A stretch of 64,000 nt of DNA, from the NCBI GenBank assembly GCA_041752475.1, contig JBGSWK010000042.1:15676-79675 (forward strand), read 5' to 3'. The notes beneath the pieces were generated by a model. That model did not search any database. It had not been told where the DNA came from and saw nothing but the letters and a program-made list of their open reading frames with translations. Below are positions 1 through 64,000 of the stretch, one piece after another (within the stretch, counting starts at the first letter, position 1; the number at the start of each line of letters is the position of its first letter). The stretch comes from Pyrinomonadaceae bacterium. GTDB taxonomy: Bacteria > Acidobacteriota > Blastocatellia > Pyrinomonadales > Pyrinomonadaceae. Both the position numbers and the translations under genes were made by a program.

Positions 1-371
1 TCGAAAATGGTCACCTGCAGACGATCCTGGTCGAAATGAACGGCAAACTCGTCGGACACGGCAGTTTGCTGCACGAAGAACAGGTTTGGACACGCCACCT
101 TGGCGGTGTGATCCTGCTGCTCTCGCCCGAAGTCCGCGGCAAGGGACTCGGGAACGTTCTTGCCGGTGAACTTTTTGCGCGCGCGGGCGAGTTGAAACTG
201 AGAAAGGTTATGGCGCGAATGGCGGCGTCGCAGAAGGGCGCGATCCAGGTTTTCGAAAAGCTCGGATTCAAGATCGAGGCACTGCTCGCCGACTGCGTCA
301 TTGACCGCAACGACCGGACGCACGACCTGATCATTATGTCGTATGATGTGACAGGACTAACGGAGGAATGA
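1..371 (+). CDS. GNAT-family acetyltransferase, C-terminal part (5' end outside window)
   Basis: Frame open from window edge to TGA 369-371; VRGKGLG acetyl-CoA-loop-like motif followed by EKLGF, typical GNAT core. Confidence 0.55.
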   Translation, partial: ENGHLQTILVEMNGKLVGHGSLLHEEQVWTRHLGGVILLLSPEVRGKGLGNVLAGELFARAGELKLRKVMARMAASQKGAIQVFEKLGFKIEALLADCVIDRNDRTHDLIIMSYDVTGLTEE

Positions 372-480
372 ATTGGGAATTGGGAATTCGGATTTCGTAA
401 GGGCGCCGCCCCCGAATTGGTTTGAAATTGCTTCTCCTGACGATAAATCCGCAATCCCAAATCGCAAATCCAAAATCAAG
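369..480. repeat. Intercistronic GGAATTG/AAATCC element (G/T-rich arm 369-397, A/C-rich arm 445-477)
   Basis: TGAATTGGGAATTGGGAATTCGGATTTCG starts at the upstream stop codon; AAATCCGCAATCCCAAATCGCAAATCCAAAATC ends 3 nt before the downstream ATG (481); arms are imperfect reverse complements. Confidence 0.6.
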
Positions 481-1914
481 ATGTCTGCACCTGAGCTAAA
501 TCGCCGAATGTCTTCGCTTGATGCGGCGTTCCTTTATCTTGAAAAAAAGGAATGTCCGATGCACATCGGGTCGACGACGGTTTTTGACGGCGAGGTGACG
601 CTTGAGGCGTTGACTCAGCACATCGACGAGCGCTTGCACCTGATCCCGCGCTATCTGCAGAAGGTCGTCCCCGACCCTTTCAATATTGGGCATCCGACCT
701 GGGAAACCGACGAAGATTTCGACATCACAAATCACATTTTCGAGATCAAGAGCGACGTGCCGGTCACGCTCGACGAACTTTGCCGGATCGCCGGGGAGCT
801 TCTGAGCCCGGTGATGGACCGCAAAAAGCCTCTGTGGGAGCTTTTCCTGATTCCGAATCTCGAAAACGGTCACACGGGAATGGTCTCGAAGGTCCACCAT
901 TGTATGGTCGACGGCATCTCAGGCGTCGATCTGATCAAGATCTTGTTCGACATCACGCCCGAAGGCACGCCCCCGCCGCCAAAGCCGGCTGCGCCGCCGA
1001 AACTACCGAAACCCGACCCGACGCGCGTTTTTCTCGATTCCCTTCTCGGGGCGATGCAGGAAGGAATGAATCGCTTCACGGAGATGCAGGCCGGATTGCT
1101 TTATATCACGCAGTCGGTTCTGAACCCGCAGAACGCCGAAAAACTTCCGCATCTTTCCGGAGTCTTGCCCGCGGTTTCGACACCCGCTCCGATGCTTCCG
1201 TTCAACGGCAAATGCTCCGGCGAGCGCCGACTTGCGTGGAGCGAGTATTCGTTCGGCGAGGCGCGCGCCGTGCGCAACGTGCTCGGCGGAACGGTCAACG
1301 ACGTCGTTCTGACGCTGCTCAGCGAATCGGTCGCGCGTTATGTGAAAAGCTACGGGCAGCAGGTCGACGGCCGTGTCGTACGGTTTATGGTGCCCGTGAG
1401 TCTGCGCCAAAAAGAACAGCGCGGCGCGCTCGGCAATTTGATCTCGATCCTGCCGGTCGAGATCCCGCTCGATATCGACGATTTAGGCAAACGCTTCAAC
1501 TACGTCCACAAAAAGACCGGATTGATGAAGGAAACGCATCTCGCCGAAGGACTTGGCGTAGTCGGCGCGATGTATTCAATGCTGCCGGCGCCGATCCAGT
1601 CGATCCTCGGAGCGGTAGCCGATCTGCCGTTTCCCCCGTTCAATATGGTCGCGACGAACGTTCCCGGCCCGCAAGTACCGCTGTATCTTGTCGGTAAGAA
1701 GATGACGGCGCATTATCCGTACGTCCCGATCGGTTACGGTCTCGGACTCGGCTGTGCGATCTTTAGTTACAACCAAGTTCTCTATTTCGGCCTCTCATCA
1801 GATGCTCAGGCGATGCCTGACGTTGAGAAGTTCAAGGAGATTCTCGATACTGTATTCGAGGACCTGAAAAACTACGCCGCGGCCCTGGAAATGAAAGCGG
1901 CGGCAGCAAGTTGA
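481..1914 (+). CDS. Wax ester synthase/diacylglycerol acyltransferase (WS/DGAT)
   Basis: HHCMVDG matches the HHxxxDG active site of WS/DGAT; length about 477 aa; start moved to ATG 481 (track ORF begins at TTG 373 inside the repeat). Confidence 0.85.
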   Translation: MSAPELNRRMSSLDAAFLYLEKKECPMHIGSTTVFDGEVTLEALTQHIDERLHLIPRYLQKVVPDPFNIGHPTWETDEDFDITNHIFEIKSDVPVTLDELCRIAGELLSPVMDRKKPLWELFLIPNLENGHTGMVSKVHHCMVDGISGVDLIKILFDITPEGTPPPPKPAAPPKLPKPDPTRVFLDSLLGAMQEGMNRFTEMQAGLLYITQSVLNPQNAEKLPHLSGVLPAVSTPAPMLPFNGKCSGERRLAWSEYSFGEARAVRNVLGGTVNDVVLTLLSESVARYVKSYGQQVDGRVVRFMVPVSLRQKEQRGALGNLISILPVEIPLDIDDLGKRFNYVHKKTGLMKETHLAEGLGVVGAMYSMLPAPIQSILGAVADLPFPPFNMVATNVPGPQVPLYLVGKKMTAHYPYVPIGYGLGLGCAIFSYNQVLYFGLSSDAQAMPDVEKFKEILDTVFEDLKNYAAALEMKAAAAS

Positions 1915-2054
1915 TTTTGGATTTGTGATTTCGGATTTCAGATTTTTTTGACGACCGAAATCACGCCGGATTGAAGATTGGAATACTTGGAATATGGGGT
2001 TTGTGTTGTTATATTGAATTCCGCAATCACAAATTCCCAATCCGAAATCGTTTG
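1912..2054. repeat. Intercistronic GGATTT/AAATCC element (G/T-rich arm 1912-1950, A/C-rich arm 2016-2050)
   Basis: TGATTTTGGATTTGTGATTTCGGATTTCAGATTT (7-nt period) begins with the WS/DGAT stop TGA; GAATTCCGCAATCACAAATTCCCAATCCGAAATCG lies just before ATG 2055. Confidence 0.6.
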
Positions 2055-2825
2055 ATGGACATTTTAGAAGGCGAACTTGAGGTAATTACCGGCTTCGACA
2101 AGGAGATGCGGTCGCACGCGCTTCCGATCTGGTTCGAATCGCTGGTCGGCGTCGATTGGACGCTGCTTCATATTTCACCTGTATATTTTGGTTTCGGTGT
2201 CCCGAAGGGCGACGGGTCGGCGGTTATCGTCGTTCCGGGCTTCCTCGGTGCCGACGTCTATCTTTACGAACTCTATCTTTGGCTCTCGCGCATCGGCTAT
2301 GCCCCGTATCTTTCGAACATTGGCTGGAACGCCGAGTGCCTGAATACACTCAGCGACCGACTGATCGAAACCATCGAACGCGCCTACAAGGAAACTGGCC
2401 GCAAGGTGCATCTGATCGGCCACAGCCTCGGCGGCGTGCTTTCGCGTTCCGCCGCGACCCAGCATCCCGAAATGGTCGAATCCGTGATCACACTCGGTTC
2501 GCCGTTCCGCGGCGTCCGCTCACACCCGCATGTCATCCAACTCGCCGAGAAGATCAGATTGCGGATCTTTCGAAAGGGCGACAAGGCCGAGTATCCGAGG
2601 TGCTACACCGGCCATTGCCATTGCGCGGCGGTTACCGCGCTCCATAATTTTTTCCCGAAGGACATCCGTCAGACGGCGATCTACACCAAATCAGACGGCA
2701 TCGTCGATTGGCAAAACTGCCGCTCGCGATTTGAAGACAACAACTTCGAGGTGACGGGCACCCACATCGGACTGGTTTACAATTTTCAGGTTTACAAACT
2801 GATTGGGCGAAGACTCGCCGAGTGA
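2055..2825 (+). CDS. Alpha/beta-hydrolase, lipase/esterase-like
   Basis: GHSLGG nucleophile elbow (GxSxG); start placed at ATG 2055 after the repeat element. Confidence 0.7.
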   Translation: MDILEGELEVITGFDKEMRSHALPIWFESLVGVDWTLLHISPVYFGFGVPKGDGSAVIVVPGFLGADVYLYELYLWLSRIGYAPYLSNIGWNAECLNTLSDRLIETIERAYKETGRKVHLIGHSLGGVLSRSAATQHPEMVESVITLGSPFRGVRSHPHVIQLAEKIRLRIFRKGDKAEYPRCYTGHCHCAAVTALHNFFPKDIRQTAIYTKSDGIVDWQNCRSRFEDNNFEVTGTHIGLVYNFQVYKLIGRRLAE

Positions 2826-2929
2826 TCTGGCAACCTTCGGGACCCCCACAGAAACTACCGGCTAAAACCTATACGCTATCAGCTACCCCGAATCACTCCT
2901 TCACCGGACGCCTATTCACGACGAAACGG

Positions 2930-3646
2930 CTATCTGAAGACGATGTGACCGTAAAACAGCACGTTGCCGAGACAGTGCGCGAGGATCGGAAGCAGCAGGC
3001 TTCCGCTGACGAAACGGAGCCATCCGTAGGCGATCCCGCCGATCAATGGAACGGCGGCGGAAGCGGCGTCAAACGTCGGTGCTCCGTCTTTGATACCGAT
3101 TCCGTGCCAGATGCCGAAGGTGATGCCGGTGATCAGGACCGCGACCCACGGAATACCGCCGAATCTGGGCTTGCGGTGAATCAATCCGAGCAGGATCGCC
3201 GGCGCAATCCCGCGATAAGCGATTTCTTCGGCAAATCCCGGCATCGTCAACTGAAACGCGATCGTCTCAAACGTCGGCGCGTCGGGCTTGAAAACGAACC
3301 CGATCGAAAGGCTGAGGCACAAGAGAACGAAAAAAGCGACAAACGACCGACCCGCATTGTCTTGCTGAATCTTCAAACCGAGCGCTTCCCGGTCGATCTT
3401 GAGGAGCGAAACGACGGTGACCGACAGCAGCAAGCTGAAGATCTTCCCTTCCAAGTTCCATTTCCCGCCGAGAAAATTGGTCCAATTAAAGACGGCGGGC
3501 AGCGACGTGACGAAGTCGTCAATCCCAACATATACGTCAAGTAAAAGGCCGAAGCCGAAAAGCAAATGTTTGTCGAACCATTTCAGCGCGACAAAAACTG
3601 AAAAACAAACGATCGCAAAGATCGCGGAACCGGCAAGTGCATTCAT
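2930..3646 (-). CDS. CPBP-family intramembrane glutamic endopeptidase (CAAX protease-like)
   Basis: EEIAYRG (EExxxR), FGIWH (FxxxH) and HCLGN (HxxxN) motifs in a multi-TM protein. Confidence 0.75.
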   Translation of the reverse strand: MNALAGSAIFAIVCFSVFVALKWFDKHLLFGFGLLLDVYVGIDDFVTSLPAVFNWTNFLGGKWNLEGKIFSLLLSVTVVSLLKIDREALGLKIQQDNAGRSFVAFFVLLCLSLSIGFVFKPDAPTFETIAFQLTMPGFAEEIAYRGIAPAILLGLIHRKPRFGGIPWVAVLITGITFGIWHGIGIKDGAPTFDAASAAVPLIGGIAYGWLRFVSGSLLLPILAHCLGNVLFYGHIVFR

Positions 3647-3903
3647 CGAACTCTCCCTCGGCCAGTAAGATGCGAGTTCGGGACCCCTTGTTAACAGCGC
3701 GGCGAACCCGGGCTCGCTGCCTTGTGACGACGTTGTTGCGATCTCCGTCTCGACGTTCCAAGATTCAGCGGGAAATTGGATTCCGTGATTCCGAGGCGGA
3801 TTATCGGGCGCTTCGAGTCGTTGCCGATATCGCTGAATGCGTTCCCCGAACCCGAATTTCCCTCGACGTCAAATCACTGGTATCCTTCTCAGAAAAAACA
3901 TCT

Positions 3904-5445
3904 ATGTACAACGTTTCAATCCTTCTTGAAGACAGCGCGCGGAATGTTCCGGAACGAGTGGCCGTGGTCTGCGGCGAGCAGCGTTTCACTTACGCCGAGA
4001 TCGACCGGCTCGCCAACAAGGTCGCCAACGGGCTCAGGCAGATCGGTATCGAGTCCGGCGACAAGATCGCGCTTTCGTGCCCGAATCTACCGTTCTTCCC
4101 GATCGTCTATTACGGAATTCTCAAGGCCGGCGCGACGGTCGTTCCGCTCAACATATTGCTCAAGGCACGCGAGATCGCCTATCACCTCAAGGATTCCGAC
4201 GCGAAAGCGTATTTTTGCTTCGAGGGCACGGCCGATCTTCCGATGGGTGCGGACGGTTTCGCCGGATTCTCCGACGCCGACGAGTGTTTCGATTTCATAT
4301 TGCTGAATCTCGATCCGGCGGGCGCGTCGCCGTACGAGAAATCGTTGACTTTCTGGCAGTTCATAGACGGTCAACCTGACGCGTTTGAGTCGGCGCCGGC
4401 GCGGCCCGACGACCCCGCGGTGATACTCTACACGTCGGGCACGACCGGCCAACCCAAGGGCGCCGAACTGACGCATCTGAATATGATCCAAAACGCGCGT
4501 CTGGCGGACAATATGTACGCCCGGAACCCGCACGACGTGCATCTGATCGCACTGCCGTTGTTTCATTCCTTCGGGCAGACGGTTCAGATGAACGCCGGAT
4601 TCTACACGCGATCGACGCTCGTCCTGCTGCCTCGCTTTACTCCGGCCGGTGCGCTCGAAATGATGCAAACGCACGGCGTTACCTTCTTCGGCGGCGTGCC
4701 GACGATGTACTGGGCACTGCTCAATTTTGTCGGCGCAGACAGTTTCGACATCGCCAAGATCGCAAGCAACCTTCGGCTTTGCGTCGCCGGCGGTTCGCCG
4801 CTTCCGGTCGAGGTCCTCAGGGGATTCGAGTCGAAGTTCGGCGCGAACATCATCGAAGGCTACGGCTTATCGGAAACTTCGCCGGTCGCAACGTTTAACA
4901 AGCCCGGCGAGTCGCGCCCCGGTTCCATCGGTTTTCCCGTTTGGGGAGTTCAGGTGCGGGTCGTCGATGAAATGCAAAAGGACGTCCCGCGCGGCGAACT
5001 TGGCGAGATCATCATCCGCGGCCACAACGTGATGAAAGGCTATTACAAACGGCCCGAAGCGACCGCGTCGGCGATCCGCGTCGGCTGGTTCCATTCCGGC
5101 GACGTCGGACGTTTTGACGAGGACGGCTATCTGCACATCGCCGACCGCGTCAAGGATATGATCATCCGCGGCGGATTCAACGTTTATCCGCGCGAACTCG
5201 AAGAGGTTCTGCACGCGCACGGGGCTGTCTCGCTCTGCGCCGTCGTCGGCGTCCCGAGCGACGAGCACGGTGAAGAGGTCAAGGCCTATATCGTCAAAAA
5301 ACCGGGTGCCGACTCGACCGAAGCCGAGATCATCGCCTGGTGCCGCGAAAATATGGCGAGCTACAAATATCCGCGGATCGTCGAATTTCGCGAATCGCTG
5401 CCGATGACGGCGACGGGAAAGATCCTGAAACGCGAGTTGCGATGA
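3904..5445 (+). CDS. Long-chain fatty acid-CoA ligase (AMP-dependent synthetase)
   Basis: YTSGTTGQPKG AMP-binding motif, GYGLSETS, C-terminal GKILKRELR; start at ATG 3904 (MYNVSILLEDSARN); upstream Arg-rich 89 codons overlap the CPBP gene. Confidence 0.85.
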   Translation: MYNVSILLEDSARNVPERVAVVCGEQRFTYAEIDRLANKVANGLRQIGIESGDKIALSCPNLPFFPIVYYGILKAGATVVPLNILLKAREIAYHLKDSDAKAYFCFEGTADLPMGADGFAGFSDADECFDFILLNLDPAGASPYEKSLTFWQFIDGQPDAFESAPARPDDPAVILYTSGTTGQPKGAELTHLNMIQNARLADNMYARNPHDVHLIALPLFHSFGQTVQMNAGFYTRSTLVLLPRFTPAGALEMMQTHGVTFFGGVPTMYWALLNFVGADSFDIAKIASNLRLCVAGGSPLPVEVLRGFESKFGANIIEGYGLSETSPVATFNKPGESRPGSIGFPVWGVQVRVVDEMQKDVPRGELGEIIIRGHNVMKGYYKRPEATASAIRVGWFHSGDVGRFDEDGYLHIADRVKDMIIRGGFNVYPRELEEVLHAHGAVSLCAVVGVPSDEHGEEVKAYIVKKPGADSTEAEIIAWCRENMASYKYPRIVEFRESLPMTATGKILKRELR

Positions 5446-5468
5446 CGCCGGCAAAGGAAACAAGGCGG

Positions 5469-5495
5469 TTTGCCCGCGAATTTCCGCGAATTTTC
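5469..5495. repeat. Solitary half-copy of the TTGCCCGC-AATTTCCGCG inverted-repeat arm
   Basis: TTTGCCCGCGAATTTCCGCGAATTTTC closely resembles the terminal repeat of the element at 22401-22585. Confidence 0.4.
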
Positions 5496-5565
5496 TTTAA
5501 TCAGGTTCCGACTCGGGCCGATCCAATTTTGCTTCTGGCGTAAGTTAGTGTCAAAACAAACAAAT

Positions 5566-5590
5566 AATTGAGAATTGAGAATTGATAATC
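5566..5590. repeat. Short heptamer run (AATTGAG)x3
   Basis: aattgag aattgag aattgat in the convergent spacer between the CoA ligase and the transporter. Confidence 0.5.
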
Positions 5591-5597
5591 GACCGGG

Positions 5598-7124
5598 CTA
5601 CCTGATCACTCCGGAAAACATCCAGACGAAAGCGATGATCACGACCGCGCCGACGATATCCAGAAGGATTCCGTATCTGACCATTTTCATCAAGGGAATG
5701 TAGCCCGAACCGTAAACAATGGCGTTGCAGGGAGTTGAGACCGGAAGCATAAAGCCGAGGCTGGCTCCGAGCGTCGCTCCGAGCGCCGGTATGAACGGGT
5801 CCTGCCCTTGCGACGTCGCGATCGCGATCGCCACCGGCACCACCATATTCGCCGACGCCGTGTTCGAAGTCGTCTCCGAAACGATCACCGCCACGACAAC
5901 CGATGCAACCAGCAAGCCAAAGCCGCCGCTGAACGGAAGAAAGCCGGTAAGTCCGCGACCGACGGCTTCGGCGAGTCCGGTTTGAAACGAGAGGACGCCG
6001 AGCGCGAAGCCGCCGCCGTAAAGAAAGATCACGCCCCAGTCGATCTTCACGGCGTCGTCCCAGGTGATCGCCTTTTCCCCCTTCTCGTTGCCGGGAAGAA
6101 AGAACAGAAGCATCGCGCCGAGAATCGCGCCGACGGCTTCGGGCATGCGTGAATTCAGGGTTTTGTAGATCGGGCTTTGCTCACCGGCGATGAGCGCGAC
6201 GAGTCCGGGCGTCACCCACAAGAAGATCGTGATGCCAAAAGCGATGACGACCGACTTCTGACCGCGTGTCCAAGCGCCGAGCTTTTCGCGCTCGCGTTCG
6301 AGCATCTCGGCGCTTCCGACGATCTCTTTCACGCCGGCCGGCGCGAGTTTGTTGAGGTAAAACCAGAGGAATAGAAAGAGAACGACGACGATCGGAACGC
6401 CGATCATCATCCACTTGAAGAACGAGATGTCTGCGCCGCCGAGCTGCCGTATGAAGCCGATGCCGATGACGTTCGGTGGGGTTCCGATCGGCGTCGCGAG
6501 TCCGCCGATCGACGCGGCGAAACTCGTCATCAGCATCAGCGCGGTCGCATAATTCCGGCTGATCTTGACGCCGGTTTCCTTTTCCTGGTCCAGAAGAAAG
6601 GCGATGATCGAAAGAGCGATCGCGAACATCATCGCCGTCGTCGCGGTGTTCGAGATCCACGCCGAACTGAATGCAGTGACCGCCCCGAAGGCGTAGAGAA
6701 TGCGCGACGGCTTCGCGCCGATAAGCTTGAGCGAGAGCACTTTGAACGCGAATCGGCGGTCGAGATGATGAACGAAGATCGCGCGGGCGAGGATGAACGA
6801 GCCGATAAACAGAAAGATCAGCGGATCCGCAAACGGCGCAAAGACATCCTTCGCCGGCGCGACCTGAAGAACCACCGCGAACGCCGTCCCCAAAAGTACC
6901 GACGCCGTCATCGGCAGCGATTCGCAGAGCCAGAGGATCACGACCGCCGCCATCACCGCCGCAAGCCGGTGCGCTTCCGGCTTCAGGCCTTCAAACGGCG
7001 CAAAAAGAATCGCCAAAAAAACGGCCGGCGCCAGCACAAAACCCGCCCGCTTGCGGATGCGCTCAAAACGCTCTTCGCCCTCGCTGATCACTTCCCTGAT
7101 TTCAGGTTCCTGAATACTTGGCAT
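5598..7124 (-). CDS. DASS/SLC13-type anion (di/tricarboxylate or sulfate) symporter
   Basis: About 500-aa polytopic membrane protein with internal duplication and GTPPN / SNTA-type hairpin motifs typical of DASS permeases. Confidence 0.7.
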   Translation of the reverse strand: MPSIQEPEIREVISEGEERFERIRKRAGFVLAPAVFLAILFAPFEGLKPEAHRLAAVMAAVVILWLCESLPMTASVLLGTAFAVVLQVAPAKDVFAPFADPLIFLFIGSFILARAIFVHHLDRRFAFKVLSLKLIGAKPSRILYAFGAVTAFSSAWISNTATTAMMFAIALSIIAFLLDQEKETGVKISRNYATALMLMTSFAASIGGLATPIGTPPNVIGIGFIRQLGGADISFFKWMMIGVPIVVVLFLFLWFYLNKLAPAGVKEIVGSAEMLEREREKLGAWTRGQKSVVIAFGITIFLWVTPGLVALIAGEQSPIYKTLNSRMPEAVGAILGAMLLFFLPGNEKGEKAITWDDAVKIDWGVIFLYGGGFALGVLSFQTGLAEAVGRGLTGFLPFSGGFGLLVASVVVAVIVSETTSNTASANMVVPVAIAIATSQGQDPFIPALGATLGASLGFMLPVSTPCNAIVYGSGYIPLMKMVRYGILLDIVGAVVIIAFVWMFSGVIR

Positions 7125-7146
7125 TTAGTTTTGATTAGGAAACGGT

Positions 7147-7190
7147 CCCCAAATAAATCCCAATTCCGAATTCCCGATTTGGGATTTGGG
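7147..7190. repeat. AAATCCC / GGGATTT units in both orientations
   Basis: ccccaaataaatcccaattccgaattcccgatttgggatttggg, 23 nt upstream of the transporter start. Confidence 0.5.
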
Positions 7191-7300
7191 ACAACCCATA
7201 ATTCAGATTGTAAATTCCTGATATTCCAGTTATCAGGTTGCGACCAAAAAACCTAAAGTCGCCAGGAACCTGCTTAACGGTGGTCCGGTGCCGTTTCTGA

Positions 7301-7425
7301 CACAGATAGACACAGATAGATCGGATTGAAGCTGATGCTTCGAGATCAACTTTTCCTGGGGGTTCTCTCTGTCTCCCTTGAGTGAAACAAATCCGCTCCA
7401 TCCGGTCAATCTGTGTTCATCTGTG
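7301..7425. repeat. 125-bp element with CACAGAT-type terminal inverted repeats
   Basis: cacagatagacacagat (7301-7317) vs atctgtgttcatctgtg (7409-7425), 15 of 17 complementary; related CCACATAGGCACAGAGAACACATAG boxes recur at 16.6-17.0 kb. Confidence 0.5.
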
Positions 7426-7481
7426 GAGGAAACGCGATTAGTTTTCTTCAGGTCGGTTTTTCAAAGCTCCCAATTCCGAAA

Positions 7482-8717
7482 TCAGAACACCATTCTCGCC
7501 CGCAGCGTCCCTTTTACTTCGCGCAGGATTTCGAGAGCCTCTTTAGATAGTTCCTGATCGACGTCGAGTATGACGTAACCGATCTCGTCGTTGGTTTTCA
7601 GATACTGGCCGAGGATGTTGATGCCCTTTTCCGAAAGACGCGAGTTGATCTCGGACAGAACGCCCGGAACGTTCTGATGGATGTGCAGAATACGGTGGGT
7701 TTTGTCCTGCAGCGGCAAACTCACCGGCGGAACCGTGTGCGAGCCTTCGGAAGCGCCGAACTCGACGTATTTGATAAGTTTCGATGAGACGTCGAAGCCG
7801 ATATTCGCCTGCGCCTCTTCGGTAGATCCGCCGATGTGCGGCGTCAGGATCACGTTCGGCAAGTTCCGCAGAACGCTCTCGAAAGCGTCGCCGTTCTTTT
7901 CGGGTTCGTGCGGAAAAACGTCGATCGCCGCGCCCGATATCGTTCCGTTCTCGATAAAACGGCGAAGCGCGTCGAGATCGACGACGTCGCCGCGCGAGTA
8001 ATTGAGCAGGATCGATCCCTTGCGCATCAGTTTCAGCGTGTCGTCGTTGATCAAATTGCGAGTGGATTTGTCCGACGGCACGTGCAGCGTGACGATCTCC
8101 GAGATCTCCAGAAGTTCTTTCAGTTCACGGAGTTGGCGCGCGTTGCCGTGCGGCAGCTTGGTGACGACGTCGTAGTAAAAAACATGCATCCCGAGCGATT
8201 CGGCGAGTACCGAGACTTGCGATCCGATGTTCCCGTAGCCGATGATCCCGAGCGTTTTGCCGCGCAGTTCGTAGCATCCCTTCGCGTCCTTCTGCCAGAG
8301 ACCTTTGTGCGCCGCGATGTTTTTGTCGGAAATCTTGCGGATAAGCATCACCGACAGCCCAACGACGAGTTCGGCGACCGAACGCGTATTTGCGTGCGGT
8401 GCGTTGAAGACCGCAATTCCGCGACTCGCCGCCGCCTTGAGATCCACCTGATTCGTCCCGATGCAGAAACATCCGACCGCGAGCAGTTTGTCGGCCGCCT
8501 CGAGCACGCGTTCGGTCACGTGCGTTTTCGAGCGGATGCCGAGAATATGGACGCCTTTGATCGCCTCGACGAGTTCGTTCTCGCTCAGCGCGCCCTTGTG
8601 GCGGGTGATGTCGATGTAGCCGCTGAGACGAAGTTCGTCGGCGGCGGCGTCCGAAATGTTCTCGAGCAGGAGAACCTTGACCTTGCTGCGCGGATAGGAT
8701 GTCGGTTCGGCTTTCAT
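7482..8717 (-). CDS. serA: D-3-phosphoglycerate dehydrogenase with C-terminal ACT domain
   Basis: GIIGYGNIGSQV NAD-binding motif, 2-hydroxyacid dehydrogenase catalytic region, 411 aa with ACT-like tail as in long SerA. Confidence 0.9.
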   Translation of the reverse strand: MKAEPTSYPRSKVKVLLLENISDAAADELRLSGYIDITRHKGALSENELVEAIKGVHILGIRSKTHVTERVLEAADKLLAVGCFCIGTNQVDLKAAASRGIAVFNAPHANTRSVAELVVGLSVMLIRKISDKNIAAHKGLWQKDAKGCYELRGKTLGIIGYGNIGSQVSVLAESLGMHVFYYDVVTKLPHGNARQLRELKELLEISEIVTLHVPSDKSTRNLINDDTLKLMRKGSILLNYSRGDVVDLDALRRFIENGTISGAAIDVFPHEPEKNGDAFESVLRNLPNVILTPHIGGSTEEAQANIGFDVSSKLIKYVEFGASEGSHTVPPVSLPLQDKTHRILHIHQNVPGVLSEINSRLSEKGINILGQYLKTNDEIGYVILDVDQELSKEALEILREVKGTLRARMVF

Positions 8718-8811
8718 ACTATACGGGAATTATAACGATTTGAATCGACGAGTTAAACCGGGCGGCCCGACGCTTTCAATTTCTTCGTGATTTGCAGATA
8801 CTGAAAGCGAT

Positions 8812-9069
8812 ATGTCGAACCTTGCGCAAATCATCGTAATCGTCCTTGTCCTTACCGCGCTGGGCTCGGGAACTCTTCTGTTCATTACACTTAAATACTA
8901 TTGGGGCGAACGCGGCACACCTCCGCCAACGGGCGAGGAACGGAAGCGCCTGCAGGAAGAAGAAGTTCGCCTGCGCGCAAAGCAGCTCGAATACAGCCAA
9001 CGGAACAAATGGGAAACGCGGAGCGATAATTTCTTTGATAACACGAAGGGATCGGCGAAGAAGAACTGA
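8812..9069 (+). CDS. Small membrane-anchored protein, unknown function
   Basis: ATG start, one N-terminal TM helix (IIVIVLVLTALGSGTLLFITL) and a charged Lys/Glu/Arg tail; no recognisable family. Confidence 0.35.
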   Translation: MSNLAQIIVIVLVLTALGSGTLLFITLKYYWGERGTPPPTGEERKRLQEEEVRLRAKQLEYSQRNKWETRSDNFFDNTKGSAKKN

Positions 9070-9273
9070 GCGCGTTTCAATAACCACGTTCACGCCCGGC
9101 CAACGAATTCAGACGACGATTTTCGCCGCCTCCAGACCCACACCCCGCGCCGATCATATCCCAAAATGAATGGGTTTCAATTCACTCCAAATTCGGCTTG
9201 CATATCGGCGCCACAAAACGGCGGACATTGAAACACGCCTTGCGCGTGCTCCGCACGCTAAGTCGACGGCTCG

Positions 9274-9336
9274 TTACTCACCGCTCACTGCTCACTGACC
9301 ACCGCTCACTGACCACCGCTCACCGACCACTGCTCA
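9274..9336. repeat. Heptamer array, 9 units; minus-strand sense reads GTGAGCN/GTGGTCN
   Basis: ttactca ccgctca ctgctca ctgacca ccgctca ctgacca ccgctca ccgacca ctgctca; the last unit holds the lpdA stop codon (tca 9334-9336 = TGA). Confidence 0.8.
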
Positions 9337-10743
9337 CATATGAATCGTCAGATCGTGCACCCCCTCGGCGGCTTCCATCATCGATTCCGAAACCGTCGGA
9401 TGCGCGTGGATCGTGTTCGCGATCGACTCGGCCGTCGCTTCGAGGCTCATCGCAACGCAGGCTTCGGCGAGAAGTTCCGTGGCGTGCGGGCCGATGATAT
9501 GAACGCCGAGCACCTCGTCGTATTTCTTCTCGGCGACGATCTTGATGAAGCCGTCGGTCTCGCCGAGGATACGCGCTTTGCCGCTCGCCGAGAACGGGAA
9601 TTTCCCGACCTTGACGTCGTAACCGGCCTCTTTCGCCTTGGCTTCTGTCAATCCGACGCTCGCGACTTCCGGATCGCAATACGTGCAGTTCGGCACGAGT
9701 CGCTGGTTAATCGGCTCGACCTTTTTGCCCGCAATTCGCTCGACGACCAGACAGCCTTCCTTTGACGCGAGGTGCGCCAGCCACGCGGTGTCGATGACGT
9801 CGCCGATCGCGTAAACGTTCGGCTCGTCGGTTTCGCAGTATTCGTTGACCTTGACCGTGCCGCGCGGATTGACCTTCACTTTCGTGTTCTCGAGTCCGAG
9901 CTTGTCGAGATACGGCATCCGGCCGATCGCGACGAGCAGCATTTCGGCCTCGAGTTCGACGTCTTTACCCTTCGAATCCTTGCCCGAGACCTTGACGCTC
10001 GACTTTGTCTTCGTCATTTTGTCCATCTTGACACCGGTCATACACTTGATGCCGCGCTTTTTGAACGCGCGCTCGAGTTCTTTCGAAACGTCGGCGTCTT
10101 CGAGCGGAACGATGCGGTCCAGAAGTTCAACGACCGTCGTGTCGCAGCCGAACCGCGAATAGACGCTGGCGAATTCGACGCCGACCGCGCCCGATCCGAG
10201 AACGACCATCGATTTCGGGACGTGATTGAGTTCGAGGATCTGATCGGAATTGACGACCTGTTTGCCGTCGACCTCAAATCCGGGAATCGGCCGGACGACC
10301 GAGCCGGTAGCGATGATGATGTTCTTGGCGTCGACCGTTTCCTTTTTGCCGTCGGCATACGCGACCTCGACCTTGCCTTTTCCGGCGATCTTGCCGAAAC
10401 CGTTGAAAACAGTGACCTTGTTCTTTTTCATCAAATACGTGACGCCGGCCGAATTTTTGGCGACGACGCCCGATTTGTATTCCTGGACCTTTTCAAAGTC
10501 GTAGCTCAAACCTTCGGTCTTAAGTCCGAAGTTCTCAAAATGCTGAGCTTTTTCGTAAAGATGTGCCGCGTTCAGAAGAGCTTTCGTCGGGATGCATCCG
10601 CGAAGTCCGCAGGTTCCGCCAAGCCGCGCGTCGGCCTCTTTTTCGATCAGCGCGACTTTAAGTCCCATCTGCGAGCCGCGCACCGCCGCCACATATCCGC
10701 CCGGTCCCGATCCGATAATTACAACGTCAAATTGTTCTGCCAT
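9334..10743 (-). CDS. lpdA: Dihydrolipoyl dehydrogenase (E3)
   Basis: VVIIGSGPGGY FAD motif, GGTCGLRGCIPTK redox-active disulfide, C-terminal HAHPT interface motif; start at ATG 10743 (MAEQFDVV). Confidence 0.9.
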   Translation of the reverse strand: MAEQFDVVIIGSGPGGYVAAVRGSQMGLKVALIEKEADARLGGTCGLRGCIPTKALLNAAHLYEKAQHFENFGLKTEGLSYDFEKVQEYKSGVVAKNSAGVTYLMKKNKVTVFNGFGKIAGKGKVEVAYADGKKETVDAKNIIIATGSVVRPIPGFEVDGKQVVNSDQILELNHVPKSMVVLGSGAVGVEFASVYSRFGCDTTVVELLDRIVPLEDADVSKELERAFKKRGIKCMTGVKMDKMTKTKSSVKVSGKDSKGKDVELEAEMLLVAIGRMPYLDKLGLENTKVKVNPRGTVKVNEYCETDEPNVYAIGDVIDTAWLAHLASKEGCLVVERIAGKKVEPINQRLVPNCTYCDPEVASVGLTEAKAKEAGYDVKVGKFPFSASGKARILGETDGFIKIVAEKKYDEVLGVHIIGPHATELLAEACVAMSLEATAESIANTIHAHPTVSESMMEAAEGVHDLTIHM

Positions 10744-10938
10744 ATGAGTCCTCGTTCCCAAAAGTATTAAAAGTGTAATTATAAAGACTTGAACGCAAAA
10801 GAAAAGCGGCGGCAAATTCCGGCGACGATGTTAACTTCAATGCGATGCAGTTCAAAGTGCCGATTCGCAAGCTCGCATCAGCAGCAGCGCCGGGAAATTT
10901 TGGCGCGGAGGGGCGTCAAACCTGACACCCGTTGATGT

Positions 10939-10944
10939 TATAAT
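10939..10944 (+). promoter_or_regulatory. Candidate -10 box (TATAAT), possibly giving a leaderless rhodanese mRNA
   Basis: Perfect TATAAT 8 nt upstream of ATG 10953; no convincing -35 at 17-nt spacing. Confidence 0.25.
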
Positions 10945-10952
10945 CCGGAACG

Positions 10953-11324
10953 ATGGATCACAGCGAGGAATTTCTGAAGATTACGGCGAACGCGAAAAGG
11001 CGCGTCCGCGAACTGACCGTCGACGAGACCCTGAAACGAATCGAAGACGGCGCGACATTGGTCGACGTGCGCGAAGACTGCGAATGGAATGCGGGCCGGG
11101 CCGCCGGCGCGGTTCACGTCGGACGCGGCATAATTGAACGCGACATCGTCGGGCTTTACCCCGAAAAGGACGCGGAGTTAATCCTCTATTGCGGCGGCGG
11201 CTACCGGTCGGCGCTCGCCGCCGACAGTTTGCAGCTTATGGGTTATACGAACGTATTTTCGATGATCGGCGGGTGGACCGCCTGGAACGAGAACGGTGCG
11301 CCGGTCGAATCGGAGGGATTATGA
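10953..11324 (+). CDS. Single-domain rhodanese sulfurtransferase
   Basis: Active-site loop CGGGYRS, about 120 aa. Confidence 0.8.
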   Translation: MDHSEEFLKITANAKRRVRELTVDETLKRIEDGATLVDVREDCEWNAGRAAGAVHVGRGIIERDIVGLYPEKDAELILYCGGGYRSALAADSLQLMGYTNVFSMIGGWTAWNENGAPVESEGL

Positions 11325-11719
11325 AATATTTCGAATTTTTGTTGATTATGGTTGTTTTCGGACTGGTGGTCGGATGCCAGAAAGAGGCGGTTGTCGACCA
11401 GCCTGCGGGTATCCGGCAGGTCCCCGTTGAAGCAGCCAAGGCTGAGATCGACGCGAAGAACGCGCAATTCATCGATGTCCGATCGCCGGAAGAGTTCGGC
11501 GCGGAACACGCCGAGAAAGCAGTTAATGTGCCGCTTGAAAAGGTCGAAACCGAACTTGTAAAACTCGACAAATCGCGTCCGATCTACGTCATATGCCAAA
11601 CCGGGCGACGTTCGCAACTGGCATCTGAAACGCTCGACAAGAACGGTTTCAAGGAAGTTTACAACGTCGAAGGCGGCACAAGCGCCTGGAAAAAGGCAGG
11701 CCTGCCGATTGAGAAGTGA
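11321..11719 (+). CDS. Rhodanese-domain lipoprotein
   Basis: ATGA overlap with the upstream gene; lipobox-like LVVGC after a signal peptide; active-site loop CQTGRRS. Confidence 0.75.
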   Translation: MKYFEFLLIMVVFGLVVGCQKEAVVDQPAGIRQVPVEAAKAEIDAKNAQFIDVRSPEEFGAEHAEKAVNVPLEKVETELVKLDKSRPIYVICQTGRRSQLASETLDKNGFKEVYNVEGGTSAWKKAGLPIEK

Positions 11720-12387
11720 TGGGTATCGAGGAAGCACGAGAAAGGACGAAGCAAATCCAGTCTCAATTTGCCGAACGTGGTGACGCGCTCGGCTGGTTCG
11801 AGGCGCTCTACAATGAAGCCGCCGGAGACAACGAACGCATTCCCTGGGCGGATCTCGAACCAAACAAGTTTTTCGTTGAGTTCGCGCGGAAAAACGAGCT
11901 TGCGGGTTCCGGTCAAAAGGCTTTGGTCGTCGGCTGCGGACTCGGAGACGACGCGCGGTTTCTCGACGAATTGGGATTCAAGGTGACGGCGTTCGACATC
12001 TCGCCGACGGCGATCGAATGGGCACGGCGGCTGCACGCGGACCGTGAGATCGAGTTCGAAACGGCGAACCTTTTCGAGCCTTTCCGCGGATGGATCGGCG
12101 CGTTCGACTTCGTCCTCGAGGTGTACACGATCCAGCCGTTGCCGCTGACGATGCGGCCGGACGTGATCGATCGGATCGCGTCGTTCGTCGCGCCGGGAGG
12201 CGAGCTCGTCGTCGTCACACGCGGCCGTGAGGACGACGAAGAACCGATCGAACTACCGTGGCCGCTCTCGCGCCACGACCTGTCGAGATTTGAAGCTAAC
12301 GGACTCAGTCAACGGTCGTTCGACGTAATGATGGGCGACGAAGATCCGCCGATCCCGAGATTCGTCATTTCTTACGGTAAGCCGTAA
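11716..12387 (+). CDS. SAM-dependent methyltransferase, thiopurine-S-methyltransferase-like
   Basis: VVGCGLGDDARFL motif I followed by AFDISP; start GTG 11716 or ATG 11719, overlapping the upstream stop. Confidence 0.7.
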   Translation: MMGIEEARERTKQIQSQFAERGDALGWFEALYNEAAGDNERIPWADLEPNKFFVEFARKNELAGSGQKALVVGCGLGDDARFLDELGFKVTAFDISPTAIEWARRLHADREIEFETANLFEPFRGWIGAFDFVLEVYTIQPLPLTMRPDVIDRIASFVAPGGELVVVTRGREDDEEPIELPWPLSRHDLSRFEANGLSQRSFDVMMGDEDPPIPRFVISYGKP

Positions 12388-12452
12388 GCAGTGAGCCATG
12401 AGCGGTGAGCGGTGGGCAGTAAGCCGTGAGCGGTGAGCAGTGAGCAGTCAGT
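12376..12452. repeat. Heptamer array, 11 units NGTRAGC (plus-strand sense)
   Basis: ggtaagc cgtaagc agtgagc catgagc ggtgagc ggtgggc agtaagc cgtgagc ggtgagc agtgagc agtcagt; the methyltransferase TAA stop (12385-12387) is inside unit 2. Confidence 0.85.
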
Positions 12453-12512
12453 ACCATCTGCCTTTGAGGCTGTGTCAAAACGCACGGTTGCCGTTTCGCT
12501 TTGTGTCTCAAT

Positions 12513-12638
12513 GTTGCCACTAGCTTCAGCTAGTGGACCGGCAACCGATAAAAACCCGGCTTTAGCCGAATCATGGCGCGGGTTCGGCTAAAGCCGGGAT
12601 CTTTTTCCCTTGGCCCACTAGCTGAAGCTAGTGGCAAC
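12513..12638. repeat. Nested palindrome with two CCACTAGC-TKMA-GCTAGTGG hairpins flanking a 16-bp stem
   Basis: gttgccactagcttcagctagtgg (12513-12536) and ccactagctgaagctagtggcaac (12615-12638) are reverse complements and each is itself a hairpin; they flank 12555-12598. Confidence 0.8.
12551..12606. terminator. Bidirectional intrinsic-terminator-like hairpin between convergent genes
   Basis: aaaa-cccggctttagccgaa / ttcggctaaagccggg-atcttttt: perfect 16-bp stem, 12-nt loop, A-tract before and T-tract after, so a U-tract follows on both strands. Confidence 0.5.
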
Positions 12639-12648
12639 ATCAATACAA

Positions 12649-12748
12649 AAGGCAAAGCGTCTGCACAGAAGTCAAAGCATCTGCACAGCAATCAAAGCAC
12701 CTGCACAAAAGGCAAAGCATCTGCATGGAAGTCAAAGCATCTGCTTAT
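12649..12748. repeat. 5 x 20-bp tandem repeat (AAGKCAAAGCRTCTGCACAG)
   Basis: aaggcaaagcgtctgcacag aagtcaaagcatctgcacag caatcaaagcacctgcacaa aaggcaaagcatctgcatgg aagtcaaagcatctgcttat. Confidence 0.8.
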
Positions 12749-12874
12749 GCGTCCTGACAAATCCTTCTTAGCGGACGGTTGAACACAGCAGTTCCCGGAG
12801 AGAGCCCAACCCAACGACTGACAGCATTGAACCATCCGCTACCGCAGATGGTACTGTCTGCGTACTGTCCACTG

Positions 12875-13119
12875 CTCACGGCTTACTGCTCACCGCTCAC
12901 GGCTTACTGCTCACTGCTCACGGCTCACGGCTTACTGCTCACCGCTTACTGCTCACCGCTTACTGCTCACGGCTTACTGCTCACTGCTCACTGCTCACTG
13001 CTCACCGCTCACCGCTCACCGCTCACTGCTCACGGCTTACTGCTCACTGCTCACTGCTCACTGCTCACGGCTTACCGCTCACTGCTCACCGCTTACTGCT
13101 CACCGCTTACCGCTCACTC
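12875..13119. repeat. Heptamer array, 35 units with no phase break (plus strand CTYACNG; minus-strand sense CNGTRAG)
   Basis: 245 nt = 35 x 7 counted unit by unit; the last unit (13113-13119) holds the TGA stop (tca 13114-13116) of the minus-strand gene; inverted relative to 12376-12452. Confidence 0.9.
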
Positions 13120-13608
13120 TACCGCCATTGCCCAGCCGTTGACGTAGTTGTTCCGGCCGATCACTTCCCGGCCGGAGTTTACGAGACAGTATCCGACCAC
13201 ATAATTTCCGGGCGGCGGCGATAAGGTGCCGCTCGCAGTATATTGCCTCTGGACGGCATCGACCTCGACATTGAGATGGTTATCGCCGATCATCGGATTG
13301 ACCGGGGCGGTCGGCGAGGCTTGATAGCAGACGGCGATCGCGGCGCGGGTCGTTGCGGATTTCGCCCCGAGCACCGCCGTTCCGGTTGCGACGATCTTCT
13401 GACCTTCGGCGACGGCGATCGTTCTGACCGGACCGAAAAACTGCCAGGTTGAGCCGGGAAAGACTTCGTAACTTCCTTCACCCGAAAAATCGACGACCGT
13501 CGCGGGGAGGGTCTTTGCCGTCGGGACGCCGTGATTCAGGGCTTTGTTGTTGGTAACAAACAAGAATGTACACGTCTGCAAAAACAGACACAGTAAGGTT
13601 ATTTTCAT
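13114..13608 (-). CDS. Secreted protein of unknown function (about 165 aa)
   Basis: ATG 13608 preceded by AAGGAG at 7 nt; signal-peptide-like MKITLLCLFLQTCTFLFV; beta-rich, no recognised motif. Confidence 0.5.
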   Translation of the reverse strand: MKITLLCLFLQTCTFLFVTNNKALNHGVPTAKTLPATVVDFSGEGSYEVFPGSTWQFFGPVRTIAVAEGQKIVATGTAVLGAKSATTRAAIAVCYQASPTAPVNPMIGDNHLNVEVDAVQRQYTASGTLSPPPGNYVVGYCLVNSGREVIGRNNYVNGWAMAVE

Positions 13609-13760
13609 TTGATTCTCCTTCAGATTTGAGTGTTTTCGGGGAGTGAGTCCCCGCCATACTTCGGGCGAAAAATTGAGCTCGGACGGCACTGGATGCCGTC
13701 GATAAATTCGACCGAATGGGTTAATTCTAACGAAAATCCTGGCAATTTCAAGTGCAGCTA

Positions 13761-13933
13761 GAATTCCGCGGGATTCCGAGGGGTTTCAGGCGATCCCGGA
13801 GATTCCAGAGATTCCAAAGATTTCAGGGGATTCGGGCGTTCCAGGAATTCCACGGAATTTCTCTAATTTCTAGAATTTCTGGAATCTGTGGAATTCCTGA
13901 AATCCGCAATCCAAAATCCAAAATCCAAAATCA
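13761..13933. repeat. Low-complexity GGAATC/GATTCC and AATCCAAA repeat tract starting at the hpt stop codon
   Basis: Minus-strand sense reads TGATTTTGGATTTTGGATTTTGGATTGCGGATTTCAGGAATTCC...; the plus strand further left carries gattccagagattccaaagatttcaggggattcggg. Confidence 0.7.
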
Positions 13934-14503
13934 GATGATCTCCGGGTTCTTGACGACCGCGATGAACGGCAGGTTACGGTAGCGGTTGGCGGCGTCCAGG
14001 CCGTAGCCGACGACGAATTTGTTCGGGATCTGAAACCCGCAGTATTCAATGATGAGTTCGGTCTTGATGCGCGGCTCGGGTTTGTCGAGGAGCGTCGCGA
14101 TCTTCAGCGAGTTCGCGCCGCGCGAATCGAGAATCTCCATCAGACGAAACAGCGTCAAGCCCGTATCAATGATGTCCTCGACGACGATCACGTCCTTGCC
14201 GCGAATCGGGTGCGTCAGATCCTTGAGAATCTCCACGTCGCCCGACGAGACGGTTTCGTCCTTGTAACTTGAAACCGCCATAAAGTCGATCTTGAGATCT
14301 AGATCGATCTCGCGCATCAGGTCCGACAAAAAGATCACCGAGCCCTTCAAAACTCCGACCAGGACCAGTTCACGGCCCGCGTAATCGGCAGTGATCCGGC
14401 GTCCGAGTTCGGCGACGCGTGACTTGATCTCGTCCGCCGAGTACATTACTTCGAGGTTCGGGTTGGTGAATTCGGTGAACTCCGCGACTGTTTGCGTTGA
14501 CAT
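13931..14503 (-). CDS. hpt: Hypoxanthine phosphoribosyltransferase
   Basis: VIVVEDIIDTGLTL PRPP-binding motif, about 190 aa, typical Hpt C-terminus YRNLP. Confidence 0.9.
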   Translation of the reverse strand: MSTQTVAEFTEFTNPNLEVMYSADEIKSRVAELGRRITADYAGRELVLVGVLKGSVIFLSDLMREIDLDLKIDFMAVSSYKDETVSSGDVEILKDLTHPIRGKDVIVVEDIIDTGLTLFRLMEILDSRGANSLKIATLLDKPEPRIKTELIIEYCGFQIPNKFVVGYGLDAANRYRNLPFIAVVKNPEII

Positions 14504-14576
14504 AGTTTTCGTTTAAGATTGATTGGATTTTTTAAGATACTATTGGAGCATCGTCCAAAGGTCAAATTTCGGGTTT

Positions 14577-15350
14577 ATGGCAGATACAAAAGAAACACGA
14601 GAACGCGTCCGGGAACTCGTCAAACAGGTTCTCGCGGGCGTCCCGGCCGAGGAAACGCCGAAGACGAATCCGATCGAACGGGTCGTCGTCAATTCCCTGC
14701 TGGATAAGGTGGGAAAGGAGTTTGACCGCGACGAGTCCGCCAAGAGCCTGATCACGGAAGACGATCTGCGCGGACTCGAACCGGGTGCGAAACTGCGTGT
14801 TTCGGAAAATGTGAAATTCACGCCCCTCGCCGGCGACCTTGTGCGCGAACGCGGGATCGCCCTCGTCAAAAAGGAATCGCGCCGCGCGACGACCAAGGTG
14901 CGGAGCGTCGCGGTCGGCTGCGATCACGGCGGCTACGAGTACAAAGAAAAGCTTTTGAGTTTTCTCGCCGGCCTTGAATTGAACGTCCGGGATTTCGGCA
15001 CAAATTCAAAGGACGCGGTCGACTATCCGGACTTCGCGCATGCCGTCGCGTTCGCCGTGTCTCGTCGCCAAACGGACGTCGGCATTATCATCGACGGTGC
15101 GGGGATAGGCTCGGCGATGACCGCGAACAAGGTTCCGAACGTCCGCGCCGCGGCGTGCTACTCGGTCGCACTCGCGAAAAACTCACGCGAGCACAATGGC
15201 GCGAACGTCCTGACGCTCGGCAGCGGACAAAACACTTTCGACGAGATCCGCGAGATCGTGATGGCGTTCCTAACTTCCGACATTTCGGAAGAGCGTCACC
15301 TGAAAAGGGTCGGGAAGATCGACGCGATCGAGCGAGAATATAAGAAATAG
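14577..15350 (+). CDS. rpiB: Ribose-5-phosphate isomerase B (RpiB/LacAB family) with an N-terminal extension of roughly 125 aa
   Basis: VAVGCDHGGYEYKEKL, GIIIDGAGIGSAM and ANVLTLG motifs in the C-terminal 145 aa; the N-terminal part is not RpiB-like. Confidence 0.75.
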   Translation: MADTKETRERVRELVKQVLAGVPAEETPKTNPIERVVVNSLLDKVGKEFDRDESAKSLITEDDLRGLEPGAKLRVSENVKFTPLAGDLVRERGIALVKKESRRATTKVRSVAVGCDHGGYEYKEKLLSFLAGLELNVRDFGTNSKDAVDYPDFAHAVAFAVSRRQTDVGIIIDGAGIGSAMTANKVPNVRAAACYSVALAKNSREHNGANVLTLGSGQNTFDEIREIVMAFLTSDISEERHLKRVGKIDAIEREYKK

Positions 15351-15737
15351 TTGTTTATTGTTAGGGATTAATTAATCACTGTAATTATTTATCTTTTCAG
15401 CCAACGCGCATAGAATAGAGGAGATGATTCGCATAACCCCAAAATCAGAGAAGACTCCGGACACGGCAACGGGCGCGTGGCCGACTATTACGGTCGGCCG
15501 CGGGCGCGTGGCCGAAGCCTCCTCGGAAAGCAAAATACGAAGCAAGTCAAACCGGACGATTTTGGGGCGCCGATCATCTTTTCGAACCGATTCGATTTCG
15601 GGCGCGGCTCGATTTCCAGCGTTCGACTGAATTTGCGGCGGTCGGGACCGTCTATCCGATCCGCGCTCGAACTCGAATCGGTTCGAATTTCCGCTCCGTG
15701 CGGAACTTCCGGATTTAGCGCTCCGGCACTTATGATT

Positions 15738-15743
15738 TATAAT
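15738..15743 (+). promoter_or_regulatory. Candidate -10 box (TATAAT) for the CPMK-repeat gene
   Basis: TATAAT 30 nt upstream of ATG 15773; GGAG at 15761-15764 as ribosome-binding site. Confidence 0.3.
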
Positions 15744-15772
15744 ACCGAAGTCCTGAGTTTGGAGAACTTTTT

Positions 15773-16240
15773 ATGAAAACAAAGGCAATTATCGCAATCA
15801 CCGCCGTATTCGCTCTCGCGATGGCGGTCTTTGCATTCAATCAAACCAATTCCCCGAAATTGGGCACGGCCGATTGCTGCATGAAAAGCGATTCGTGCCC
15901 GATGAAGGACAAGAATGCCGATTCGGATCGGATGTCGAAAGCCGACAACTGTCCGATGAAAGCTAAGATGTCTGATTCGGAACAAATGTCGATGCACGAC
16001 AATTGCCCGATGAAAGACAAAAAGTCCGATTCGGAAAAGCTGTCTGCCGACAACTGCCCGATGAAGGACAGGATGGCCGATTCGGAAAAGAAGTCTTGCG
16101 AGGACTGTCCGATGAAGGACAAGATGCAAAAAGACGACTGCCCGATGAAAGCCGATCGTGAGAATTCTTCAATGGACAACTGTCCGATGAAGAAGATGCG
16201 CGAGAAGCCGTCGACGGCGATAGCGCCCACGGCGGATTAG
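15773..16240 (+). CDS. Secreted Cys/Met/Asp/Lys-rich repeat protein (7 x CPMK), putative soft-metal binder
   Basis: Signal peptide MKTKAIIAITAVFALAMAVFA; repeats D(N/D/S)CPMK(D/A)K...DSE at about 11-17-aa spacing; GGAG RBS; the DNA repeat gacaactg(t/c)ccgatgaa recurs. Confidence 0.7.
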   Translation: MKTKAIIAITAVFALAMAVFAFNQTNSPKLGTADCCMKSDSCPMKDKNADSDRMSKADNCPMKAKMSDSEQMSMHDNCPMKDKKSDSEKLSADNCPMKDRMADSEKKSCEDCPMKDKMQKDDCPMKADRENSSMDNCPMKKMREKPSTAIAPTAD

Positions 16241-16304
16241 ACTGCGGTATCAGCGGCGCTTGCTCAAACCAGGCAAAGCTGACATTATTTTTCTCCTTTT
16301 CGAA

Positions 16305-16342
16305 ACGACAAAGGCAGCCAATGCAACGGCTGCCTTTGTCGT
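16305..16342 (+). terminator. Perfect 15-bp hairpin downstream of the CPMK gene
   Basis: acgacaaaggcagcc-aatgcaac-ggctgcctttgtcgt; no clear U-tract, so terminator function is uncertain. Confidence 0.35.
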
Positions 16343-16512
16343 TCCGGATCTGAGGGCTGAAGGAAAACCAACGCATCCGTACGCGAGCGCGTGCCTTCCC
16401 GCAAAGGCGCCAAGTCGCAAAGTTTGGCAGCTGAGGTTTTGACGGATCGGGATCCAGCTAATTTTCCGTGAATCTCCTCCTGCGAGACGAAATTAACTTT
16501 GGCAACACTTAA

Positions 16513-17100
16513 ACCCGAATTACGCAATGGCGGTTCATTTGGCAGATTGGCGAACGGCGTGCCAGTTTAATGCCTTTGCATCGGGCACGTTAAATAATCT
16601 TTTATTTGAGGGTTTATTCACCACATAGGCACAGAGAACACATAGATTTCCAAGAGATTCTATCCGGAATTACGCGTTAGCGGTCGATTCGGCGGATTGG
16701 CGAACGGCGTGAAGGAGAAACGCGGGCTAAATTAGATCCCTTTGCATCAGGCGGTTGAAATTGTGCTTCCGTTGAGTTTTTTCACCACATAGGCACAGAG
16801 AACACATAGATTTCCAAGAGAATTTATCCGGAATTGCGCAATGGCGGTCCATTCGGCAGATTGGCGAACGGCGTGAAGGAGAAACGCGGGCTAAATTAAA
16901 TCCCTTTGCGTCAGGCAGTTGAAATTGTGCTTCCGTTGAGTTTTTTCACCACATAGGATCAGAGAACACATAGATTTCCAAGAGATTCTATCCGGAATTG
17001 CGCAATGGCGGTCCATTCGGCGGATTGGCGAACGGCGTGCCGAAGAAACGCGGGCTAAGTTATATCCTTGTGCATCAGGTAATTGAAATTGTGTTTCTGG
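16513..17100. repeat. Tandem array of a 150-164-bp unit, about 3.7 copies
   Basis: Anchor ATTGGCGAACGGCGTG at 16546, 16696, 16860 and 17014; each unit also carries CCGGAATTRCGC..GGCGG and (3 copies) TTCACCACATAGGCACAGAGAACACATAGATTTCCAAGAG. Confidence 0.85.
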
Positions 17101-17280
17101 AGAGAGAGCTGTTTGCCCACGAAATACGCGAAAAGCGCAAAAAGATATTATTTTCCGCTCGCTCTCGTGTATTTTGGGTGTTTCGCGGGAAAGAAAATCT
17201 CGAAAGTGAAATTTGGGTTTAAGCCGTCGCCCGCAACTTTTGCAGGCAGACGGCTTGTGTTGTTCGCGAAGATGTTTGAA

Positions 17281-17353
<73 letters not shown>

Positions 17354-17409
17354 ATAGCCTAATCAGTTTAGTAAATCGGCCCGAAATCGGCAAATTTCAC
17401 AACGAGATA

Positions 17410-17442
17410 AGGCGGACCGGCGATGAGGTTGCCGGTCCGCCT
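17410..17442 (-). terminator. Hairpin downstream of the GTPase gene
   Basis: aggcggaccggc-gatgaggtt-gccggtccgcct, 12-bp GC-rich stem; only a weak T-run follows on the minus strand. Confidence 0.3.
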
Positions 17443-17582
17443 CGTTCGGGGGGTAGATTCTAACTTCTTGAGATTTTCCGTACTGCTCGGATAAACGAGA
17501 ACCGTGCCAAGATCGGATCATAAAAAACGGTCCGCCGGGAAAGCGCGCCGTTGGCGGAATTTGAAAGAACCGATCTGTCGCG

Positions 17583-18089
17583 TCAGGCTTGATTCGCGGC
17601 GATCATTTTTTCGGCGAGTTTCTGAAACGCTTCTTCGACGCGTTCGCCTGACTTGGCACTCGTACGGAACATTTTCCAACCGAAATTCATCATCTGTTCG
17701 AGTTCGGCCGGAAGAACGTCAAACTGTTCGGTAAGGTCGTTTTTATTGAAAAGAACGATGAACGGCAAGCGCCCGACCTCGCGCTCGACCATCTGCTGAA
17801 TCGAGAACGCGGTCACGAACGTTTCGTGACGAGTCAGATCGACGACGATAAAATAACCCGACGCACCGCGAAGAAACGATGGACGGATCTTGAATTCGGA
17901 GTCTTCGCCCTGAAGGTCCCACAGCAAAAGATTTACGTCTTCGTCGCCTGCACGGACCAGCTTTTTGTCGATCTTCACCCCGATCGTCGAATGATACTTG
18001 TCCGAATAGATGCTTTGCACGAAACGCCGCACAAGACTTGTCTTTCCGACGCCGGTTGCGCCAAGCATACATATTTTCTTCTGAATCAT
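17583..18089 (-). CDS. Ras/Rab-like small GTPase
   Basis: G1 GATGVGKT, G2 STIG, G3 WDLQG, G4 NKND, G5 TSAK; ATG 18089 forms an ATGA overlap with the upstream stop. Confidence 0.85.
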   Translation of the reverse strand: MIQKKICMLGATGVGKTSLVRRFVQSIYSDKYHSTIGVKIDKKLVRAGDEDVNLLLWDLQGEDSEFKIRPSFLRGASGYFIVVDLTRHETFVTAFSIQQMVEREVGRLPFIVLFNKNDLTEQFDVLPAELEQMMNFGWKMFRTSAKSGERVEEAFQKLAEKMIAANQA

Positions 18090-19762
18090 TTTTCTTCCAA
18101 AAGCACCTTGAAACGGACGCCGCACACACCGGTTCCGCCGGCAGTTCCGACGCCGACGGCCTTGAAACTCGAGCTGACGGACTTGAGAAGTTCCGAGCGG
18201 GAGTAAAGTTCCGCAAGGATCTTGTCGGCCCGAGACTGACTGATCTCCGCATTGATCTCGTCGGTTCCGGTCGGGTCGGCGACGCCCTCGATCTCGACCC
18301 GAAAACCGCGCCCGGCGGCCTTCGAGACGCGGTACAGATCTTCAAAACTGGCGATCAACGACGACACGGTTTGAGCCTCGCGATCGAGATAGTCCGTCGA
18401 ACCACACACGAAACGGATATTCTCCGATTCGATCGCGCGCTTCAGCGATTCGAAACCGACCTGAAACGATTTTACACCGTTGAGCACGGGGGCGAATCTG
18501 CGGGATTCGTCGAACCACGTCCGTGGCGCATCGCCGTCGGCGAATAAGATTCCGTTTTCGTACGATAGCGTAACCCCTGCGGGCGGAACGAGCAAGCGCC
18601 GCGCGCGTTCCAGAACGAACGGCGTCGCGTTGTCCTGAAACGGTTTCCATATCTGTTGAACGTCGTCAGCGTCGAGCCGATACTCGGCGCGGATCGCTTC
18701 GGGATCGGCGGCGAGTTCGTCGCGCAGGCCGGAAATCGAATGCGTGAAAAACCCGCGTTCGGCTTCTGCCACGACAAATCCGGGTTCGCTTTTCAAGCGC
18801 GAAACGAACCCTGACCAACGCCAGTAGTCGCGAATCCAAAAGAACCCGAGAACGAGTGCCGCGACCAAAACAAGACCCGCAACTGCATTGAGCGGCGTCA
18901 GCGGCCCGCGTTTTTCATTCGCGCCGCTTCCGAGCTGAACCTGCAGACATCGTTCGAGCGTCGGGCGCGACCGTTCGAAAACGGATGCGTCGCCGCTGAA
19001 ATCGCGAAACTCGTTCTCAAAATCGAACTGAACCTGTTCGATCGCCTCGAGAAGCGACTCGCGCAGAGATAGCGGAGCATTGCCGCGAATGACCGCCGCC
19101 AGTATCGAATCGGGACCGTACTCGATCCAGACCGAAAGGTCGCGGACCTTCAACGCGTCGAGCGTCGCGTCATCCGAAGATTTGAACGAATCGTGGACAA
19201 AATCCTGAATCGCCGTGAGCATCGCCGACACCATATCGCCGTCTTCGGTCGCAGCCGGATCGAGCGACACGTGTTGGAGCAGAATGCCCGTGTCCTTGTG
19301 AATCAGGAACACCTGCTCAACGCGGAAAAGCAGCGTGTTCAGCATCACGACCTCGCCGAACGGCCTTCCGGTCCGCATCGCCTCGAGCCGCCACTTCAGG
19401 CCTTTCGGCGAAAAACTATGTTCAAGGGTCTGGTTGAGCGACTGCACCATCTGGCCGAGCGCTTCGGCGATCGCTTTGCGGATCGCGGGACCGATTATCG
19501 GAAATATCGCCTCGGCGAGAATGCGCGGATTTCGGCGGGCCGACTGCTTGATGTTCTGTTCGACGACGGGAAGCGTCGCCTCGGCGAGTTGGTTGTCGCG
19601 CCGCGCGCTTTTCCTGAGGGCCGACGGAAGTACTTCGCTGACGCTTTCGGACTGGACCAGGATCCGGCGAAGCTCGATCAACTCGTTCTCCGAACCACCG
19701 GCGCCGGAAGACAATTCTGGCGTGTCGGGAAAACCGTCGGGATTGTCGACGCGGTCAGGCAT
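18086..19762 (-). CDS. Bitopic membrane protein: cytoplasmic Roadblock/LC7-like region, one TM helix, C-terminal OmpA/MotB-like domain
   Basis: TM LNAVAGLVLVAALVLGFFWI near residue 300; C-terminus VEIEGVADPTGTDEINAEISQSRADKILAEL resembles the OmpA-like peptidoglycan-binding signature; VEQVFLIHKDTGILLQHVS...MVSAMLTAIQDFV...VWIEYGPDSILAAVIRG looks Roadblock-like (by eye only). Confidence 0.65.
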   Translation of the reverse strand: MPDRVDNPDGFPDTPELSSGAGGSENELIELRRILVQSESVSEVLPSALRKSARRDNQLAEATLPVVEQNIKQSARRNPRILAEAIFPIIGPAIRKAIAEALGQMVQSLNQTLEHSFSPKGLKWRLEAMRTGRPFGEVVMLNTLLFRVEQVFLIHKDTGILLQHVSLDPAATEDGDMVSAMLTAIQDFVHDSFKSSDDATLDALKVRDLSVWIEYGPDSILAAVIRGNAPLSLRESLLEAIEQVQFDFENEFRDFSGDASVFERSRPTLERCLQVQLGSGANEKRGPLTPLNAVAGLVLVAALVLGFFWIRDYWRWSGFVSRLKSEPGFVVAEAERGFFTHSISGLRDELAADPEAIRAEYRLDADDVQQIWKPFQDNATPFVLERARRLLVPPAGVTLSYENGILFADGDAPRTWFDESRRFAPVLNGVKSFQVGFESLKRAIESENIRFVCGSTDYLDREAQTVSSLIASFEDLYRVSKAAGRGFRVEIEGVADPTGTDEINAEISQSRADKILAELYSRSELLKSVSSSFKAVGVGTAGGTGVCGVRFKVLLEEK

Positions 19763-19864
19763 TTGGATTTTGGAATCGGGATTTGTGATTTGTGATTTCC
19801 GCTAGCCGATACAGAATTACCGGACTTAAATTCCGAAATCGCCAATCCCGAATCCCAAATACTC
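19763..19864. repeat. Intercistronic GGATTT/AAATCC element between two minus-strand genes
   Basis: Minus-strand sense: TAG-GAGTATTTGGGATTCGGGATTGGCGATTTCGGAATTT ... GGAAATCACAAATCACAAATCCCGATTCCAAAATCCAA-ATG; about 21 of 28 aligned arm positions are complementary. Confidence 0.7.
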
Positions 19865-20419
19865 CTAATCTGTCTCCGGAAGATTGAAGTCGTTGGTCAA
19901 ACGCATCGCCATTTCGGTAAACAGTTCGGCCAACGCGGTTCGATCAGCCTTGTCCTCGCGGATTTCGGACGACTCGCGGTCGAGCGATCCGAGCATCTCG
20001 GCGTGCCGTTTCTGGATCTCGTCCGAAAGGTTTTTCGATTGGCTCAAAAGCTGTTGGCGCAGATCGCTCTCCGATTTCGCAGCCTGTTCGTTGATCGTCG
20101 CGACATTCTTGTCGAGGTGATGCGAAATATCCTTGAGGCCGTCCGAAAGCGACCGAACGGCGTCGGTCCGCGCGTTTTGCTCGCCGACAAGGCGGTCGGC
20201 GAGCGACTTCACCTCGCCTTTCATAAATTCCTCAAGAGCGTCGAGTTTCTTCCGCGTTTCGTCGCGCATATCGGAGATGTCCTTTGAAAGGCGCTCTTCC
20301 ATACGTGCAAATCGGCGTTCGATATCGCGTGATTGCGAACCGAACAAAATATCTCTGATCTTGTCGATGTTACCGTCTTCAGCGGCTTCCGAACCGGCTT
20401 TCTTTTTTTCGGGTTTCAT
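19865..20419 (-). CDS. Coiled-coil protein, unknown function
   Basis: 184 aa, heptad-like charged sequence throughout (RMEERLSKDISDMRDETRKKLDALEEFMKGEVKSL...); ATGA overlap with the kinase stop. Confidence 0.6.
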   Translation of the reverse strand: MKPEKKKAGSEAAEDGNIDKIRDILFGSQSRDIERRFARMEERLSKDISDMRDETRKKLDALEEFMKGEVKSLADRLVGEQNARTDAVRSLSDGLKDISHHLDKNVATINEQAAKSESDLRQQLLSQSKNLSDEIQKRHAEMLGSLDRESSEIREDKADRTALAELFTEMAMRLTNDFNLPETD

Positions 20420-22359
20420 ATGTTTACAGCTATTTGGGCCCTTATCTCATTGAATTTACGACTTAATCGCGCAACCGGCTCGGAGACGTCGGCCGCTGAA
20501 CCGGCGGCGAGCTCAAGCTCGGCGCACAGATCCGCCATCATTGACAATCCGACGTTTGCGCTGCTTCCCTTAAGCGTGTGAGCGCGACGCCCGACCAAAT
20601 TCAGATCGCCGCTGGCGGCATCTTTTTCGATCTTCGATATCTCGTCTCCTGCAAATCGAAAATACGTCCCGAATATTTCCTCTACAAAATTCGTTTCGCC
20701 GCGCGATTCAATCGCAGAGAAATTCTCCAAGACCTTGGGGGTAACGTGTTTAGTGATGAAATGTTGAAGCAAATCCGGCTTCAAGTCAAGATTTGATGAC
20801 CCGAAAAAGTCGCCGCAGTATTTCTCCAAAGTGCGCAGCAGACTGTCGCCGGTCAGCGGTTTGCAGAGAAAGTCGTCCATTCCGGCGGCGATGCACTTGT
20901 CTCTTTCGATCTCTTCGGCGTGCGCCGACAACGCGATTATTGCGGTTGAACGGTTTCGCGTCGATGAATCACGGATCATCCGCGTTGCCGCATAGCCGTC
21001 AACTTCGGGCATCTGGCAGTCCATCAGGATCAGGTCAAAATCGCGCGCCGCGGCAAGTTCGACCCCTTTCGCGCCGTTCTCCGCGACCGTGACCCGGCAT
21101 CCGTTCAGTTCAAGCATTTTCCGTATAATCTCGGAACTGATCAGGTTGTCTTCCACCAACAGGACTCGAATCGAGTTCGCCGGCGTTTCGGAAACGTGAA
21201 TGTCGCCTGCATCGCTCAAACCGGGTGCCAGCGGCACCGTGAACCAAAATCTTGCCCCTTCGCCGGGCGAGCTTTCGACACCAATCCCGCCGCCCATCAA
21301 TTCAACAAGTTCCCGCGATATCGCCAGTCCGAGACCCGTTCCTCCGAATTTGCGTGTCGATGAGATGTCACCCTGCGTGAACGGCCGAAACAGCGCATTG
21401 ATCTGCCCCTCACCGATACCGATTCCGGTGTCCGCAACCTCGAATCGGATAAGGCCGCTCCCCGGCTCCGTCGGCGCGACGGTGACCCGGACCGACCCGT
21501 GCGACGTGAACTTGACGGCGTTGCTGATCAGGTTGTTCAGGATCTGCCTCAACCGTCCCGCATCGCCGAGATAGCTTTTGGCGATGTCCCGGGCGAATTC
21601 CGCCTCGAGCGCGAGTCCCTTCGCCTCGGCGCTCGAGCGAAACAGATTCAGCGTTTCACCGACGAGTTCCCGAAGTTCGAACGCCTCGCAACGGAGCCGC
21701 ACCTTGCCGGCCTCCAGCTTGGAAAAGTCCAAAATATCGTTGACCGTTTCCAGCAGCGATGCGATGCTCTGCTTCAGCATCCCGACATAGTTCAACTGTT
21801 CGTCGGTGAGCTCAGTTTCGCCGAGTAAATTTGCGGTGCCGACGATACCGCTGAGCGGGGTGCGGATCTCGTGGCTGACATTGGCGAGGAACGCGGCCTT
21901 CGTTCGGGCCGACTCGAGCGCGGCATCACGGGCCTCGGACAGGTCCTGTTCGAACTCGCGCCGCTGCGAGACATCCTGAAAACTGACTGCGGCGCCGCAA
22001 ATCTCGCCGGCTTCGATGATCGGCGTGCAGACATATTCGACGAACACGTCCGCGCCGTCTGCTCGCACGAAAACGCCGTCGCGCACGTGCGATGCGGTGC
22101 CTTCGGTAAGCGCGAACTGAACCGGACAAACGGCAAGTTCCTGTTCCGATTTTGTCTTGTCCGTTTTGAAGAACGTGAGATCGTAGGGATTTCCGAGGAT
22201 ATCAGCAGCTGCGGTCCCGAGCATTCGCGACGCCGAGTCGTTGACAAAGACAATCGTCCGCGAGCGATCGATGATCGCGACGCCTTCTAGAAGTGACTCG
22301 AGGATCAAATCGTTCAGAGATTCGCGGCCCGAAAGAATTTTTCCGATCACCGGGTTCAT
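20416..22359 (-). CDS. Hybrid sensor histidine kinase (PAS, HisKA, HATPase_c, REC, HPt)
   Basis: H-box SHEIRTPL, N-box NLISNAVKFT, DTGIGI and GGTGLGLAIS, receiver LILMDCQMPEVDG, C-terminal HPt AHTLKGSSANVG. Confidence 0.9.
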   Translation of the reverse strand: MNPVIGKILSGRESLNDLILESLLEGVAIIDRSRTIVFVNDSASRMLGTAAADILGNPYDLTFFKTDKTKSEQELAVCPVQFALTEGTASHVRDGVFVRADGADVFVEYVCTPIIEAGEICGAAVSFQDVSQRREFEQDLSEARDAALESARTKAAFLANVSHEIRTPLSGIVGTANLLGETELTDEQLNYVGMLKQSIASLLETVNDILDFSKLEAGKVRLRCEAFELRELVGETLNLFRSSAEAKGLALEAEFARDIAKSYLGDAGRLRQILNNLISNAVKFTSHGSVRVTVAPTEPGSGLIRFEVADTGIGIGEGQINALFRPFTQGDISSTRKFGGTGLGLAISRELVELMGGGIGVESSPGEGARFWFTVPLAPGLSDAGDIHVSETPANSIRVLLVEDNLISSEIIRKMLELNGCRVTVAENGAKGVELAAARDFDLILMDCQMPEVDGYAATRMIRDSSTRNRSTAIIALSAHAEEIERDKCIAAGMDDFLCKPLTGDSLLRTLEKYCGDFFGSSNLDLKPDLLQHFITKHVTPKVLENFSAIESRGETNFVEEIFGTYFRFAGDEISKIEKDAASGDLNLVGRRAHTLKGSSANVGLSMMADLCAELELAAGSAADVSEPVARLSRKFNEIRAQIAVNI

Positions 22360-22400
22360 AGTTCAATTTACGATAGCCGTTCAACCCGGATTCTGCAATG

Positions 22401-22585
22401 GAAAAATTGCCCGCTAATTTCCGCGGATCCGCGGGAATAAGATTCTGTCCAAACCCGCACGGGCAAACCGCTTTTCAACAGTTTGGCCGGTCCAGTGGCC
22501 CAATTTCAAGACCCCGCTTCTTTCGCAGCGCTTTGGACCAGATTTCCCTTCGCGCGGATTCGCGGAAATTAGCGGGCAAAATTTC
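22401..22585. repeat. About 185-bp MITE-like element with about 35-bp terminal inverted repeats
   Basis: ttgcccgctaatttccgcg (22407-22425) is the exact reverse complement of cgcggaaattagcgggcaa (22561-22579); flanking bases extend the match imperfectly; no coding capacity. Confidence 0.5.
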
Positions 22586-22666
22586 GATATTGCGCAATTT
22601 GGGTTGAAAGGCGTACTTGAAGAGAAACGCGCAACACGCTTTGATATTCGAACGGTCTGCAAATCG

Positions 22667-23323
22667 CTAAAGCGCTGCAAAAGCGTCGTTTCCGGTCGGA
22701 TTGTGGAGATGGCGGGTGTCGTTGATGGCAAGGACGCGGACGTTGTTCCGGCCGCGGATCTCGAAGCGGTTGATCCCGCAGTTCGAAGTCACGAGCCACG
22801 GGGTTTGTTTCGTAAAGCGGTTGATCGCACCGATCATCTGAAGCGTCAAAAAGCAGATCGCCCCGGTATGCGAGAAAACGGCGACCCGTTCGCCGCGGTG
22901 CGCGTCGATGATCTGGCCGAGTTCACGATTTGCACGCCGCAGCAAGTGCCGGTAACTCTCGCCCTTGGTAATCGTGTGATTGATGTTTCGGTTGACGAGG
23001 GCGTAGTAGTCGTCCGGGTGCAGCTCCTTCGATTCGTCGAAAGTAAGTCCTTCGAGGACGCCGACGTGACGCTCGCGAAAGGCAGGTGTTTGAATGATCG
23101 GAAGGCCGAGCAGGTCGGCGAGCGGTTGTGCCGTCTGAACGGCCCGAAGCAGATCGCTTGAATAGATCGCGTCGATCCGTTCCCGAGCGAGCGCTTCGGC
23201 GGTCGTGGTTGCCTGTTGAAACCCTAGATCAGACAAAGGTGTCGCCGAATGGCCGCCGAAGCGTCCTTCGGCGTTGCCGGCTGATTGGCCGTGTCTGATG
23301 AGATAAAGTCGGGTTACTCGCAT
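22667..23323 (-). CDS. Histidine phosphatase family protein (phosphoglycerate mutase-like)
   Basis: LIRHGQSAGN RHG motif at the N-terminus, FSHTGAI second His region; start at ATG 23323. Confidence 0.8.
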   Translation of the reverse strand: MRVTRLYLIRHGQSAGNAEGRFGGHSATPLSDLGFQQATTTAEALARERIDAIYSSDLLRAVQTAQPLADLLGLPIIQTPAFRERHVGVLEGLTFDESKELHPDDYYALVNRNINHTITKGESYRHLLRRANRELGQIIDAHRGERVAVFSHTGAICFLTLQMIGAINRFTKQTPWLVTSNCGINRFEIRGRNNVRVLAINDTRHLHNPTGNDAFAAL

Positions 23324-23417
23324 TTTGGAATTCGAATTGGGGATTCGCGACTTCGGATTGTCCGTGACAACATTGGCCCAACAAACTCCGAAATCGCCAA
23401 TCACAAATCCTAAATTG
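23324..23417. repeat. Intercistronic GGATTT/AAATCC element between prfA and the phosphatase gene
   Basis: Minus-strand sense: TAA-CAATTTAGGATTTGTGATTGGCGATTTCGGAGTTTG ... CAATCCGAAGTCGCGAATCCCCAATTCGAATTCCAAA-ATG; one arm is about 24/29 identical to the arm at 19833-19861. Confidence 0.7.
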
Positions 23418-24494
23418 TTAGGCTGCTTTCACTTCGGCCTTCAGCTTCTCGGTTTGATAATGGGTTGTCAGGCCGTTGATAAACTCGTCAAGCGCGCCTT
23501 CCATAACCAGATCAAGCTGATAGACCGTCAGGCCAATGCGGTGGTCCGAAACGCGGTTTTCCTTAAAGTTATAGGTTCGGATCTTCTCCGAACGGTCGCC
23601 GCTGCCGACCATCGATTTGCGTTCCGCTGAAAGCGCGTCGTGTTGCTTCTGTTCTTCGAGTTCCTGCAGACGCGCGCGCAGGATGCGCATCGCCTTCTCT
23701 TTGTTCTTGATCTGCGATTTTTCATCCTGCATCGAAACCACGACGTTGGTCGGTAAATGCGTCAGTCGAACGGCAGAATATGTCGTGTTGACAGACTGCC
23801 CGCCCGGACCGCTCGAACAGAAATAGTCGACACGGAGGTCCTTCGGATCGACCTGAACATCGACTTCCTCCGCTTCCGGAAGCACGGCGACGGTGATCGC
23901 CGAAGTGTGAACCCGTCCAGCCGTTTCCGTCGCCGGTACACGCTGAACGCGGTGGACGCCCGATTCGTACCGCATCTTCGAATACACTCGCTCGCCTTCG
24001 ATCACGGCCGATGCTTCCTTGATCCCGCCGACGCCGGTTTCCGAGGCTTCAAGAATCTCAAACTTCCAGCCTTGGCGTTCGGCGTAGCGCGCGTACATCC
24101 TCAAAACTTCCGCCGCGAACAACGTCGCTTCGTCACCGCCCGTTCCGGCGCGGATCTCGACGATAACGTTTTTCTCGTCGTTCGGATCTTTCGGAAGCAG
24201 CAATACCTTTAGTTCTTCCTCCGCGCGCGGAAGTTTTTCCTCGATCTCGGCGATCTCCATCTGCGCCATTTCGCGCATTTCGTCGTCGTCGGCCGCGTCT
24301 AAAAGCTCGCGCGCGCCCGCGACTCCCTGGATCATCTTCTTGACCTCACGGTACTTTTCAACGATCTCGCCGAGCGAGCGATGCTGTTTCATCAGCTTCG
24401 TGTACGCAGCGATGTCGGAAGTGACATCCGGCGCCGAAAGCTGCTCGGTGATCTCTTCGTAATTCCTTTCGATCTGTTCCAGTTTTTCTAACAT
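23418..24494 (-). CDS. prfA: Peptide chain release factor 1
   Basis: GGQ motif ([11 protein letters not shown]) and RF1-specific PAT tripeptide ([10 protein letters not shown]). Confidence 0.95.
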
Positions 24495-24503
24495 TTCTTG
24501 TTT

Positions 24504-24553
24504 GGAGTTCCGCCTTCAGGCGGCATCGGTTCGGAGTTCCGCCTTCAGGCGGC
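24504..24553. repeat. 2 x GGAGTTCCGCCTTCAGGCGGC at 29-nt spacing
   Basis: Copies at 24504-24524 and 24533-24553; each has a CCGCC-TTCA-GGCGG hairpin. Confidence 0.75.
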
Positions 24554-24583
24554 GGCCGTGTGAACGCGGAACCCGAAGCGAAA

Positions 24584-25702
24584 TTAATTCTGCGGTTCCA
24601 GGTTCAGCGATTCGTTCAGCGATACGATCGCAACTTCAAGTTGGTCGTCGTCAGGCTCCTGCGTCGTGATGTTCTGAAGCCAAAGGCCCGGTAACGTCAT
24701 CAGCTTGAAGATCGCACCCGATTCTTTCTTCGCCGCATAGCGAATGACTTCGTACGAAAGCCCGGCGACGAGCGGCATCAGGGCGATGCGAACAATCAGA
24801 TTCAGCCACATTGCCTCGAAATTGATGACCGAAAAAAGGACGATCGCGACGAGCATTACGACCATCAGGAACGATGTTCCGCAGCGCGGATGCTGCCGTC
24901 GCTGTGTCCGTGCGTTGTCAACCGACAAATCGAGTCCCGACTCCCAGTTGAAAACCGTCTTGTGTTCAGCACCGTGATACTCAAAGACGCGCCGGATGTC
25001 CTTCAAAAAAGACATCGAAAAGATCATGATGACGAAAAATACCATTCGGATCAGGCCGTCGATGAGGTTGAATCCGACCCAGCCACCGAACGTATCCAAC
25101 TTGATCTTCCAAACGTACGCTTTGATGAATTCAAGCCAACCGGCGTCAGCGGCGACCGTCGGGGTCGCCGCCCAGCCAAGCGACATAAACAGCAGATTCG
25201 TCAGCACGAGCGGCGCGACGATGAACAACGCGATGTTGAACGCCAGCGCAAAGATGATCGAGCCGACGGCGCCCGCAGATTGCGAGGCCTTTTTGTCTTT
25301 CGACTTTTCGGGCATTATGACCTTCGTCTTAGCCTTCAGAAAATCCTCGTCGGTCGTTCCGTCCACCAGCACCGGAATGGTTTCAAATCCTTCGTTCTTT
25401 GCCTTTTCCTTGGCTTCCAGGTCTTCTTCGAAGATCTTCGCCGAGAAGTTGAGGGCTTTGATTCCGAGCGCCATCGACTGGATCAGCGTTGCGCCGCCGC
25501 GGATCACGGGGATATTCATCCATTTGTATTTATCGCTGAGGCGCGGCAGTCTTTCCGCAGTCGTGACGATCGTCCCGTCCGCGCGACGGCACGCGATCGC
25601 GTATGCCGACGGCGTCCGCATCATCACGCCTTCCATAACCGCCTGACCGCCAACGATCAGATCCTTCTCAAGCGACAAGAACAAATGTAAAAACTTTCTC
25701 AT
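24584..25702 (-). CDS. DUF1385-family membrane protein (the family commonly found next to prfA)
   Basis: N-terminal GGQAVMEGVMMR signature as I recall it for DUF1385, polytopic C-terminal half, position upstream of prfA. Confidence 0.75.
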   Translation of the reverse strand: MRKFLHLFLSLEKDLIVGGQAVMEGVMMRTPSAYAIACRRADGTIVTTAERLPRLSDKYKWMNIPVIRGGATLIQSMALGIKALNFSAKIFEEDLEAKEKAKNEGFETIPVLVDGTTDEDFLKAKTKVIMPEKSKDKKASQSAGAVGSIIFALAFNIALFIVAPLVLTNLLFMSLGWAATPTVAADAGWLEFIKAYVWKIKLDTFGGWVGFNLIDGLIRMVFFVIMIFSMSFLKDIRRVFEYHGAEHKTVFNWESGLDLSVDNARTQRRQHPRCGTSFLMVVMLVAIVLFSVINFEAMWLNLIVRIALMPLVAGLSYEVIRYAAKKESGAIFKLMTLPGLWLQNITTQEPDDDQLEVAIVSLNESLNLEPQN

Positions 25703-25805
25703 AACCTATCTAAAGTACGATGCCGTTTGGAAATCCAAAGTTCGAATTATTTGTGTTCCGGGTGCCGGCGTCAATAAACGCCTGAAGGCGTCACTCGTAC
25801 GTTTC

Positions 25806-25859
25806 GAAATCCAAAATCCCCAGCCCAAATCCAAAATCCAAAATCCCCAATCCAAAATC
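25806..25859. repeat. AAATCC(M)AAAATCC octamer-like tract
   Basis: gaaatccaaaatccccagcccaaatccaaaatccaaaatccccaatccaaaatc, bracketed by the inverted repeat ccggcgtca / tgacgccgg. Confidence 0.7.
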
Positions 25860-25979
25860 AAACTGACGCCGGCGTTTTCGGATTCCATTGCTCAGGATTT
25901 TACACCACAAGCGAACGGCGCGAAAAAGCGTCGGCGTCAGATTGTTCTAAGCTAGTATTGACCGTTGATCAATCTTAAA

Positions 25980-26186
25980 TTATTTGCCACGTGCATAGCG
26001 CTTGTTAAAGCGGTCAACGCGTCCGGCCGTATCGACCAGTTTCTGTTTGCCGGTAAAAAACGGATGGCACTCCGAGCAAATTTCTATGTGCAGTTCGTCT
26101 TTGAGCGTCGAGCGGGTTTTGAAGTTGTTGCCGCACGCACACGTAACGGATATTTCGTTGTAATTCGGATGTATTTCAGGTTTCAT
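25980..26186 (-). CDS. rpmE: 50S ribosomal protein L31 (Zn-ribbon type)
   Basis: MKPEIHPNY..., CACG and [13 protein letters not shown] motifs. Confidence 0.95.
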
Positions 26187-26346
26187 TTTTTCAAATGGTC
26201 TCCTATATGTTTAAGATAGCGTCCAAAACGCAAACTACAATAATAGGCTCACCGATACGGAACCGTCAAGCCGATTCGATTTCGGACTCGGGATTTATTA
26301 TTTTTGATCCTCTTTGCCGCTCCGCGCGACCCCCGCGAAGTACGAC

Positions 26347-27522
26347 TCATATCTCTTCCGCAAGAAGCGATTCCAATCGCTGTTCCGTGATCCCGTAAAA
26401 GGCCTTGAGCGCCCGGATCTCGTCGTCAAATCGTTTGAAGTCGGCCGGTTTGCTAAGGCGTGTTGCCACGATCATATTGTTTTTCGGCGTGTGCTCGGTC
26501 GACACGAATTCGAAAACGCGCGTCGAATAACCCGATCTTTCGAGAAGCAATGACCGCATTCCGTCGGTGATCGATTCTGCTTCGCGCTCCAGAAGCACAC
26601 CGTGTTTGAGGATGTCGCGGAGCATCGGCGGCGGTTTGATCTGCGGACGCAATTCCTGATGGCAGCACGGGGCGACGACGATCAGTTCCGCACCTGCATC
26701 AATACCCTTGAAAATGGCATCGTCCGTCGCGGTGTTGCACGCGTGTAGCGCGATTAATATGTCGACGTTTTCGAGAGTGTGGTTGTCGATTCGTCCATCG
26801 ACAAACTCAAGACCGTCAAACTCCGATCCGCGCGCAATGTCGTTGCAGAGTCCGACCAACTGCGTCTTTTCATCGACGCCCGTCACCGAAACATCGAGGC
26901 CGAGAATGTTCCGAAAATAGTCGTACGCCGCAAACGTCAGGTAGCCCTTGCCGCAACCCATATCGACGATACGGATCGATCGGCGGTCTTTCAGGTTCGA
27001 TTTCTCGACGAATCCGTCGAGAGTTTCGACAAAACGGTTTATCTGCTTCCACTTGTCGTGCTGCTTATCACGGACCTCGCCTTTGTCGGTCGTGATCCCG
27101 AGTGCCCGCAGATAAAATCCGTCGACGTTGACGTATCGCTTCTTTTCACGGTCATGGTCGAGCGCGGGCTTCGCCTTGAAAGTCGGTTTCGCGACATTCA
27201 GCCGGGATTTCCCCTTCCGCCCGACATCGAGTTGAAAATCGTGCTCGGTCGTAAAGAGATGGCCCGCCGAAAAGTCCGCTTCGAGCAGTTCGCGCAGAAT
27301 CCTGACGCCGTCGGTAAACTCGTGATTTTTCGCCGTGTCGCGTGTATCATACCGATAGAGAAAAAAGAGGCGCGCGCCCTTGCGTGTTTCAATTGGACGA
27401 ATAAGCAATTTCTGAAGGTGCTCGTCCGCGCCCTTGTACTTTCCCAGAGTCATCTTGACGAATTTCTCTTCGTGAAGACTTTTGGCGAATTCGGCGATAA
27501 ATTTTTCGATGTTTTCAATCAT
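26347..27522 (-). CDS. Class I SAM-dependent methyltransferase with N-terminal accessory domain
   Basis: IVDMGCGKGYLTFA motif I, LIALHACNTATD downstream. Confidence 0.7.
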   Translation of the reverse strand: MIENIEKFIAEFAKSLHEEKFVKMTLGKYKGADEHLQKLLIRPIETRKGARLFFLYRYDTRDTAKNHEFTDGVRILRELLEADFSAGHLFTTEHDFQLDVGRKGKSRLNVAKPTFKAKPALDHDREKKRYVNVDGFYLRALGITTDKGEVRDKQHDKWKQINRFVETLDGFVEKSNLKDRRSIRIVDMGCGKGYLTFAAYDYFRNILGLDVSVTGVDEKTQLVGLCNDIARGSEFDGLEFVDGRIDNHTLENVDILIALHACNTATDDAIFKGIDAGAELIVVAPCCHQELRPQIKPPPMLRDILKHGVLLEREAESITDGMRSLLLERSGYSTRVFEFVSTEHTPKNNMIVATRLSKPADFKRFDDEIRALKAFYGITEQRLESLLAEEI

Positions 27523-27562
27523 TTAACACGACGCGGCTTATAAAGAATCATACGAGAAACCA

Positions 27563-28039
27563 ATGAAGACAATCAACCAAAACGACTTTTTGTATTCAAT
27601 GCTCGCCTTGATCAAAGAGACGTTCGAAGGAACCGAAACGGACTTTGGGACGATGTATCTCGACAAAGAAACGTCGTTGTTCGCGACGCTCGACAAAGTC
27701 GATTCCGAAACCGCTTCGCGGTCGCTGACAGAGGACGGGACGACAATCGCCGCGCATTGCGAGCATCTCAGGTTCTACATCGATTTTTTGAACAATTATC
27801 TCAACGAAAAATTCGAGATCGTTGATTGGAAAGAGAGTTGGAAGACGCGGACAGTCTCGAAAAAGGACTGGAGTACGCTCCGCGGAAAGCTGCATAAAGC
27901 TTATCAAGCGGTGATCGACACGTTCAACGACGTCGAGACCTGGAACGACCACAAGATCTCGGGCGCGCTTGGAATTCTGGCGCACACGGCGTATCACCTG
28001 AGCGCGATTCGGCAGATTTTGAAAGTAATGAAGGCATAG
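27563..28039 (+). CDS. DinB-family protein
   Basis: About 155 aa four-helix-type sequence with conserved His positions (AAHCEHL, HTAYHLSAIRQ). Confidence 0.7.
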   Translation: MKTINQNDFLYSMLALIKETFEGTETDFGTMYLDKETSLFATLDKVDSETASRSLTEDGTTIAAHCEHLRFYIDFLNNYLNEKFEIVDWKESWKTRTVSKKDWSTLRGKLHKAYQAVIDTFNDVETWNDHKISGALGILAHTAYHLSAIRQILKVMKA

Positions 28040-28043
28040 CGTG

Positions 28044-28505
28044 ATGAACCAAATTGAGAAGGACTATTTTTTGAGATCACTTGCGTTTCTTTTGCGCGAA
28101 ACGTTCGAAGGCTCGCCCGAGGGGCAGCCGAGCGCTTATCTGGATCGCGGCGTGGGGATCTTCCCGAGTCTCGATGCGGTCAATGCCGAACAGGTCTCGC
28201 GCGTTGTCAACGGAACAACGGCCGCGGCGCACACCGAGCACGCGAAGTTCTATCTCGACCGGCTTCGCGAGTTTATGACCGGCCGCACCGAACCCGTGCA
28301 CTGGGAACAAAGCTGGCTGATCGAAACGGTTGACGATGAAGAATGGGAAGCGCTCCGGGCATCCGTTCGCAGTTCGTATGAAGAAACGCTGCGGTGTGTC
28401 GCCGAAAACGAGTCTTGGGACGAACGAAATGTCGGATTGGCAATGAGTATGATCGCGCATACCGCATATCACCTCGGCGCAATCCGCCAGCTGCTGAAAA
28501 GCTAG
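28044..28505 (+). CDS. DinB-family protein (tandem paralog)
   Basis: Collinear with the preceding gene (ETFEG, AAHTEHAKFY, HTAYHLGAIRQ); ATG 28044 (GTG 28041 possible). Confidence 0.7.
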   Translation: MNQIEKDYFLRSLAFLLRETFEGSPEGQPSAYLDRGVGIFPSLDAVNAEQVSRVVNGTTAAAHTEHAKFYLDRLREFMTGRTEPVHWEQSWLIETVDDEEWEALRASVRSSYEETLRCVAENESWDERNVGLAMSMIAHTAYHLGAIRQLLKS

Positions 28506-28514
28506 ATTCGATCG

Positions 28515-28931
28515 ATGAGTATGAATTTGTTTCACTTAGCCTTTCCGGTACGAGATCTTGCCGAGGCGCGGGAATTTTACGGCGGCGTCCTCGGCTGTGA
28601 TGAAGGCAGAAGCTCGGACGAATGGATCGACTTCAATCTCTACGGCCACCAGATCGTCGCGCACCTTGCGCCCAATTCGGGCATCGTTCATCGCAACGAG
28701 GTCGACCGGGATCACGTCCCGGTCCCGCATTTCGGAATCGTTCTGCCGATGGACGAGTGGCGGGAACTGGCCGAAAAATTGAGGACGAAAGGCGTCGCGT
28801 TCGTCATCGAACCGAAGCTCCGATTTCAGGGCGAGGTCGGTGAACAGGCAACAATGTTCTTCCTCGACCCGTCGGGTAACGCGCTCGAGTTCAAAGCTTT
28901 CGCCGATTTTTCTCAAGTTTTTGCGAGGTAG
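28515..28931 (+). CDS. VOC/glyoxalase-bleomycin resistance-dioxygenase superfamily protein
   Basis: [11 protein letters not shown]-terminal motif, [18 protein letters not shown]. Confidence 0.8.
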
Positions 28932-28946
28932 GGACCGTTGCCGTCG

Positions 28947-29128
28947 TTCGGAATAGCTGAAAACGGATAACTGAAACCTGATAGGTGGCGACGACCAACT
29001 ATCAGCTTTGATCTATCCGTTTTCAGCTATTCCGAAAGAACATACCTTCGCGGTTTGGTCCTCGCAATCGCTTAGAAAGCTGATAGATGACTAACAGCCT
29101 TAACCTATCCGCTGTCAGCTGCTCCGAA
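28947..29128. repeat. 23-bp perfect inverted repeat plus a third diverged copy
   Basis: ttcggaatagctgaaaacggata (28947-28969) vs tatccgttttcagctattccgaa (29014-29036); related tatccgctgtcagctgctccgaaa at 29105-29128; inner ctgatag/ctatcag pair. Confidence 0.8.
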
Positions 29129-29157
29129 ACAAGTTTTTGAAGTGTCACAGGTGCCTA

Positions 29158-30090
29158 ATGAAAAGATTCATCGCTGTCCTTTTATTGTCAGTTATTTCAA
29201 TACACGCTCAGACCCGTGAGATCGCGGTAACGATCGACGATCTGCCGGTAGTTTCGACGCGAACTGACATCGAAACGCGCCGCGGGATCACACGGAAACT
29301 GCTTGGCCACATCAAGAAGGCGAAGGTGCCGGCGATCGGTTTTGTCAACGAAAACAAGCTTTATGCCGGCGATAAGCGCGACGAGACACAGGTCGAACTG
29401 TTGCGAATGTGGCTCGCGGCCGGGCTCGAACTCGGCAATCACACGTTTTCGCATATGAGTCTTCACGACAACCCGCTCGATAAATACGAAGCCGATATTC
29501 TCAAAGGCGAGATCGTCACGAAGGAACTTCTAAAGGCGAATGACAGGCAGATCCGGTACTTTCGTCATCCGTATCTTTGGACGGGTTTGAGTCTTGAGAC
29601 AAAGAAAGACGTCAGTGAGTTTCTTGCCGAACACGGCTACACCATCGCGCCGGTGACCATCGATAACAGCGACTGGATCTTCGCACGCGCCTACGACCGT
29701 GCTTTCGACAACCGCGACAGAGCCGCGATGAAACGCATCGGCGCGGCATATGTTCCGTACCTTGAATCGAAAGTCGATTATTGGGAAAGGCAGTCGGTAA
29801 AACTCTTCGGTCGCGAGATCAAACAGATCCTGCTTCTTCACGCGAATTTCATCAACTCGGATTATTTCGATGACATCGCGCGAATGCTGAAGAAACGAAA
29901 GTACAAGTTCGTGTCGTTGGAGGAATCGCTCGGTGACGAGGCCTATCGTCTGCCCGACCGTTTCGTCAAACGCAACGGCATTTCGTGGCTCCACCGCTGG
30001 GCGATCGACCGCGGAAAAGAGCACATATTGCCCGGCGAACCAACCGTTCCGGATTTTGTCCTCAAGTTCGCCGGCCTTGAATCGGAATGA
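29158..30090 (+). CDS. Polysaccharide deacetylase (NodB homology) family protein, secreted
   Basis: Signal peptide, VTIDDLP (TFDD-like) and NHTFSH motifs. Confidence 0.8.
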   Translation: MKRFIAVLLLSVISIHAQTREIAVTIDDLPVVSTRTDIETRRGITRKLLGHIKKAKVPAIGFVNENKLYAGDKRDETQVELLRMWLAAGLELGNHTFSHMSLHDNPLDKYEADILKGEIVTKELLKANDRQIRYFRHPYLWTGLSLETKKDVSEFLAEHGYTIAPVTIDNSDWIFARAYDRAFDNRDRAAMKRIGAAYVPYLESKVDYWERQSVKLFGREIKQILLLHANFINSDYFDDIARMLKKRKYKFVSLEESLGDEAYRLPDRFVKRNGISWLHRWAIDRGKEHILPGEPTVPDFVLKFAGLESE

Positions 30091-30099
30091 AACTGCCAA

Positions 30100-31659
30100 T
30101 TAATTGACTGCTCCGTCAACGAGTCGTTTTATCCCGAGCGGATTTGCGTCCTTCAATTCATCAGGCAGCGCCGCTTCCGGGAAATTCTGATAGCAAACAT
30201 ACCTGCAGAAACGATCGATCGCGCGTGTTCCGACGGCGCTCGTGCGTGAATCCGAGGTTGCCGGATACGGGCCGCCGTGGACCATCGCCGCGCCGACTTC
30301 GACTCCCGTCGGATAGCCGTTGAAGATCAACCTGCCGACTTTGGTTTCGAGGATCGCGATCAGGTCGGCAAAATCCGCAAGATCCTCGGGCGTCCCGTGA
30401 ATCGTCGCCGTCAACTGTCCCTCCATTGATCGGGCGATCCGGAGCAGTTCATCGCGTTCCGAGGATTCGACGAGCAAAGTCGTCGGTCCGAAGATCTCGT
30501 CGGCCAGCTTCGGCCTGGCCAGGAACGTCGCGGCGTCTGTCTCGAAAACCGACGCTTCAGCGCCGAATCCGCAAAGATCGTGCGTTCCGCGGGTTGTTTC
30601 GAGATCGCGTTCGTTGCTGAGACGTTCAAAGTTTCCCAGAATTCCGGCAGTCAAAAGCGGCTGAGGCGCCGTGTCTTGAATCAGCTCTCCGAACTTTGCC
30701 TTAAAGGCGATCGTTTCGGCTATCTCGGGAATGATCACGATGCCCGGCTTGGTGCAAAACTGACCGGCCCCCGTTGTTACCGACACGTGAAGTCCCGAGG
30801 CCAATGAATCGGCGCGGTCGCGCATCGCGCTCGGAAGAATGAAGATCGGATTCACCGAGCTCATTTCGGTGTAAACCGGAATCGGTTCGCTTCGGGCCGC
30901 GGCGATGTCCATCAGCGCCCGCCCGCCGGCGCGCGAGCCGGTAAAGCCGACGGCCTTCACGTCGGGGTTTCTCACCAGCGCCTGACCGATCTCGTAGCCT
31001 TTCGAGAATATCAAGCTGAAGACGCCTTCCGGGAGTCCGCATTCCCGGACGGCGTTTGAAATCGCCGTGCCGACCAACTCAGCCGTTCCCGGATGCGCGA
31101 AATGAGCGTTGACGATGACCGGACATCCCGCCGCGAGCGCCGAGGCCGTGTCGCCGCCGGCAACCGAATAGGCGAGCGGAAAATTTCCGGCGCAGAAAAC
31201 CGCAACGGAGCCGAGCGGCCGCAGCATCGATCGCACGTCCGGCTTCGGCAGCGGTTTGCGGTCCGGATCCGGCGTGTCGAGCCGGGCGTCGACCCAGTCG
31301 CCGCGCTCGACGAGATCGGCAAACATCCGGAGCTGAAAACAGGTCCGGCCGCGCTCGCCGACGAATCGCGCGTTCGGCAACCCGGTCTCGAGCGAGGCCC
31401 GTTCGATGAGTTCGTCGCCTAGCGATTCGATGTTGTCGGCGATCCGTCGAAGAAATGCCGATTTTTCAGCTCCCGAAACTCGTCCGTAGGAAATTCTCGC
31501 TTCGCCGGCGAGTTCGCAGGCACGCTCAAGTTCGGCAACGCTCGCTGAATGAAAGTCGGGACCGACGGCCTCGCCCGTCGCCGGGTCGAATGCCGTGAAA
31601 GTTATCGCGGATTCTGAACCGCGCTCGAAGCCGATGATGGATCTTCCGAGTAATTTCAT
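30100..31659 (-). CDS. Aldehyde dehydrogenase, likely alpha-ketoglutarate semialdehyde dehydrogenase
   Basis: ALDH fold with catalytic Cys in GAGQFCTKPG; last gene of the hydroxyproline operon. Confidence 0.75.
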   Translation of the reverse strand: MKLLGRSIIGFERGSESAITFTAFDPATGEAVGPDFHSASVAELERACELAGEARISYGRVSGAEKSAFLRRIADNIESLGDELIERASLETGLPNARFVGERGRTCFQLRMFADLVERGDWVDARLDTPDPDRKPLPKPDVRSMLRPLGSVAVFCAGNFPLAYSVAGGDTASALAAGCPVIVNAHFAHPGTAELVGTAISNAVRECGLPEGVFSLIFSKGYEIGQALVRNPDVKAVGFTGSRAGGRALMDIAAARSEPIPVYTEMSSVNPIFILPSAMRDRADSLASGLHVSVTTGAGQFCTKPGIVIIPEIAETIAFKAKFGELIQDTAPQPLLTAGILGNFERLSNERDLETTRGTHDLCGFGAEASVFETDAATFLARPKLADEIFGPTTLLVESSERDELLRIARSMEGQLTATIHGTPEDLADFADLIAILETKVGRLIFNGYPTGVEVGAAMVHGGPYPATSDSRTSAVGTRAIDRFCRYVCYQNFPEAALPDELKDANPLGIKRLVDGAVN

Positions 31660-31676
31660 AAGATTACGAATTTAGC

Positions 31677-32570
31677 CTAACTCCGCGGCCGATTGCTCAG
31701 CGCGGTTTCGATTATCGCGACGGTTTCTTCCAATTCGCGGCCCGCCAGTTCGAGTCGCGGCGGCCGGACGCGGGCGCTGCCCATTCCGACCTTTTCCTGC
31801 ACAAGCTTGATCAGCTGGACAAACTTCGGGACGGTGTCGAGCCGCAGAAGCGGCAAAAACCAGCGATAGAGTTCGAACGCCTTCTCGCTTTCACCGTTGA
31901 TCGCATAGTTGAAAAGGTCGACCGATTCTTTCGGAAAGGCGCTCACGAGTCCGGCGATCCAGCCGGTCGCTCCGGCATCGATCCCTTCGACGATCGCGTC
32001 GTCGACACCGACGAAAATCGCCAATTTGTCGCCGATCAGCGCGCGGATCGCCGTTACGCGGCGGACGTCTGTGCTCGATTCCTTAACCGCCTGAAGATTC
32101 GGAAACTCGTCTGCCAGTTCCGCAATTTGCTCCGGCAAAAAGTCGGTTCCGTATGCGACCGGATTGTTGTAAAGCATACACGAGAGCGGGGTCGCACGAA
32201 AGATTTCGGCGAGATGGAACTTAAGTTCGCGCCAGTCGCCGCGATAGATATACGGCGGCAGGACCATCAGCCCCGAGCAACCCGCCGACTGCGCGGCGCG
32301 CGCTTGAACGACAGCATCGGCGGTCGAGTACGAAGCGATCGCCGCGATGACCGGAACCCGCGAGCCGACGGCCGCGACGCAGGTCTTCCAAAGCGCGGTC
32401 TTTTCGTCGAGCGAAAGCGCCGCGCCCTCGCCGAGGCTGCCGTTGCTTACGATCCCCGTGCAGCCGTTATCGACCAACCAGGCAACGTGCCGTGCGGTAA
32501 ATTCGTGGTCGATCTCGAGATCCTCGTCGAAACAAGTAGTGATTGCCGGCATTACGCCTTTCCATTTCAT
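31677..32570 (-). CDS. DapA/DHDPS-family enzyme, likely delta1-pyrroline-4-hydroxy-2-carboxylate deaminase
   Basis: DHDPS/NAL family features (GIVSNGSLGE, YNNP); operon context; ATG 32570 preceded by GGAG. Confidence 0.7.
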   Translation of the reverse strand: MKWKGVMPAITTCFDEDLEIDHEFTARHVAWLVDNGCTGIVSNGSLGEGAALSLDEKTALWKTCVAAVGSRVPVIAAIASYSTADAVVQARAAQSAGCSGLMVLPPYIYRGDWRELKFHLAEIFRATPLSCMLYNNPVAYGTDFLPEQIAELADEFPNLQAVKESSTDVRRVTAIRALIGDKLAIFVGVDDAIVEGIDAGATGWIAGLVSAFPKESVDLFNYAINGESEKAFELYRWFLPLLRLDTVPKFVQLIKLVQEKVGMGSARVRPPRLELAGRELEETVAIIETALSNRPRS

Positions 32571-32618
32571 TTCATTCTCCATAAATAAAGTTGTTGCCCG
32601 CAAATGACGCTTCGCGGT

Positions 32619-33851
32619 CTAAAGATCTTCGACTCGAACCGGAAAGATCGGCGGCCTAACCGTGTCCGGCTTCCAGTTAAACAAAAATTGGGTCGCACCG
32701 CCACAGACACGGCCCTGACACGGCCCCATACCGCAGCGTGTTTGCAGTTTCGCGTCACGAAAACTCTCAAAACCCTTGAGCGATTCCAACTTAACGTCTT
32801 CGCACCGGCAGACGATCGTATCCGGCTGCGGGACGTTCTTGAATTCTTCCCGAAGTTCGTAACAACGGTCGAGCGACGCGGCGAAAGCGCGATACTTCTT
32901 CCGCGTACTGAACAAGCGGCGCGCGTCTTCGAACTTCCCGGCGGCCGCCAGTCCGGCGATCCGTCCTTCGATCAGCGCGAGTTCGACTCCGCCGATCCCG
33001 GTCGGTTCGCCCGCACAGAGAAGGTTTGGAACCGACGTGCGCTGGAATTTATCCACGGTAACCAAACCGGCGGCGACCTCGCAGCCGAGCGTTGCGGCGA
33101 GTTCCGTGTTCGGGACGAGATGAAAACCGCACGCCAGATAGTCGCAAACGATCGGTTTGTCGATGCCGCTGAGCCGGACTGTTTGAAGTTTTTCGCGACC
33201 CTCGGCCGCGACGACCCAAGTTCCGGCTTTGAACTTCACGCCCCCGAGACGGCGTTTCAGCCCAACTGCCTGCGCGAGCTTTCCGGGATGACGCCACAGA
33301 CCGAGTCCGAACCTCGCAAGGTTCGCCGGCGGGGTTTGCTCCGCGACGACCAAGACGCGCGCCCCGTTAGCCTTCAGATAGTCGGCCACGGCGAGCAAGA
33401 GCGGACCCGTGCCGGCGACGACGACGCGCTTGCTTTCAACGTTCAATCCGCCTTTCACCAGCGCCTGCAGGCCGCCGGCGCCGAAGACGTTCGGCAGCGT
33501 CCAGCCCGGAAACGGCAGAAACCGTTCGCGCGCGCCGGTCGCGCTGATCAACCGGTCGAATCCGATCTCAAGGCGTCCCTCGGGCGTTTCGGCGAGCACG
33601 GTTCGATCGTTCGACGCGGCAAAAACCACCGCGTTGCCGATCACCGATACTTCATTTAGCTCGAGTCTCCCGATCAATCGTCGCGCTTCCGGCGATTTGA
33701 TCTGCCCGAGTTCGGCGCGCCAAATCTGGCCGCCGAGACGCGGGTTGTCGTCGACGATGGTGACGCGTTTCCCGACAGCTTCGGCCGCCGCCGCGAGTCC
33801 CGCTGCGCCTCCGCCGACGATCAGAATTTCAGTTTCCAGACGTTGCGACAT
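32619..33851 (-). CDS. FAD/NAD(P)-binding oxidoreductase, large subunit of a heteromeric D-hydroxyproline dehydrogenase (HcnB/OoxA-like)
   Basis: ILIVGGGAAGLAAA dinucleotide motif and a second VVVAGTGPLLL motif; C-terminal Cys cluster CRCE...CGMGPCQGRVCG. Confidence 0.7.
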   Translation of the reverse strand: MSQRLETEILIVGGGAAGLAAAAEAVGKRVTIVDDNPRLGGQIWRAELGQIKSPEARRLIGRLELNEVSVIGNAVVFAASNDRTVLAETPEGRLEIGFDRLISATGARERFLPFPGWTLPNVFGAGGLQALVKGGLNVESKRVVVAGTGPLLLAVADYLKANGARVLVVAEQTPPANLARFGLGLWRHPGKLAQAVGLKRRLGGVKFKAGTWVVAAEGREKLQTVRLSGIDKPIVCDYLACGFHLVPNTELAATLGCEVAAGLVTVDKFQRTSVPNLLCAGEPTGIGGVELALIEGRIAGLAAAGKFEDARRLFSTRKKYRAFAASLDRCYELREEFKNVPQPDTIVCRCEDVKLESLKGFESFRDAKLQTRCGMGPCQGRVCGGATQFLFNWKPDTVRPPIFPVRVEDL

Positions 33852-33872
33852 ATATTGCCCGAGATCGGATGG

Positions 33873-34109
33873 TCAGTCCGTATTGATCTCCATCCCGTTC
33901 TCGACGACCGTTTGGCAGCTGCGGCGGTGCCGGACGCCGTCGATAGTCACGCGGCATTCGAAACAAGTTCCCATCCCGCATAACGGGAACCGCCGCTCTC
34001 CCGAGACTGAAAGCCGGAATCCCTCGGTTACGGCGTTCAGGATCGCCGCCGCGACGGTCGTGCCGTCGGCGACTGTAGTCGAAACTCCGTTGATTCGCAC
34101 CTCTTTCAT
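33873..34109 (-). CDS. Small (2Fe-2S)-binding subunit (HcnA/OoxB-small-like)
   Basis: About 78 aa with CGMGTCFEC cluster motif; start ATG 34109 (GTG 34112 possible), 1-nt overlap with the upstream stop. Confidence 0.65.
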   Translation of the reverse strand: MKEVRINGVSTTVADGTTVAAAILNAVTEGFRLSVSGERRFPLCGMGTCFECRVTIDGVRHRRSCQTVVENGMEINTD

Positions 34110-35284
34110 CACTTTATCGCGCGGACCGGTGAATACGGCGAGCGGTCGATCGCTGACTCGCGTCCGAGTATCTCGTCGGTCAGCAATTCGGCGGTTCCGA
34201 GCGACGTCGTGATTCCCAGTCCCTCGTGCCCGGTCGCCAAAAACACGTTCCCGCGAACCGGATGCCGGCCGATCATCGGCAGATTGTCATCGGTCGCCGG
34301 GCGAAATCCCGTCCAAATACGGAGCGCCGAGAGATTGGCGAGTTCCGGCATATACGACCAGGCACGCGACATCATTTGGCGAACGATGCCGAAGTCGACA
34401 GCCGCATCGTCGATATCATACTGGCGCGACGATCCCACCAAAACTTGTCCGGTGATCCGCGGCTGAATGTTGAACGCGACCGATTCCGAACCGCCGGCGT
34501 GCGCCGATTTCAAATAACCGAGTTCGACGAGCTGATGCCTGACGAAGTTCGGATAGCGGTCGGTTATCACCAGATGGCCTTTCTTGCGCCGGATTCCGAG
34601 GCCGCCGACCAATTCGTTCGAATCGCAGCCCGCAGCGACGATTACTTTGCCCGCCGAGATCATCGTCGAATCATCGAGCCGGACGCCGTTTTCGGTGATC
34701 CCGACCGCCCGTTTCCCGAAGATCCGTCGCGCGCCGGATGCCTCGGCGAGTCCGAGCAGGAAACGCGTTGCGATTGGCTGATAGACAACGCTGTCGCCGC
34801 GCACCAAGAGACCGCCGGCAAGTCCCGGCCGCAGATTCGGTTCCGCATCGCGCAGGCTGTGTTCATCGAGGACCTCCGCCGAGACTTGGCGCGAAGCGTA
34901 AAACTCGCGTTTCCGGATCGCTTCTTCAAGCTCTTCATCATCCGCGGCGACCCAGATAGTGCCGCAGTTTTCGAATTCGCTTTCGATCGGCATCCGATCC
35001 GCGAACTCGTTCCAGAGCCTTTGCGAATAACTGGTCAGGGCAAACTGCGCCTCGCTGTCGTCCATCGCGACGATGTGTCCCATCGCGGCCGCGGTCGCGC
35101 CCGACGCGGGTCCGTTGGAGTCGATTACCCCGACGCTGAATCCCTCGCGGGCGAGCGCTGCCGCACAGGCCGCTCCGACGATCCCGGCTCCGATGATCGC
35201 CGCGTCGAACGTTGAGGGACGGGCGTTGACGGATGCCGGAGACGAATCTTTGCTGACGGGCTGAGTTTGTTTCTTGTCCAACAT
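34109..35284 (-). CDS. DAO-family FAD-dependent oxidoreductase, D-hydroxyproline dehydrogenase catalytic subunit
   Basis: AAIIGAGIVGAA FAD motif, DadA/HcnC-like length; ATG 35284 chosen (TTG 35308 in the track would overlap the epimerase). Confidence 0.75.
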   Translation of the reverse strand: MLDKKQTQPVSKDSSPASVNARPSTFDAAIIGAGIVGAACAAALAREGFSVGVIDSNGPASGATAAAMGHIVAMDDSEAQFALTSYSQRLWNEFADRMPIESEFENCGTIWVAADDEELEEAIRKREFYASRQVSAEVLDEHSLRDAEPNLRPGLAGGLLVRGDSVVYQPIATRFLLGLAEASGARRIFGKRAVGITENGVRLDDSTMISAGKVIVAAGCDSNELVGGLGIRRKKGHLVITDRYPNFVRHQLVELGYLKSAHAGGSESVAFNIQPRITGQVLVGSSRQYDIDDAAVDFGIVRQMMSRAWSYMPELANLSALRIWTGFRPATDDNLPMIGRHPVRGNVFLATGHEGLGITTSLGTAELLTDEILGRESAIDRSPYSPVRAIK

Positions 35285-35300
35285 TTTTCGCAGCGACGGC

Positions 35301-36242
35301 TCAGACAATTCCGAAACGGAACGGATCGTTTTCGTCGAGGATCAATTCGTTGTCGCCGGTGATAAACGCCGTGCCGCGGATCTGCGGAATTACTTGTCCG
35401 TTCTCGATCTTCACGGATCCCTCGAACACGCTTCCGATGACGCTTTCCTGACGCCATTTGTCGCCTTCGGCCAGTTTTCCGTCCTCATACAGACACGCGA
35501 GCTTGGCGCTCGTCCCGGTGCCGCACGGCGAGCGGTCGTATTCGTCGCCCGGACAGAGGACGAAGTTGCGGCTGTCCGCCGTCTGTGATTTCGAAAAAAG
35601 CTCGATGTGATCGATCTCCGCGCCGTTGGTGCCGGTAACGCCTGCGGCGGTCAGCGCGTCCTTTACGGCGGAAGAGAACGCGGTCAGTTCGGCGAGGTTC
35701 GCGATTTCGACCGCCAATCCGTGATCCTCGACCAAGAAGAACCAATTGCCGCCCCAGGCGACGTCGCCCGTGACTTGGCCGAAACCCGCAACGTCAACCA
35801 CGACGCCTTTTGCCGACCGAAAGCTCGGAACGTTCGATATCGTCACATAGCCGTTCGCGTCGAGGACCGCTTCGACGACCCCGACCGGCGTTTCGATCCG
35901 AACGGTTCCGGGACCGATTCGGCCGAGAAACTCGAGCGTCCTGACCAGTCCGATCGTCCCGTGCCCGCACATCTTCAAAAATCCGACGTTGTTGAAAAAG
36001 ATGACGCCGGCGTCGCACGAGCGGTCGTGCGGCTCGCATAACAGCGCTCCGACGATCGCCGAATGACCGCGCGGCTCATTGACGATAGAATTTCGCAGCG
36101 GGTGGTGGTCGCGGCGAAACGCATCGACGCGGTCGGAAAGCGGGCCTTGGCCGAGATCCGGGAAGCCGTGCAGCACGACGCGCGTCGGCTCGCCGGCGGT
36201 ATGCGAATCGATGACGCGAATGCGTTGGATGTTCGAGGTCAT
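35301..36242 (-). CDS. 4-hydroxyproline 2-epimerase (proline racemase family)
   Basis: Both catalytic Cys present (MCGHGTIG and SPCGTGTSA), i.e. the Cys/Cys epimerase/racemase type rather than the Cys/Thr dehydratase type. Confidence 0.85.
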   Translation of the reverse strand: MTSNIQRIRVIDSHTAGEPTRVVLHGFPDLGQGPLSDRVDAFRRDHHPLRNSIVNEPRGHSAIVGALLCEPHDRSCDAGVIFFNNVGFLKMCGHGTIGLVRTLEFLGRIGPGTVRIETPVGVVEAVLDANGYVTISNVPSFRSAKGVVVDVAGFGQVTGDVAWGGNWFFLVEDHGLAVEIANLAELTAFSSAVKDALTAAGVTGTNGAEIDHIELFSKSQTADSRNFVLCPGDEYDRSPCGTGTSAKLACLYEDGKLAEGDKWRQESVIGSVFEGSVKIENGQVIPQIRGTAFITGDNELILDENDPFRFGIV

Positions 36243-36305
36243 ATGACGAGTTTACAGCAACGGCGCGCGCGGCGATTGAACGAATTTAGGGCGGATTGGA
36301 TGAGA

Positions 36306-37118
36306 TTATGATGTAATCTGCCGATATTCGTGCGGTGTCGCTCCGAGTTCAGACTTGAACCGCCGGGTGAAGTGGCTTTGATCCGAAAATCCGTGATCGA
36401 GCGCGATCTCGGCGATCGACTTCGTCGTTTCGGATAACTCGCGACGCGCGCTTTCAAGCCGCAAGCGCATCAGGAAACCGCCGACCGAACATTGATGAAA
36501 CTTGCGGAACGTTTGTGCCAGATGAACCGGATGGACGCCGGCGACGGCGGCGACCTCGGGCAGCGAGAAGGGCTCGGCGAGCCGTTCCCGCAAATGACGC
36601 TCGACCTTGGCCAGCCAATCGGGTTTGCGGCTTTTCTTCTCGAACGTCCGGCGCGCCGTTTCGCCCGTGATCTCGAGCATCAGGCCTTCGACGACGAGCG
36701 GGGAAACCTCGTCGAAACGCCGGAACTCGTGATACAGCCTGGCGCCGAGATCCGGCAAGACACCGCACCGGAATTCTGAAGTGATGCTCGGAAATCCGAA
36801 CTCGTCGCGGACCTTCGACATCCAGTTCCTTTCGATCTCGACGATAAACGAATGCCCTCCGGAATCGTGAAAATGTTCGGCGTGGGGATCGTCGGAAGCG
36901 TGAAACAAGGCCGTTCGCGGGGTGCACTCGCGACGCTCGCGGCCAAAGGTCTCGGTATAATTCCCTTTTAGTACGAGACAAAAAAGCGCGTTGTCGTGAG
37001 TGTGTTCCGGAGTTTTGAAATGCGGCGGATAGAATCGTTCGGACAGCGAAAACGCAGCGACCTTGCGACTTTGAAGGCTTTTTCCGAAAAGTTTGGAACT
37101 CGACGCCGGATACTCCAT
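36306..37118 (-). CDS. AraC-family transcriptional regulator (cupin-like N-terminus)
   Basis: C-terminal double HTH ending FSDQSHFTRRFK; directly upstream of the hydroxyproline operon. Confidence 0.85.
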   Translation of the reverse strand: MEYPASSSKLFGKSLQSRKVAAFSLSERFYPPHFKTPEHTHDNALFCLVLKGNYTETFGRERRECTPRTALFHASDDPHAEHFHDSGGHSFIVEIERNWMSKVRDEFGFPSITSEFRCGVLPDLGARLYHEFRRFDEVSPLVVEGLMLEITGETARRTFEKKSRKPDWLAKVERHLRERLAEPFSLPEVAAVAGVHPVHLAQTFRKFHQCSVGGFLMRLRLESARRELSETTKSIAEIALDHGFSDQSHFTRRFKSELGATPHEYRQITS

Positions 37119-37174
37119 TTGGTCTGCAATATAGCATTTTTCGGCGCGCGTGCTAAGCTTGAAATCCGTTGATT

Positions 37175-38119
37175 ATGAAAACCGCGTTCGTCCATCATCC
37201 GCAGTCATTGAAACACGACACCGGAATCGGTCATCCCGAGTCGGCGCTCCGCTACGAATCCGTGATGTCGGCGATGAAAAGCAACGAGCGCTCGTGGAGC
37301 GAACTGGTCGAGATCATTCCCGAAAAGGCCCCGCAGGGATTGATCCAGGCGGCGCACAGCAAGGAACATTACAAGCGCGTTGCGGGCGCGTTTGCGAACG
37401 GACTGGAGTTTCTGGACGCCGATACGGCGATCTCGATGGGGTCTTTTGATGCCGCCCTTTTCGCCGCCGGTGGAGTTTGCCGGGCGATAGACGCCGTGAT
37501 GAATCAGGAAGCGGACAACGCCTTCGTCGCCGCACGTCCGCCCGGGCATCACGCGACCGGCGAGAGCGCGATGGGGTTCTGCCTTTTTAACAATGTGGCG
37601 GTGGGCGCGCGCTACGCGCAGAATCGTTATGGCGAGATCGAGCGCGTCGCGATCCTCGATTGGGATGTGCACCACGGCAACGGAACGCAGGGGATCTTCT
37701 TCGATGATCCGAGCGTATTTTTCTACTCGATCCACCAGTATCCGTGGTATCCGGGATCCGGAAGTCGCGGCGAGACGGGATTCGGGCGCGGCAAGGGATA
37801 CACGATGAACGTCCCGGTCAAAGCGCACACCAAAGCGAGCGAGCAGAAACGTATGTTCGAATCGTCGGTCGAGACCATCGCGGCGGATTTCAATCCGGAC
37901 CTGATAATCATCTCGGCCGGGTTCGACTCCCATTTGACCGATCCGCTCGGACAATTGAGGCTTGAAGACAATGATTTTGTGTCAATGACGCGAATCGTCA
38001 AGGAATGGGCCGCGGAAGTTTGCGGCGGCCGCGTCGTCTCGGTCCTTGAAGGCGGCTACAATCTTGAAACACTCGGAACGACGGTGCGGCGGCACGTCAC
38101 GGCGCTTTCGGAAGACTGA
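37175..38119 (+). CDS. Histone deacetylase-family amidohydrolase (acetoin utilisation/acetylpolyamine type)
   Basis: RPPGHH, DWDVHHGNGTQ and GFD motifs; ATG 37175 (TTG 37169 in track). Confidence 0.85.
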   Translation: MKTAFVHHPQSLKHDTGIGHPESALRYESVMSAMKSNERSWSELVEIIPEKAPQGLIQAAHSKEHYKRVAGAFANGLEFLDADTAISMGSFDAALFAAGGVCRAIDAVMNQEADNAFVAARPPGHHATGESAMGFCLFNNVAVGARYAQNRYGEIERVAILDWDVHHGNGTQGIFFDDPSVFFYSIHQYPWYPGSGSRGETGFGRGKGYTMNVPVKAHTKASEQKRMFESSVETIAADFNPDLIIISAGFDSHLTDPLGQLRLEDNDFVSMTRIVKEWAAEVCGGRVVSVLEGGYNLETLGTTVRRHVTALSED

Positions 38120-38465
38120 CCGGAAAATCGGATGCGACAAAAAGGACTCGCTTTGAAATAGAGTCAAGATTCACGGTCTGAAACGGAGAGGCAAAATAGT
38201 ACCGGCTGCTCGAGACGCTGATCAGGAATATGTTGCCGAACTGCAGATCATCGACGGTAAACCTGCCGAAATCATTCGTTATCGCGGAACTTACTTCCAG
38301 GGTCGTAAGATTCATTGCCCTGACGTAAACTCGTTTAACGCCGTACCCCGATTCATCCGTCACTTTGCCCGTTATCTGTCCCCTGACGTCGATCTGCGAA
38401 CGCGCATCGCTAACGAAGGCGAAAGACAGAACGGCGACGGCGGCGAGAAAACCAATCGTTTTCAT
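38097..38465 (-). CDS. Secreted carboxypeptidase-regulatory-like (CarboxypepD_reg) domain protein
   Basis: Signal peptide MKTIGFLAAVAVLSFAFVSDA; GKVTDESGYGVKRVYVRAMN beta-sandwich-like motif; 3' end overlaps the convergent HDAC gene by 23 nt. Confidence 0.5.
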   Translation of the reverse strand: MKTIGFLAAVAVLSFAFVSDARSQIDVRGQITGKVTDESGYGVKRVYVRAMNLTTLEVSSAITNDFGRFTVDDLQFGNIFLISVSSSRYYFASPFQTVNLDSISKRVLFVASDFPVSLPKAP

Positions 38466-38648
38466 ATCCGACTCCTCAATTCTTGATTCTTCTGATGTTG
38501 GGATAATACTCGTAAACCGCTCAAAGTTCCAGAATACGGCTGACGGGAGAAGGCTGCGGACAATCCCACTTGGTTTGACAACCGTTTAGACACCTTCTCG
38601 CGAACTGTGTTAAAATTCGCCAATCAGATCAAATAAGGAGACGACGCT

Positions 38649-38927
38649 ATGCCCGATGTAGAAATTCCGTGCGTGCAGTGCAAGGAAATATTCGTGTTCA
38701 CGGAAAAGGAACAAGAAATTTTCTATCAACGAAATATGATGACACCGCAGCGTTGTACCAAATGCCGATCCAAGAAATCGGCAGCCGGTCAAACTTCGGG
38801 TAAGTTCGAGATCGTCTGTGACCATTGCGGCAAGCACGATCACGTCCCGTTTCAACCCAAGGTCGGCCGAGCCGTTCTTTGCCGCGAATGTTATCAGGCC
38901 AGCCGCTCAAAAGTGAGAGTTGCCTGA
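38649..38927 (+). CDS. Zinc-ribbon protein with four CxxC pairs
   Basis: CVQC...CTKC and CDHC...CREC; AAGGAG RBS 7 nt upstream of the ATG. Confidence 0.65.
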   Translation: MPDVEIPCVQCKEIFVFTEKEQEIFYQRNMMTPQRCTKCRSKKSAAGQTSGKFEIVCDHCGKHDHVPFQPKVGRAVLCRECYQASRSKVRVA

Positions 38928-39027
38928 CGCGACCTCTCCGCGTGGAAAGACTCCGCAGACCGACCGCTGCAACCGGAAATCGACGCAGCGCGGGCCGGGC
39001 CGGTTCAGACAGCAGATTACTAATTCA

Positions 39028-39822
39028 ATGAGTTTCGAAACCGTCAAATACGAGTTGAACGGCGCGATCGCCGTGATTACAATGAACCGCCCCGGAGCGC
39101 TCAACGCGCTATCGCTGCAATTGACGCGGGATCTGTTCGACGCCGTCAGGAAGGCGATCGGCGACCGGGCGCGGGCGATTGTTCTGACCGGCGAGGGTCG
39201 CGCCTTTTGCTCCGGCGGCGATCTGCGCGAGATGCAAACGATGTGGCAGCGCGAGGGCCGGATCGAAGCGTTTATGGAAGAGCCTCTCAAGGCTTTGCAC
39301 GATCTGATCACACTGATTCGCGAGACTCCAATACCGTTCGTCGCTGCCGTTCAGGGAGTGTGCGCCGGCGCGGGGTCGAATTTTGCGCTCGCCTGCGACA
39401 TCGTTTTCGCCGCCGCCGGCGCGACATTTAACGAAGCATTTGTCAGAATCGGACTTTCGCCCGATTGCGGCGGTTCGTTCTTTCTGCCGCGCGCCGTCGG
39501 GGAAAAGCGGGCGGCCGAGATTTTAATGACGGGCGAAACTATTTCGGCCGAAACTGCGTTAGAGATCGGGATGATCAACCGCGTCGTGGAATCGGATGTT
39601 TTGATGCAGGAAGCAACGTTGATGGCGTCGCGCCTCGCGAAAGCGCCGACCGCGTCGATCGGCCGGATCAAGCAGATGCTCAACGCGACGTTTTCGAACG
39701 ATCTCGCGACCCAACTCGAACTCGAACATCGGCTGCAGCTCGAATCGGGCCGCGGCAACGACTTCAAGGAAGGCGTTATGGCATTTTTTGAAAAGCGTCC
39801 GCCGGAGTTCACGGGAACATAG
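39028..39822 (+). CDS. Enoyl-CoA hydratase/isomerase (crotonase) family
   Basis: AVITMNRP, FCSGGDL, GVCAGAGSNFALACD oxyanion-hole motifs; start ATG 39028. Confidence 0.85.
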   Translation: MSFETVKYELNGAIAVITMNRPGALNALSLQLTRDLFDAVRKAIGDRARAIVLTGEGRAFCSGGDLREMQTMWQREGRIEAFMEEPLKALHDLITLIRETPIPFVAAVQGVCAGAGSNFALACDIVFAAAGATFNEAFVRIGLSPDCGGSFFLPRAVGEKRAAEILMTGETISAETALEIGMINRVVESDVLMQEATLMASRLAKAPTASIGRIKQMLNATFSNDLATQLELEHRLQLESGRGNDFKEGVMAFFEKRPPEFTGT

Positions 39823-39911
39823 AAAGCTGGACATTTTGAGAGTTTATGCCGTCAGGACTAAGCTTGGCGGCCTTTTTGTTTTGTGATCCGGTCATCGGGG
39901 CCGGAAGTGAA

Positions 39912-41177
39912 ATGAACTTAACGTATTCACAACTGCTGAAAGGGAACCGCGACTTTCGAAATCTGTTCGCGGGACAACTGATATCCGAGCTCGGCAACTG
40001 GTTCAACTACATTGCCGGCCTCGGACTGATCCGCGTTGTGTCCGGTGCCTCGCCGGAAGCGGCCGGCATCCTTCTGCTCTCCAGGACCTTGCCTTGGGCG
40101 TTGCTGCTGCCGTTCGCGGGAACGCTCGCGGACCGATTTTCGCGACGCCAGATAATGATCTGGACCGACGTTGTGCGCGGATTCCTGGCGCTTGTCTTCC
40201 TTCTGGTCAAAACTCACGACGATCTCTGGATCGCGTATTCCGGCGCCGTCATTTTGTCGACCGCGTCGGCATTCTTCGACGGCGCGAAGAACGCCGCAAC
40301 GGCGAACGTCGCCGGCCGCGACGGGCTTCTTTCCGGCACGGCGCTGATGTTCTCGTCGAGATTTCTGCTGATGGCGATCGGCTCCGCCCTCGGCGGAATC
40401 GCGTCCGCGTATTTCGGCTACGAGGTCGCGTTCGTCATCAACGGTCTTTCATTCTTCGCGTCCGCCTATTCGGTGTGGCTGATTCCGGAAGAAGCGATGC
40501 GTCAGGAGGCGACGGCGGCCCGTGTGAAGGACAGTTTCTTTACGGAACTCAAGGAGGGACTCCGCTACACCGTTCAGAATCATTTCGCGCTGACGATCCT
40601 GCTGATGAACATCATCTGGGCGACCGGCGGCGGCGCGACGTTTTTGGCGTTTGAAGGGCTGGCGTCGAAGGTTTACAGCGCCGCCGGTTTGAAGGCCGAT
40701 TTTGTGGTCGCGGCACTGATGACCGCGAACGGGATCGGATTGTCGGCCGGGATGTTGATCGCCCACCGCGTCGGTTCGTTCGTTGAGCGGAATCGGATCG
40801 AGCGGTCGTTCATCGGATGGGCCTTGCTGGCGCACGGCGTGTTGTTCGCGGCCGCCGGCCTGATGCCGACCGTCTGGCTCGCGGCCGTCTTCGTTATCTT
40901 TTCGCGGATGGTGGTCGGCGCGGAATTCGCGGTGCAGGAGACGATCTTTCAGCGCGGCTTGCCGGATCACATCCGTGGCCGGATCACGACGCTCGACCGC
41001 GGCGCCGAGATCACAATCTTCAGTTTTTCGAGCTATTTTGCCGGATTGTCCCTGAACTACATCTCGGCGCAGCTTTTGACGGCGCTGTCCGGGCTCTTGG
41101 CCGGAAGTTCGGGGATTATATGGTTTTTGCGTCAGAGGCGCGACGCTCCCGACAAGAAGACCGCCGAGGTTGATTGA
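39912..41177 (+). CDS. MFS transporter
   Basis: About 12 predicted TM segments, LADRFSRRQ loop 2-3 motif. Confidence 0.75.
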   Translation: MNLTYSQLLKGNRDFRNLFAGQLISELGNWFNYIAGLGLIRVVSGASPEAAGILLLSRTLPWALLLPFAGTLADRFSRRQIMIWTDVVRGFLALVFLLVKTHDDLWIAYSGAVILSTASAFFDGAKNAATANVAGRDGLLSGTALMFSSRFLLMAIGSALGGIASAYFGYEVAFVINGLSFFASAYSVWLIPEEAMRQEATAARVKDSFFTELKEGLRYTVQNHFALTILLMNIIWATGGGATFLAFEGLASKVYSAAGLKADFVVAALMTANGIGLSAGMLIAHRVGSFVERNRIERSFIGWALLAHGVLFAAAGLMPTVWLAAVFVIFSRMVVGAEFAVQETIFQRGLPDHIRGRITTLDRGAEITIFSFSSYFAGLSLNYISAQLLTALSGLLAGSSGIIWFLRQRRDAPDKKTAEVD

Positions 41178-41182
41178 CCGGA

Positions 41183-42118
41183 TCAGGCCGTTATTATGAC
41201 GGCCTTTGCGCCGCTCAATTCGCTGAAATCTTTCGTATAGATGGTATCGACCTTTCGAACGCTGCCGATCGTTTCAACCAATTCCTGCGTCGTAACATAG
41301 CCGTCGTCCGTTTGAGCGATCGCCCACGTCCTGATATGCGAGGCGGTGCGGAGGATTTCTTCAACGAGCCGCAGATACTGCGACTTGGTTTCACAAAGAG
41401 TGCCGAGCCGGCCCGCTTGCCGGGTCTCCATTTCGCTCCAAAAATCGTCGCCGGCGCGGAGCCATTCCTCGCGCCAGGCGGTCCAGCCCAGATATTTTCT
41501 CTGGCTGAGATTGTGCGCCCGCGGAAGGCGCAGGAACAGCAGTTCGGCGCGAAACATTTCGGCGACGAATTCATAGCCGTTGCGGTTTGAACAGGTATTG
41601 TCCAGACCGTTATCGACCGGCGGCGGCTGTGAGTTTCGAATGCGGCGGAAGACCGTCGAAAGCGGCTGACGCAATTCCCGCGTCGATTCATCAAACGAAA
41701 GCACATAGTCTCCGACCGCCATCGCAATGGTCGAGGCCACGGCTCTGAGAACCGGTGAATGAAGCCGCTCGATATTGCGTCGAACATTATCGAACCACCA
41801 CGAATCGGTTTCGCCGAACCAATTTCGCAGCGCCGGATTGATCAGTTTGTAACCCGGCACATAAGCGTCTTCGAGTACTGTCTCGACGTCCTGCTCCGAG
41901 AGAACCTCACCGTTGTTCCTGATCCAAGCGACCGATTTCGTCCAGCCGGTCAAAGAGAGGTCGTTGGCGTGGACGACGACGTTCCAGCGTTTGAGATAAC
42001 TCCCGAGTCCAGCATCGCCGGTGAAAGGCATCGCCACCGACGCGAATTTGAGGCGTTTCAGAACCGTCAACTCGAACGCCAGCCAGCCTTTCGGGATATT
42101 TGTTTGATTCGTCAGCAT
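41183..42118 (-). CDS. Hypothetical protein; weak by-eye resemblance to D12-class (Dam-like) methyltransferases, with no DPPY motif
   Basis: MPFTGDAGLG at the position of the FxGxG SAM loop and LFLRLPRAH where DPPY would be expected; ATG 42118 lies 1 nt after the HD-GYP stop (TTG 42151 in track). The coding call is fair; the fold assignment is speculative. Confidence 0.45.
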   Translation of the reverse strand: MLTNQTNIPKGWLAFELTVLKRLKFASVAMPFTGDAGLGSYLKRWNVVVHANDLSLTGWTKSVAWIRNNGEVLSEQDVETVLEDAYVPGYKLINPALRNWFGETDSWWFDNVRRNIERLHSPVLRAVASTIAMAVGDYVLSFDESTRELRQPLSTVFRRIRNSQPPPVDNGLDNTCSNRNGYEFVAEMFRAELLFLRLPRAHNLSQRKYLGWTAWREEWLRAGDDFWSEMETRQAGRLGTLCETKSQYLRLVEEILRTASHIRTWAIAQTDDGYVTTQELVETIGSVRKVDTIYTKDFSELSGAKAVIITA

Positions 42119-42119
42119 T

Positions 42120-42755
42120 TCAGTCAAGCTCAGCCTGGCGATCGTCCGCAAACGAGATCATCTCGGGCAGGTCTTTGAGTGTCAAAAAGGCCTTCACGAC
42201 CTTCGGATCGAATTCTATGCCGGACCATTCAACGAGGTATCGCATCGCTTCGGCCGACGAGATCGCGACCGAGTACGGCCTCGAATCGGTCATCGCGCAG
42301 TAAGTGTCAGCGACACGCAGAATCCGCGCCGCGAGCGGAATCTGATCGCGTTCAAGCGCATCGGGATATCCGGATCCATTCCACCATTCGTGGTGCCAGC
42401 GGACGAGAAGTTGAACCGCCCGCGAATTTCCGCGCCGCGCCGCTTCCTGTTCGCCAATGACAGTGTGGCGCTGCATATCGATCCGTTCTCCATCCCGCAG
42501 GAGTTCGGACGAACCAATGTAGTCGCGATTCATCAGCATCTCGCCGATGTCGTGAAGCATCGCTGCCTGCCGGAGCGAATAACGGTCGTGCGATGCGAAG
42601 TTGAAGTGCTCAGCCAACGCGTTAGCGATGGCTGCGAGACGCCGGGCATGGGCGTGGGCATAGCCTTCGAATTCGTCGATTTCAGCACCGAGTCCCGTCG
42701 AAACATCGTCAAACGTTTCAATGACCGGGGCTTCAGCGGCAAAGATACTCTCCAT
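42120..42755 (-). CDS. Stand-alone HD-GYP domain protein (putative c-di-GMP phosphodiesterase)
   Basis: HDIGE and HHEWWNGSGYP motifs; ATG 42755 (TTG 42794 possible). Confidence 0.85.
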   Translation of the reverse strand: MESIFAAEAPVIETFDDVSTGLGAEIDEFEGYAHAHARRLAAIANALAEHFNFASHDRYSLRQAAMLHDIGEMLMNRDYIGSSELLRDGERIDMQRHTVIGEQEAARRGNSRAVQLLVRWHHEWWNGSGYPDALERDQIPLAARILRVADTYCAMTDSRPYSVAISSAEAMRYLVEWSGIEFDPKVVKAFLTLKDLPEMISFADDRQAELD

Positions 42756-42817
42756 AAATTTCGCGGATCGTGCCTCAATAAAGCGCAACTTCAAACTCTC
42801 GTACAGTTTAACGATTT

Positions 42818-44383
42818 CTATCGCAACCTGTCGAGCATTGCGACCGCTTCGGGATTGTCCGGGAAAGTCTCGAGGATTCTGTTCAGTTCGCCTTCCGCAC
42901 GTTTAAGCAGATTGTAGTCAACAAAGAACTCCGCCAGCAGTATCCGGAAAGTCGGATTTCCGGGATCGAGTTTGATCGCCGTCTGCAATTCGGCCTCCGC
43001 CTTGAACTTTTGCGAGCGATCGGTCGCCAGGACCTTTCCGTAATACGCGTGATACCGGGCAACTTCGGGCGCCATCGAAACGGCGCGGGTGAGATACGGC
43101 AGGGCGGCATCGTAGTCTTCGTCCATCAGCAAATTGAATCCGTGGTCAAATATCTCGGACGCCTCGCGGAGCTGAGTTTGGCTCGACTGCTTTTCAGGTT
43201 CGGCGCCGATCTTGCCCTGACGGCGCAGTTCATCGAGTATCGATTTGAGCCGGTAGTCGTACCGCGACCGCGTTTCTTCGTTTCGCAGCGTTTCGAAAGC
43301 GTGAGCGATTCGCGTGAATGCGTCTTGAATCCGGCGCTGACTTACGGCGTCCGCGGAACGATGGTACATATCCGGGTGAAATTGCTTGGCGAGCGTGAAA
43401 TAGGCCTGCTTTAGCCTGGGCGCATCCGAGTCGATCGGAACTCCGAGGGTTTCATAATGCGTTTCCGCCCCTTCCACGCGCGACAGATATGCCTCAAGCG
43501 TGATCTCGCGTTTGGGCGGCTCTGCGGGAGCGGCTGCGGACTCGGGTTCTTTGATCCCGACGCTTTGCTTCCCGATTTCGGCGGTGGCAGGTTCAGGGAT
43601 TGGCGGCGGCTGTTTCTTTATTTCGATCTTGGCAGAGCGGATCTCTAAAATTCGCCTCGGACCTATTGCCGTGTTCCAACCGCTCCGTTCGAGAAATCCG
43701 CCCAGCCAAAGAGAGTAGATGACGCGCAAATTCTCGGCATCGGTCATTCCGGTCATCGACATCAGTTCCTCGACGCGGAGCAGGCCGCCTTCAAACCGCG
43801 AGAGCATAAAGGCTTCGGGCGGCAAAAGGTTGATGTGCGACGGTGCCGTCGCGCGCCGGCCGAACATCTCCTTGAAGCTCTTGAATCGGCGGACGATGTT
43901 TTCCTTCGACATCTCGCGTCCGTATTTGATAAGAATTCCGTGGATGTCGGGTTTGTAGCTCAAATTGTCCCTGATGCGGGCCAGCGGACTGAAGGCCCAC
44001 GTGCCTTCCCTCCAGTGGATCGATTCGTGAAAGACCGACTCGACTTGACGGGCGAACACCGTATCGAGCGTCGAATCGGGCAACGTGTTTGATTCACGGA
44101 GCGCTTTCGCAAGCAAGTGATCATTTGTGAAGTCCGTGATCTCGACAAGCTGCTCCTTCGCTATCAGGTCGGCGTCGAGCAGTATCTGAAAAATACGATG
44201 CCGGCGCTGATTCGAGACAGCAAAAAGCAACTCGCCTTCACGAAAGTAGAAGATCGCCTTCGAGTCGCGGGCCGAAACGCGGATCGAGCCTTCAAGACCC
44301 GAATCGAGCAGTTCAAGCAAAACCTCCGCGAACGGATGTTCGACGAGATCTCCCGAAATTTCCAGATTTTTTGATGAACTCAT
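42818..44383 (-). CDS. DUF4388(PATAN-like)/J-domain/TPR protein
   Basis: N-terminal SGDLVEHPFAEVLLELLDSGLEGSIRV (DUF4388-like), central J domain with HPD (YETLGV...QFHPDMY), C-terminal TPR repeats. Confidence 0.8.
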   Translation of the reverse strand: MSSSKNLEISGDLVEHPFAEVLLELLDSGLEGSIRVSARDSKAIFYFREGELLFAVSNQRRHRIFQILLDADLIAKEQLVEITDFTNDHLLAKALRESNTLPDSTLDTVFARQVESVFHESIHWREGTWAFSPLARIRDNLSYKPDIHGILIKYGREMSKENIVRRFKSFKEMFGRRATAPSHINLLPPEAFMLSRFEGGLLRVEELMSMTGMTDAENLRVIYSLWLGGFLERSGWNTAIGPRRILEIRSAKIEIKKQPPPIPEPATAEIGKQSVGIKEPESAAAPAEPPKREITLEAYLSRVEGAETHYETLGVPIDSDAPRLKQAYFTLAKQFHPDMYHRSADAVSQRRIQDAFTRIAHAFETLRNEETRSRYDYRLKSILDELRRQGKIGAEPEKQSSQTQLREASEIFDHGFNLLMDEDYDAALPYLTRAVSMAPEVARYHAYYGKVLATDRSQKFKAEAELQTAIKLDPGNPTFRILLAEFFVDYNLLKRAEGELNRILETFPDNPEAVAMLDRLR

Positions 44384-44524
44384 CGAAAAATTGATGCGGC
44401 GGCAGGAAAAATATGTGTTTATCGCCGTTAATCATCATATCAAATCGCATACTTGGAAGTTAAGAAAAATTTTCGGCAAGCAAATTGTCTTATGGGTTCG
44501 GCCTCTGTTAAATTTGTTGACTGA

Positions 44525-45286
44525 ATGATGCCACTCTCAACCACGGAGATCAGTGTTCGCGAATGTTCGTCGGTGGACGAACTCGGCGCGTGCGTTCAGC
44601 TCCAGCGCGATGTCTTCGCACTGCCCGAGCTCGAGATATCGCCGGTTCGGCATTTTATCGTCACGAATAACGCGGGCGGCTTTACGCTCGGCGCGTACGC
44701 CGGTGAACGACTCGTCGGATTCGTTCTCAGCGTTCCGGCTTTTTTGCGGGGCGAGCGCGCGTTCTACTCGCATATGACGGCCGTCGCGAAAGACTTTCAG
44801 AGCTTCGGAATCGGAGCCCGCCTCAAATGGGCGCAACGGGAACGATCACTGGCAACCGGAGTCAGGTTCATCAAGTGGACGTTTCAGCCGGTCCAGGCGC
44901 GCAACGCCCACTTCAACCTGGAGAAACTCGGGGCGATAGTCCGCCATTACGAACCGAATTTCTACGGCACCGATTATTCGACTTCGCATCAGCAAGCCGG
45001 AAACCTCGGACTCGACAGTGACCGTCTCTTCGCCGAATGGGACCTTGAGAGCGAAAAAGCCGTCGCGCTTTCCCGCGGCGAGGCTTACCAAGAAACGGCC
45101 GCCGTCGAGCGGTTCATCGCGATTCCCTCAGCTTGGGACGATCTCGTAAAATCCGACCTGCGCGGTGCGATCGCCGAACAGCAGCGGATCAGGGACGAAT
45201 TTCAAAACGCATTTGCGGAGGGGCTCATCGCACGCGGTTTTTCCCGCGGCGATTCGGCGCCCCGATACTTGCTTTTTAAGGATTGA
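44525..45286 (+). CDS. GNAT-superfamily protein (COG3375-like predicted acetyltransferase)
   Basis: Acetyltransferase-like core (FQSFGIGARLKWAQRE) with a C-terminal extension; assignment from memory of the family. Confidence 0.5.
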   Translation: MMPLSTTEISVRECSSVDELGACVQLQRDVFALPELEISPVRHFIVTNNAGGFTLGAYAGERLVGFVLSVPAFLRGERAFYSHMTAVAKDFQSFGIGARLKWAQRERSLATGVRFIKWTFQPVQARNAHFNLEKLGAIVRHYEPNFYGTDYSTSHQQAGNLGLDSDRLFAEWDLESEKAVALSRGEAYQETAAVERFIAIPSAWDDLVKSDLRGAIAEQQRIRDEFQNAFAEGLIARGFSRGDSAPRYLLFKD

Positions 45287-45297
45287 TCGCCCGTCCG

Positions 45298-46334
45298 ATG
45301 TTTAAGATCGACGTAAATCCGGACATTCGCCTCGCCGAGACCCTGTCGGCGGATTTCTACACGAGCGATGAGGTTTTTAGCGAATCCAAGGATAAGATCT
45401 TCGCGCGAACGTGGCAGGCGGCGTGTCCCGCACCATCCGCGGGACGCATCAGACCATTCCAACTGCTGCCCGGCTTTCTGGACGAACCGATAGTGTTGAC
45501 GCGTCCGGCCAACTCGCTCCGGTGCCTTTCGAACGTGTGCACGCATCGCGGCAAGATCATCGTCGAAGATGAATGCGACACGAGCGGTCTGCGCTGCCGT
45601 TATCACGGTCGGCGGTTCGATCTATCGGGGCGGTTCCAATCGATGCCCGAGTTTGAGGGAACTCTCAATTTTCCGTCGCCGGGCGATGATCTGGCCCTCA
45701 TCCCCGTTGAGGTCTGGCAAGATCTTGCATTTGTCTCGCTCACGCCGGTCGTGCCGTTCGACGAAATCCTGAAAGATGTCCGGCGGATGACAGCGGGTCT
45801 CTACCGCGAGCAGCCACAGTTCGTCTCGGCCGCGGACTACACGGTCAAAGCGCATTGGGCGCTTTATTGTGAAAACTACCTCGAAGGGTTTCACATTCCA
45901 TATGTTCATCCGCAACTCAACCGGGCGATCGACTACGGTTCGTACCGGACCGAACTGTTCAGATATGCGAGTGTCCAGATTGCATTGTCTGACGAACCGG
46001 CGGCAACTTTCGACGGCGAGATCGCGGCCTTTTATTTCTTTGTGTTTCCGAATCTGATGCTCAATTATTATCCGTGGGGCGTTTCGGTGAACATCGTCAA
46101 GCCCGTGAAGCCAGACCTGACGACGGTTTCGTACCTGACGCTCGTCGCCGATGAATCAAAACGCGAAACCGGCGCCGGCGCGGGTCTTGAGACCGTGGAA
46201 TTCGAGGATCAGGCGGTCGTCGAATCCGTGCAGAAAGGGATCCGTTCGCGATTCTACGATCGCGGCCGCTACTCGCCGGCGCGCGAGCAGGGAACGCATC
46301 ACTTTCACCGTTTGATCGCGGAGTTTATGAACCG

Positions 46335-46338
<4 letters not shown>
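45298..46338 (+). CDS. Rieske (2Fe-2S) non-heme iron oxygenase alpha-subunit-like protein
   Basis: CTHRG...CRYHGRRF Rieske motif and NYLEGFHIPYVHP mononuclear-iron motif; ATG 45298 (TTG 45283 would overlap the upstream stop). Confidence 0.85.
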
Positions 46339-48864
<2,526 letters not shown>

Positions 48865-48907
48865 AAGCGATCATTGGGCTAAAGCCCGAAAACCGGGTGG
48901 GCTTGGA

Positions 48908-49103
48908 ACCACGGTCTGAAGACCGTGGCAATTGATAAGAATGTTTGAAGATTCTGGCAATTGACAAGAGTGTCTGAAGATTGTGGCAGTTAAGGAGACT
49001 GTCTGGAGATTATGGCGATTGAGAAGAATGTCTGAAGACCGTGGCAATTGACAAGAATGTCTGAAGAACGTGGCAAATGAGAAAAATGTCTGAAGACCGG
49101 CGC
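48908..49103. repeat. 29-bp tandem repeat, 6.5 contiguous copies (GTCTGAAGACCGTGGCAATTGACAAGAAT)
   Basis: Units at 48914, 48943, 48972, 49001, 49030, 49059 and 49088 (partial); the first unit is extended to the hairpin ccacggtc-tgaa-gaccgtgg (48908-48927). Confidence 0.9.
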
Positions 49104-49141
49104 ACAATCCGGAATCACAGATCACAACTCCGAAATACTGA

Positions 49142-50893
49142 TTAACCGCGTCCCAGTTTTCTCGCGAACGCTCGGTAGATCTTGTCGATCTCGTCGATCC
49201 GCAGGATCTTTGCCGCGACGACGAAGACCAACCCGCCAAGTCCGATCGGGACGAAACATTCGATCGATTTTGATATGATCCCATGTCCGCCGAGCCAGCC
49301 GTGGAGGAATTTGTAACTGAACCAGCAAACGACGGACATCAGCGCTGACGCGATGACGATCTTGACGAACGAGGCGGCGATGTCGCGGCCGTTGATCCGC
49401 TCGATTCGGCGCCGCATCATCAGCGCGAGAGCGAAGAAATTCACCAATGCGACCGACGACGTGGCGAGCGCGACGCCGACGTGTCCGAGATTGTAGACCG
49501 AGAGAAGATCACGAAAAAGAAAACTCGCGCCGGCGTTGACGATGATCGACCCGACGGCGATGATCATCGGCGTCCGCGCGTCGTCGAGCGCGTAAAACGC
49601 CGGGGAAAGCACTTTGATCGCGGCGTATCCGGTCAGTCCGATCGAGTAGCCGGCAAGAGCGTAAGCGGTCATCGGAACATCCGAATCCTTGAACGCGCCG
49701 CCGTGAAGATACAGCAGCCGGATTATCGGTTCGCTGAGGACGACCAGTCCGCAGGCGGACGGCACGGTCATCAGAAAGATGAGCTTCATCGACGACGAAA
49801 GCGTGTCTCGAAAGTCGGCGAACTTGCCCTCGCTCGCCATCCGCGACAGCACCGGGATCGACGCCGTGCCGACCGCGACTCCAAAAACGCCGATCGGGAA
49901 CTGCATCAGCCGAAATGCGTAACTCAGCCAGCTTCGTCCGCCGTCGATGCCCGAAACGATCGCCAAATTGACGAGGACGTTGATCTGCACCGCGGATGTT
50001 CCGATGATGGCCGGGGCCATCAGTTTCATTATCCGGCGCACCCCTTCGTCCGTGAAACTCAGTACCGGCGAGAATCTGAAACCGACCTTGAGCAACGACG
50101 GAACCTGCATCAGAAGCTGAGCGCCGCCGCCGATCAGTGTTCCGATCGACATCCCGATGATCGCCCATTGCGCGGTTCCCGAAGGGATGATCGATTTGCT
50201 GCCCGACGTCTCCCAGCTTCCGCCGGCCAGCCAGTACGCGAACCCGAGTCCGAAGAGGATCGAAACGATGTTGAAAACGGTTGACGCCGATGCCGGAACG
50301 CCGAACACGCCTTTTGTGTTCAAAACTCCCATCGCAACCGCGGCAAGCGCGACGAGCAGTATGAACGGGAACATTATCTGCGTCATCGTCACTGTCAAGG
50401 CTGCCTTTTCAGGCGAAAAGCCGGTCGCGACGATCGACACCAGGAACGGTGTCAACAAAATGCCGGCGATTACGAAAACGCTGAGTACGACGGCCAGCGC
50501 ATTGAAGACCATACTCGCGAGGCGCCACGCTTCCTGCTCGCCCTTCTTTATCTGGTAGTCGGTAAACACCTTGACGAACGCCGCGGACAGCGCGCCTTCG
50601 GCAAAGAGATCGCGGAGGACGTTCGGGATCGTAAACGCCGCCTGGTAAGCGTCGTAAAGAAATCCGGCGCCGAAATAATAAGCGAAGACCTGTTCGCGGA
50701 CGAGCCCGAGAACCCGTGAGAACATCACCGCGATCGAGACAATGCCGGCCGATTTCGCGACGCTCGTCTGTTTCGTCCGGGGTCCGTCAGCGGCGTCGTC
50801 GAACGAAGGCTCGGCGGTCTCTTCGGGTTCTTCAGTTTCGGGATGATTTGATCTTTCGATTTCGCTCATTTCAGGTTCCGGAACCTGACGCAT
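49142..50893 (-). CDS. murJ: Lipid II flippase MurJ (MviN family)
   Basis: About 14-TM MOP-superfamily protein with the MurJ N-terminal signature (SRVLGLVREQVFAYYFGAG); start uncertain (ATG 50893 or 50869; TTG 50911). Confidence 0.85.
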   Translation of the reverse strand: MRQVPEPEMSEIERSNHPETEEPEETAEPSFDDAADGPRTKQTSVAKSAGIVSIAVMFSRVLGLVREQVFAYYFGAGFLYDAYQAAFTIPNVLRDLFAEGALSAAFVKVFTDYQIKKGEQEAWRLASMVFNALAVVLSVFVIAGILLTPFLVSIVATGFSPEKAALTVTMTQIMFPFILLVALAAVAMGVLNTKGVFGVPASASTVFNIVSILFGLGFAYWLAGGSWETSGSKSIIPSGTAQWAIIGMSIGTLIGGGAQLLMQVPSLLKVGFRFSPVLSFTDEGVRRIMKLMAPAIIGTSAVQINVLVNLAIVSGIDGGRSWLSYAFRLMQFPIGVFGVAVGTASIPVLSRMASEGKFADFRDTLSSSMKLIFLMTVPSACGLVVLSEPIIRLLYLHGGAFKDSDVPMTAYALAGYSIGLTGYAAIKVLSPAFYALDDARTPMIIAVGSIIVNAGASFLFRDLLSVYNLGHVGVALATSSVALVNFFALALMMRRRIERINGRDIAASFVKIVIASALMSVVCWFSYKFLHGWLGGHGIISKSIECFVPIGLGGLVFVVAAKILRIDEIDKIYRAFARKLGRG

Positions 50894-51004
50894 CGGGTCC
50901 GGCGGTTGCAAAGCTTGAATTATGCTTTGATTTCACCGACGTTGCAACACGAAAAAAGGAGCCGCCAACGGGCCGCTCCTTTGATCAAATTTCTGATTCG
51001 GAGA

Positions 51005-52399
51005 TCAGTCAAGACGCGCGCGCGTCTCAGGATATGTTACACGGGTGTTGGCGATGCGCACGTCGAGCGAGACCGCATTGTAATTCATCGGCACGGCCCC
51101 GCCGAATTGTCCCTGGATCGTCGAAACATAGCTGTTTTGAAACGCCCTGAACCGCGGAACGCTGCCGCGCTGATTGAAGATGACGAACAAAAGCGTCCCG
51201 CCGCGGGTGCCGATCTCGCCCGCGAGCGCGCTGACGCCGCCGTCGGTCCGTCCGAGAGTTCCGGTCTTGCCGACGACGCTGCCGCGGGCAAAGTCGGAAT
51301 CAAAACGCCCTTCGAGCGTTCCCTTGTCGATTCCGGCCACCGGCATCACGTCGGAAAAGTTCAACTTGTATCTCGCGAGGTCATTTCGAAACGCGCGAAG
51401 CAGTTTCATCATCGCTTTCGGCGTGACGCGATTGATGCCGAGTCCGCTTGATGTTTGCAGAATGAATTCCTGCGGCAAGACGCCCGCGCCCTGCTGTACG
51501 AGCTGAGCGACGCGATATGCCCCGCCGACCATATCGCCGAGGCGTTCCGCCAAAAAGTTGTTCGAGTAGCTGAGCGTAACCTTGAGGATCTCTTTCATCG
51601 GGGCCGATTCGTGCGTGAAAAGCGGACGGAGGCTGCTCGGCATCGGCTGCACGTAAACCGTTCCCGAGATCGAAACGGACGGAAGCGAGATGGTCTGCCC
51701 GAACTTGCCCGAATTCAAAAGGTAATTCTGCCAGGCCTTGCTGGTCGCCGCATTTCGGCGCCCGGCGTCGAGCGACGCCAGCAGACTGTTGCCCGAGGCG
51801 ACCGGCGACATACTGTAGTTCATCGCAAAATTGTCGGTCACGATCAGATCGCCGCTGATGTTTTGAATGCCGAGATTGTTGAGTTCGTGGGCGAGACGGA
51901 CGCCGTGTTCAAGGTTAAACATCGGATCGCGCCCCGAGACGTAAAGATTACCGACCAATGTACGCGTCGTGCGATCGACCTGGCCGTCTGTCCAAATAGT
52001 CGTCTGAAATCGAAATTCGGGTCCGAAGGTCTTCAAAACGGCGAACGCTGTCGCTATTTTGACGTTCGATGCCGGATTGAAGGCATAATTGGAATAGCTG
52101 TCAACGACGGTCTTGCCTTCGAGAGTTTCAACGAGTACGCCGGAATAGCCCGGAATCGGAAGGCTTGCCAGAGTCGGATAAACCGACGCCGCGTCGACGG
52201 TCTTGGTCACACCGTTCGTATTCGGCTGGTTATTGACGGAGCCGCCCTGCGGAACGATCTGAATATCCTGCAGCAGCGGTTTCGGAGTCGGCGAAGTGGC
52301 CGGCCGGGTGTAAACCTGCCCGCCCGCATTCAATGCCGTAAATCCGAACGCCAGGAAAACGGCGCAAACGAGGACAATTCTATCGGTAAAACTCTTCAT
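51005..52399 (-). CDS. dacB: D-alanyl-D-alanine carboxypeptidase/endopeptidase, PBP4 (S13) family
   Basis: SxxK (ASNVK), SxN (YSNN) and KTG (GKTGTL) motifs, signal peptide. Confidence 0.8.
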   Translation of the reverse strand: MKSFTDRIVLVCAVFLAFGFTALNAGGQVYTRPATSPTPKPLLQDIQIVPQGGSVNNQPNTNGVTKTVDAASVYPTLASLPIPGYSGVLVETLEGKTVVDSYSNYAFNPASNVKIATAFAVLKTFGPEFRFQTTIWTDGQVDRTTRTLVGNLYVSGRDPMFNLEHGVRLAHELNNLGIQNISGDLIVTDNFAMNYSMSPVASGNSLLASLDAGRRNAATSKAWQNYLLNSGKFGQTISLPSVSISGTVYVQPMPSSLRPLFTHESAPMKEILKVTLSYSNNFLAERLGDMVGGAYRVAQLVQQGAGVLPQEFILQTSSGLGINRVTPKAMMKLLRAFRNDLARYKLNFSDVMPVAGIDKGTLEGRFDSDFARGSVVGKTGTLGRTDGGVSALAGEIGTRGGTLLFVIFNQRGSVPRFRAFQNSYVSTIQGQFGGAVPMNYNAVSLDVRIANTRVTYPETRARLD

Positions 52400-52621
52400 T
52401 ATTATTTATGATGTTCGTTATTTGTGTTTGCGGCAGGCTCTCTCCAAGAAGAAAGGCTGACCGAATTATAGCACAACACCACGTCGTCTTTTCAAGCGCA
52501 TTCGCACGAGGGCCAAACGCCCGCCCACGATTCTTGGATGAAACCACCCGATTCCGGGATGCCGTCAAACAATAATTACTTATAGAAACGACATATATTT
52601 CTTATACATCAAGACGGATCA

Positions 52622-53419
52622 ATGTCAAGAAAAATTTCCGTCTTTCGGAGCGATTTATCGTCAGTCTACGACGAAATTGCGCTTGCTCGCCGCTGCTTTC
52701 CAAAAATGTTGCAATTGCCCCTCGATAGGCATAGTATTGACCGCAATCAGACGTCTGTGAAGAAAGAGCGCGAAACCTCAACAATTGAAAATATCAGAAA
52801 GGCCCATACCGAACGCCTTCCGGAGATTCGACGGCGGCTGAGCGAGTTCGAATCGATCTGGCGGTCAAAGGATGACGCGCGGCTTTGGGAAGAGATGGTT
52901 TACTGTTTTTTCACCGGCGGCTGTTCGGCACGAATGGGTCTGCGGTCGATCGAAGCCGTACGCGATTTGCTCAAGGAAGGATCGCACGACGATTTGATGA
53001 ACGCGCTCGTCGGTCGGCACAGGTATCCGCGGGCCAGGTCGCGCTACATTGTTGCCTCGAGAGATTTTTTGACCGCGGACTGCGGAATGCGTTTGTTTGA
53101 GCGGCTCAGCCGCTTCGAAGACCCGCACGAACGCCGTGATTGGCTGGTCAGGGAAAAGGGGATCAAGGGGCTCGGCTATAAAGAGGCAAGTCATTATCTG
53201 CGCAATATCGGCTTCAAAGGTTACGCCATTCTGGACAAGCACGTTTTGCGATGTATGACCGAATTGAGAATTATTGAGGAACCCAAGCCACCAAATACAC
53301 GTTCAAGGTATCTAAGGGTCGAAGACAAACTGAAGGAATTTGCCCTTTACGCCCGGATCGACTTCGATGAATTGGACTTGGTCCTGTGGTCAATGAAAAC
53401 CGGCGAAATTCTCAAATAA
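52622..53419 (+). CDS. ogg: 8-oxoguanine DNA glycosylase/AP lyase, Ogg2 (archaeal/thermophile) type
   Basis: HhH-GPD region GLGYKEASHYLRNIG followed by ILDKHV (catalytic Lys/Asp positions); start uncertain (ATG 52622 or 52706). Confidence 0.7.
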   Translation: MSRKISVFRSDLSSVYDEIALARRCFPKMLQLPLDRHSIDRNQTSVKKERETSTIENIRKAHTERLPEIRRRLSEFESIWRSKDDARLWEEMVYCFFTGGCSARMGLRSIEAVRDLLKEGSHDDLMNALVGRHRYPRARSRYIVASRDFLTADCGMRLFERLSRFEDPHERRDWLVREKGIKGLGYKEASHYLRNIGFKGYAILDKHVLRCMTELRIIEEPKPPNTRSRYLRVEDKLKEFALYARIDFDELDLVLWSMKTGEILK

Positions 53420-53449
53420 GCAAAATCTGAATTGAGAAGGAGTATTGGA

Positions 53450-55021
53450 ATGATGCGATTTAGGATTCTTAACGTTTTCGGTTTTGGGGTCCCTGTGCGT
53501 CTTCTGCTTCTTTTCTCGATCGTCCTCGCATTGTCGGTGACGACATTTGCCGCGGACGACGTGCAGCAAACCGACGAGGATTCGCGGTTCCTCGTAAAGC
53601 AGTCCGAACGGCTGATGCGAAAAGGCCGGTTCGATGAGGCCGAGAAGTTGCTTCGTGCGCTGCTGGCCCGCGAACCGGGGCATTCGGCGGCAAAGCTCAA
53701 GCTCGCGTATCTTTCACTCAAACGGAAGAGGATCGTCGACGCTTACGAACTCTCGTTTGAAGTGGCACGGGCCGAACCGAACAATTCTTACGCGTTTGCC
53801 GTGCTCGGCGCGACATTGCTCAACGCCGGCAACTTTCGCGAGGCTGAAACGCTTCTCATCAACTCGCTCAGACTCAATAAGAAAGAGGCACTCGGATGGG
53901 CCGGACTCGGAATGCTCGACTTTTACGAAAACCGCATCAACGATTCCATCGAAAACTTGCGGACGGCGGCCTATTTTGATGCCGGGGAGCCCGATTTCGT
54001 CTTTTCACTGGCACAGGTCACGGCCCGCGGCGAAAGATATAAGGAGGCGGCCGACGCGTATCGGACCTTTCTTCGCGTTTCGCCGGAATCCGACGGTGAA
54101 CGGCGCGACCGCATCAAAGGACTGATCAGCTTTCTGACGTTCTTGGGCCAGAAGTCGGCGCTGTACGAGGTCGCCGGAGCCGAAAACGCCTCGATCAAGG
54201 TCGAGCTTTTGCGTGACCGTCCCGTTATCGAGGTGCGTGTCAACAGAAACGACAAACCTTTGCGTTTCGTGCTCGACACCGGGTCGGGCATCAGCGTCAT
54301 CTCCCGCGAGACCGCGGAGAGAATGAACATCAAATCGGTGACGCGGGGCGGGCTGGCAAGGGCGATCGGCGGGAACGGAAAGTTCGAGATCATTTACGGA
54401 TTTCTGAAGTCGGTAAACATCGGCGACGTGCAGATCAGAAGCGTACCGGTTTACATCCGCGACTTTCACGAGAACGACGAGCGGATCGACGGCTATATCG
54501 GCCTCTCGCTCATATCCAAGTTTTTGACGACACTCGATTACGGCAACAAAACGTTTTCGCTAGTTCGAAGAGACAATTCCGACAGTATCGAATCGGTTTC
54601 GAGTTCCGGCGTCTTTCTTCCGTTGCGGCTGACGTCAAGCGGCTTCCTCAGTGGCGAGGTTCAGCTTGAGGGCGTCGAGAACCGCCTGAACTTCATCGTC
54701 GATACCGGTGCGAGTGTTTCCGTGATCTCAAATGAATTGGCGGGATCGGACGAAATGCGCGGCTTTCTGCGTAATGAAACGATGCGCGTCGTGGGAGCCG
54801 CGGGCATAACCGACAATGTCAGGTCGTTCCTGTTGCCGCGGGTCACCTTCGGCGATAATTCACGCGAAAGCATAATGGCGATCGCGCTCGACCTCAACAT
54901 CATCAACGAAGCCTCCGGATTCCGACAGTCCGGAATTCTGGGCGGCAATTTTCTCAAGAACTACCGCCTGACCTTCGATTTTAAGAATTCAAAGGTTATC
55001 TTCTCGCCGGTCGCAAAGTAG
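53450..55021 (+). CDS. Secreted TPR protein with two retropepsin-like aspartic protease domains
   Basis: AAGGAG RBS; signal peptide; TPR repeats in the N-terminal half; two D(T/S)G motifs in the same context: FVLDTGSGISVIS and FIVDTGASVSVIS. Confidence 0.7.
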   Translation: MMRFRILNVFGFGVPVRLLLLFSIVLALSVTTFAADDVQQTDEDSRFLVKQSERLMRKGRFDEAEKLLRALLAREPGHSAAKLKLAYLSLKRKRIVDAYELSFEVARAEPNNSYAFAVLGATLLNAGNFREAETLLINSLRLNKKEALGWAGLGMLDFYENRINDSIENLRTAAYFDAGEPDFVFSLAQVTARGERYKEAADAYRTFLRVSPESDGERRDRIKGLISFLTFLGQKSALYEVAGAENASIKVELLRDRPVIEVRVNRNDKPLRFVLDTGSGISVISRETAERMNIKSVTRGGLARAIGGNGKFEIIYGFLKSVNIGDVQIRSVPVYIRDFHENDERIDGYIGLSLISKFLTTLDYGNKTFSLVRRDNSDSIESVSSSGVFLPLRLTSSGFLSGEVQLEGVENRLNFIVDTGASVSVISNELAGSDEMRGFLRNETMRVVGAAGITDNVRSFLLPRVTFGDNSRESIMAIALDLNIINEASGFRQSGILGGNFLKNYRLTFDFKNSKVIFSPVAK

Positions 55022-55081
55022 CAGCGATCCGATTCGGGACGTTTGACTTCGAACACCGGAATTGAGAACGTAACTGTTCCG

Positions 55082-55543
55082 ATGAAGCAATCACTTTACC
55101 TTGAAACATCCGTTGTCGGGGCGTATCTCGACAACGGCGAGCCATTCCGGCGGGATCTGACGATCCGCTGGTGGGAACACGAACTGGCCGAATATCGGGT
55201 CTTCAGTTCGATTCTCGTCCGGCGCGAGCTTGAGCGGGTTGCCGAACCGCATCGAACGGGCTATTTGAACCTGATCGAGCCGCTAACGAATCTGGAGGTC
55301 GTCGAAGAAGTGGCGATCCTTGCCGAAGGTTATGTCTCGCGCGGGATTTTTCATCGCCGGTTTCTGGCCGATGCGATTCACGTCGCGCTCGCCTCATTCT
55401 ACAAGATCGACTATCTGGTCACCTGGAATTTCGGTCATCTGGCGAATGTTCGCAAACAGGCGCGAATCAAACTTTTCAATACCGCCGCCGGTTTTTTTTC
55501 TCCGGTGGTGGTCACGCCCGAGTTTCTCGTCCACAGTCTTTGA
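55082..55543 (+). CDS. PIN-like domain protein (degenerate acidic tetrad)
   Basis: YLETSVV (Glu in place of the first Asp), RRELER, DAIHVALA, LVTWNFGH - arrangement like VapC-type PIN domains. Confidence 0.5.
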   Translation: MKQSLYLETSVVGAYLDNGEPFRRDLTIRWWEHELAEYRVFSSILVRRELERVAEPHRTGYLNLIEPLTNLEVVEEVAILAEGYVSRGIFHRRFLADAIHVALASFYKIDYLVTWNFGHLANVRKQARIKLFNTAAGFFSPVVVTPEFLVHSL

Positions 55544-55616
55544 ACGCGAAATATGCGATCGGGGATGCGCTTGACGATTGTTCGTTAACGTTCGACAATT
55601 ACGACTGATCACAAAA

Positions 55617-55817
55617 ATGTACCGTCGTCCGAAATTTTTGGAAGTTTTGCTCGAGATTCGTCAGGAAATGGCGCGCGAGTCGGATTACGACGTTGACCTC
55701 TTCGCCGAAATGGTCCGTACCGGGAACTTTCCGGAAACGCTCGAAAAACCGTCGATGACAGACGACCTCAAACCGGCGGGCAGCAGACGCCCCAGCGCGA
55801 AAGCCGAAAGATCCTGA
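55617..55817 (+). CDS. Small acidic/charged protein, unknown function
   Basis: 66-aa ORF between the PIN-like gene and the next gene, which starts 3 nt after its stop; no motif recognised. Confidence 0.3.
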   Translation: MYRRPKFLEVLLEIRQEMARESDYDVDLFAEMVRTGNFPETLEKPSMTDDLKPAGSRRPSAKAERS

Positions 55818-55820
55818 ACT

Positions 55821-56609
55821 ATGGAAATTGCCTTTCAAGCCATCGGCATAGAAGTCCCCAACGAAAGCGCCTTCAATAAGCTGGCAGTCGATGTCAGCCG
55901 CCGCGGCGAGGCGTTCCTTCTGCGCCGCAACGACGGTGTCCTGCACGGCCGGTGTTTGCGATTCGGAAAGGGTCTTGAGGTTTGGACGATGCTCTACGAA
56001 TCGCGTCCGGGCGAGGTTGTTTATGCCGACTGCCGTCCGGCGTTCCGCGCCCGGAACACTCAGCGTGTCTCGCCCTGGATTCTCACCGAGCTCGCCGAAG
56101 AGGGCGCGGCAGTGATTCAGGGATATATCGAAAATTCGGAGATCGAAGTGATCTTCGAACTGCAAAATCTGACCGAGGTCGGAACGCGCGCGATCCAAAC
56201 GACAGCGCTCGATGTCGGATTGTGCGGACTCGCGTACCGGGCCGAAGTATTTGAAGGGCCCGGCGAAACCGTTTGGAAGAGTTATGACGAACTCGCCGTG
56301 AATGTTATCCAGAAAGAGAACGACTGGAGCGTGTCCGGACGCATTTTGGCCCTCGAATCGATTCGAAATACGCATTCGGGCAAAGACCTTTTCTGGTTCT
56401 GCGTCGAGGTCGGCGAGTTGAAGCTCGAAATTATGGTCAATCAGCAGGCCTTGACGGGCAACCGGATCAGCGTCGGGTCCTGGATCACCGCTGACATCTG
56501 GCTTCAGGGACACGTCGCCGTCGAACGCGGTGCCCGTCGCGGCTACGAGGGCATTGACCGAACCCTTCGTGCGTCCGACTACTGGGGCGCGCTGAAACGG
56601 CCCAATTAG
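55821..56609 (+). CDS. Hypothetical protein (262 aa), no recognisable domain
   Basis: Third-codon positions are strongly G/C (mostly C) like neighbouring plus-strand genes; the longer antisense ORF spans three plus-strand genes and is rejected. Confidence 0.55.
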   Translation: MEIAFQAIGIEVPNESAFNKLAVDVSRRGEAFLLRRNDGVLHGRCLRFGKGLEVWTMLYESRPGEVVYADCRPAFRARNTQRVSPWILTELAEEGAAVIQGYIENSEIEVIFELQNLTEVGTRAIQTTALDVGLCGLAYRAEVFEGPGETVWKSYDELAVNVIQKENDWSVSGRILALESIRNTHSGKDLFWFCVEVGELKLEIMVNQQALTGNRISVGSWITADIWLQGHVAVERGARRGYEGIDRTLRASDYWGALKRPN

Positions 56610-56641
56610 GTTTCGGCCCACGGATTCCGAATGATCCAAAT

Positions 56642-57217
56642 ATGCGTCGATTACTGACAATCGGTTCGATCCTGATCGTTCTCGCCGCCGCCGGGACAGT
56701 CGGAGTCTACCTGCTCAACCGCTATTGGGTCCATCGCTACGATGAACTGATTCTTCGCCAATCGACAGTTTACCGGCTCGATCACCGGCTTGTCTGGAGC
56801 GTTATCTACGAGGAAACATACTTTCGTGCATGGATGGTCGGCGCCGACGCCGAAGTCGGCCTGATGCAGGTCACGCCGACAGTTGCCCGTGAATGGGCGA
56901 AAGAGACCGGGCTGAAGGAGTTTGAAAAAAAGTCGAACGAGAACGTCAATGCCCTCCTGCGCGATCCCGAACGCAACATTCAGATCGGTTGCTGGTATCT
57001 TGAAAAACTTCGCGAACGCTATCACGACTTCGCCGCCGAAGACGCGATGACGCTCGCGGCTTACAATGCCGGTTCGAGCCGCGTCGAGGAATGGACGCGC
57101 GGAGCGGCCGACGCTTCGCGGATCTCCGAACAGGAGTTCATCCGTTCGATCGGGATCCCGTCCACGAAGTCATACGTGTCATCGGTCCTCGAACGATTCC
57201 GCGAGCAGAAACGATGA
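56642..57217 (+). CDS. Membrane-anchored lytic transglycosylase (SLT domain)
   Basis: N-terminal TM helix; catalytic Glu region ...EEVGLMQVTP and AYNAGSSRV motif. Confidence 0.8.
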   Translation: MRRLLTIGSILIVLAAAGTVGVYLLNRYWVHRYDELILRQSTVYRLDHRLVWSVIYEETYFRAWMVGADAEVGLMQVTPTVAREWAKETGLKEFEKKSNENVNALLRDPERNIQIGCWYLEKLRERYHDFAAEDAMTLAAYNAGSSRVEEWTRGAADASRISEQEFIRSIGIPSTKSYVSSVLERFREQKR

Positions 57218-58566
57218 AGATCTTGACCGCGAAATACGTGGTTCCGGTTTCAGCGCCGCCGATCGAGGGCGGCGCGGTTGCGTTTGAAAAAGACCGGATC
57301 GCGGCGGTCGGGACCATTTCGGAGATCCGGTCGCGGTTTCCCGACGCTGCCGTCGAAGACTTCGGAGACGCGGCGATCCTTCCGGGGCTCGTAAACGTTC
57401 ACTCCCATCTCGAACTTACCGTGCTGCGCGGGTTCGCCGACGAATTCGACGACGATTTCCGTTCTTGGTTGCTGAAGGTCACCGCGGTGCGCGGCGAGCG
57501 TCTTGACGAATCCGACATCGGTGCCGCGGCGCGTGCCGGCGCGCTCGAAGGCGCTCGCGCGGGCGTGACATGCTTCGCCGACATCGGCCGACTCGGTTCG
57601 GCCGGCTTCAATGCGCTCGTCGAAAACGGACTGCGCGGAATTTTGTATCAGGAAACCGAGTTCTCGCCCGACGACCGCACCGCGAATGACGATTTTGAAT
57701 CGCTGCGGACCAAGTTTGAATCGTTGCGGCGTGGCGAAACATCACTCGTTCGCGCCGGGATATCGCCGCACGCGCCGTACACCGTAAGCGCCGGGCTTTT
57801 TCGGTTGATCACGGATTATGCGCTTTCGAACAACGTGCCGCTGACGATCCACGCCTCGGAATCGGTGATGGAAGAGGATCTGATGCTTACCGGAAGCGGA
57901 TTTTTCGCGGGCGTTTACGAGAAGTACGGGCTCCGGTTTCAAAATCCGGCGAGTTCGACGATCGCGTATTTCGACAAGATCGGCGTTCTGCGCGCAAAGC
58001 CGTTGCTGGCGCACTGCGTCCGCGTTTCGGACGATGATATCGAACTGATCGCAAATTCTGACTCGCGCGTCGCGCATTGCCCGAAGTCGAACGCCAAATT
58101 CGGTCACGGAACGGCGCCGTTCGAAAAATTCCTCGCACGCGGCGTGAAGGTGGGCCTCGGGAGCGACTCGATGGCGAGCAACAATGTTTGCGACCTGTTT
58201 GAGGAAGCCCGGTTCGCGGCTCTTTTCGCGCGGACCGGCGGTCGAATCGCGCGGTTCGTGCAGCCGCACGAAATGATCGAGACCGCAACGCTCGGCGGTG
58301 CCCGCGCGCTCGGACTCGAAGATCAGATCGGTTCGCTTGAAACCGGAAAGCAGGCGGATCTGATCGTCGTCGGGCTCGACAACATCGCGCAGATGCCGGT
58401 CCACGACGTCAACTCCGCGCTTGTTTTTGCGACGGGCGCGCGCGATGTTCGATTGACGGTTGTCGCCGGCGAAGAGATCGTGCGGGAGGGAGTATCTTTG
58501 AAACTCGACGAGCGTGATCTCAAAAGCGAACTTCGCCGGATCGCATTGAAGATGCGTCCGGAATAG
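57214..58566 (+). CDS. Amidohydrolase-family deaminase/chlorohydrolase-like enzyme
   Basis: LVNVHSHLELT (HxH), IHASE, HC..V and GSDS metal-ligand motifs; ATGA overlap with the SLT gene. Confidence 0.8.
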   Translation: MKILTAKYVVPVSAPPIEGGAVAFEKDRIAAVGTISEIRSRFPDAAVEDFGDAAILPGLVNVHSHLELTVLRGFADEFDDDFRSWLLKVTAVRGERLDESDIGAAARAGALEGARAGVTCFADIGRLGSAGFNALVENGLRGILYQETEFSPDDRTANDDFESLRTKFESLRRGETSLVRAGISPHAPYTVSAGLFRLITDYALSNNVPLTIHASESVMEEDLMLTGSGFFAGVYEKYGLRFQNPASSTIAYFDKIGVLRAKPLLAHCVRVSDDDIELIANSDSRVAHCPKSNAKFGHGTAPFEKFLARGVKVGLGSDSMASNNVCDLFEEARFAALFARTGGRIARFVQPHEMIETATLGGARALGLEDQIGSLETGKQADLIVVGLDNIAQMPVHDVNSALVFATGARDVRLTVVAGEEIVREGVSLKLDERDLKSELRRIALKMRPE

Positions 58567-58576
58567 CGGTCAGAGA

Positions 58577-59242
58577 TCAAACGACCGTCATTATCTCGCT
58601 CAACGCTTTCCTTTTGATGTCCGGAACCTTTGCGTCAGGCGCCGGATAGCCGACCGGGATCAGCACGAACGGAACCTCAGATTTCGGCCTTCCGAGAATT
58701 TCCTGCAAGAACTTCATCGGGCTCGGCGTGTGTGTAAGCGTTGCGAGACCTGCCGTGTGGAGCGCCGCCAGCAGCATCCCGACGGCGATCCCGACCGATT
58801 CTTGAGAGTAATACGTTGGCTCCGGCTCGCCGTTCTCGACGACGGACGTGATCCGGAAGACGATTATCAGGTACGGCGCGATCTCGAGAAACGGCTTGCG
58901 TTCGTCGGTTCCGAGCGGCGCCAGACGCTTCAGCCATTTGTCGCTCATACGCTTGTGATAACTCTCGAATTCCTCGGCTTCGGCAGCTTCGCGAATCCGG
59001 CGTTTGACCTCCGGATCGCGCACGACGACAAACCGCCACGGCTGCATATTCGCGCCCGAAGGCGCCGTTCCCGCCGTCCGGATCGCGGTTTCGATGACCT
59101 CGATCGGGACCGGCTCGTCGGAGAACTCGCGGACCGTCCGGCGCCGGCCGAGACTCTCGAAAAGCGCTTGCACGCGTTCCAACTGTTCGGCGTCGGACGC
59201 CGGTCGTTTGAAATTCAGCGGATTGAATCTGGGTTCTGACAT
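58577..59242 (-). CDS. Nitroreductase-family flavoprotein
   Basis: RRTVREF...AGTAPSGANMQPWRF FMN-binding N-terminal signature, about 220 aa. Confidence 0.8.
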   Translation of the reverse strand: MSEPRFNPLNFKRPASDAEQLERVQALFESLGRRRTVREFSDEPVPIEVIETAIRTAGTAPSGANMQPWRFVVVRDPEVKRRIREAAEAEEFESYHKRMSDKWLKRLAPLGTDERKPFLEIAPYLIIVFRITSVVENGEPEPTYYSQESVGIAVGMLLAALHTAGLATLTHTPSPMKFLQEILGRPKSEVPFVLIPVGYPAPDAKVPDIKRKALSEIMTVV

Positions 59243-59263
59243 ATCGGTTCTTTGCGCGATGGA

Positions 59264-60034
59264 CTAGAGTTCGAACTCGGCGATGACCGGAGTGTGGTCC
59301 GACGGCCGTTCCCAGGTGCGCGGTTCGCGATCGATCGAGCAGTTCACGCATTTCGCCGCCAAACTCTCGCTCGTCCAGATATGGTCGATGCGTAATCCCT
59401 GATTTTTAGGAAACGCGCCCTCACGGTAATTCCACCACGAAAACTCCTGCAAGTCGCCGTTGATCCGGCGAAAGACGTCGGTAAATCCCCATTGCTTGAC
59501 GTGATGGATCGCGGCCCGTTCCGGTTTTGAGAAGTGGAGTTTGCCTTCCCAATTCTTGACGCTCCAAACATCGACTCCCTCCGGCGCGACGTTGAAGTCA
59601 CCGCAAAGCAGAACGTCCGAATCCCGCGGACAATCGTCATCGAACATTCGCCGCAGACGCTGCAGCCAGTCCAGTTTGAAGGTGAACTTGTCGGTCCAGA
59701 GTTCGGTGCCGTTCGGGATGTACGTGTTGACGATCCGAACACCGTCGATCGTTGCGGCGATCAAACGCTTCGGCGCGTCGGGCGCGTCGTCGGCAAAGTT
59801 GTACTGCGGGTTCCCGATCGAGCTCCGCGACACGATGGCGACGCCGTTGTAGCTTTTCTCGCCCATAAAAACGGAGTTGTAGCCCGCCTGAAGAAAGTCC
59901 ATTTGCGGAAATTTCTCGTCGACGCATTTGGTTTCCTGCAGACAGAGCACGTCGGTTTGAGTTGTTTCCAGCCATTGCAAAACGGCTTCAAGCCGAATCG
60001 CGATCGAATTTACGTTCCAGGTTGCGATTTTCAT
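59264..60034 (-). CDS. xth: Exodeoxyribonuclease III
   Basis: MKIATWNVNS, LQETK, GDFN, DH motifs; start ATG 60034 (the track ORF runs on through the heptamer repeats). Confidence 0.9.
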   Translation of the reverse strand: MKIATWNVNSIAIRLEAVLQWLETTQTDVLCLQETKCVDEKFPQMDFLQAGYNSVFMGEKSYNGVAIVSRSSIGNPQYNFADDAPDAPKRLIAATIDGVRIVNTYIPNGTELWTDKFTFKLDWLQRLRRMFDDDCPRDSDVLLCGDFNVAPEGVDVWSVKNWEGKLHFSKPERAAIHHVKQWGFTDVFRRINGDLQEFSWWNYREGAFPKNQGLRIDHIWTSESLAAKCVNCSIDREPRTWERPSDHTPVIAEFEL

Positions 60035-60040
60035 AGTCAG

Positions 60041-60103
60041 TAGATGGTAGACCGTAGACCGTAGACGGTAGACAGTAGACGGTTGACGGTAGACGGTAGG
60101 CCG
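60041..60103. repeat. Heptamer array, 9 units TAGACNG
   Basis: tagatgg tagaccg tagaccg tagacgg tagacag tagacgg ttgacgg tagacgg taggccg, starting 7 nt upstream of the xth start. Confidence 0.85.
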
Positions 60104-60120
60104 CAGGCAAGAGATGTCGC

Positions 60121-60169
60121 CACTGTCCACTGTCCACTGTCCATTGTCCATTGTCCATTGTCCATTACA
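60121..60169. repeat. Heptamer array, 7 units CAYTGTC
   Basis: cactgtc x3, cattgtc x3, cattaca; ends 12 nt from the methyltransferase stop, which lies in a single GTGAGCG unit. Confidence 0.85.
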
Positions 60170-60181
60170 CCTGCCCCGCGC

Positions 60182-61108
60182 TCACTTTCCCCAATTTCGT
60201 TCATAAAATACACCGTCATCGAACCCTTGGATCGACGGTTCGCGGGCGGCGATATCCAAACGCTTCTGTGCCAGCAGGCAATAGCGCTCGTCGCTTTCGA
60301 TGACGCAAAAACTCCGTCCGAGTTTCAGCGCCGCAACGGCCGTCGTCCCGCTCCCGGCGAACGGATCAAGTATCAGATCGCCCGGATTCGTCGATGCCAG
60401 GATCACCTTTGCCAAGAGCTTTTCCGGCTTCTGAGTCGGGTGGTCGGTGTTCTCTGGCATCGACCAGAAAGGAACCGTCAGATCGGTCCAGAGATTCGAC
60501 GCATGCGTCAGCCGGAAATTTCCTTCGGCCGACCGTTCCCAATCCTTCGGCGCGCCGTTCTCGGTGTACGGCGCGATCACGCGTCGCTTCACCTTTACCG
60601 CCTCGATGTTGAACACGAAGTCGTCAGAGGCGGTAAAAAACCAAATATCCTCAGACGAGTTCTTCCAGTTGCGTTTCGCGCCCCGCCCCTTCTCGCGCTC
60701 CCAAGTGATGCGGTTGCGAAGATTGAAGTATTTCATCCCGACGCGCTGGATCGCGGCCGATGAACGCCAATCTCCGCAGACATAAATCGACGCCGTCGGT
60801 TTGAGCAACGGAACGCAGAGTTTCAGCCACGAATCGAGCCAGTCTTCATACGCGTCGAGCGTTTTTTGGCGGAACGACGCCTGACCGAAAGTCTTTGTAA
60901 GATTGTACGGCGGGTCGGCAAACAGCAGATCGAACGTCGACACGGGAAGAGTTCCGAGTATCGAAAAGGCATCACCGCAAATCACCCTGTCGCGGAATTC
61001 ACGCGCATCCAACGCGATCCGTTGACGCAATTCCGCGGCCTCGGACGATCCGATCTCGATCGTCCGGTTTCTTGGGGCGCGGATCTTTTGCGGTTTCTGA
61101 GCGCTCAT
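60182..61108 (-). CDS. Beta-class DNA methyltransferase (N6-adenine or N4-cytosine), no cognate endonuclease nearby
   Basis: Motif IV FADPPYNL precedes motif I LDPFAGSGTTA (beta-class order); ATG 61108, 4 nt after the upstream stop. Confidence 0.85.
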   Translation of the reverse strand: MSAQKPQKIRAPRNRTIEIGSSEAAELRQRIALDAREFRDRVICGDAFSILGTLPVSTFDLLFADPPYNLTKTFGQASFRQKTLDAYEDWLDSWLKLCVPLLKPTASIYVCGDWRSSAAIQRVGMKYFNLRNRITWEREKGRGAKRNWKNSSEDIWFFTASDDFVFNIEAVKVKRRVIAPYTENGAPKDWERSAEGNFRLTHASNLWTDLTVPFWSMPENTDHPTQKPEKLLAKVILASTNPGDLILDPFAGSGTTAVAALKLGRSFCVIESDERYCLLAQKRLDIAAREPSIQGFDDGVFYERNWGK

Positions 61109-61112
61109 AAAC

Positions 61113-62246
61113 TCATTTCTCAAGGATCAGGCGCGCGAGCAGCAGAGCGCGTTTCGGGATGTCGTCGACGACGATGTACTCGTCCAGCGTGTGTGCTCCG
61201 TTGCCGAGGATTCCCAGGCCGTCGAGAAGCGGAACTCCGAGCGCCGCGACGAAATTCCCGTCCGAGGCGCCGCCGACCGTCGTTTCGCCAAGTTCGTAGC
61301 CAAACTTGAGAGCCGTTTTCCTCGCGCGTTCGTAGAGTTTCAACACGGCGCGGCTGCGTTCCATCGGCGGACGGTTGATCTCGCCGATGATCTCGAGCCT
61401 GACGCGAGGGTCGAACGGCTTGAGTTTCGCAATCGCCGTTTCGATCCGTTTCGCCTCTTTCATCGAAGAAAAACGGACATCGATCTCGCATTCCGAATCT
61501 GATGGGATGACGTTCGACGTCGTTCCTCCCGACACCGTACAGACATTCACGGTCGTGCCCTTTTCCGGATCGTTCAGCCCGTGGAGCTTTTCGATCTGCC
61601 GCGCGATCTCGAGGATCGCCGAAGCACCCTTTTCGGGCTCGAGTCCGGCGTGCGCCGGAATGCCATGGGCCTTGATCGTGAACATTCCGGTTCCTTTGCG
61701 TCCGGTCTTGACCCGACCGTCGGCGGAGGGTTCACAGACGAGCGCATAACCGGCAAGCGCGGCTTCGCGTTCGACGACCGCGCGTCCGCTGTGGCTTCCG
61801 ATCTCTTCGTCGCAACTGAGCAGGATCGTCAACGGTCGCGGCGGCGTCAGCCCGAGTTCCTTAAACGCCCACAGAACCTCAAGCATTAAGACGATGTTGG
61901 CCTTCATATCGAACGTTCCGCAGCCATAGAGTCTGCCTTTCTCGATCCGCGTCGGGTTCTTTTCTTTCGTCCCGCGCGGATGGACGGTATCGGTATGTCC
62001 GAGAAGCAGTGCCGGCTTTTCATCTCCGCCGAAGGCGCGGATCACGAGATGTTCGCCGAATCCTTCGACCGGCGTCCGTTCGATCCGGAAGTCGTTCGAT
62101 ATGCGCCGCGCCTCGTCTTCGATCCATCCGGCGACCATCCGGCTGCCGGCCTCGTCGCGCGACGGCGACTCGATCTCGACGAGCTGCTGGATGCGCCGCA
62201 CGATGCGTTCGAGGCGGCCCTCAAAAAACTCTTGTAATTGATCCAT
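61113..62246 (-). CDS. M20-family metallopeptidase/deacylase (ArgE/DapE/CPG2-like)
   Basis: LLLGHTDTVHP, CDEEIGS metal-ligand motifs, dimerisation-domain-sized insert. Confidence 0.8.
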   Translation of the reverse strand: MDQLQEFFEGRLERIVRRIQQLVEIESPSRDEAGSRMVAGWIEDEARRISNDFRIERTPVEGFGEHLVIRAFGGDEKPALLLGHTDTVHPRGTKEKNPTRIEKGRLYGCGTFDMKANIVLMLEVLWAFKELGLTPPRPLTILLSCDEEIGSHSGRAVVEREAALAGYALVCEPSADGRVKTGRKGTGMFTIKAHGIPAHAGLEPEKGASAILEIARQIEKLHGLNDPEKGTTVNVCTVSGGTTSNVIPSDSECEIDVRFSSMKEAKRIETAIAKLKPFDPRVRLEIIGEINRPPMERSRAVLKLYERARKTALKFGYELGETTVGGASDGNFVAALGVPLLDGLGILGNGAHTLDEYIVVDDIPKRALLLARLILEK

Positions 62247-62251
62247 AAGGA

Positions 62252-63196
62252 CTATTTCGGTTCGCCGAAGATCTTGTTAAGCGTCTCGCCGATGCGGTAT
62301 CCGGCGATCGCGAGCTGCGCTTCGGCGATCTTGTAAGCGCTTTTTTCGTAAGATCTTGGCGGCATTTGCCCGCGCGTGAGCGGGGCCGCGAAAACGTCCC
62401 GCATCGCCAGCTCAAAACTCTGTTTTTGCCAAGCGTCGTAGTTTGAAAGTTCCAGTTCGCTCGCCAACCTGGCATAAGGGAACCGTTTCATTATGCGTTC
62501 GGCGATCGGCGGCAGATAGGCGCCGTCGGGCTCCTCGTTCTTGCGTCCGACGGCGCGGTTGACGATCGAATCCCAGTACCAGTGCAGATTCATCTGGTTC
62601 TCGCGCGGCGCGTCTTTCGGCGAGAGAAGAAACAGATTTCCGCCCTGATCGCCTTTCGGTTCGAGGTCGGTAACACGCGCCGATGTGTGGAGCGGCTGAT
62701 GGATGTCGCCGCCGAGATGCAGGAACCAGGCAAGCGCGATCGCCTTGTCGGAATCGGTCGCGGACGGGTCGCGAAGCGTCTTCTCGCTCGCGGTCAATTG
62801 TTCCAACGCCTTGCCGCCGTCTTCGCTCGGATTGGGCAAGATCTCGTTCTTGCCGTTTTCGGTTCGCCAAAACGTGTCCGCGTAGTGCCAGTTGCTCCGG
62901 TGGTATTTGTTGCGCAACGGGAAATTGCGGTCGCGAACGATGTCGGACCAAAAGGTCGCGATCATAAAGAACTCGCGCTGCTTCGTTGCCGTCGAACGCG
63001 AATCCTGCGGAAAAAGGGCGGCCAGTCCCGAGTCTTCGGGTGCTTTCGAAAGGATCGCAATTACGCGTTCGCGCGCGGCCGGCGAAAGCCGCTGCCAGGC
63101 GATGTATCCCGAGATCTTGTGTCCGACATCATTCCAGGCAAAAGCCGGGAGTGAAAGCGCAAAAAACGCGGCAAGCATCAAACAACATTTTTTCAT
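62252..63196 (-). CDS. S1/P1-family zinc nuclease, secreted
   Basis: Signal peptide then WNDVGHKISGYIAW (N-terminal Trp ligand), HLGGDIHQPLH motif. Confidence 0.85.
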   Translation of the reverse strand: MKKCCLMLAAFFALSLPAFAWNDVGHKISGYIAWQRLSPAARERVIAILSKAPEDSGLAALFPQDSRSTATKQREFFMIATFWSDIVRDRNFPLRNKYHRSNWHYADTFWRTENGKNEILPNPSEDGGKALEQLTASEKTLRDPSATDSDKAIALAWFLHLGGDIHQPLHTSARVTDLEPKGDQGGNLFLLSPKDAPRENQMNLHWYWDSIVNRAVGRKNEEPDGAYLPPIAERIMKRFPYARLASELELSNYDAWQKQSFELAMRDVFAAPLTRGQMPPRSYEKSAYKIAEAQLAIAGYRIGETLNKIFGEPK

Positions 63197-63411
63197 AAAT
63201 TGACCGACTCCTTGGATCCGATTGGAAGATTCTAACGAAGTTGCGGAATTAAAAAAAGGAGCGGCGACCGACTTGTAAGGGATTTGTGTGCAAGCGCACG
63301 GACAAATCAGCGTTCAAAAATAGCATCATAAAAAGTGCAAAAACAATTTGGTGCGGCGTCTAAGAAGACGGAAGGGTAGCTGGTTAATAAGCAAATGAGG
63401 TAAGGAATCTG

Positions 63412-63669
63412 ATGGAGTTAGTTTTAGGTCAAAATCGAATCACGGAACGAACGGAATTTCGGAAGGACAAGGTGTTTGGTGACAGGATCGGAATCATGGG
63501 CAAGCTCTTCGGATGCTGGCACAAGGAACTGAGCCGTCCGTTTTCAAATCAAAGATCGTCATACCGCGCCTGTCTTAATTGCGGCGCGCTCAAAAAGTTC
63601 GACACTGAGAATCTGAGGACTTTCGGACCGTTTTACCACCCACCGGTAATATCGCCTGATGCGAGGTGA
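63412..63669 (+). CDS. Small Cys-containing protein (possible zinc ribbon), unknown function
   Basis: GCWH...CLNCG pattern; AAGGAA upstream of the ATG; an internal start MGKLFGCWH is possible. Confidence 0.35.
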   Translation: MELVLGQNRITERTEFRKDKVFGDRIGIMGKLFGCWHKELSRPFSNQRSSYRACLNCGALKKFDTENLRTFGPFYHPPVISPDAR

Positions 63670-63799
63670 TAAAGACCCCGTCAAACGCGCCTGCCAAAAA
63701 CAACCCCCCTTCGAAACGCGGCTTTCCAAAGAGCCGCGTTTCAATTTGCAGCACGGCGTCTTCGGCTGTGTCTTTTCGGGAAAAAGTTCAGGCGGGCGC

Positions 63800-64000
63800 C
63801 TAAGCAGACGCGACTCGAGGTTCATACTCGCCGCTGAAGACGAAATCGGCGCGGCCGAGGATCAGGATCTCATCGTCTTCACGCCAGGTGACGACCGTCG
63901 TTCCGCCCTCTGAGAGGACATTGACGCGCCGTCCTGTCTCGCCTCGGAACGCGGTCAGAACAGCCGCGCCGCTGGAGCAGGTTCCCGACGCCGCGGTTTC
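63800..64000 (-). CDS. C-terminal fragment of a DapF-like (diaminopimelate epimerase fold) protein; 5' part outside window
   Basis: Minus-strand frame open from the window edge to TAG 63800-63802: ETAASGTCSSGAAVLTAF...VNVLSEGGTTVVTWREDDEILILGRADFVFSGEY resembles the DapF/PhzF C-terminal half; not in the ORF track because it has no start. Confidence 0.35.
   Translation of the reverse strand, partial: ETAASGTCSSGAAVLTAFRGETGRRVNVLSEGGTTVVTWREDDEILILGRADFVFSGEYEPRVASA

Follow-up and report, generated by a model that had tools for sequence, protein, structure and literature searches.

The two heptanucleotide arrays that lie between a methyltransferase gene and its convergent neighbour, at 12376–12452 and 12875–13119 of the window (the whole stretch of 64,000 nucleotides analysed here, from a Pyrinomonadaceae bacterium), are the arms of a single heptamer-armed intergenic hairpin. 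Arrays of this kind are the counterpart, in this lineage, of heptameric SSRs described elsewhere (STRR; Xanthomonas/Nostoc type). Our overall reading, to which we assign a blended probability of about 0.6, is that they represent RNA hairpin arms which have grown by slippage and which function as 3'-end or processing structures.

A heptamer-armed hairpin between convergent genes

The left-hand gene (11716–12387, plus strand) is an ORF coding for a SAM-dependent methyltransferase with matches to Pfam Methyltransf_25, Methyltransf_11 and Methyltransf_23; its orthologues in congeners are of equal length and have different terminal residues. Its terminal codons, GGT AAG CCG TAA, are themselves units 1 and 2 of the left arm, with the TAA (12385–12387) situated in unit 2. 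Using 7-mer cutting and TRF, this arm was resolved into 11 in-phase NGTRAGC units (12376–12452, G-rich strand on plus), the number counted in the first-pass annotation; eight are exact GTRAGC and the remainder are CATGAGC, GGTGGGC and AGTCAGT. The right arm, delimited in the same manner (12875–13119, G-rich strand on minus), comprises 35 in-phase GTRAGCN units, all of them GTGAGC or GTAAGC; that it is unbroken, as originally claimed, was confirmed in the assembly sequence, and both this count and the continuity of the interior depend upon the MAG assembly because independent unitigs cover the ends only. The first unit of this arm contains the TGA stop of the convergent gene (13114–13689, minus strand), an ORF specifying a hypothetical signal-peptide protein for which a Pfam search returned no match. 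The earlier placement of both gene stops inside the arrays was thus correct. In the congener G008 the orthologue of this second gene is accompanied by a plain small hairpin in place of the array.

The inner ends of the arms were said to extend the symmetry, and indeed cagtaccatctg at 12449–12460 pairs with cagatggtactg at 12845–12856, as seen in the sequence and in the folds of both strands. The region 12370–13125, whose arms are highly unequal (11 vs 35 units), folds into a single nested hairpin whichever strand is taken (-343 and -400 kcal/mol, z = -16); together with the genome-wide folds described below, this bears out the suggestion of a hairpin or cruciform. The loop carries five copies of a 20-nt tandem repeat, ACAGAAGTCAAAGCATCTGC (12645–12744, located by TRF), and a nested 125-bp palindrome (12513–12640) which is a dispersed repeat of the REP/REPIN type. 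The latter is independent of the heptamers: it is found at 80 intergenic loci in the genome, 61 of which are without nearby heptamer arrays, and a Y1-transposase (RAYT-like) gene (C59:19866–20312) has copies to its left and to its right. A permissive Rfam scan of 9000–14000 yielded no family that covers the arrays.

The existence of the arrays is beyond doubt. In independent short-read unitigs from three metagenome runs, the left arm is spanned completely (11900–12539) in two runs and is identical in the two samples compared for copy-number variation, and unique unitigs reach both ends of the right arm (12614–12924 and 13084–13700). The proposal that a long phase-perfect array was created by the assembler can appeal to the interior of the right arm, 12925–13083, which is spanned by no unique independent unitig, and to the 11 of 172 contig ends that fall inside heptamer arrays. 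Against this, the left arm and both ends of the right arm were recovered independently in two or three runs, a congener assembly of only 20 contigs has arrays of up to 526 bp, and complete genomes from other phyla hold comparable arrays; we regard an artefact as exceedingly improbable.

Other arrays in the window

A solitary array of nine units (9274–9336, minus strand), identified by TRF and ORF analysis, starts in the stop codon of lpdA (ORF 9334–10815, minus strand). The TGA does lie within its first unit, as had been claimed, and the units are a mixture in which stop-free sequences such as GTGGTC are interspersed with GTGAGC. This array has no significant fold (z = -1.4). The stop of a second methyltransferase ORF (60182–61123, minus strand) had been presented as a further instance. 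The gene does end in a GTGAGCG word; this is a single unit, and no array of that unit is present. The arrays that are found past this ORF belong to unit families other than GTRAGC: a G-rich arm of ACAATGG/ACAGTGG on the sense strand (60120–60166, minus strand), 15 nt past the stop, and a partner arm (60040–60099) reading GTAGACG on the plus strand and C-rich CGTCTAC on the sense strand, which ceases a few nucleotides short of the probable start of xth. These two arms pair weakly (z = -2.2).

Genome-wide distribution and polarity

The genome is a 4.9 Mb MAG, with samples from hot-spring and biofilm metagenomes, in which genes were called using a custom codon-usage ORF caller and the starts are those of the longest ORFs. 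It contains about 850 period-7 arrays in dozens of unit families, accounting for about 1% of the bases, with copy numbers from 3 to more than 70; they are mainly intergenic, only 166 of 845 overlapping called genes. Seven is the leading TRF period (1114 rows, 50 kb), followed by nine (16 kb). A four-unit GTRAGCN pattern has 669 matches in the genome and the reversed pattern has none.

In all families the G-rich strand runs 5' to 3' away from the adjacent ORF, irrespective of the strand on which that ORF lies. At gene 3' ends the G-rich strand is the sense strand in 356 arrays as opposed to 89 (p = 7e-39), and the median distance to the stop codon is 3 nt in this orientation compared with 72 nt in the other, while at gene 5' ends the C-rich strand is sense in 143 arrays vs 91. 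Since the G-rich strand leads away from the ORF, pairs of arrays read G-arm then C-arm on either strand, and this order ('+-') was observed in 118 intergenic pairs against 6 with the reverse ('-+'). Single arrays with no partner keep the polarity, being located 3 nt from a stop or 14 nt from a start, the latter a rough figure because starts were taken as the longest ORFs. Arrays make up 5.8% of the bases in spacers between tandem genes and 5.3% between convergent genes, but 1.8% between divergent ones.

A genome-wide scan of the GTRAGC family had been set beforehand as the test of orientation lock and stop adjacency, and both came through it. Among 83 merged GTRAGC arrays, 54 have the 5' side of the GTRAGC strand facing a gene 3' end; in 41 of these the stop is no more than 20 nt away, and in 25 it lies inside the array. 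Another 27 face gene starts in antisense, as partner arms. Replication-strand bias was rejected as the cause of the orientation because pairs of fixed order place both orientations in single spacers. The rule is not peculiar to this genome: in a high-contiguity congener, whose longest array is 526 bp, the ratio was 27:12 for arrays at gene 3' ends and 22:3 for the order of pairs, and a survey of 118 loci from many phyla gave 13 '+-' pairs and no '-+' pairs. Among congeners the distribution of arrays is patchy.

Stop codons within the arrays

The first-pass annotation tied the orientation lock to stop-bearing units and listed a fail-safe among several possible roles, a TGA or TAA in all three frames serving to catch read-through or frameshifted ribosomes. 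A stop is indeed present in 91% of the units of GTRAGC arrays, position 3 of which is nearly always G, A or T, each preserving a stop, and 25 arrays hold the stop of the gene that enters them. However, all period-7 families obey the polarity (356:89), and 220 of 339 stop-adjacent arrays (65%) have no stop triplet on either strand, with the rule unchanged. Polarity follows G-richness rather than stop content: units that have their stop on the C-rich strand nevertheless keep the G-rich strand as sense (10:0), and in units with equal G and C the stop is on the antisense strand (12:1). The antisense GTRAGC arrays at gene starts (27/83) have stop-bearing units as frequently as those at 3' ends (91.2% vs 90.7%), and since they show an identical G/A/T spectrum at position 3, selection for stop retention at this position was discarded. 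The lpdA array, furthermore, has stop-free GTGGTC units scattered through it. Because 7 is coprime to 3, an ORF that enters a stop-bearing heptamer array terminates within three units; anchoring in a stop codon is therefore automatic, and stops in three frames are a by-product. A fail-safe function is already largely refuted and we consider it very improbable, whereas membership of the arrays in the known class of heptamer repeats, with incidental stops, is highly probable. Nor do the arrays resemble phase-variation (contingency) SSRs, which lie in the reading frames or promoters of surface or adaptive genes and switch expression when their copy number changes: they follow the stops of housekeeping genes (lpdA, methyltransferase, rpsH), and a 7-nt unit could not switch a frame back on because stops occur in every frame.

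Relationship to known repeat systems

The first-pass annotation knew of no precedent for arrays anchored at stops and locked in orientation, but Rehm et al. 2015 (PMC4692102) had described them in Xanthomonas (unit GGGAATC) and in Nostoc PCC 7120 (GGGGAYT). In that study heptameric long SSRs are over-represented in non-coding DNA, lie nearer the ORF on their 5' side whatever its orientation, are depleted between divergent ORFs and occur as inverted pairs; within 50 bp past a stop the G-rich strand is the coding one, and immediately before an ORF it is the non-coding one (PMC4692102). The non-coding over-representation, the strand and stop geometry and the depletion in divergent spacers are all seen here. 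The differences are that our genome has dozens of unit families rather than one, that its arrays reach 35–75 units whereas four units are favoured there, that long hairpins with matched arms are common, and that the link to PF05635 genes described below and the acidobacterial host are absent from PMC4692102. The G-quadruplex proposed for four-unit arrays is not applicable to GTRAGCN, which can form none because it has no GG(G) run; the window arrays have 11 and 35 units, and GGGATTT is the sole family of this genome that could qualify.

Mazel et al. reportedly described the STRR heptanucleotides of heterocystous cyanobacteria in 1990. With these our arrays share an intergenic position in tandem heptamers, several unit families per genome and hairpin potential. 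The units differ, although GTGGTCA resembles the STRR unit TTGGTCA, and the host is a member of the Acidobacteriota, not the Cyanobacteria: the best protein matches among the named loci are to Acidobacteriota, Pyrinomonadaceae and Aridibacter MAGs (up to 93% identity). Neither the polarity rule nor stop adjacency is known to have been included when STRRs were described. For the STRR hairpins located between hupS and hupL, roles in stabilising transcripts or coupling translation have been discussed (PMC2670836).

The TAACTGA repeats of marine Beggiatoaceae, Cyanobacteria and Bacteroidetes contain two stop triplets per heptamer, are mostly situated a few nucleotides upstream of starts in 2–6 copies, and were interpreted as sites at which a translational regulator acts (MacGregor 2015, PMC4679880). 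They too are intergenic tandem heptamers with stop triplets, placed at ORF boundaries and scattered over phyla; the arrays described here are mainly behind stop codons and far longer.

REP, BIME and REPIN sequences are extragenic, mostly behind genes, form hairpins as inverted doublets and are thought to protect mRNA 3' ends. Our arrays agree with them in position and in the inverted doublets that form hairpins, but they are tandem 7-mers, whereas a REP consists of one palindromic unit and is associated with a RAYT gene. None of the eight PF01797 (Y1-transposase) matches in the genome has a heptamer array beside it, and a RAYT/REP link for the heptamers was rejected on this basis. The 125-bp palindrome in the loop, which flanks the RAYT-like gene on C59, does fit the class.

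Matched arms and a possible role in RNA

About 120 paired modules were found among the period-7 arrays. The units match in 69 of 122 arm pairs, where 26 would be expected and none of 2000 shuffles gave more than 39, and 96 folded modules gave a median MFE of -56.7 kcal/mol (z = -7.6). Of 331 stop-adjacent arrays, 117 have an exact complementary partner within 150 nt and two thirds do not. We propose that slipped-strand mispairing lengthens and shortens the arrays while the arms may be kept matched to one another. When transcribed, the long stems could act as terminator-like 3'-end or processing structures, might be substrates of RNase III as are those of rRNA intervening sequences, and would bring an upstream stop beside a downstream start or a convergent stop. 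This role of the arms in hairpin formation or RNA processing, taken by itself, is tentative and somewhat short of an even chance.

The window module possesses a stem but, since each of its arms runs into coding sequence, no U-tract or T-run, and so differs from an intrinsic terminator. In the genome as a whole, hairpin-plus-T-run terminators follow 16 of 326 arrays as compared with 14 of 326 on the control strand. Because they are not enriched after arrays, the notion that an array is a spacer ahead of an L-shaped terminator fails in this genome; it does fit several congeners at lpdA. A search for transcripts of this organism retrieved only an estuary metatranscriptome which matched 6% of the lpdA words and derives from another organism. 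Why the arrays are polar does not follow from the hairpin model, since stems would form equally well with the arms in either order. As separate points against a hairpin role, we record that most stop-adjacent arrays lack an exact partner nearby, as noted above, that the lpdA array lacks a significant fold and that the window arms are unequal (11 vs 35).

Turnover of the arrays

From one congener to another the unit sequences change fast, whereas the position of the array, immediately after the stop, is retained. Behind the methyltransferase and lpdA stops, congeners have GTGGATA, GGTCGGT, ATGGAAA, GGATTTC, 26 copies of GTGCAAA or 2–4 copies of GTGGTCA; in the last case the final copy forms the 5' arm of a hairpin that is followed by T5–7. 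Some other congeners have a plain hairpin at these positions, and at the lpdA site several have other heptamer units, canonical terminators or both. Orthologous sites thus differ in their elements and also in their stop codons.

Such turnover would be anticipated if the arrays were functionless DNA, heptamers expanding by slippage wherever constraint is lowest, mainly in the untranslated strip after stops, with position and polarity set by mutational bias and by purifying selection on ORFs and promoters. The rapid replacement of unit families and their presence or absence at orthologous sites, the patchy occurrence among congeners, copy numbers from 3 to more than 70, depletion between divergent genes, where promoters are sited, and Mrazek's idea of polymerase slippage for heptamers (cited in PMC4692102) are all in its favour. 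Yet neither the strand-symmetric polarity (118:6) nor the median distance of 3 nt to stops should arise from a neutral process, the arms are matched beyond chance (69/122 vs 26 expected), and the architecture recurs across phyla. We therefore view the absence of any function as unlikely and retain slippage as the means by which hairpin arms may grow.

PF05635 genes and other possible origins

The intervening sequences of 23S rRNA in Coxiella and Leptospira carry an S23p/IVP ORF in the loop of a stem that RNase III cleaves (PMC4990558). The long inverted-repeat stem of such a cassette is also present in the window module, whose loop holds a REPIN-like palindrome and the 20-nt repeat; the module is positioned between protein genes, not in rRNA, and includes none of the genome's nine matches to PF05635 ('23S rRNA IVS protein'). 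Elsewhere in the genome, modules do carry a PF05635 ORF (for example at C40:24500–25160): five or six of the nine genes lie within matched inverted heptamer arms, in comparison with 11 of 3687 genes overall, and in a set of 29 genomes of the family, complementary sequences flank 27 of 30 PF05635 (IVP) loci. The arms of these cassettes begin 0–16 nt from the upstream stop and end 5–22 nt from the downstream start. Matched arms also bracket small genes of other kinds (rpsH, a cupin and others), which are ordinary genes rather than special cargo.

These data could indicate mobile or selfish IVS-like elements, the hairpins being gene-less (MITE-like) kin of cassettes whose loop carries the gene for PF05635, a four-helix-bundle protein, and homing to ORF boundaries. 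The frequent enclosure of PF05635 genes (5–6/9 here and 27/30 in the family), the fact that cassette arms abut a stop and a start just as gene-less modules do, orthologous sites with different elements and stop codons, and loops that harbour something else, for instance the window's REPIN, accord with this. On the other hand, the PF05635 paralogues in the genome are 25–53% identical and the arms differ for every copy, hence nothing indicates that transposition has occurred recently; neither target-site duplications nor clean empty sites were found, many arrays are solitary, and the IVP genes may merely exploit hairpins that were already present. We know of no transposase-like activity of PF05635, which also counts against mobility. 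A mobile origin appears improbable to us.

The polarity might alternatively be that of Rho-loading insulators, in which a C-rich array acts as a rut site to halt antisense or read-through transcription. Because the G-rich strand leads away from the ORF, transcripts entering it from outside read a C-rich, G-poor, unstructured array first, the C-rich strands (AAAATCC, AAATCCC, GCTCACN) having little or no G. No other idea considered here accounts for a polarity that is strand-symmetric and does not depend on how the gene is oriented. It is, though, purely inferential, C-rich arrays just before start codons would attenuate sense transcription too, and the C-arm of paired modules would be sequestered in the stem; we judge it distinctly improbable.

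Finally, and as a speculation that we think unlikely to be right, the hairpins may be boundary elements common to several phyla. The base of the stem would join a stop to the next start or convergent stop, the loop would accommodate cargo such as a PF05635 gene or a REPIN, RNase III would excise or process the elements from mRNAs as it does intervening sequences from 23S rRNA, gene-less copies such as that in the window would be non-autonomous relatives of the PF05635 cassettes, and the G-first polarity would reflect their mode of origin or of action, an example being a G-free strand that reads into every ORF.

Significance

Tandem heptamers have been known since 1990 in cyanobacteria and since 2015 in Xanthomonas, and no function has been found for them. 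This genome is an extreme case, with about 1% of its DNA in dozens of families, arrays of 35–75 units, a clean polarity and a fit to gene boundaries of a few nucleotides. In practical terms, heptamer arrays break short-read assemblies, supply C-terminal and stop codons to the genes that run into them, and will confuse the annotation of gene ends and terminators in MAGs of Acidobacteriota. The results narrow the question, in that stop-codon content is not what is selected and PF05635 genes are enclosed by the same heptamer stems, so that the candidates left are a structural or RNA-processing role and an origin from selfish elements.

Heptamer arrays in the window

The spacer between a SAM-methyltransferase gene (identified by Pfam) and a convergent gene encoding a hypothetical secreted protein, which had no Pfam match, is bounded by two arrays of the 7-nt unit GTRAGCN. 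The left array (arm 1; 12376-12452, G-rich side on the plus strand) comprises 11 in-phase units, eight of them exact GTRAGC and three variants differing by one or two bases, and its second unit holds the methyltransferase TAA stop (12385-12387). The right array (arm 2; 12875-13119, minus strand) comprises 35 in-phase units, every one GTGAGC or GTAAGC with A, G or C at base 7, the first including the TGA stop (13114-13116) of the convergent gene. Reading positions 12200-13300 and cutting the tracts into 7-mers confirmed the unit counts and phase of the first-pass annotation; ORF calls bore out its stop positions for these two genes and for lpdA, whose TGA lies in the first of nine mixed GTGAGC/GTGGTC units (9274-9336). 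A fourth proposed case, the ORF at 60182-61123, does terminate within a GTGAGCG word, but this word stands alone, followed by arrays of other families. Arm 1 was fully reproduced in independent unitigs from three metagenome runs; for arm 2 these reproduced only the two ends, so that the count of 35 depends on the MAG assembly.

In the window, spacers are filled mainly by heptamer arrays. Many more arrays of GATT-superfamily heptamers or 9-mers are present, at 370-477, 1912-1946, 7158-7191, 13763-13932, 19780-19860 and 25807-25862, with units such as AAATCCA, GAATTGG, GATTTCG and TCCCAAT/GATTTGG, among others. Other tandem repeats include a non-coding 164-nt unit (16612-17097; three copies, 91% matching by TRF), a 29-nt unit (GTCTGAAGACCGTGGCAATTGAGAAGAAT; 48914-49099, 6.4 copies) and a 54/105-nt repeat (15896-16126, 76-78% matching) that is possibly coding (ORF 15773-16240).

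Genome-wide distribution and polarity

The genome (4.89 Mb, 86 contigs, 56% G+C), in which the window is C42:15676-79675, derives from hot-spring and biofilm metagenomes; among the named loci compared, the nearest proteins are from Acidobacteriota, Pyrinomonadaceae and Aridibacter MAGs, which points to a Blastocatellia-type acidobacterium as its probable identity. Genes were called by scoring ORFs on codon usage learned from this genome, giving 3687 genes (84% coverage) with exact stops and with starts set by the longest ORF. TRF returned 1114 period-7 rows spanning 50 kb, far above every other period, with 186 canonical units. These form two superfamilies, xGATTxx (GGATTTT, GGGATTT, CGGATTT and others; about 450 arrays) and GTRRNCN (GTGAGCN, GTAAGCN, GTGGTCN, GTGGACA, GTAGACG and others). 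The four-unit GTRAGCN pattern is far beyond chance, with 669 matches versus none for the pattern read backwards. Eleven of the 172 contig ends fall in heptamer arrays (C4, C14, C33, C45, C46, C54, C60, C63, C76, C78 and C84), and the MAG probably contains the longest arrays only in truncated form or not at all.

The first-pass annotation had called for a genome scan of orientation and stop distance. Among 83 merged GTRAGC arrays, 54 turn the 5' side of the GTRAGC strand towards a gene 3' end, 41 of these at 20 nt or less and 25 enclosing the stop; another 27 of the 83 face a gene start. The arrays form inverted pairs of fixed order, a GTGAGC arm and then a GCTCAC arm, regardless of the orientation of the flanking genes; this order explains why GTGAGC is read on the sense strand after a stop. 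The second arm often adjoins a start codon, in antisense.

To orient arrays of all families, the strand with more G than C was taken as the reference, a criterion set independently of the data. For arrays nearest a gene 3' end the G-rich strand is the sense strand (356:89, p = 7e-39), at a median distance of 3 nt from the stop versus 72 nt in the minority orientation; for arrays nearest a start the C-rich strand is sense (143:91). Spacers show '+-' patterns 118 times versus six for '-+', divergent spacers are depleted of arrays, and single arrays without any partner keep the rule. In the ribosomal-protein cluster the gene for S8 (C40:70860-71252) is flanked by matched GGATTTT-type arms, so that arrays also separate genes within this cluster.

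Stop codons

It had been suggested that the arrays are anchored in stop codons, possibly as a fail-safe against read-through or frameshifting. Since a 7-nt unit with a stop triplet shows it in all three frames, any ORF entering an array of such units must end within three of them, and the anchoring is fully accounted for by this automatic ending. Stop triplets are absent from both strands in 220 of the 339 arrays that lie 30 nt or less from a stop, and the lpdA array mixes in stop-free GTGGTC units. Where the triplet is on the C-rich strand, the sense strand remains the G-rich one (10:0), and units with G=C carry the stop in antisense (12:1). Within GTRAGC arrays, stop-carrying units make up 91.2% of those facing gene starts versus 90.7% behind stop codons, and a stop on the GTRAGC strand facing a gene start protects nothing. 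Among arrays of the GATT families, a degenerate first unit often serves as the stop (TGAttttGGATTTT, TAGattttGGATTTT). The window arrays are not a stop-codon device.

Hairpin modules and loop contents

The long hairpin or cruciform raised as a possibility finds support in folding: the inner ends of arms 1 and 2 prolong the symmetry, and the whole spacer is predicted to fold, on each strand, into a single nested hairpin (z = -16). Genome-wide there are 122 adjacent '+-' pairs, 69 of which share their unit (one mismatch or fewer) versus 26 expected by shuffling (maximum 39 over 2000 shuffles). Modules of 400 nt or less (n=96) have a median MFE of -56.7 kcal/mol (z = -7.6). An exact complementary 9-mer within 150 nt was found for only 117 of 331 stop-adjacent arrays (controls 2-6); the lpdA array gave no significant fold, the array pair near 60 kb a weak one, and canonical hairpin-plus-T-run sites were not enriched after arrays genome-wide.

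The loop of the window hairpin holds five copies of a 20-nt tandem unit (ACAGAAGTCAAAGCATCTGC; 12645-12744) and a nested 125-bp palindrome (12513-12640) of a separate dispersed family; of its 80 intergenic loci, 61 have no heptamers close by. Copies of the palindrome lie on both sides of a Y1-transposase (RAYT-like) gene (C59:19866-20312), which makes it a REP/REPIN-type element, part of a REP/REPIN-RAYT system, lodged in the loop. The genome has eight matches to this transposase family (PF01797), several with distinct flanking palindromes of their own and none flanked by heptamer arrays.

PF05635 genes

Nine genes encode proteins of the four-helix bundle family PF05635 (23S rRNA IVS protein), all co-oriented with their neighbours (C72:34161-34472, C85:1768-2085, C39:95393-95704, C70:27813-28127, C40:24679-24981 and C13:260967-261281, among others) and 25-53% identical to one another. 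Matched inverted heptamer arms, with a different unit for each pair, bracket five or six of the nine, compared with 11 of all 3687 genes; they lie 0-16 nt from the stop upstream and 5-22 nt from the start downstream. Across the bacterial family, 27 of 30 PF05635 loci (29 genomes) have complementary flanks; in 12, both flanks show period 7, and the G-rich arm is the left one with two exceptions. The Coxiella IVS shares this layout, a 28-bp stem with an S23p ORF in the loop, and is excised by RNase III (PMC4990558). We found no paper linking PF05635 to heptamers.

Orthologous sites and other phyla

The most informative comparison is that of orthologous sites. Behind the methyltransferase stop, congeners carry hairpins of GTGGATA, GGTCGGT, ATGGAAA/GTGGAAA or GGATTTC units, a small hairpin of ordinary sequence, or no element at all. 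At the lpdA stop, congeners have GTGAGCG x5 or GGATTTx x4, each with a canonical terminator, GTGCAAA x26, or GTGGTCA x2-4, whose last copy forms the 5' arm of a hairpin with T5-7 after it. In the congener G008, about 26 GTGCAAA/GTGCAGA units directly follow the lpdA stop (locus L145), versus GTGAGC/GTGGTC in this genome; this exemplifies complete unit replacement at 94% protein identity. At orthologous sites, place and architecture are conserved, but not the unit or even the stop codon itself.

Within the genus GTRAGCN is patchy, with 0 to 358 four-unit matches. A congener with 20 contigs (400 kb surveyed) keeps the polarity rule, with 27:12 at 3' ends (median 3 nt), a pair order of 22:3 and a maximum array length of 526 bp. 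In a second genus the hairpins are short, '+ then -', and lie about 45 nt apart. Arrays of at least six GTRAGCN units occur in Gemmatimonadota, Halomonas, Verrucomicrobiota, Planctomycetota, Saprospiraceae, Streptomyces and Acidobacteriota, among others, and pair order in these multi-phylum loci is 13 '+-' versus no '-+'.

Discussion

The literature search gave no report of heptamer arrays from Acidobacteriota. The Xanthomonas and Nostoc heptamers of Rehm et al. (2015) share the geometry seen here, their G-rich side being coding up to 50 bp past a stop and non-coding just ahead of an ORF; they are, as here, indifferent to ORF orientation and depleted between divergent ORFs, and their function was not found (PMC4692102). 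For cyanobacterial STRR hairpins, roles in stabilising transcripts or coupling translation have been discussed (PMC2670836), and the TAACTGA repeats of Beggiatoaceae stand before start codons (PMC4679880). The window arrays are a genuine and very clean case of a bacterial repeat class already described but still unexplained; that the arrays belong to this heptamer class, with the stops incidental, we hold at a probability of about 0.85. More tentatively, the paired modules might function in the RNA, as stems for processing or at 3' ends. The polarity is strand-symmetric, the G-rich strand invariably pointing away from the ORF; it is robust and explained by none of the models tested, and may reflect a G-free, start-codon-free strand leading into every ORF, Rho loading, or the mode of origin of the elements.

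Follow-up and report, generated by a model that had tools for sequence, protein, structure and literature searches.

The gene module located on the minus strand of the window (the whole stretch of 64,000 nucleotides analysed) belongs to the Group 1 Rup small-GTPase signalling system and represents an acidobacterial (Blastocatellia/Pyrinomonadaceae-like) copy of it; the DUFX domain of its membrane protein is predicted to adopt a longin/Roadblock fold at the superfamily level. The Group 1 Rup system was described by Wuichet and Sogaard-Andersen in 2014 by means of comparative genomics as 'DUFY > DUFX:OmpA > Rup' accompanied by a gene for a signalling output, with DUFX referred to as a domain of unknown function (PMC4316618). 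Assignment of the window locus to this system is based on gene order and component descriptions matching section 18 and Table S2 of PMC4316618, and also on the GTPase, in which, as in all 78 relatives compared, the Gln following DxxG (G3 Gln) is missing. A sequence-only reading of the same DNA had regarded the fused, envelope-anchored and kinase-associated architecture as not known; however, it is the published Group 1 Rup architecture. The following features were assigned:

20416..22359, minus strand: soluble hybrid histidine kinase, 647 aa (Pfam domains; no hydrophobic segment)
21955-22311 (residues 17-135), minus strand: PAS domain of the kinase (Pfam)
21706-21900 (residues 154-218), minus strand: HisKA domain of the kinase (Pfam)
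21226-21567 (residues 265-378), minus strand: HATPase_c domain of the kinase (Pfam)
20827-21165 (residues 399-511), minus strand: REC (Response_reg) domain of the kinase (Pfam)
20437-20676 (residues 562-641), minus strand: HPt (Hpt) domain of the kinase (Pfam)
19865..20419, minus strand: 184-aa helical, coiled-coil-type protein, published as 'DUFY' (ORF; ATG overlaps the kinase stop)
18086..19762, minus strand: 558-aa single-pass inner-membrane protein, published as 'DUFX:OmpA' (ORF, AlphaFold2 model, Foldseek, hydropathy)
19370..19693 (residues 24-131), minus strand: N-terminal helical region including FPIIGPAIRKAIAEAL...MVQSLNQTLEHS (high conservation; low-confidence model)
18944..19360 (residues 135-273), minus strand: predicted cytoplasmic longin/Roadblock-fold domain (domain-only AlphaFold2 model and Foldseek)
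18824..18907 (residues 286-313), minus strand: single transmembrane helix (sole KD19 segment >=1.6)
18410..18778 (residues 329-451), minus strand: periplasmic alpha/beta modules (pLDDT ~90)
18095..18400 (residues 455-556), minus strand: predicted OmpA/Pal-like peptidoglycan-binding domain (Foldseek; PF00691 in homologs)
17583..18089, minus strand: 168-aa Ras/Rab-like small GTPase of the Group 1 Rup (Rup1) type (Pfam Ras 1e-29; ATG overlaps the stop of the 558-aa gene)

The window ORF list and domain searches confirmed the four co-directional minus-strand genes of the sequence-only reading, and both of its ATGA stop/start overlaps were found by reading the window directly. At 20416-20419, read as '...aacatATGAaaccc', the kinase stop overlaps the ATG of the 184-aa gene, while at 18086-18089, read as '...gaagaaaaATGAttcag', the stop of the 558-aa gene overlaps the GTPase ATG, which starts at position 18089 of the minus strand. 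The genes encoding the helical protein, the membrane protein and the GTPase represent a three-gene core that, judged from its arrangement, looks co-transcribed. Neighbours of the module are prfA, hpt, an rpiB-like gene and tRNA-Met.

Within the kinase, five Pfam domains were identified with E-values of 5e-11 to 1e-30, in the order PAS/HisKA/HATPase/REC/HPt that had been proposed before, and a hydropathy scan detected no hydrophobic segment. The 184-aa protein contains no Pro between residues 4 and 180, and searches with Pfam and other profiles yielded weak matches to long-helix families and nothing stronger, so that the term 'coiled-coil' is a prediction; it agrees with the published description of the DUFY family (PMC4316618). 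Comparison of 80 loci revealed conserved DUFY motifs at the N-terminus (GN.DKIRDILFG.Q.RD.EKRF) and the C-terminus (K.DR..LA.LFTE.A.RL).

The earlier identification of a small GTPase also held: G1 to G5 are intact, and comparison with 78 homologs showed conservation of its motifs GATGVGKT, T36, WDLQG, NKND and TSAK. Rab23 and other Rabs represent the closest solved structures, and published analyses group Rup1 with eukaryotic Rab/Ras/Rho/Ran. Glu occupies the position of Ras-Gln61 and Thr that of Ras-Gly12. The latter position is bulky (F, T or Y), which argues against a classical Arg-finger GAP for Rup.

For the 558-aa protein, exactly one hydrophobic segment was detected, in line with the single transmembrane helix noted before, and the AlphaFold2 model places a helix at residues 290-325. 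The N-terminal region is moderately hydrophobic (KD19 of 1.43 at residues 81-99) and was modelled with pLDDT values below 50 at residues 74-113. The periplasmic modules at residues 329-451 are tentatively considered BON-like, as suggested by weak Foldseek matches to BonA and DolP and by Pfam BON domains at the corresponding position of longer family members. The proposed OmpA-like C-terminus is backed by Foldseek top matches to OmpA/Pal C-domains (5wtl, 5n2c, 4g4w and 1oap; E-values of 4e-5 to 6e-4) and by PF00691 annotations on many close homologs; the Pfam OmpA score of the protein itself is sub-threshold (E-value of 1.8e-3, 19 bits versus a cut-off of 27.2). The OmpA-like motif has kept its Asp (VADPTG) and its Arg (SQSRA). 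Some relatives, namely L009 and L010, lack the OmpA domain altogether.

A Roadblock/LC7 (MglB-like) fold had been suspected in the cytoplasmic half, with a check on an AlphaFold model proposed. This check was run on a domain-only AlphaFold2 model of residues ~135-273 (pLDDT 86.9, pTM 0.79), showing the element order alpha-beta-beta-alpha-beta-beta-beta-alpha-alpha. All of its best 50 PDB matches in Foldseek were longin or Roadblock/LC7 proteins, including AP sigma subunits and Sec22b as well as many small-GTPase regulators, such as Mon1-Ccz1, Ragulator/LAMTOR, GATOR1, MglB (3t1r) and MglC (7ct3); longin matches were also obtained with the full-length model. E-values were modest (1e-4 to 6e-3). 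Comparison with longin proteins (AP sigma, Sec22b) resulted in TM values of 0.6-0.7 over 130-140 columns, whereas those for MglB/LC7 were in the range of 0.35-0.5 over 80-110 columns. Moreover, profile searches revealed no sequence or profile link of DUFX to Roadblock or longin families, and neither Pfam nor NCBIfam holds a model for the DUFX core domain. Thus, the superfamily assignment stands as a structural prediction, and the attribute 'MglB-like' is too specific. In alignments, conservation is highest in beta1 (RVEQVFLIH), in the central helix (DMVSAMLTAIQDFV.DSF) and where beta5 ends (VIRG); Arg226-Gly227 is invariant, Arg147-Val-Glu-Gln150 is near-invariant, and the central helix is highly conserved. 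It is well established that GAPs and GEFs of small GTPases repeatedly use longin/Roadblock domains as platforms (MglB, Ragulator, Mon1-Ccz1, TRAPP, FLCN, GATOR1). The assignment for DUFX apparently has not been reported previously, and its value lies in linking a domain of unknown function, by prediction, to a fold class that regulates small GTPases elsewhere.

Genomes of at least 581 species encode a relative of DUFX, and the domain occurs in 3867 clusters at 50% identity. Among 80 related loci of Acidobacteriota, Nostocales and further lineages, approximately 76 keep the order and strand of the DUFY/DUFX/GTPase triplet, with a DUFY homolog directly upstream of DUFX in 76. The upstream kinase (36-57% identity) was found in 14/14 informative closest loci and is confined to these, being absent from all 65 more distant ones. 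In 57 of these 65, a signalling gene adjoins the GTPase downstream, and its product features an N-terminal domain bearing an invariant Gln. Hence, the four-gene adjacency of the sequence-only reading is conserved across phyla regarding its three-gene core and in the nearest clade regarding the kinase. The type A or type B N-terminal domain of Rup-associated outputs elsewhere was found in no window ORF.

Based on these results, it is considered fairly probable that, within this Group 1 Rup member, DUFX serves as a longin-like platform controlling Rup and relaying the envelope state to a signalling enzyme. The OmpA-like (and BON-like) periplasmic part would anchor the membrane protein to the cell wall, and the cytoplasmic domain, probably dimeric, would provide a membrane-proximal platform. 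This platform may bind the Rup GTPase and set its nucleotide state, acting as a GEF or, alternatively, as a GAP that contributes the catalytic residues absent from Rup, with Arg226-Gly227, Arg147-Val-Glu-Gln150 and the conserved central helix as candidate contacts. In this way, the nucleotide (GTP or GDP) bound to Rup would reflect the envelope state, and Rup would then modulate a cytoplasmic signalling enzyme. In the window genome, this role would fall to the soluble PAS hybrid kinase, whose gene directly precedes that of the helical protein and is translationally coupled to it; most other lineages would instead use a downstream kinase, cyclase or PAS protein with a dedicated N-terminal domain. 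The ATGA overlaps, the upstream kinases in 14/14 loci and the signalling genes adjoining the GTPase in 57/65 loci link the module to signalling, and the one transmembrane segment together with the OmpA/Pal fold matches (E-value of 4e-5) supports the proposed topology. The modest Foldseek E-values, the missing sequence link and the lack of any DUFX-GTPase fusion among 10 long family members count against this mechanism, as do the bulky residue at the Ras-Gly12 position, the output-domain Gln proposed in 2014 and its absence from the window kinase.

The missing sequence link to MglB, the lack of a fusion and the output-domain Gln would fit an unlikely alternative, namely that the longin-like domain merely scaffolds, dimerises or binds a small ligand, and that Rup is regulated by the coiled-coil protein or the output-domain Gln. 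The published hypothesis holds that the missing catalytic Gln is provided by the N-terminal domain of the output protein (PMC4316618), and Gln115 in the 'QQK' motif of the type A domain is indeed invariant in 17/17 sequences. However, DUFX, DUFY and Rup persist without a type A/B domain in the window and in its 14 closest relatives, and the output-domain Gln therefore is not a universal regulator. Furthermore, DUFX and Rup are the tightest-linked pair (adjacent in ~76/80 loci, ATGA overlap in the window), and the conserved polar Arg, Glu, Gln and Asp residues in beta1, the central helix and beta5 exceed the needs of a pure scaffold.

Signal flow in the opposite direction, with the PAS kinase and the GTPase controlling the membrane protein and its OmpA/BON part altering envelope tethering (e.g., polarity, anchoring of a motility apparatus or outer-membrane/peptidoglycan linkage), appears distinctly improbable. 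It would accommodate the kinase's own cytoplasmic PAS sensor without a Rup-specific adaptor domain, the structural anchoring role of OmpA-like domains in MotB, Pal and TagL (all Foldseek matches) and the action of prokaryotic Ras-like GTPases such as MglA on polarity and motility. On the other hand, the OmpA domain is dispensed with in L009 and L010, and the variable partner across the family is a classical output enzyme (kinase or adenylate cyclase; diguanylate cyclase is among the Group 1 outputs in PMC4316618) on a dedicated N-terminal domain, which fits envelope-to-cytoplasm flow.

It is equally improbable that the kinase is an independent two-component gene that just happens to lie upstream in this clade, leaving the three-gene core as the functional unit. 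Its absence from the 65 distant loci, the missing Rup-output marker domain and the absence of a separate response regulator gene among the window ORFs of the module speak for such independence. Against it, the ATGA overlap ties the kinase to the coiled-coil gene, the kinase is kept in 14/14 informative loci at DUFX identities down to 46%, and in its HisKA-to-HPt part it shares 38% identity with the type B hybrid kinases following the GTPase in L024, L030 and L032. In the upstream-kinase clade, the usual downstream output gene has been lost, so that the kinase appears to stand in for it.

A Zorya-related (ZorA/ZorB) defence or stator-like motor is effectively excluded: weak PADLOC matches (coiled-coil protein to ZorA tails, E-values of 3e-4 to 7e-3; OmpA motif to ZorB, 2.5e-4) cover only generic long-helix and OmpA segments, far below family level, a MotA/ExbB channel domain and ZorC/ZorD are absent, and the neighbouring genes do not represent a defence island.

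Compared with the published Group 1 Rup system, the window shares the order of coiled-coil DUFY, DUFX-TM-OmpA and Rup, the Ras-like G1 to G5 GTPase without G3 Gln and the histidine kinase association. It differs in that the kinase is located upstream instead of beside the GTPase and lacks the invariant-Gln N-terminal domain that the paper assigns to output proteins; moreover, the Group 1 Rup genomes of the paper include no Acidobacteria, and a fold is now predicted for DUFX (PMC4316618). MglA/MglB of Myxococcus and Thermus likewise combines a Ras-superfamily GTPase gene with an adjacent gene for a Roadblock/longin-class protein. However, the window GTPase, with its DxxG Asp and Rab-like motifs, falls outside the MglA family, and its partner domain lacks the Robl_LC7 signature, resembles longin more closely than Roadblock and forms part of a fusion with a transmembrane helix and periplasmic domains, whereas MglB is soluble. 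Rup GTPases were also stated not to be coupled to MglB homologs (PMC4316618). The analogy to actinobacterial conservons (CvnA-D / Mfp), which also unite a histidine kinase, a Roadblock-class protein and a small GTPase in a multi-gene unit, was already drawn by the 2014 authors (PMC4316618). Conservons feature a membrane sensor kinase (CvnA), a soluble Roadblock protein (CvnB), an MglA-family GTPase and a DUF742 protein, whereas the window encodes a soluble kinase, a membrane longin-like protein and a Rup-type GTPase, and a Pfam search found no DUF742 in the module. OmpA/Pal/MotB anchors with BON domains (YiaD, DolP-like) share the C-terminal fold and Asp/Arg motif with DUFX:OmpA, and longer relatives carry Pfam BON and OmpA; but such anchors occur as lipoproteins, outer-membrane proteins or stator subunits and possess neither a cytoplasmic longin-like part of 285 residues nor a partner GTPase. 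Eukaryotic/Asgard platforms (Mon1-Ccz1, TRAPP, Ragulator-Rag, GATOR1/FLCN and AP sigma with Arf) provide the closest structural matches to the DUFX domain. The GTPase proposed as partner of DUFX is Rab/Ras-like, and both kinds of platform would be located close to a membrane. Sequence homology to these platforms is undetectable in profile searches, and DUFX is a single domain located in a bacterial single-pass protein that carries a peptidoglycan anchor.

All four minus-strand open reading frames described by the sequence-only reading were found exactly where it had placed them, together with both ATGA overlaps, in which the start of the 184-aa gene meets the stop of the kinase gene and the GTPase start (ATG at 18089) meets the stop of the gene for the 558-aa membrane protein. 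The following features were annotated around the latter gene, which encodes the conserved domain DUFX:

20416-22359, minus strand: hybrid histidine kinase of 647 aa, with the Pfam domains PAS, HisKA, HATPase_c, Response_reg and Hpt in this order (E 5e-11 to 1e-30)
19865-20419, minus strand: helical (coiled-coil) protein DUFY of 184 aa, directly upstream of the DUFX gene
ATG at 18089, minus strand: Rup GTPase of 168 aa (Pfam Ras, 1e-29)
17280-17354, minus strand: tRNA-Met (CAT) gene, just downstream of the GTPase gene and bounding the module

The kinase begins straight at its PAS domain and features no hydrophobic segment, indicating a soluble protein. Since the GTPase gene is immediately followed by the tRNA-Met gene, an output gene downstream of the module is lacking in this genome. 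Scans for promoters and terminators yielded background-level signals and were uninformative. Elsewhere in the window, an open reading frame of 155 aa (15773-16240, plus strand) encodes a signal-peptide-like N-terminus followed by about nine Cys-Pro-Met-Lys repeats ('CPMKDK' and variants); its product may be a secreted repeat protein binding soft metals.

The sequence-only reading had regarded the combination of kinase, coiled-coil protein, membrane-anchored OmpA-like protein and GTPase as an unknown architecture. In this respect it was mistaken, as the arrangement was published in 2014 as the Group 1 Rup system (PMC4316618). Wuichet and Sogaard-Andersen established Rup as a family of Ras-superfamily GTPases in prokaryotes and reported three genes that accompany Group 1 members in a conserved neighbourhood (PMC4316618). 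The first encodes a cytoplasmic coiled-coil protein, the second a protein whose conserved unknown domain is in most cases succeeded by an inner-membrane helix and an OmpA domain, and the third an output protein (c-di-GMP enzyme or histidine kinase) carrying an invariant Gln in its N-terminal region. Their Table S2 lists the order DUFY > DUFX:OmpA > Rup for Nostoc, Anabaena, Nitrospira, Mesorhizobium, Sorangium, Alteromonas and others. Moreover, the catalytic G3 Gln was reported to be missing from Group 1 Rup GTPases, the Gln of the output protein was proposed as a trans-acting residue, and Rup GTPases were stated to be uncoupled from MglB homologs (PMC4316618). The group, referred to as Rup1, is the bacterial one clustering most tightly with eukaryotic Rab/Ras/Rho/Ran (PMC4316618; bioRxiv 10.1101/2024.02.28.582541); the 2024 preprint uses it solely as a reference group.

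Assignment to the Rup clade relied on a length below 240 aa and on G1 to G5 motifs of the Ras type, among them the Asp of DxxG. The window GTPase combines these motifs with a length of 168 aa and lacks the G3 Gln; furthermore, it is accompanied by a DUFY gene in the order DUFY > DUFX:OmpA > Rup, as in Table S2. Because of this matching neighbourhood and the missing Gln, a Group 1 Rup member is recognized in the window, and membership of the module in this system is near certain as judged from motifs, gene order and component descriptions. The one descriptive feature in which it departs is the output protein, as the window kinase lies upstream and lacks a Gln-bearing N-terminal domain. Regarding the coupling to MglB, none of the four proteins matches Robl_LC7 at the sequence level; DUFX is nonetheless predicted to adopt a longin/Roadblock fold. 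Judged from the names of its homologs, the window belongs to Acidobacteriota, near Pyrinomonadaceae/Blastocatellia. This phylum is new relative to the genome set of 2014, and the output gene of the locus is rearranged. In a search of the open-access literature, which could miss a subscription paper, no experimental work on any Rup1 member was found; only the 2014 paper and uses of Rup1 as a phylogenetic reference group were retrieved.

Rab23 and other Rabs are the best solved relatives of the window GTPase, and the motifs read from its sequence (GxxxxGKT, T, DxxG, NKxD and SAK) are all present. Its G3 motif reads WDLQGED, placing Glu at the position of Ras-Gln61. Among 78 homologs from related loci, DxxG, NKxD and SAK are conserved and Asp58 of DxxG is invariant (78/78), none carries Gln after DxxG, and the position of Ras-Gly12 is occupied by a bulky residue (F, T or Y). 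Two tandem Rup GTPase paralogs follow DUFX in the Pyrinomonadaceae loci L008 (5417-6601) and L011 (8605-9779).

The 558-aa protein was confirmed to possess a single transmembrane segment (residues 286-313) and an OmpA-like C-terminus, as had been claimed from the sequence. The latter scores below the Pfam threshold (19 vs 27.2 bits); its assignment is supported by PF00691 on many close homologs, which pass the cut-off, by OmpA/Pal C-domains as top Foldseek matches (E 4e-5), and by a model pLDDT of about 90 in this region. Relative to the motif (T)D..G....N..LS..RA, the window sequence VADPTG....N..IS.SRA keeps Asp and Arg. Between membrane and OmpA-like domain, the periplasmic part comprises alpha/beta modules with weak BON-like matches. 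In two longer family members of 911-916 aa (P0177 and P0179), Pfam BON domains are inserted at this position, suggesting that the periplasmic part of the family represents a BON + OmpA module. Variants of about 440-450 aa devoid of the OmpA-like domain were also encountered (L009:2891-4117, L010:6947-8296, P0060, P0069, P0077 and others); they are 58-65% identical elsewhere and keep the upstream kinase, and accordingly the peptidoglycan anchor is dispensable in some lineages. On the other side of the membrane, residues 24-131 (window 19370-19693, minus strand) form long helices (FPIIGPAIRKAIAEAL..MVQSLNQTLEHS) that are moderately hydrophobic, belong to the most conserved parts of the protein and were modelled with pLDDT below 50. 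They may associate with the membrane as an amphipathic helix or serve to bind a partner.

For residues 1-285, searches against Pfam/NCBIfam at E-values up to 1, phmmer against PDB and a 26-sequence profile against PDB returned nothing relevant; the sole match of the profile search was a phage tail protein attributable to chance (E 0.14). The domain itself is widespread, occurring in 3867 clusters at 50% identity (E <=1e-3), always at approximately residues 120-300 of proteins of 440-1000 aa. In the full-length AlphaFold2 model, its core (residues 135-273) was predicted at moderate confidence as a-b-b-a-b-b-b-a-a (cytoplasmic domain pLDDT 50-85), and Foldseek retrieved OmpA/Pal and BON proteins as well as AP sigma subunits, COPI zeta and Mon1-Ccz1. 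For the cytoplasmic domain, this model was superseded by a domain-only AlphaFold2 model computed from a more diverse alignment of 43 sequences, which reached pLDDT 86.9 and pTM 0.79 with the predicted order a-a-b-b-a-b-b-b-a-a-a. The modelled domain displays the arrangement by which the longin/Roadblock superfamily was recognized, i.e., a five-stranded antiparallel sheet (beta-beta-alpha-beta-beta-beta) with flanking helices.

All of the best 50 PDB matches of the domain model belong to the longin/Roadblock superfamily, with TM-scores up to 0.71. They include the sigma subunits of AP-1, AP-2 and AP-3 (E 1e-4, TM up to 0.71), COPI zeta, the Sec22b longin domain (TM 0.71), the TRAPP subunits Bet5, Trs23 and sedlin, Mon1-Ccz1 in complex with Ypt7, and CPLANE. 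Furthermore, Ego3, LAMTOR/Ragulator, Rag C-terminal domains, GATOR1, dynein LC7, Asgard Roadblocks, a Streptomyces Roadblock protein, MglC and MglB were retrieved, the latter ranking 37th. It is therefore likely, as far as predicted structures can tell, that DUFX has a longin/Roadblock fold, and the relationship is one at the fold level only. The proposal of a Roadblock/LC7 (MglB-like) fold thus holds for the superfamily; its narrower detail does not, since DUFX aligns with longin domains over more columns and at higher TM-scores than with Roadblock/MglB, rendering 'MglB-like' too specific. The domain combines an N-terminal helix, as in Roadblock proteins, with C-terminal helices, as in longin domains. 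Its conservation peaks in beta1 (RVEQVFLIH), in the central helix (DMVSAMLTAIQDFV.DSF) and at the end of beta5 (VIRG, with the invariant pair Arg226-Gly227). The GTPase-binding face of such platforms is formed by their central helices, as in the structures of MglA-MglB and Ragulator, which provides a lead for DUFX. Within the open-access literature, assignment of the modelled domain to this fold class appears to be new.

Scanning of one genome per species for relatives of the 558-aa protein revealed them in at least 581 genomes, and 80 loci were fetched and compared with the four window proteins by tblastn. DUFY, DUFX and the GTPase occur in the same order and on the same strand in about 76 of these loci, the exceptions being mostly truncated contigs, and a DUFY homolog is conserved in 76/80. 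In the closest clade (L001-L015), each of the 14 informative loci has a kinase homolog (36-57% identity) immediately upstream of DUFY, a position at which none occurs in the 65 more distant loci. Hence, the adjacency of four genes noted initially extends beyond the closest clade for the three-gene core, whereas the upstream kinase is confined to that clade. Its presence there in every informative locus, together with the ATGA overlap with the coiled-coil gene, argues against the hybrid kinase being an unrelated neighbour, an explanation that we regard as improbable.

In the distant loci, the genes after the GTPase encode PAS proteins, adenylate cyclase, HisKA/HATPase kinases and hybrid kinases. 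These output proteins start with an unannotated domain of 130-150 residues, which was classified as type A (43 loci) or type B (34 loci); one or both were detected in 57/65 distant loci, and they correspond to the N-terminal region with invariant Gln of the 2014 paper. Type A (about 130 aa; L017:9199-9600, L065:9127-9525, L053:9184-9585 and 40 other loci) directly follows the Rup GTPase, bears its invariant Gln in a QQK motif and is fused to PAS or adenylate cyclase or, in Nostocales, stands alone. Neither Pfam nor PDB, including a PDB profile search, provided a sequence match for type A, and relatedness to DUFX was rejected (hhalign probability 0.1%). Type B (about 150 aa, PFLENFLIDAEEFW...QKAREN; L024:9113-9560, L043:9383-9830, L065:9548-10010 and 31 other loci) forms the N-terminus of histidine or hybrid kinases encoded after the GTPase. 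HMMs of both types match no open reading frame in the window, and tblastn gave chance matches only. From HisKA to HPt, the window kinase shares 38% identity with the hybrid kinases of type B in L024, L030 and L032. Given the lack of type A and B domains in the window and the start of the kinase at its PAS domain, the window clade is interpreted as a variant form, with a PAS hybrid kinase that has no adaptor domain and is encoded upstream taking the place of the output gene usually present downstream.

Gene content and its conservation, single-pass topology, predicted folds and the missing catalytic Gln were established by these analyses, and the most economical model would be a transmembrane G-protein switch. 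The large N-terminal part of the 558-aa protein lacks a signal peptide and is thus presumably cytoplasmic, which would place the OmpA-like domain in the periplasm, near peptidoglycan. The longin-like domain would then lie on the cytoplasmic side of the membrane, close to a GTPase requiring help with GTP hydrolysis. The periplasmic part may sense or anchor envelope state or position; the longin-like platform would set the nucleotide state of Rup as a GAP or GEF, with Arg226, Gln150 and Glu149 as candidate catalytic or contact residues; and Rup would control a cytoplasmic signalling enzyme, here the PAS hybrid kinase, possibly via the helical protein. We consider this model, taken as a whole, fairly probable.

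For its central step, direct regulation of Rup by the DUFX domain, the chances are roughly even. The bulky residue at the Ras-Gly12 position disfavours a classical Arg finger and counts against such regulation. Moreover, ten long DUFX members (790-1004 aa) contain only extra BON and OmpA domains and no fusion to a GTPase, kinase or other partner, and this absence of a DUFX-GTPase fusion also speaks against the model, as does the 2014 proposal of the output Gln, even though the core is retained in the window clade, which lacks the Gln domain. The longin-like domain might be a mere scaffold or sensor with Rup being regulated elsewhere, which we deem unlikely. Inside-out signalling, with kinase and GTPase acting on envelope tethering, appears less likely still. 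A Zorya-like (ZorAB) defence system, which would comprise a ZorA channel of the MotA/ExbB type, ZorB and the effectors ZorC/D or ZorE, is highly improbable, as PADLOC matches were weak and generic (ZorA tail and ZorB OmpA segment, E >=2.5e-4) and no channel domain was found.

As regards the transmembrane switch, the predicted fold of DUFX, whose gene is invariably adjacent, provides a concrete candidate regulator for Rup1 GTPases and makes their regulation directly testable. It would also amend the view, published in 2014, that an MglB-like partner is lacking for Rup GTPases. The wider proposal, namely that DUFX, as part of thousands of bacterial proteins, regulates the Rab/Ras-like Rup1 GTPases in the manner of a longin domain (as GAP, GEF or membrane receptor), is put forward tentatively, with somewhat less than an even chance. 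Partnership of GTPases with longin domains is a characteristic trait of membrane traffic in eukaryotes (Mon1-Ccz1, TRAPP, DENN, AP and COPI small subunits). If the proposal is true, a partnership between Rab/Ras-like GTPases and a longin platform would already exist in bacteria, connecting the cell envelope with signalling by two-component systems or second messengers in the form of a transmembrane G-protein switch. Its confirmation would imply a widespread mechanism by which a G protein links kinases and nucleotide cyclases of the cytoplasm with the cell wall and periplasm, and would bear on the origin of the eukaryotic partnership. Taken by itself, the locus is an ordinary representative of a system that is described and, as far as the open-access literature extends, experimentally unstudied; the initial inference on structure was good and merits experimental work.

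Among other bacterial systems with small GTPases, the actinobacterial conservon consists of a membrane HAMP-kinase (CvnA), a Roadblock protein (CvnB), a DUF742 protein (CvnC) and an MglA-type GTPase (CvnD). Assignment of the module to this system was rejected, as the window kinase is soluble and carries PAS, REC and HPt, DUF742 is lacking and the GTPase is of the Rup type. In the MglA/MglB system, GTPases of the MglA family possess an intrinsic Arg finger and lack the conserved Asp in G3, whereas the window GTPase keeps the DxxG Asp and is Rab-like in its motifs and best matches. Likewise, MglB is a soluble Roadblock/LC7 protein (PF03259), in contrast to the 558-aa membrane protein of the window, for which PF03259 gave no match at E-values up to 1. 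On account of the retained G3 Asp and the missing Robl_LC7 signature, the module is not of the MglA/MglB type, and the resemblance of DUFX to MglB, as predicted from the models, is confined to the fold.
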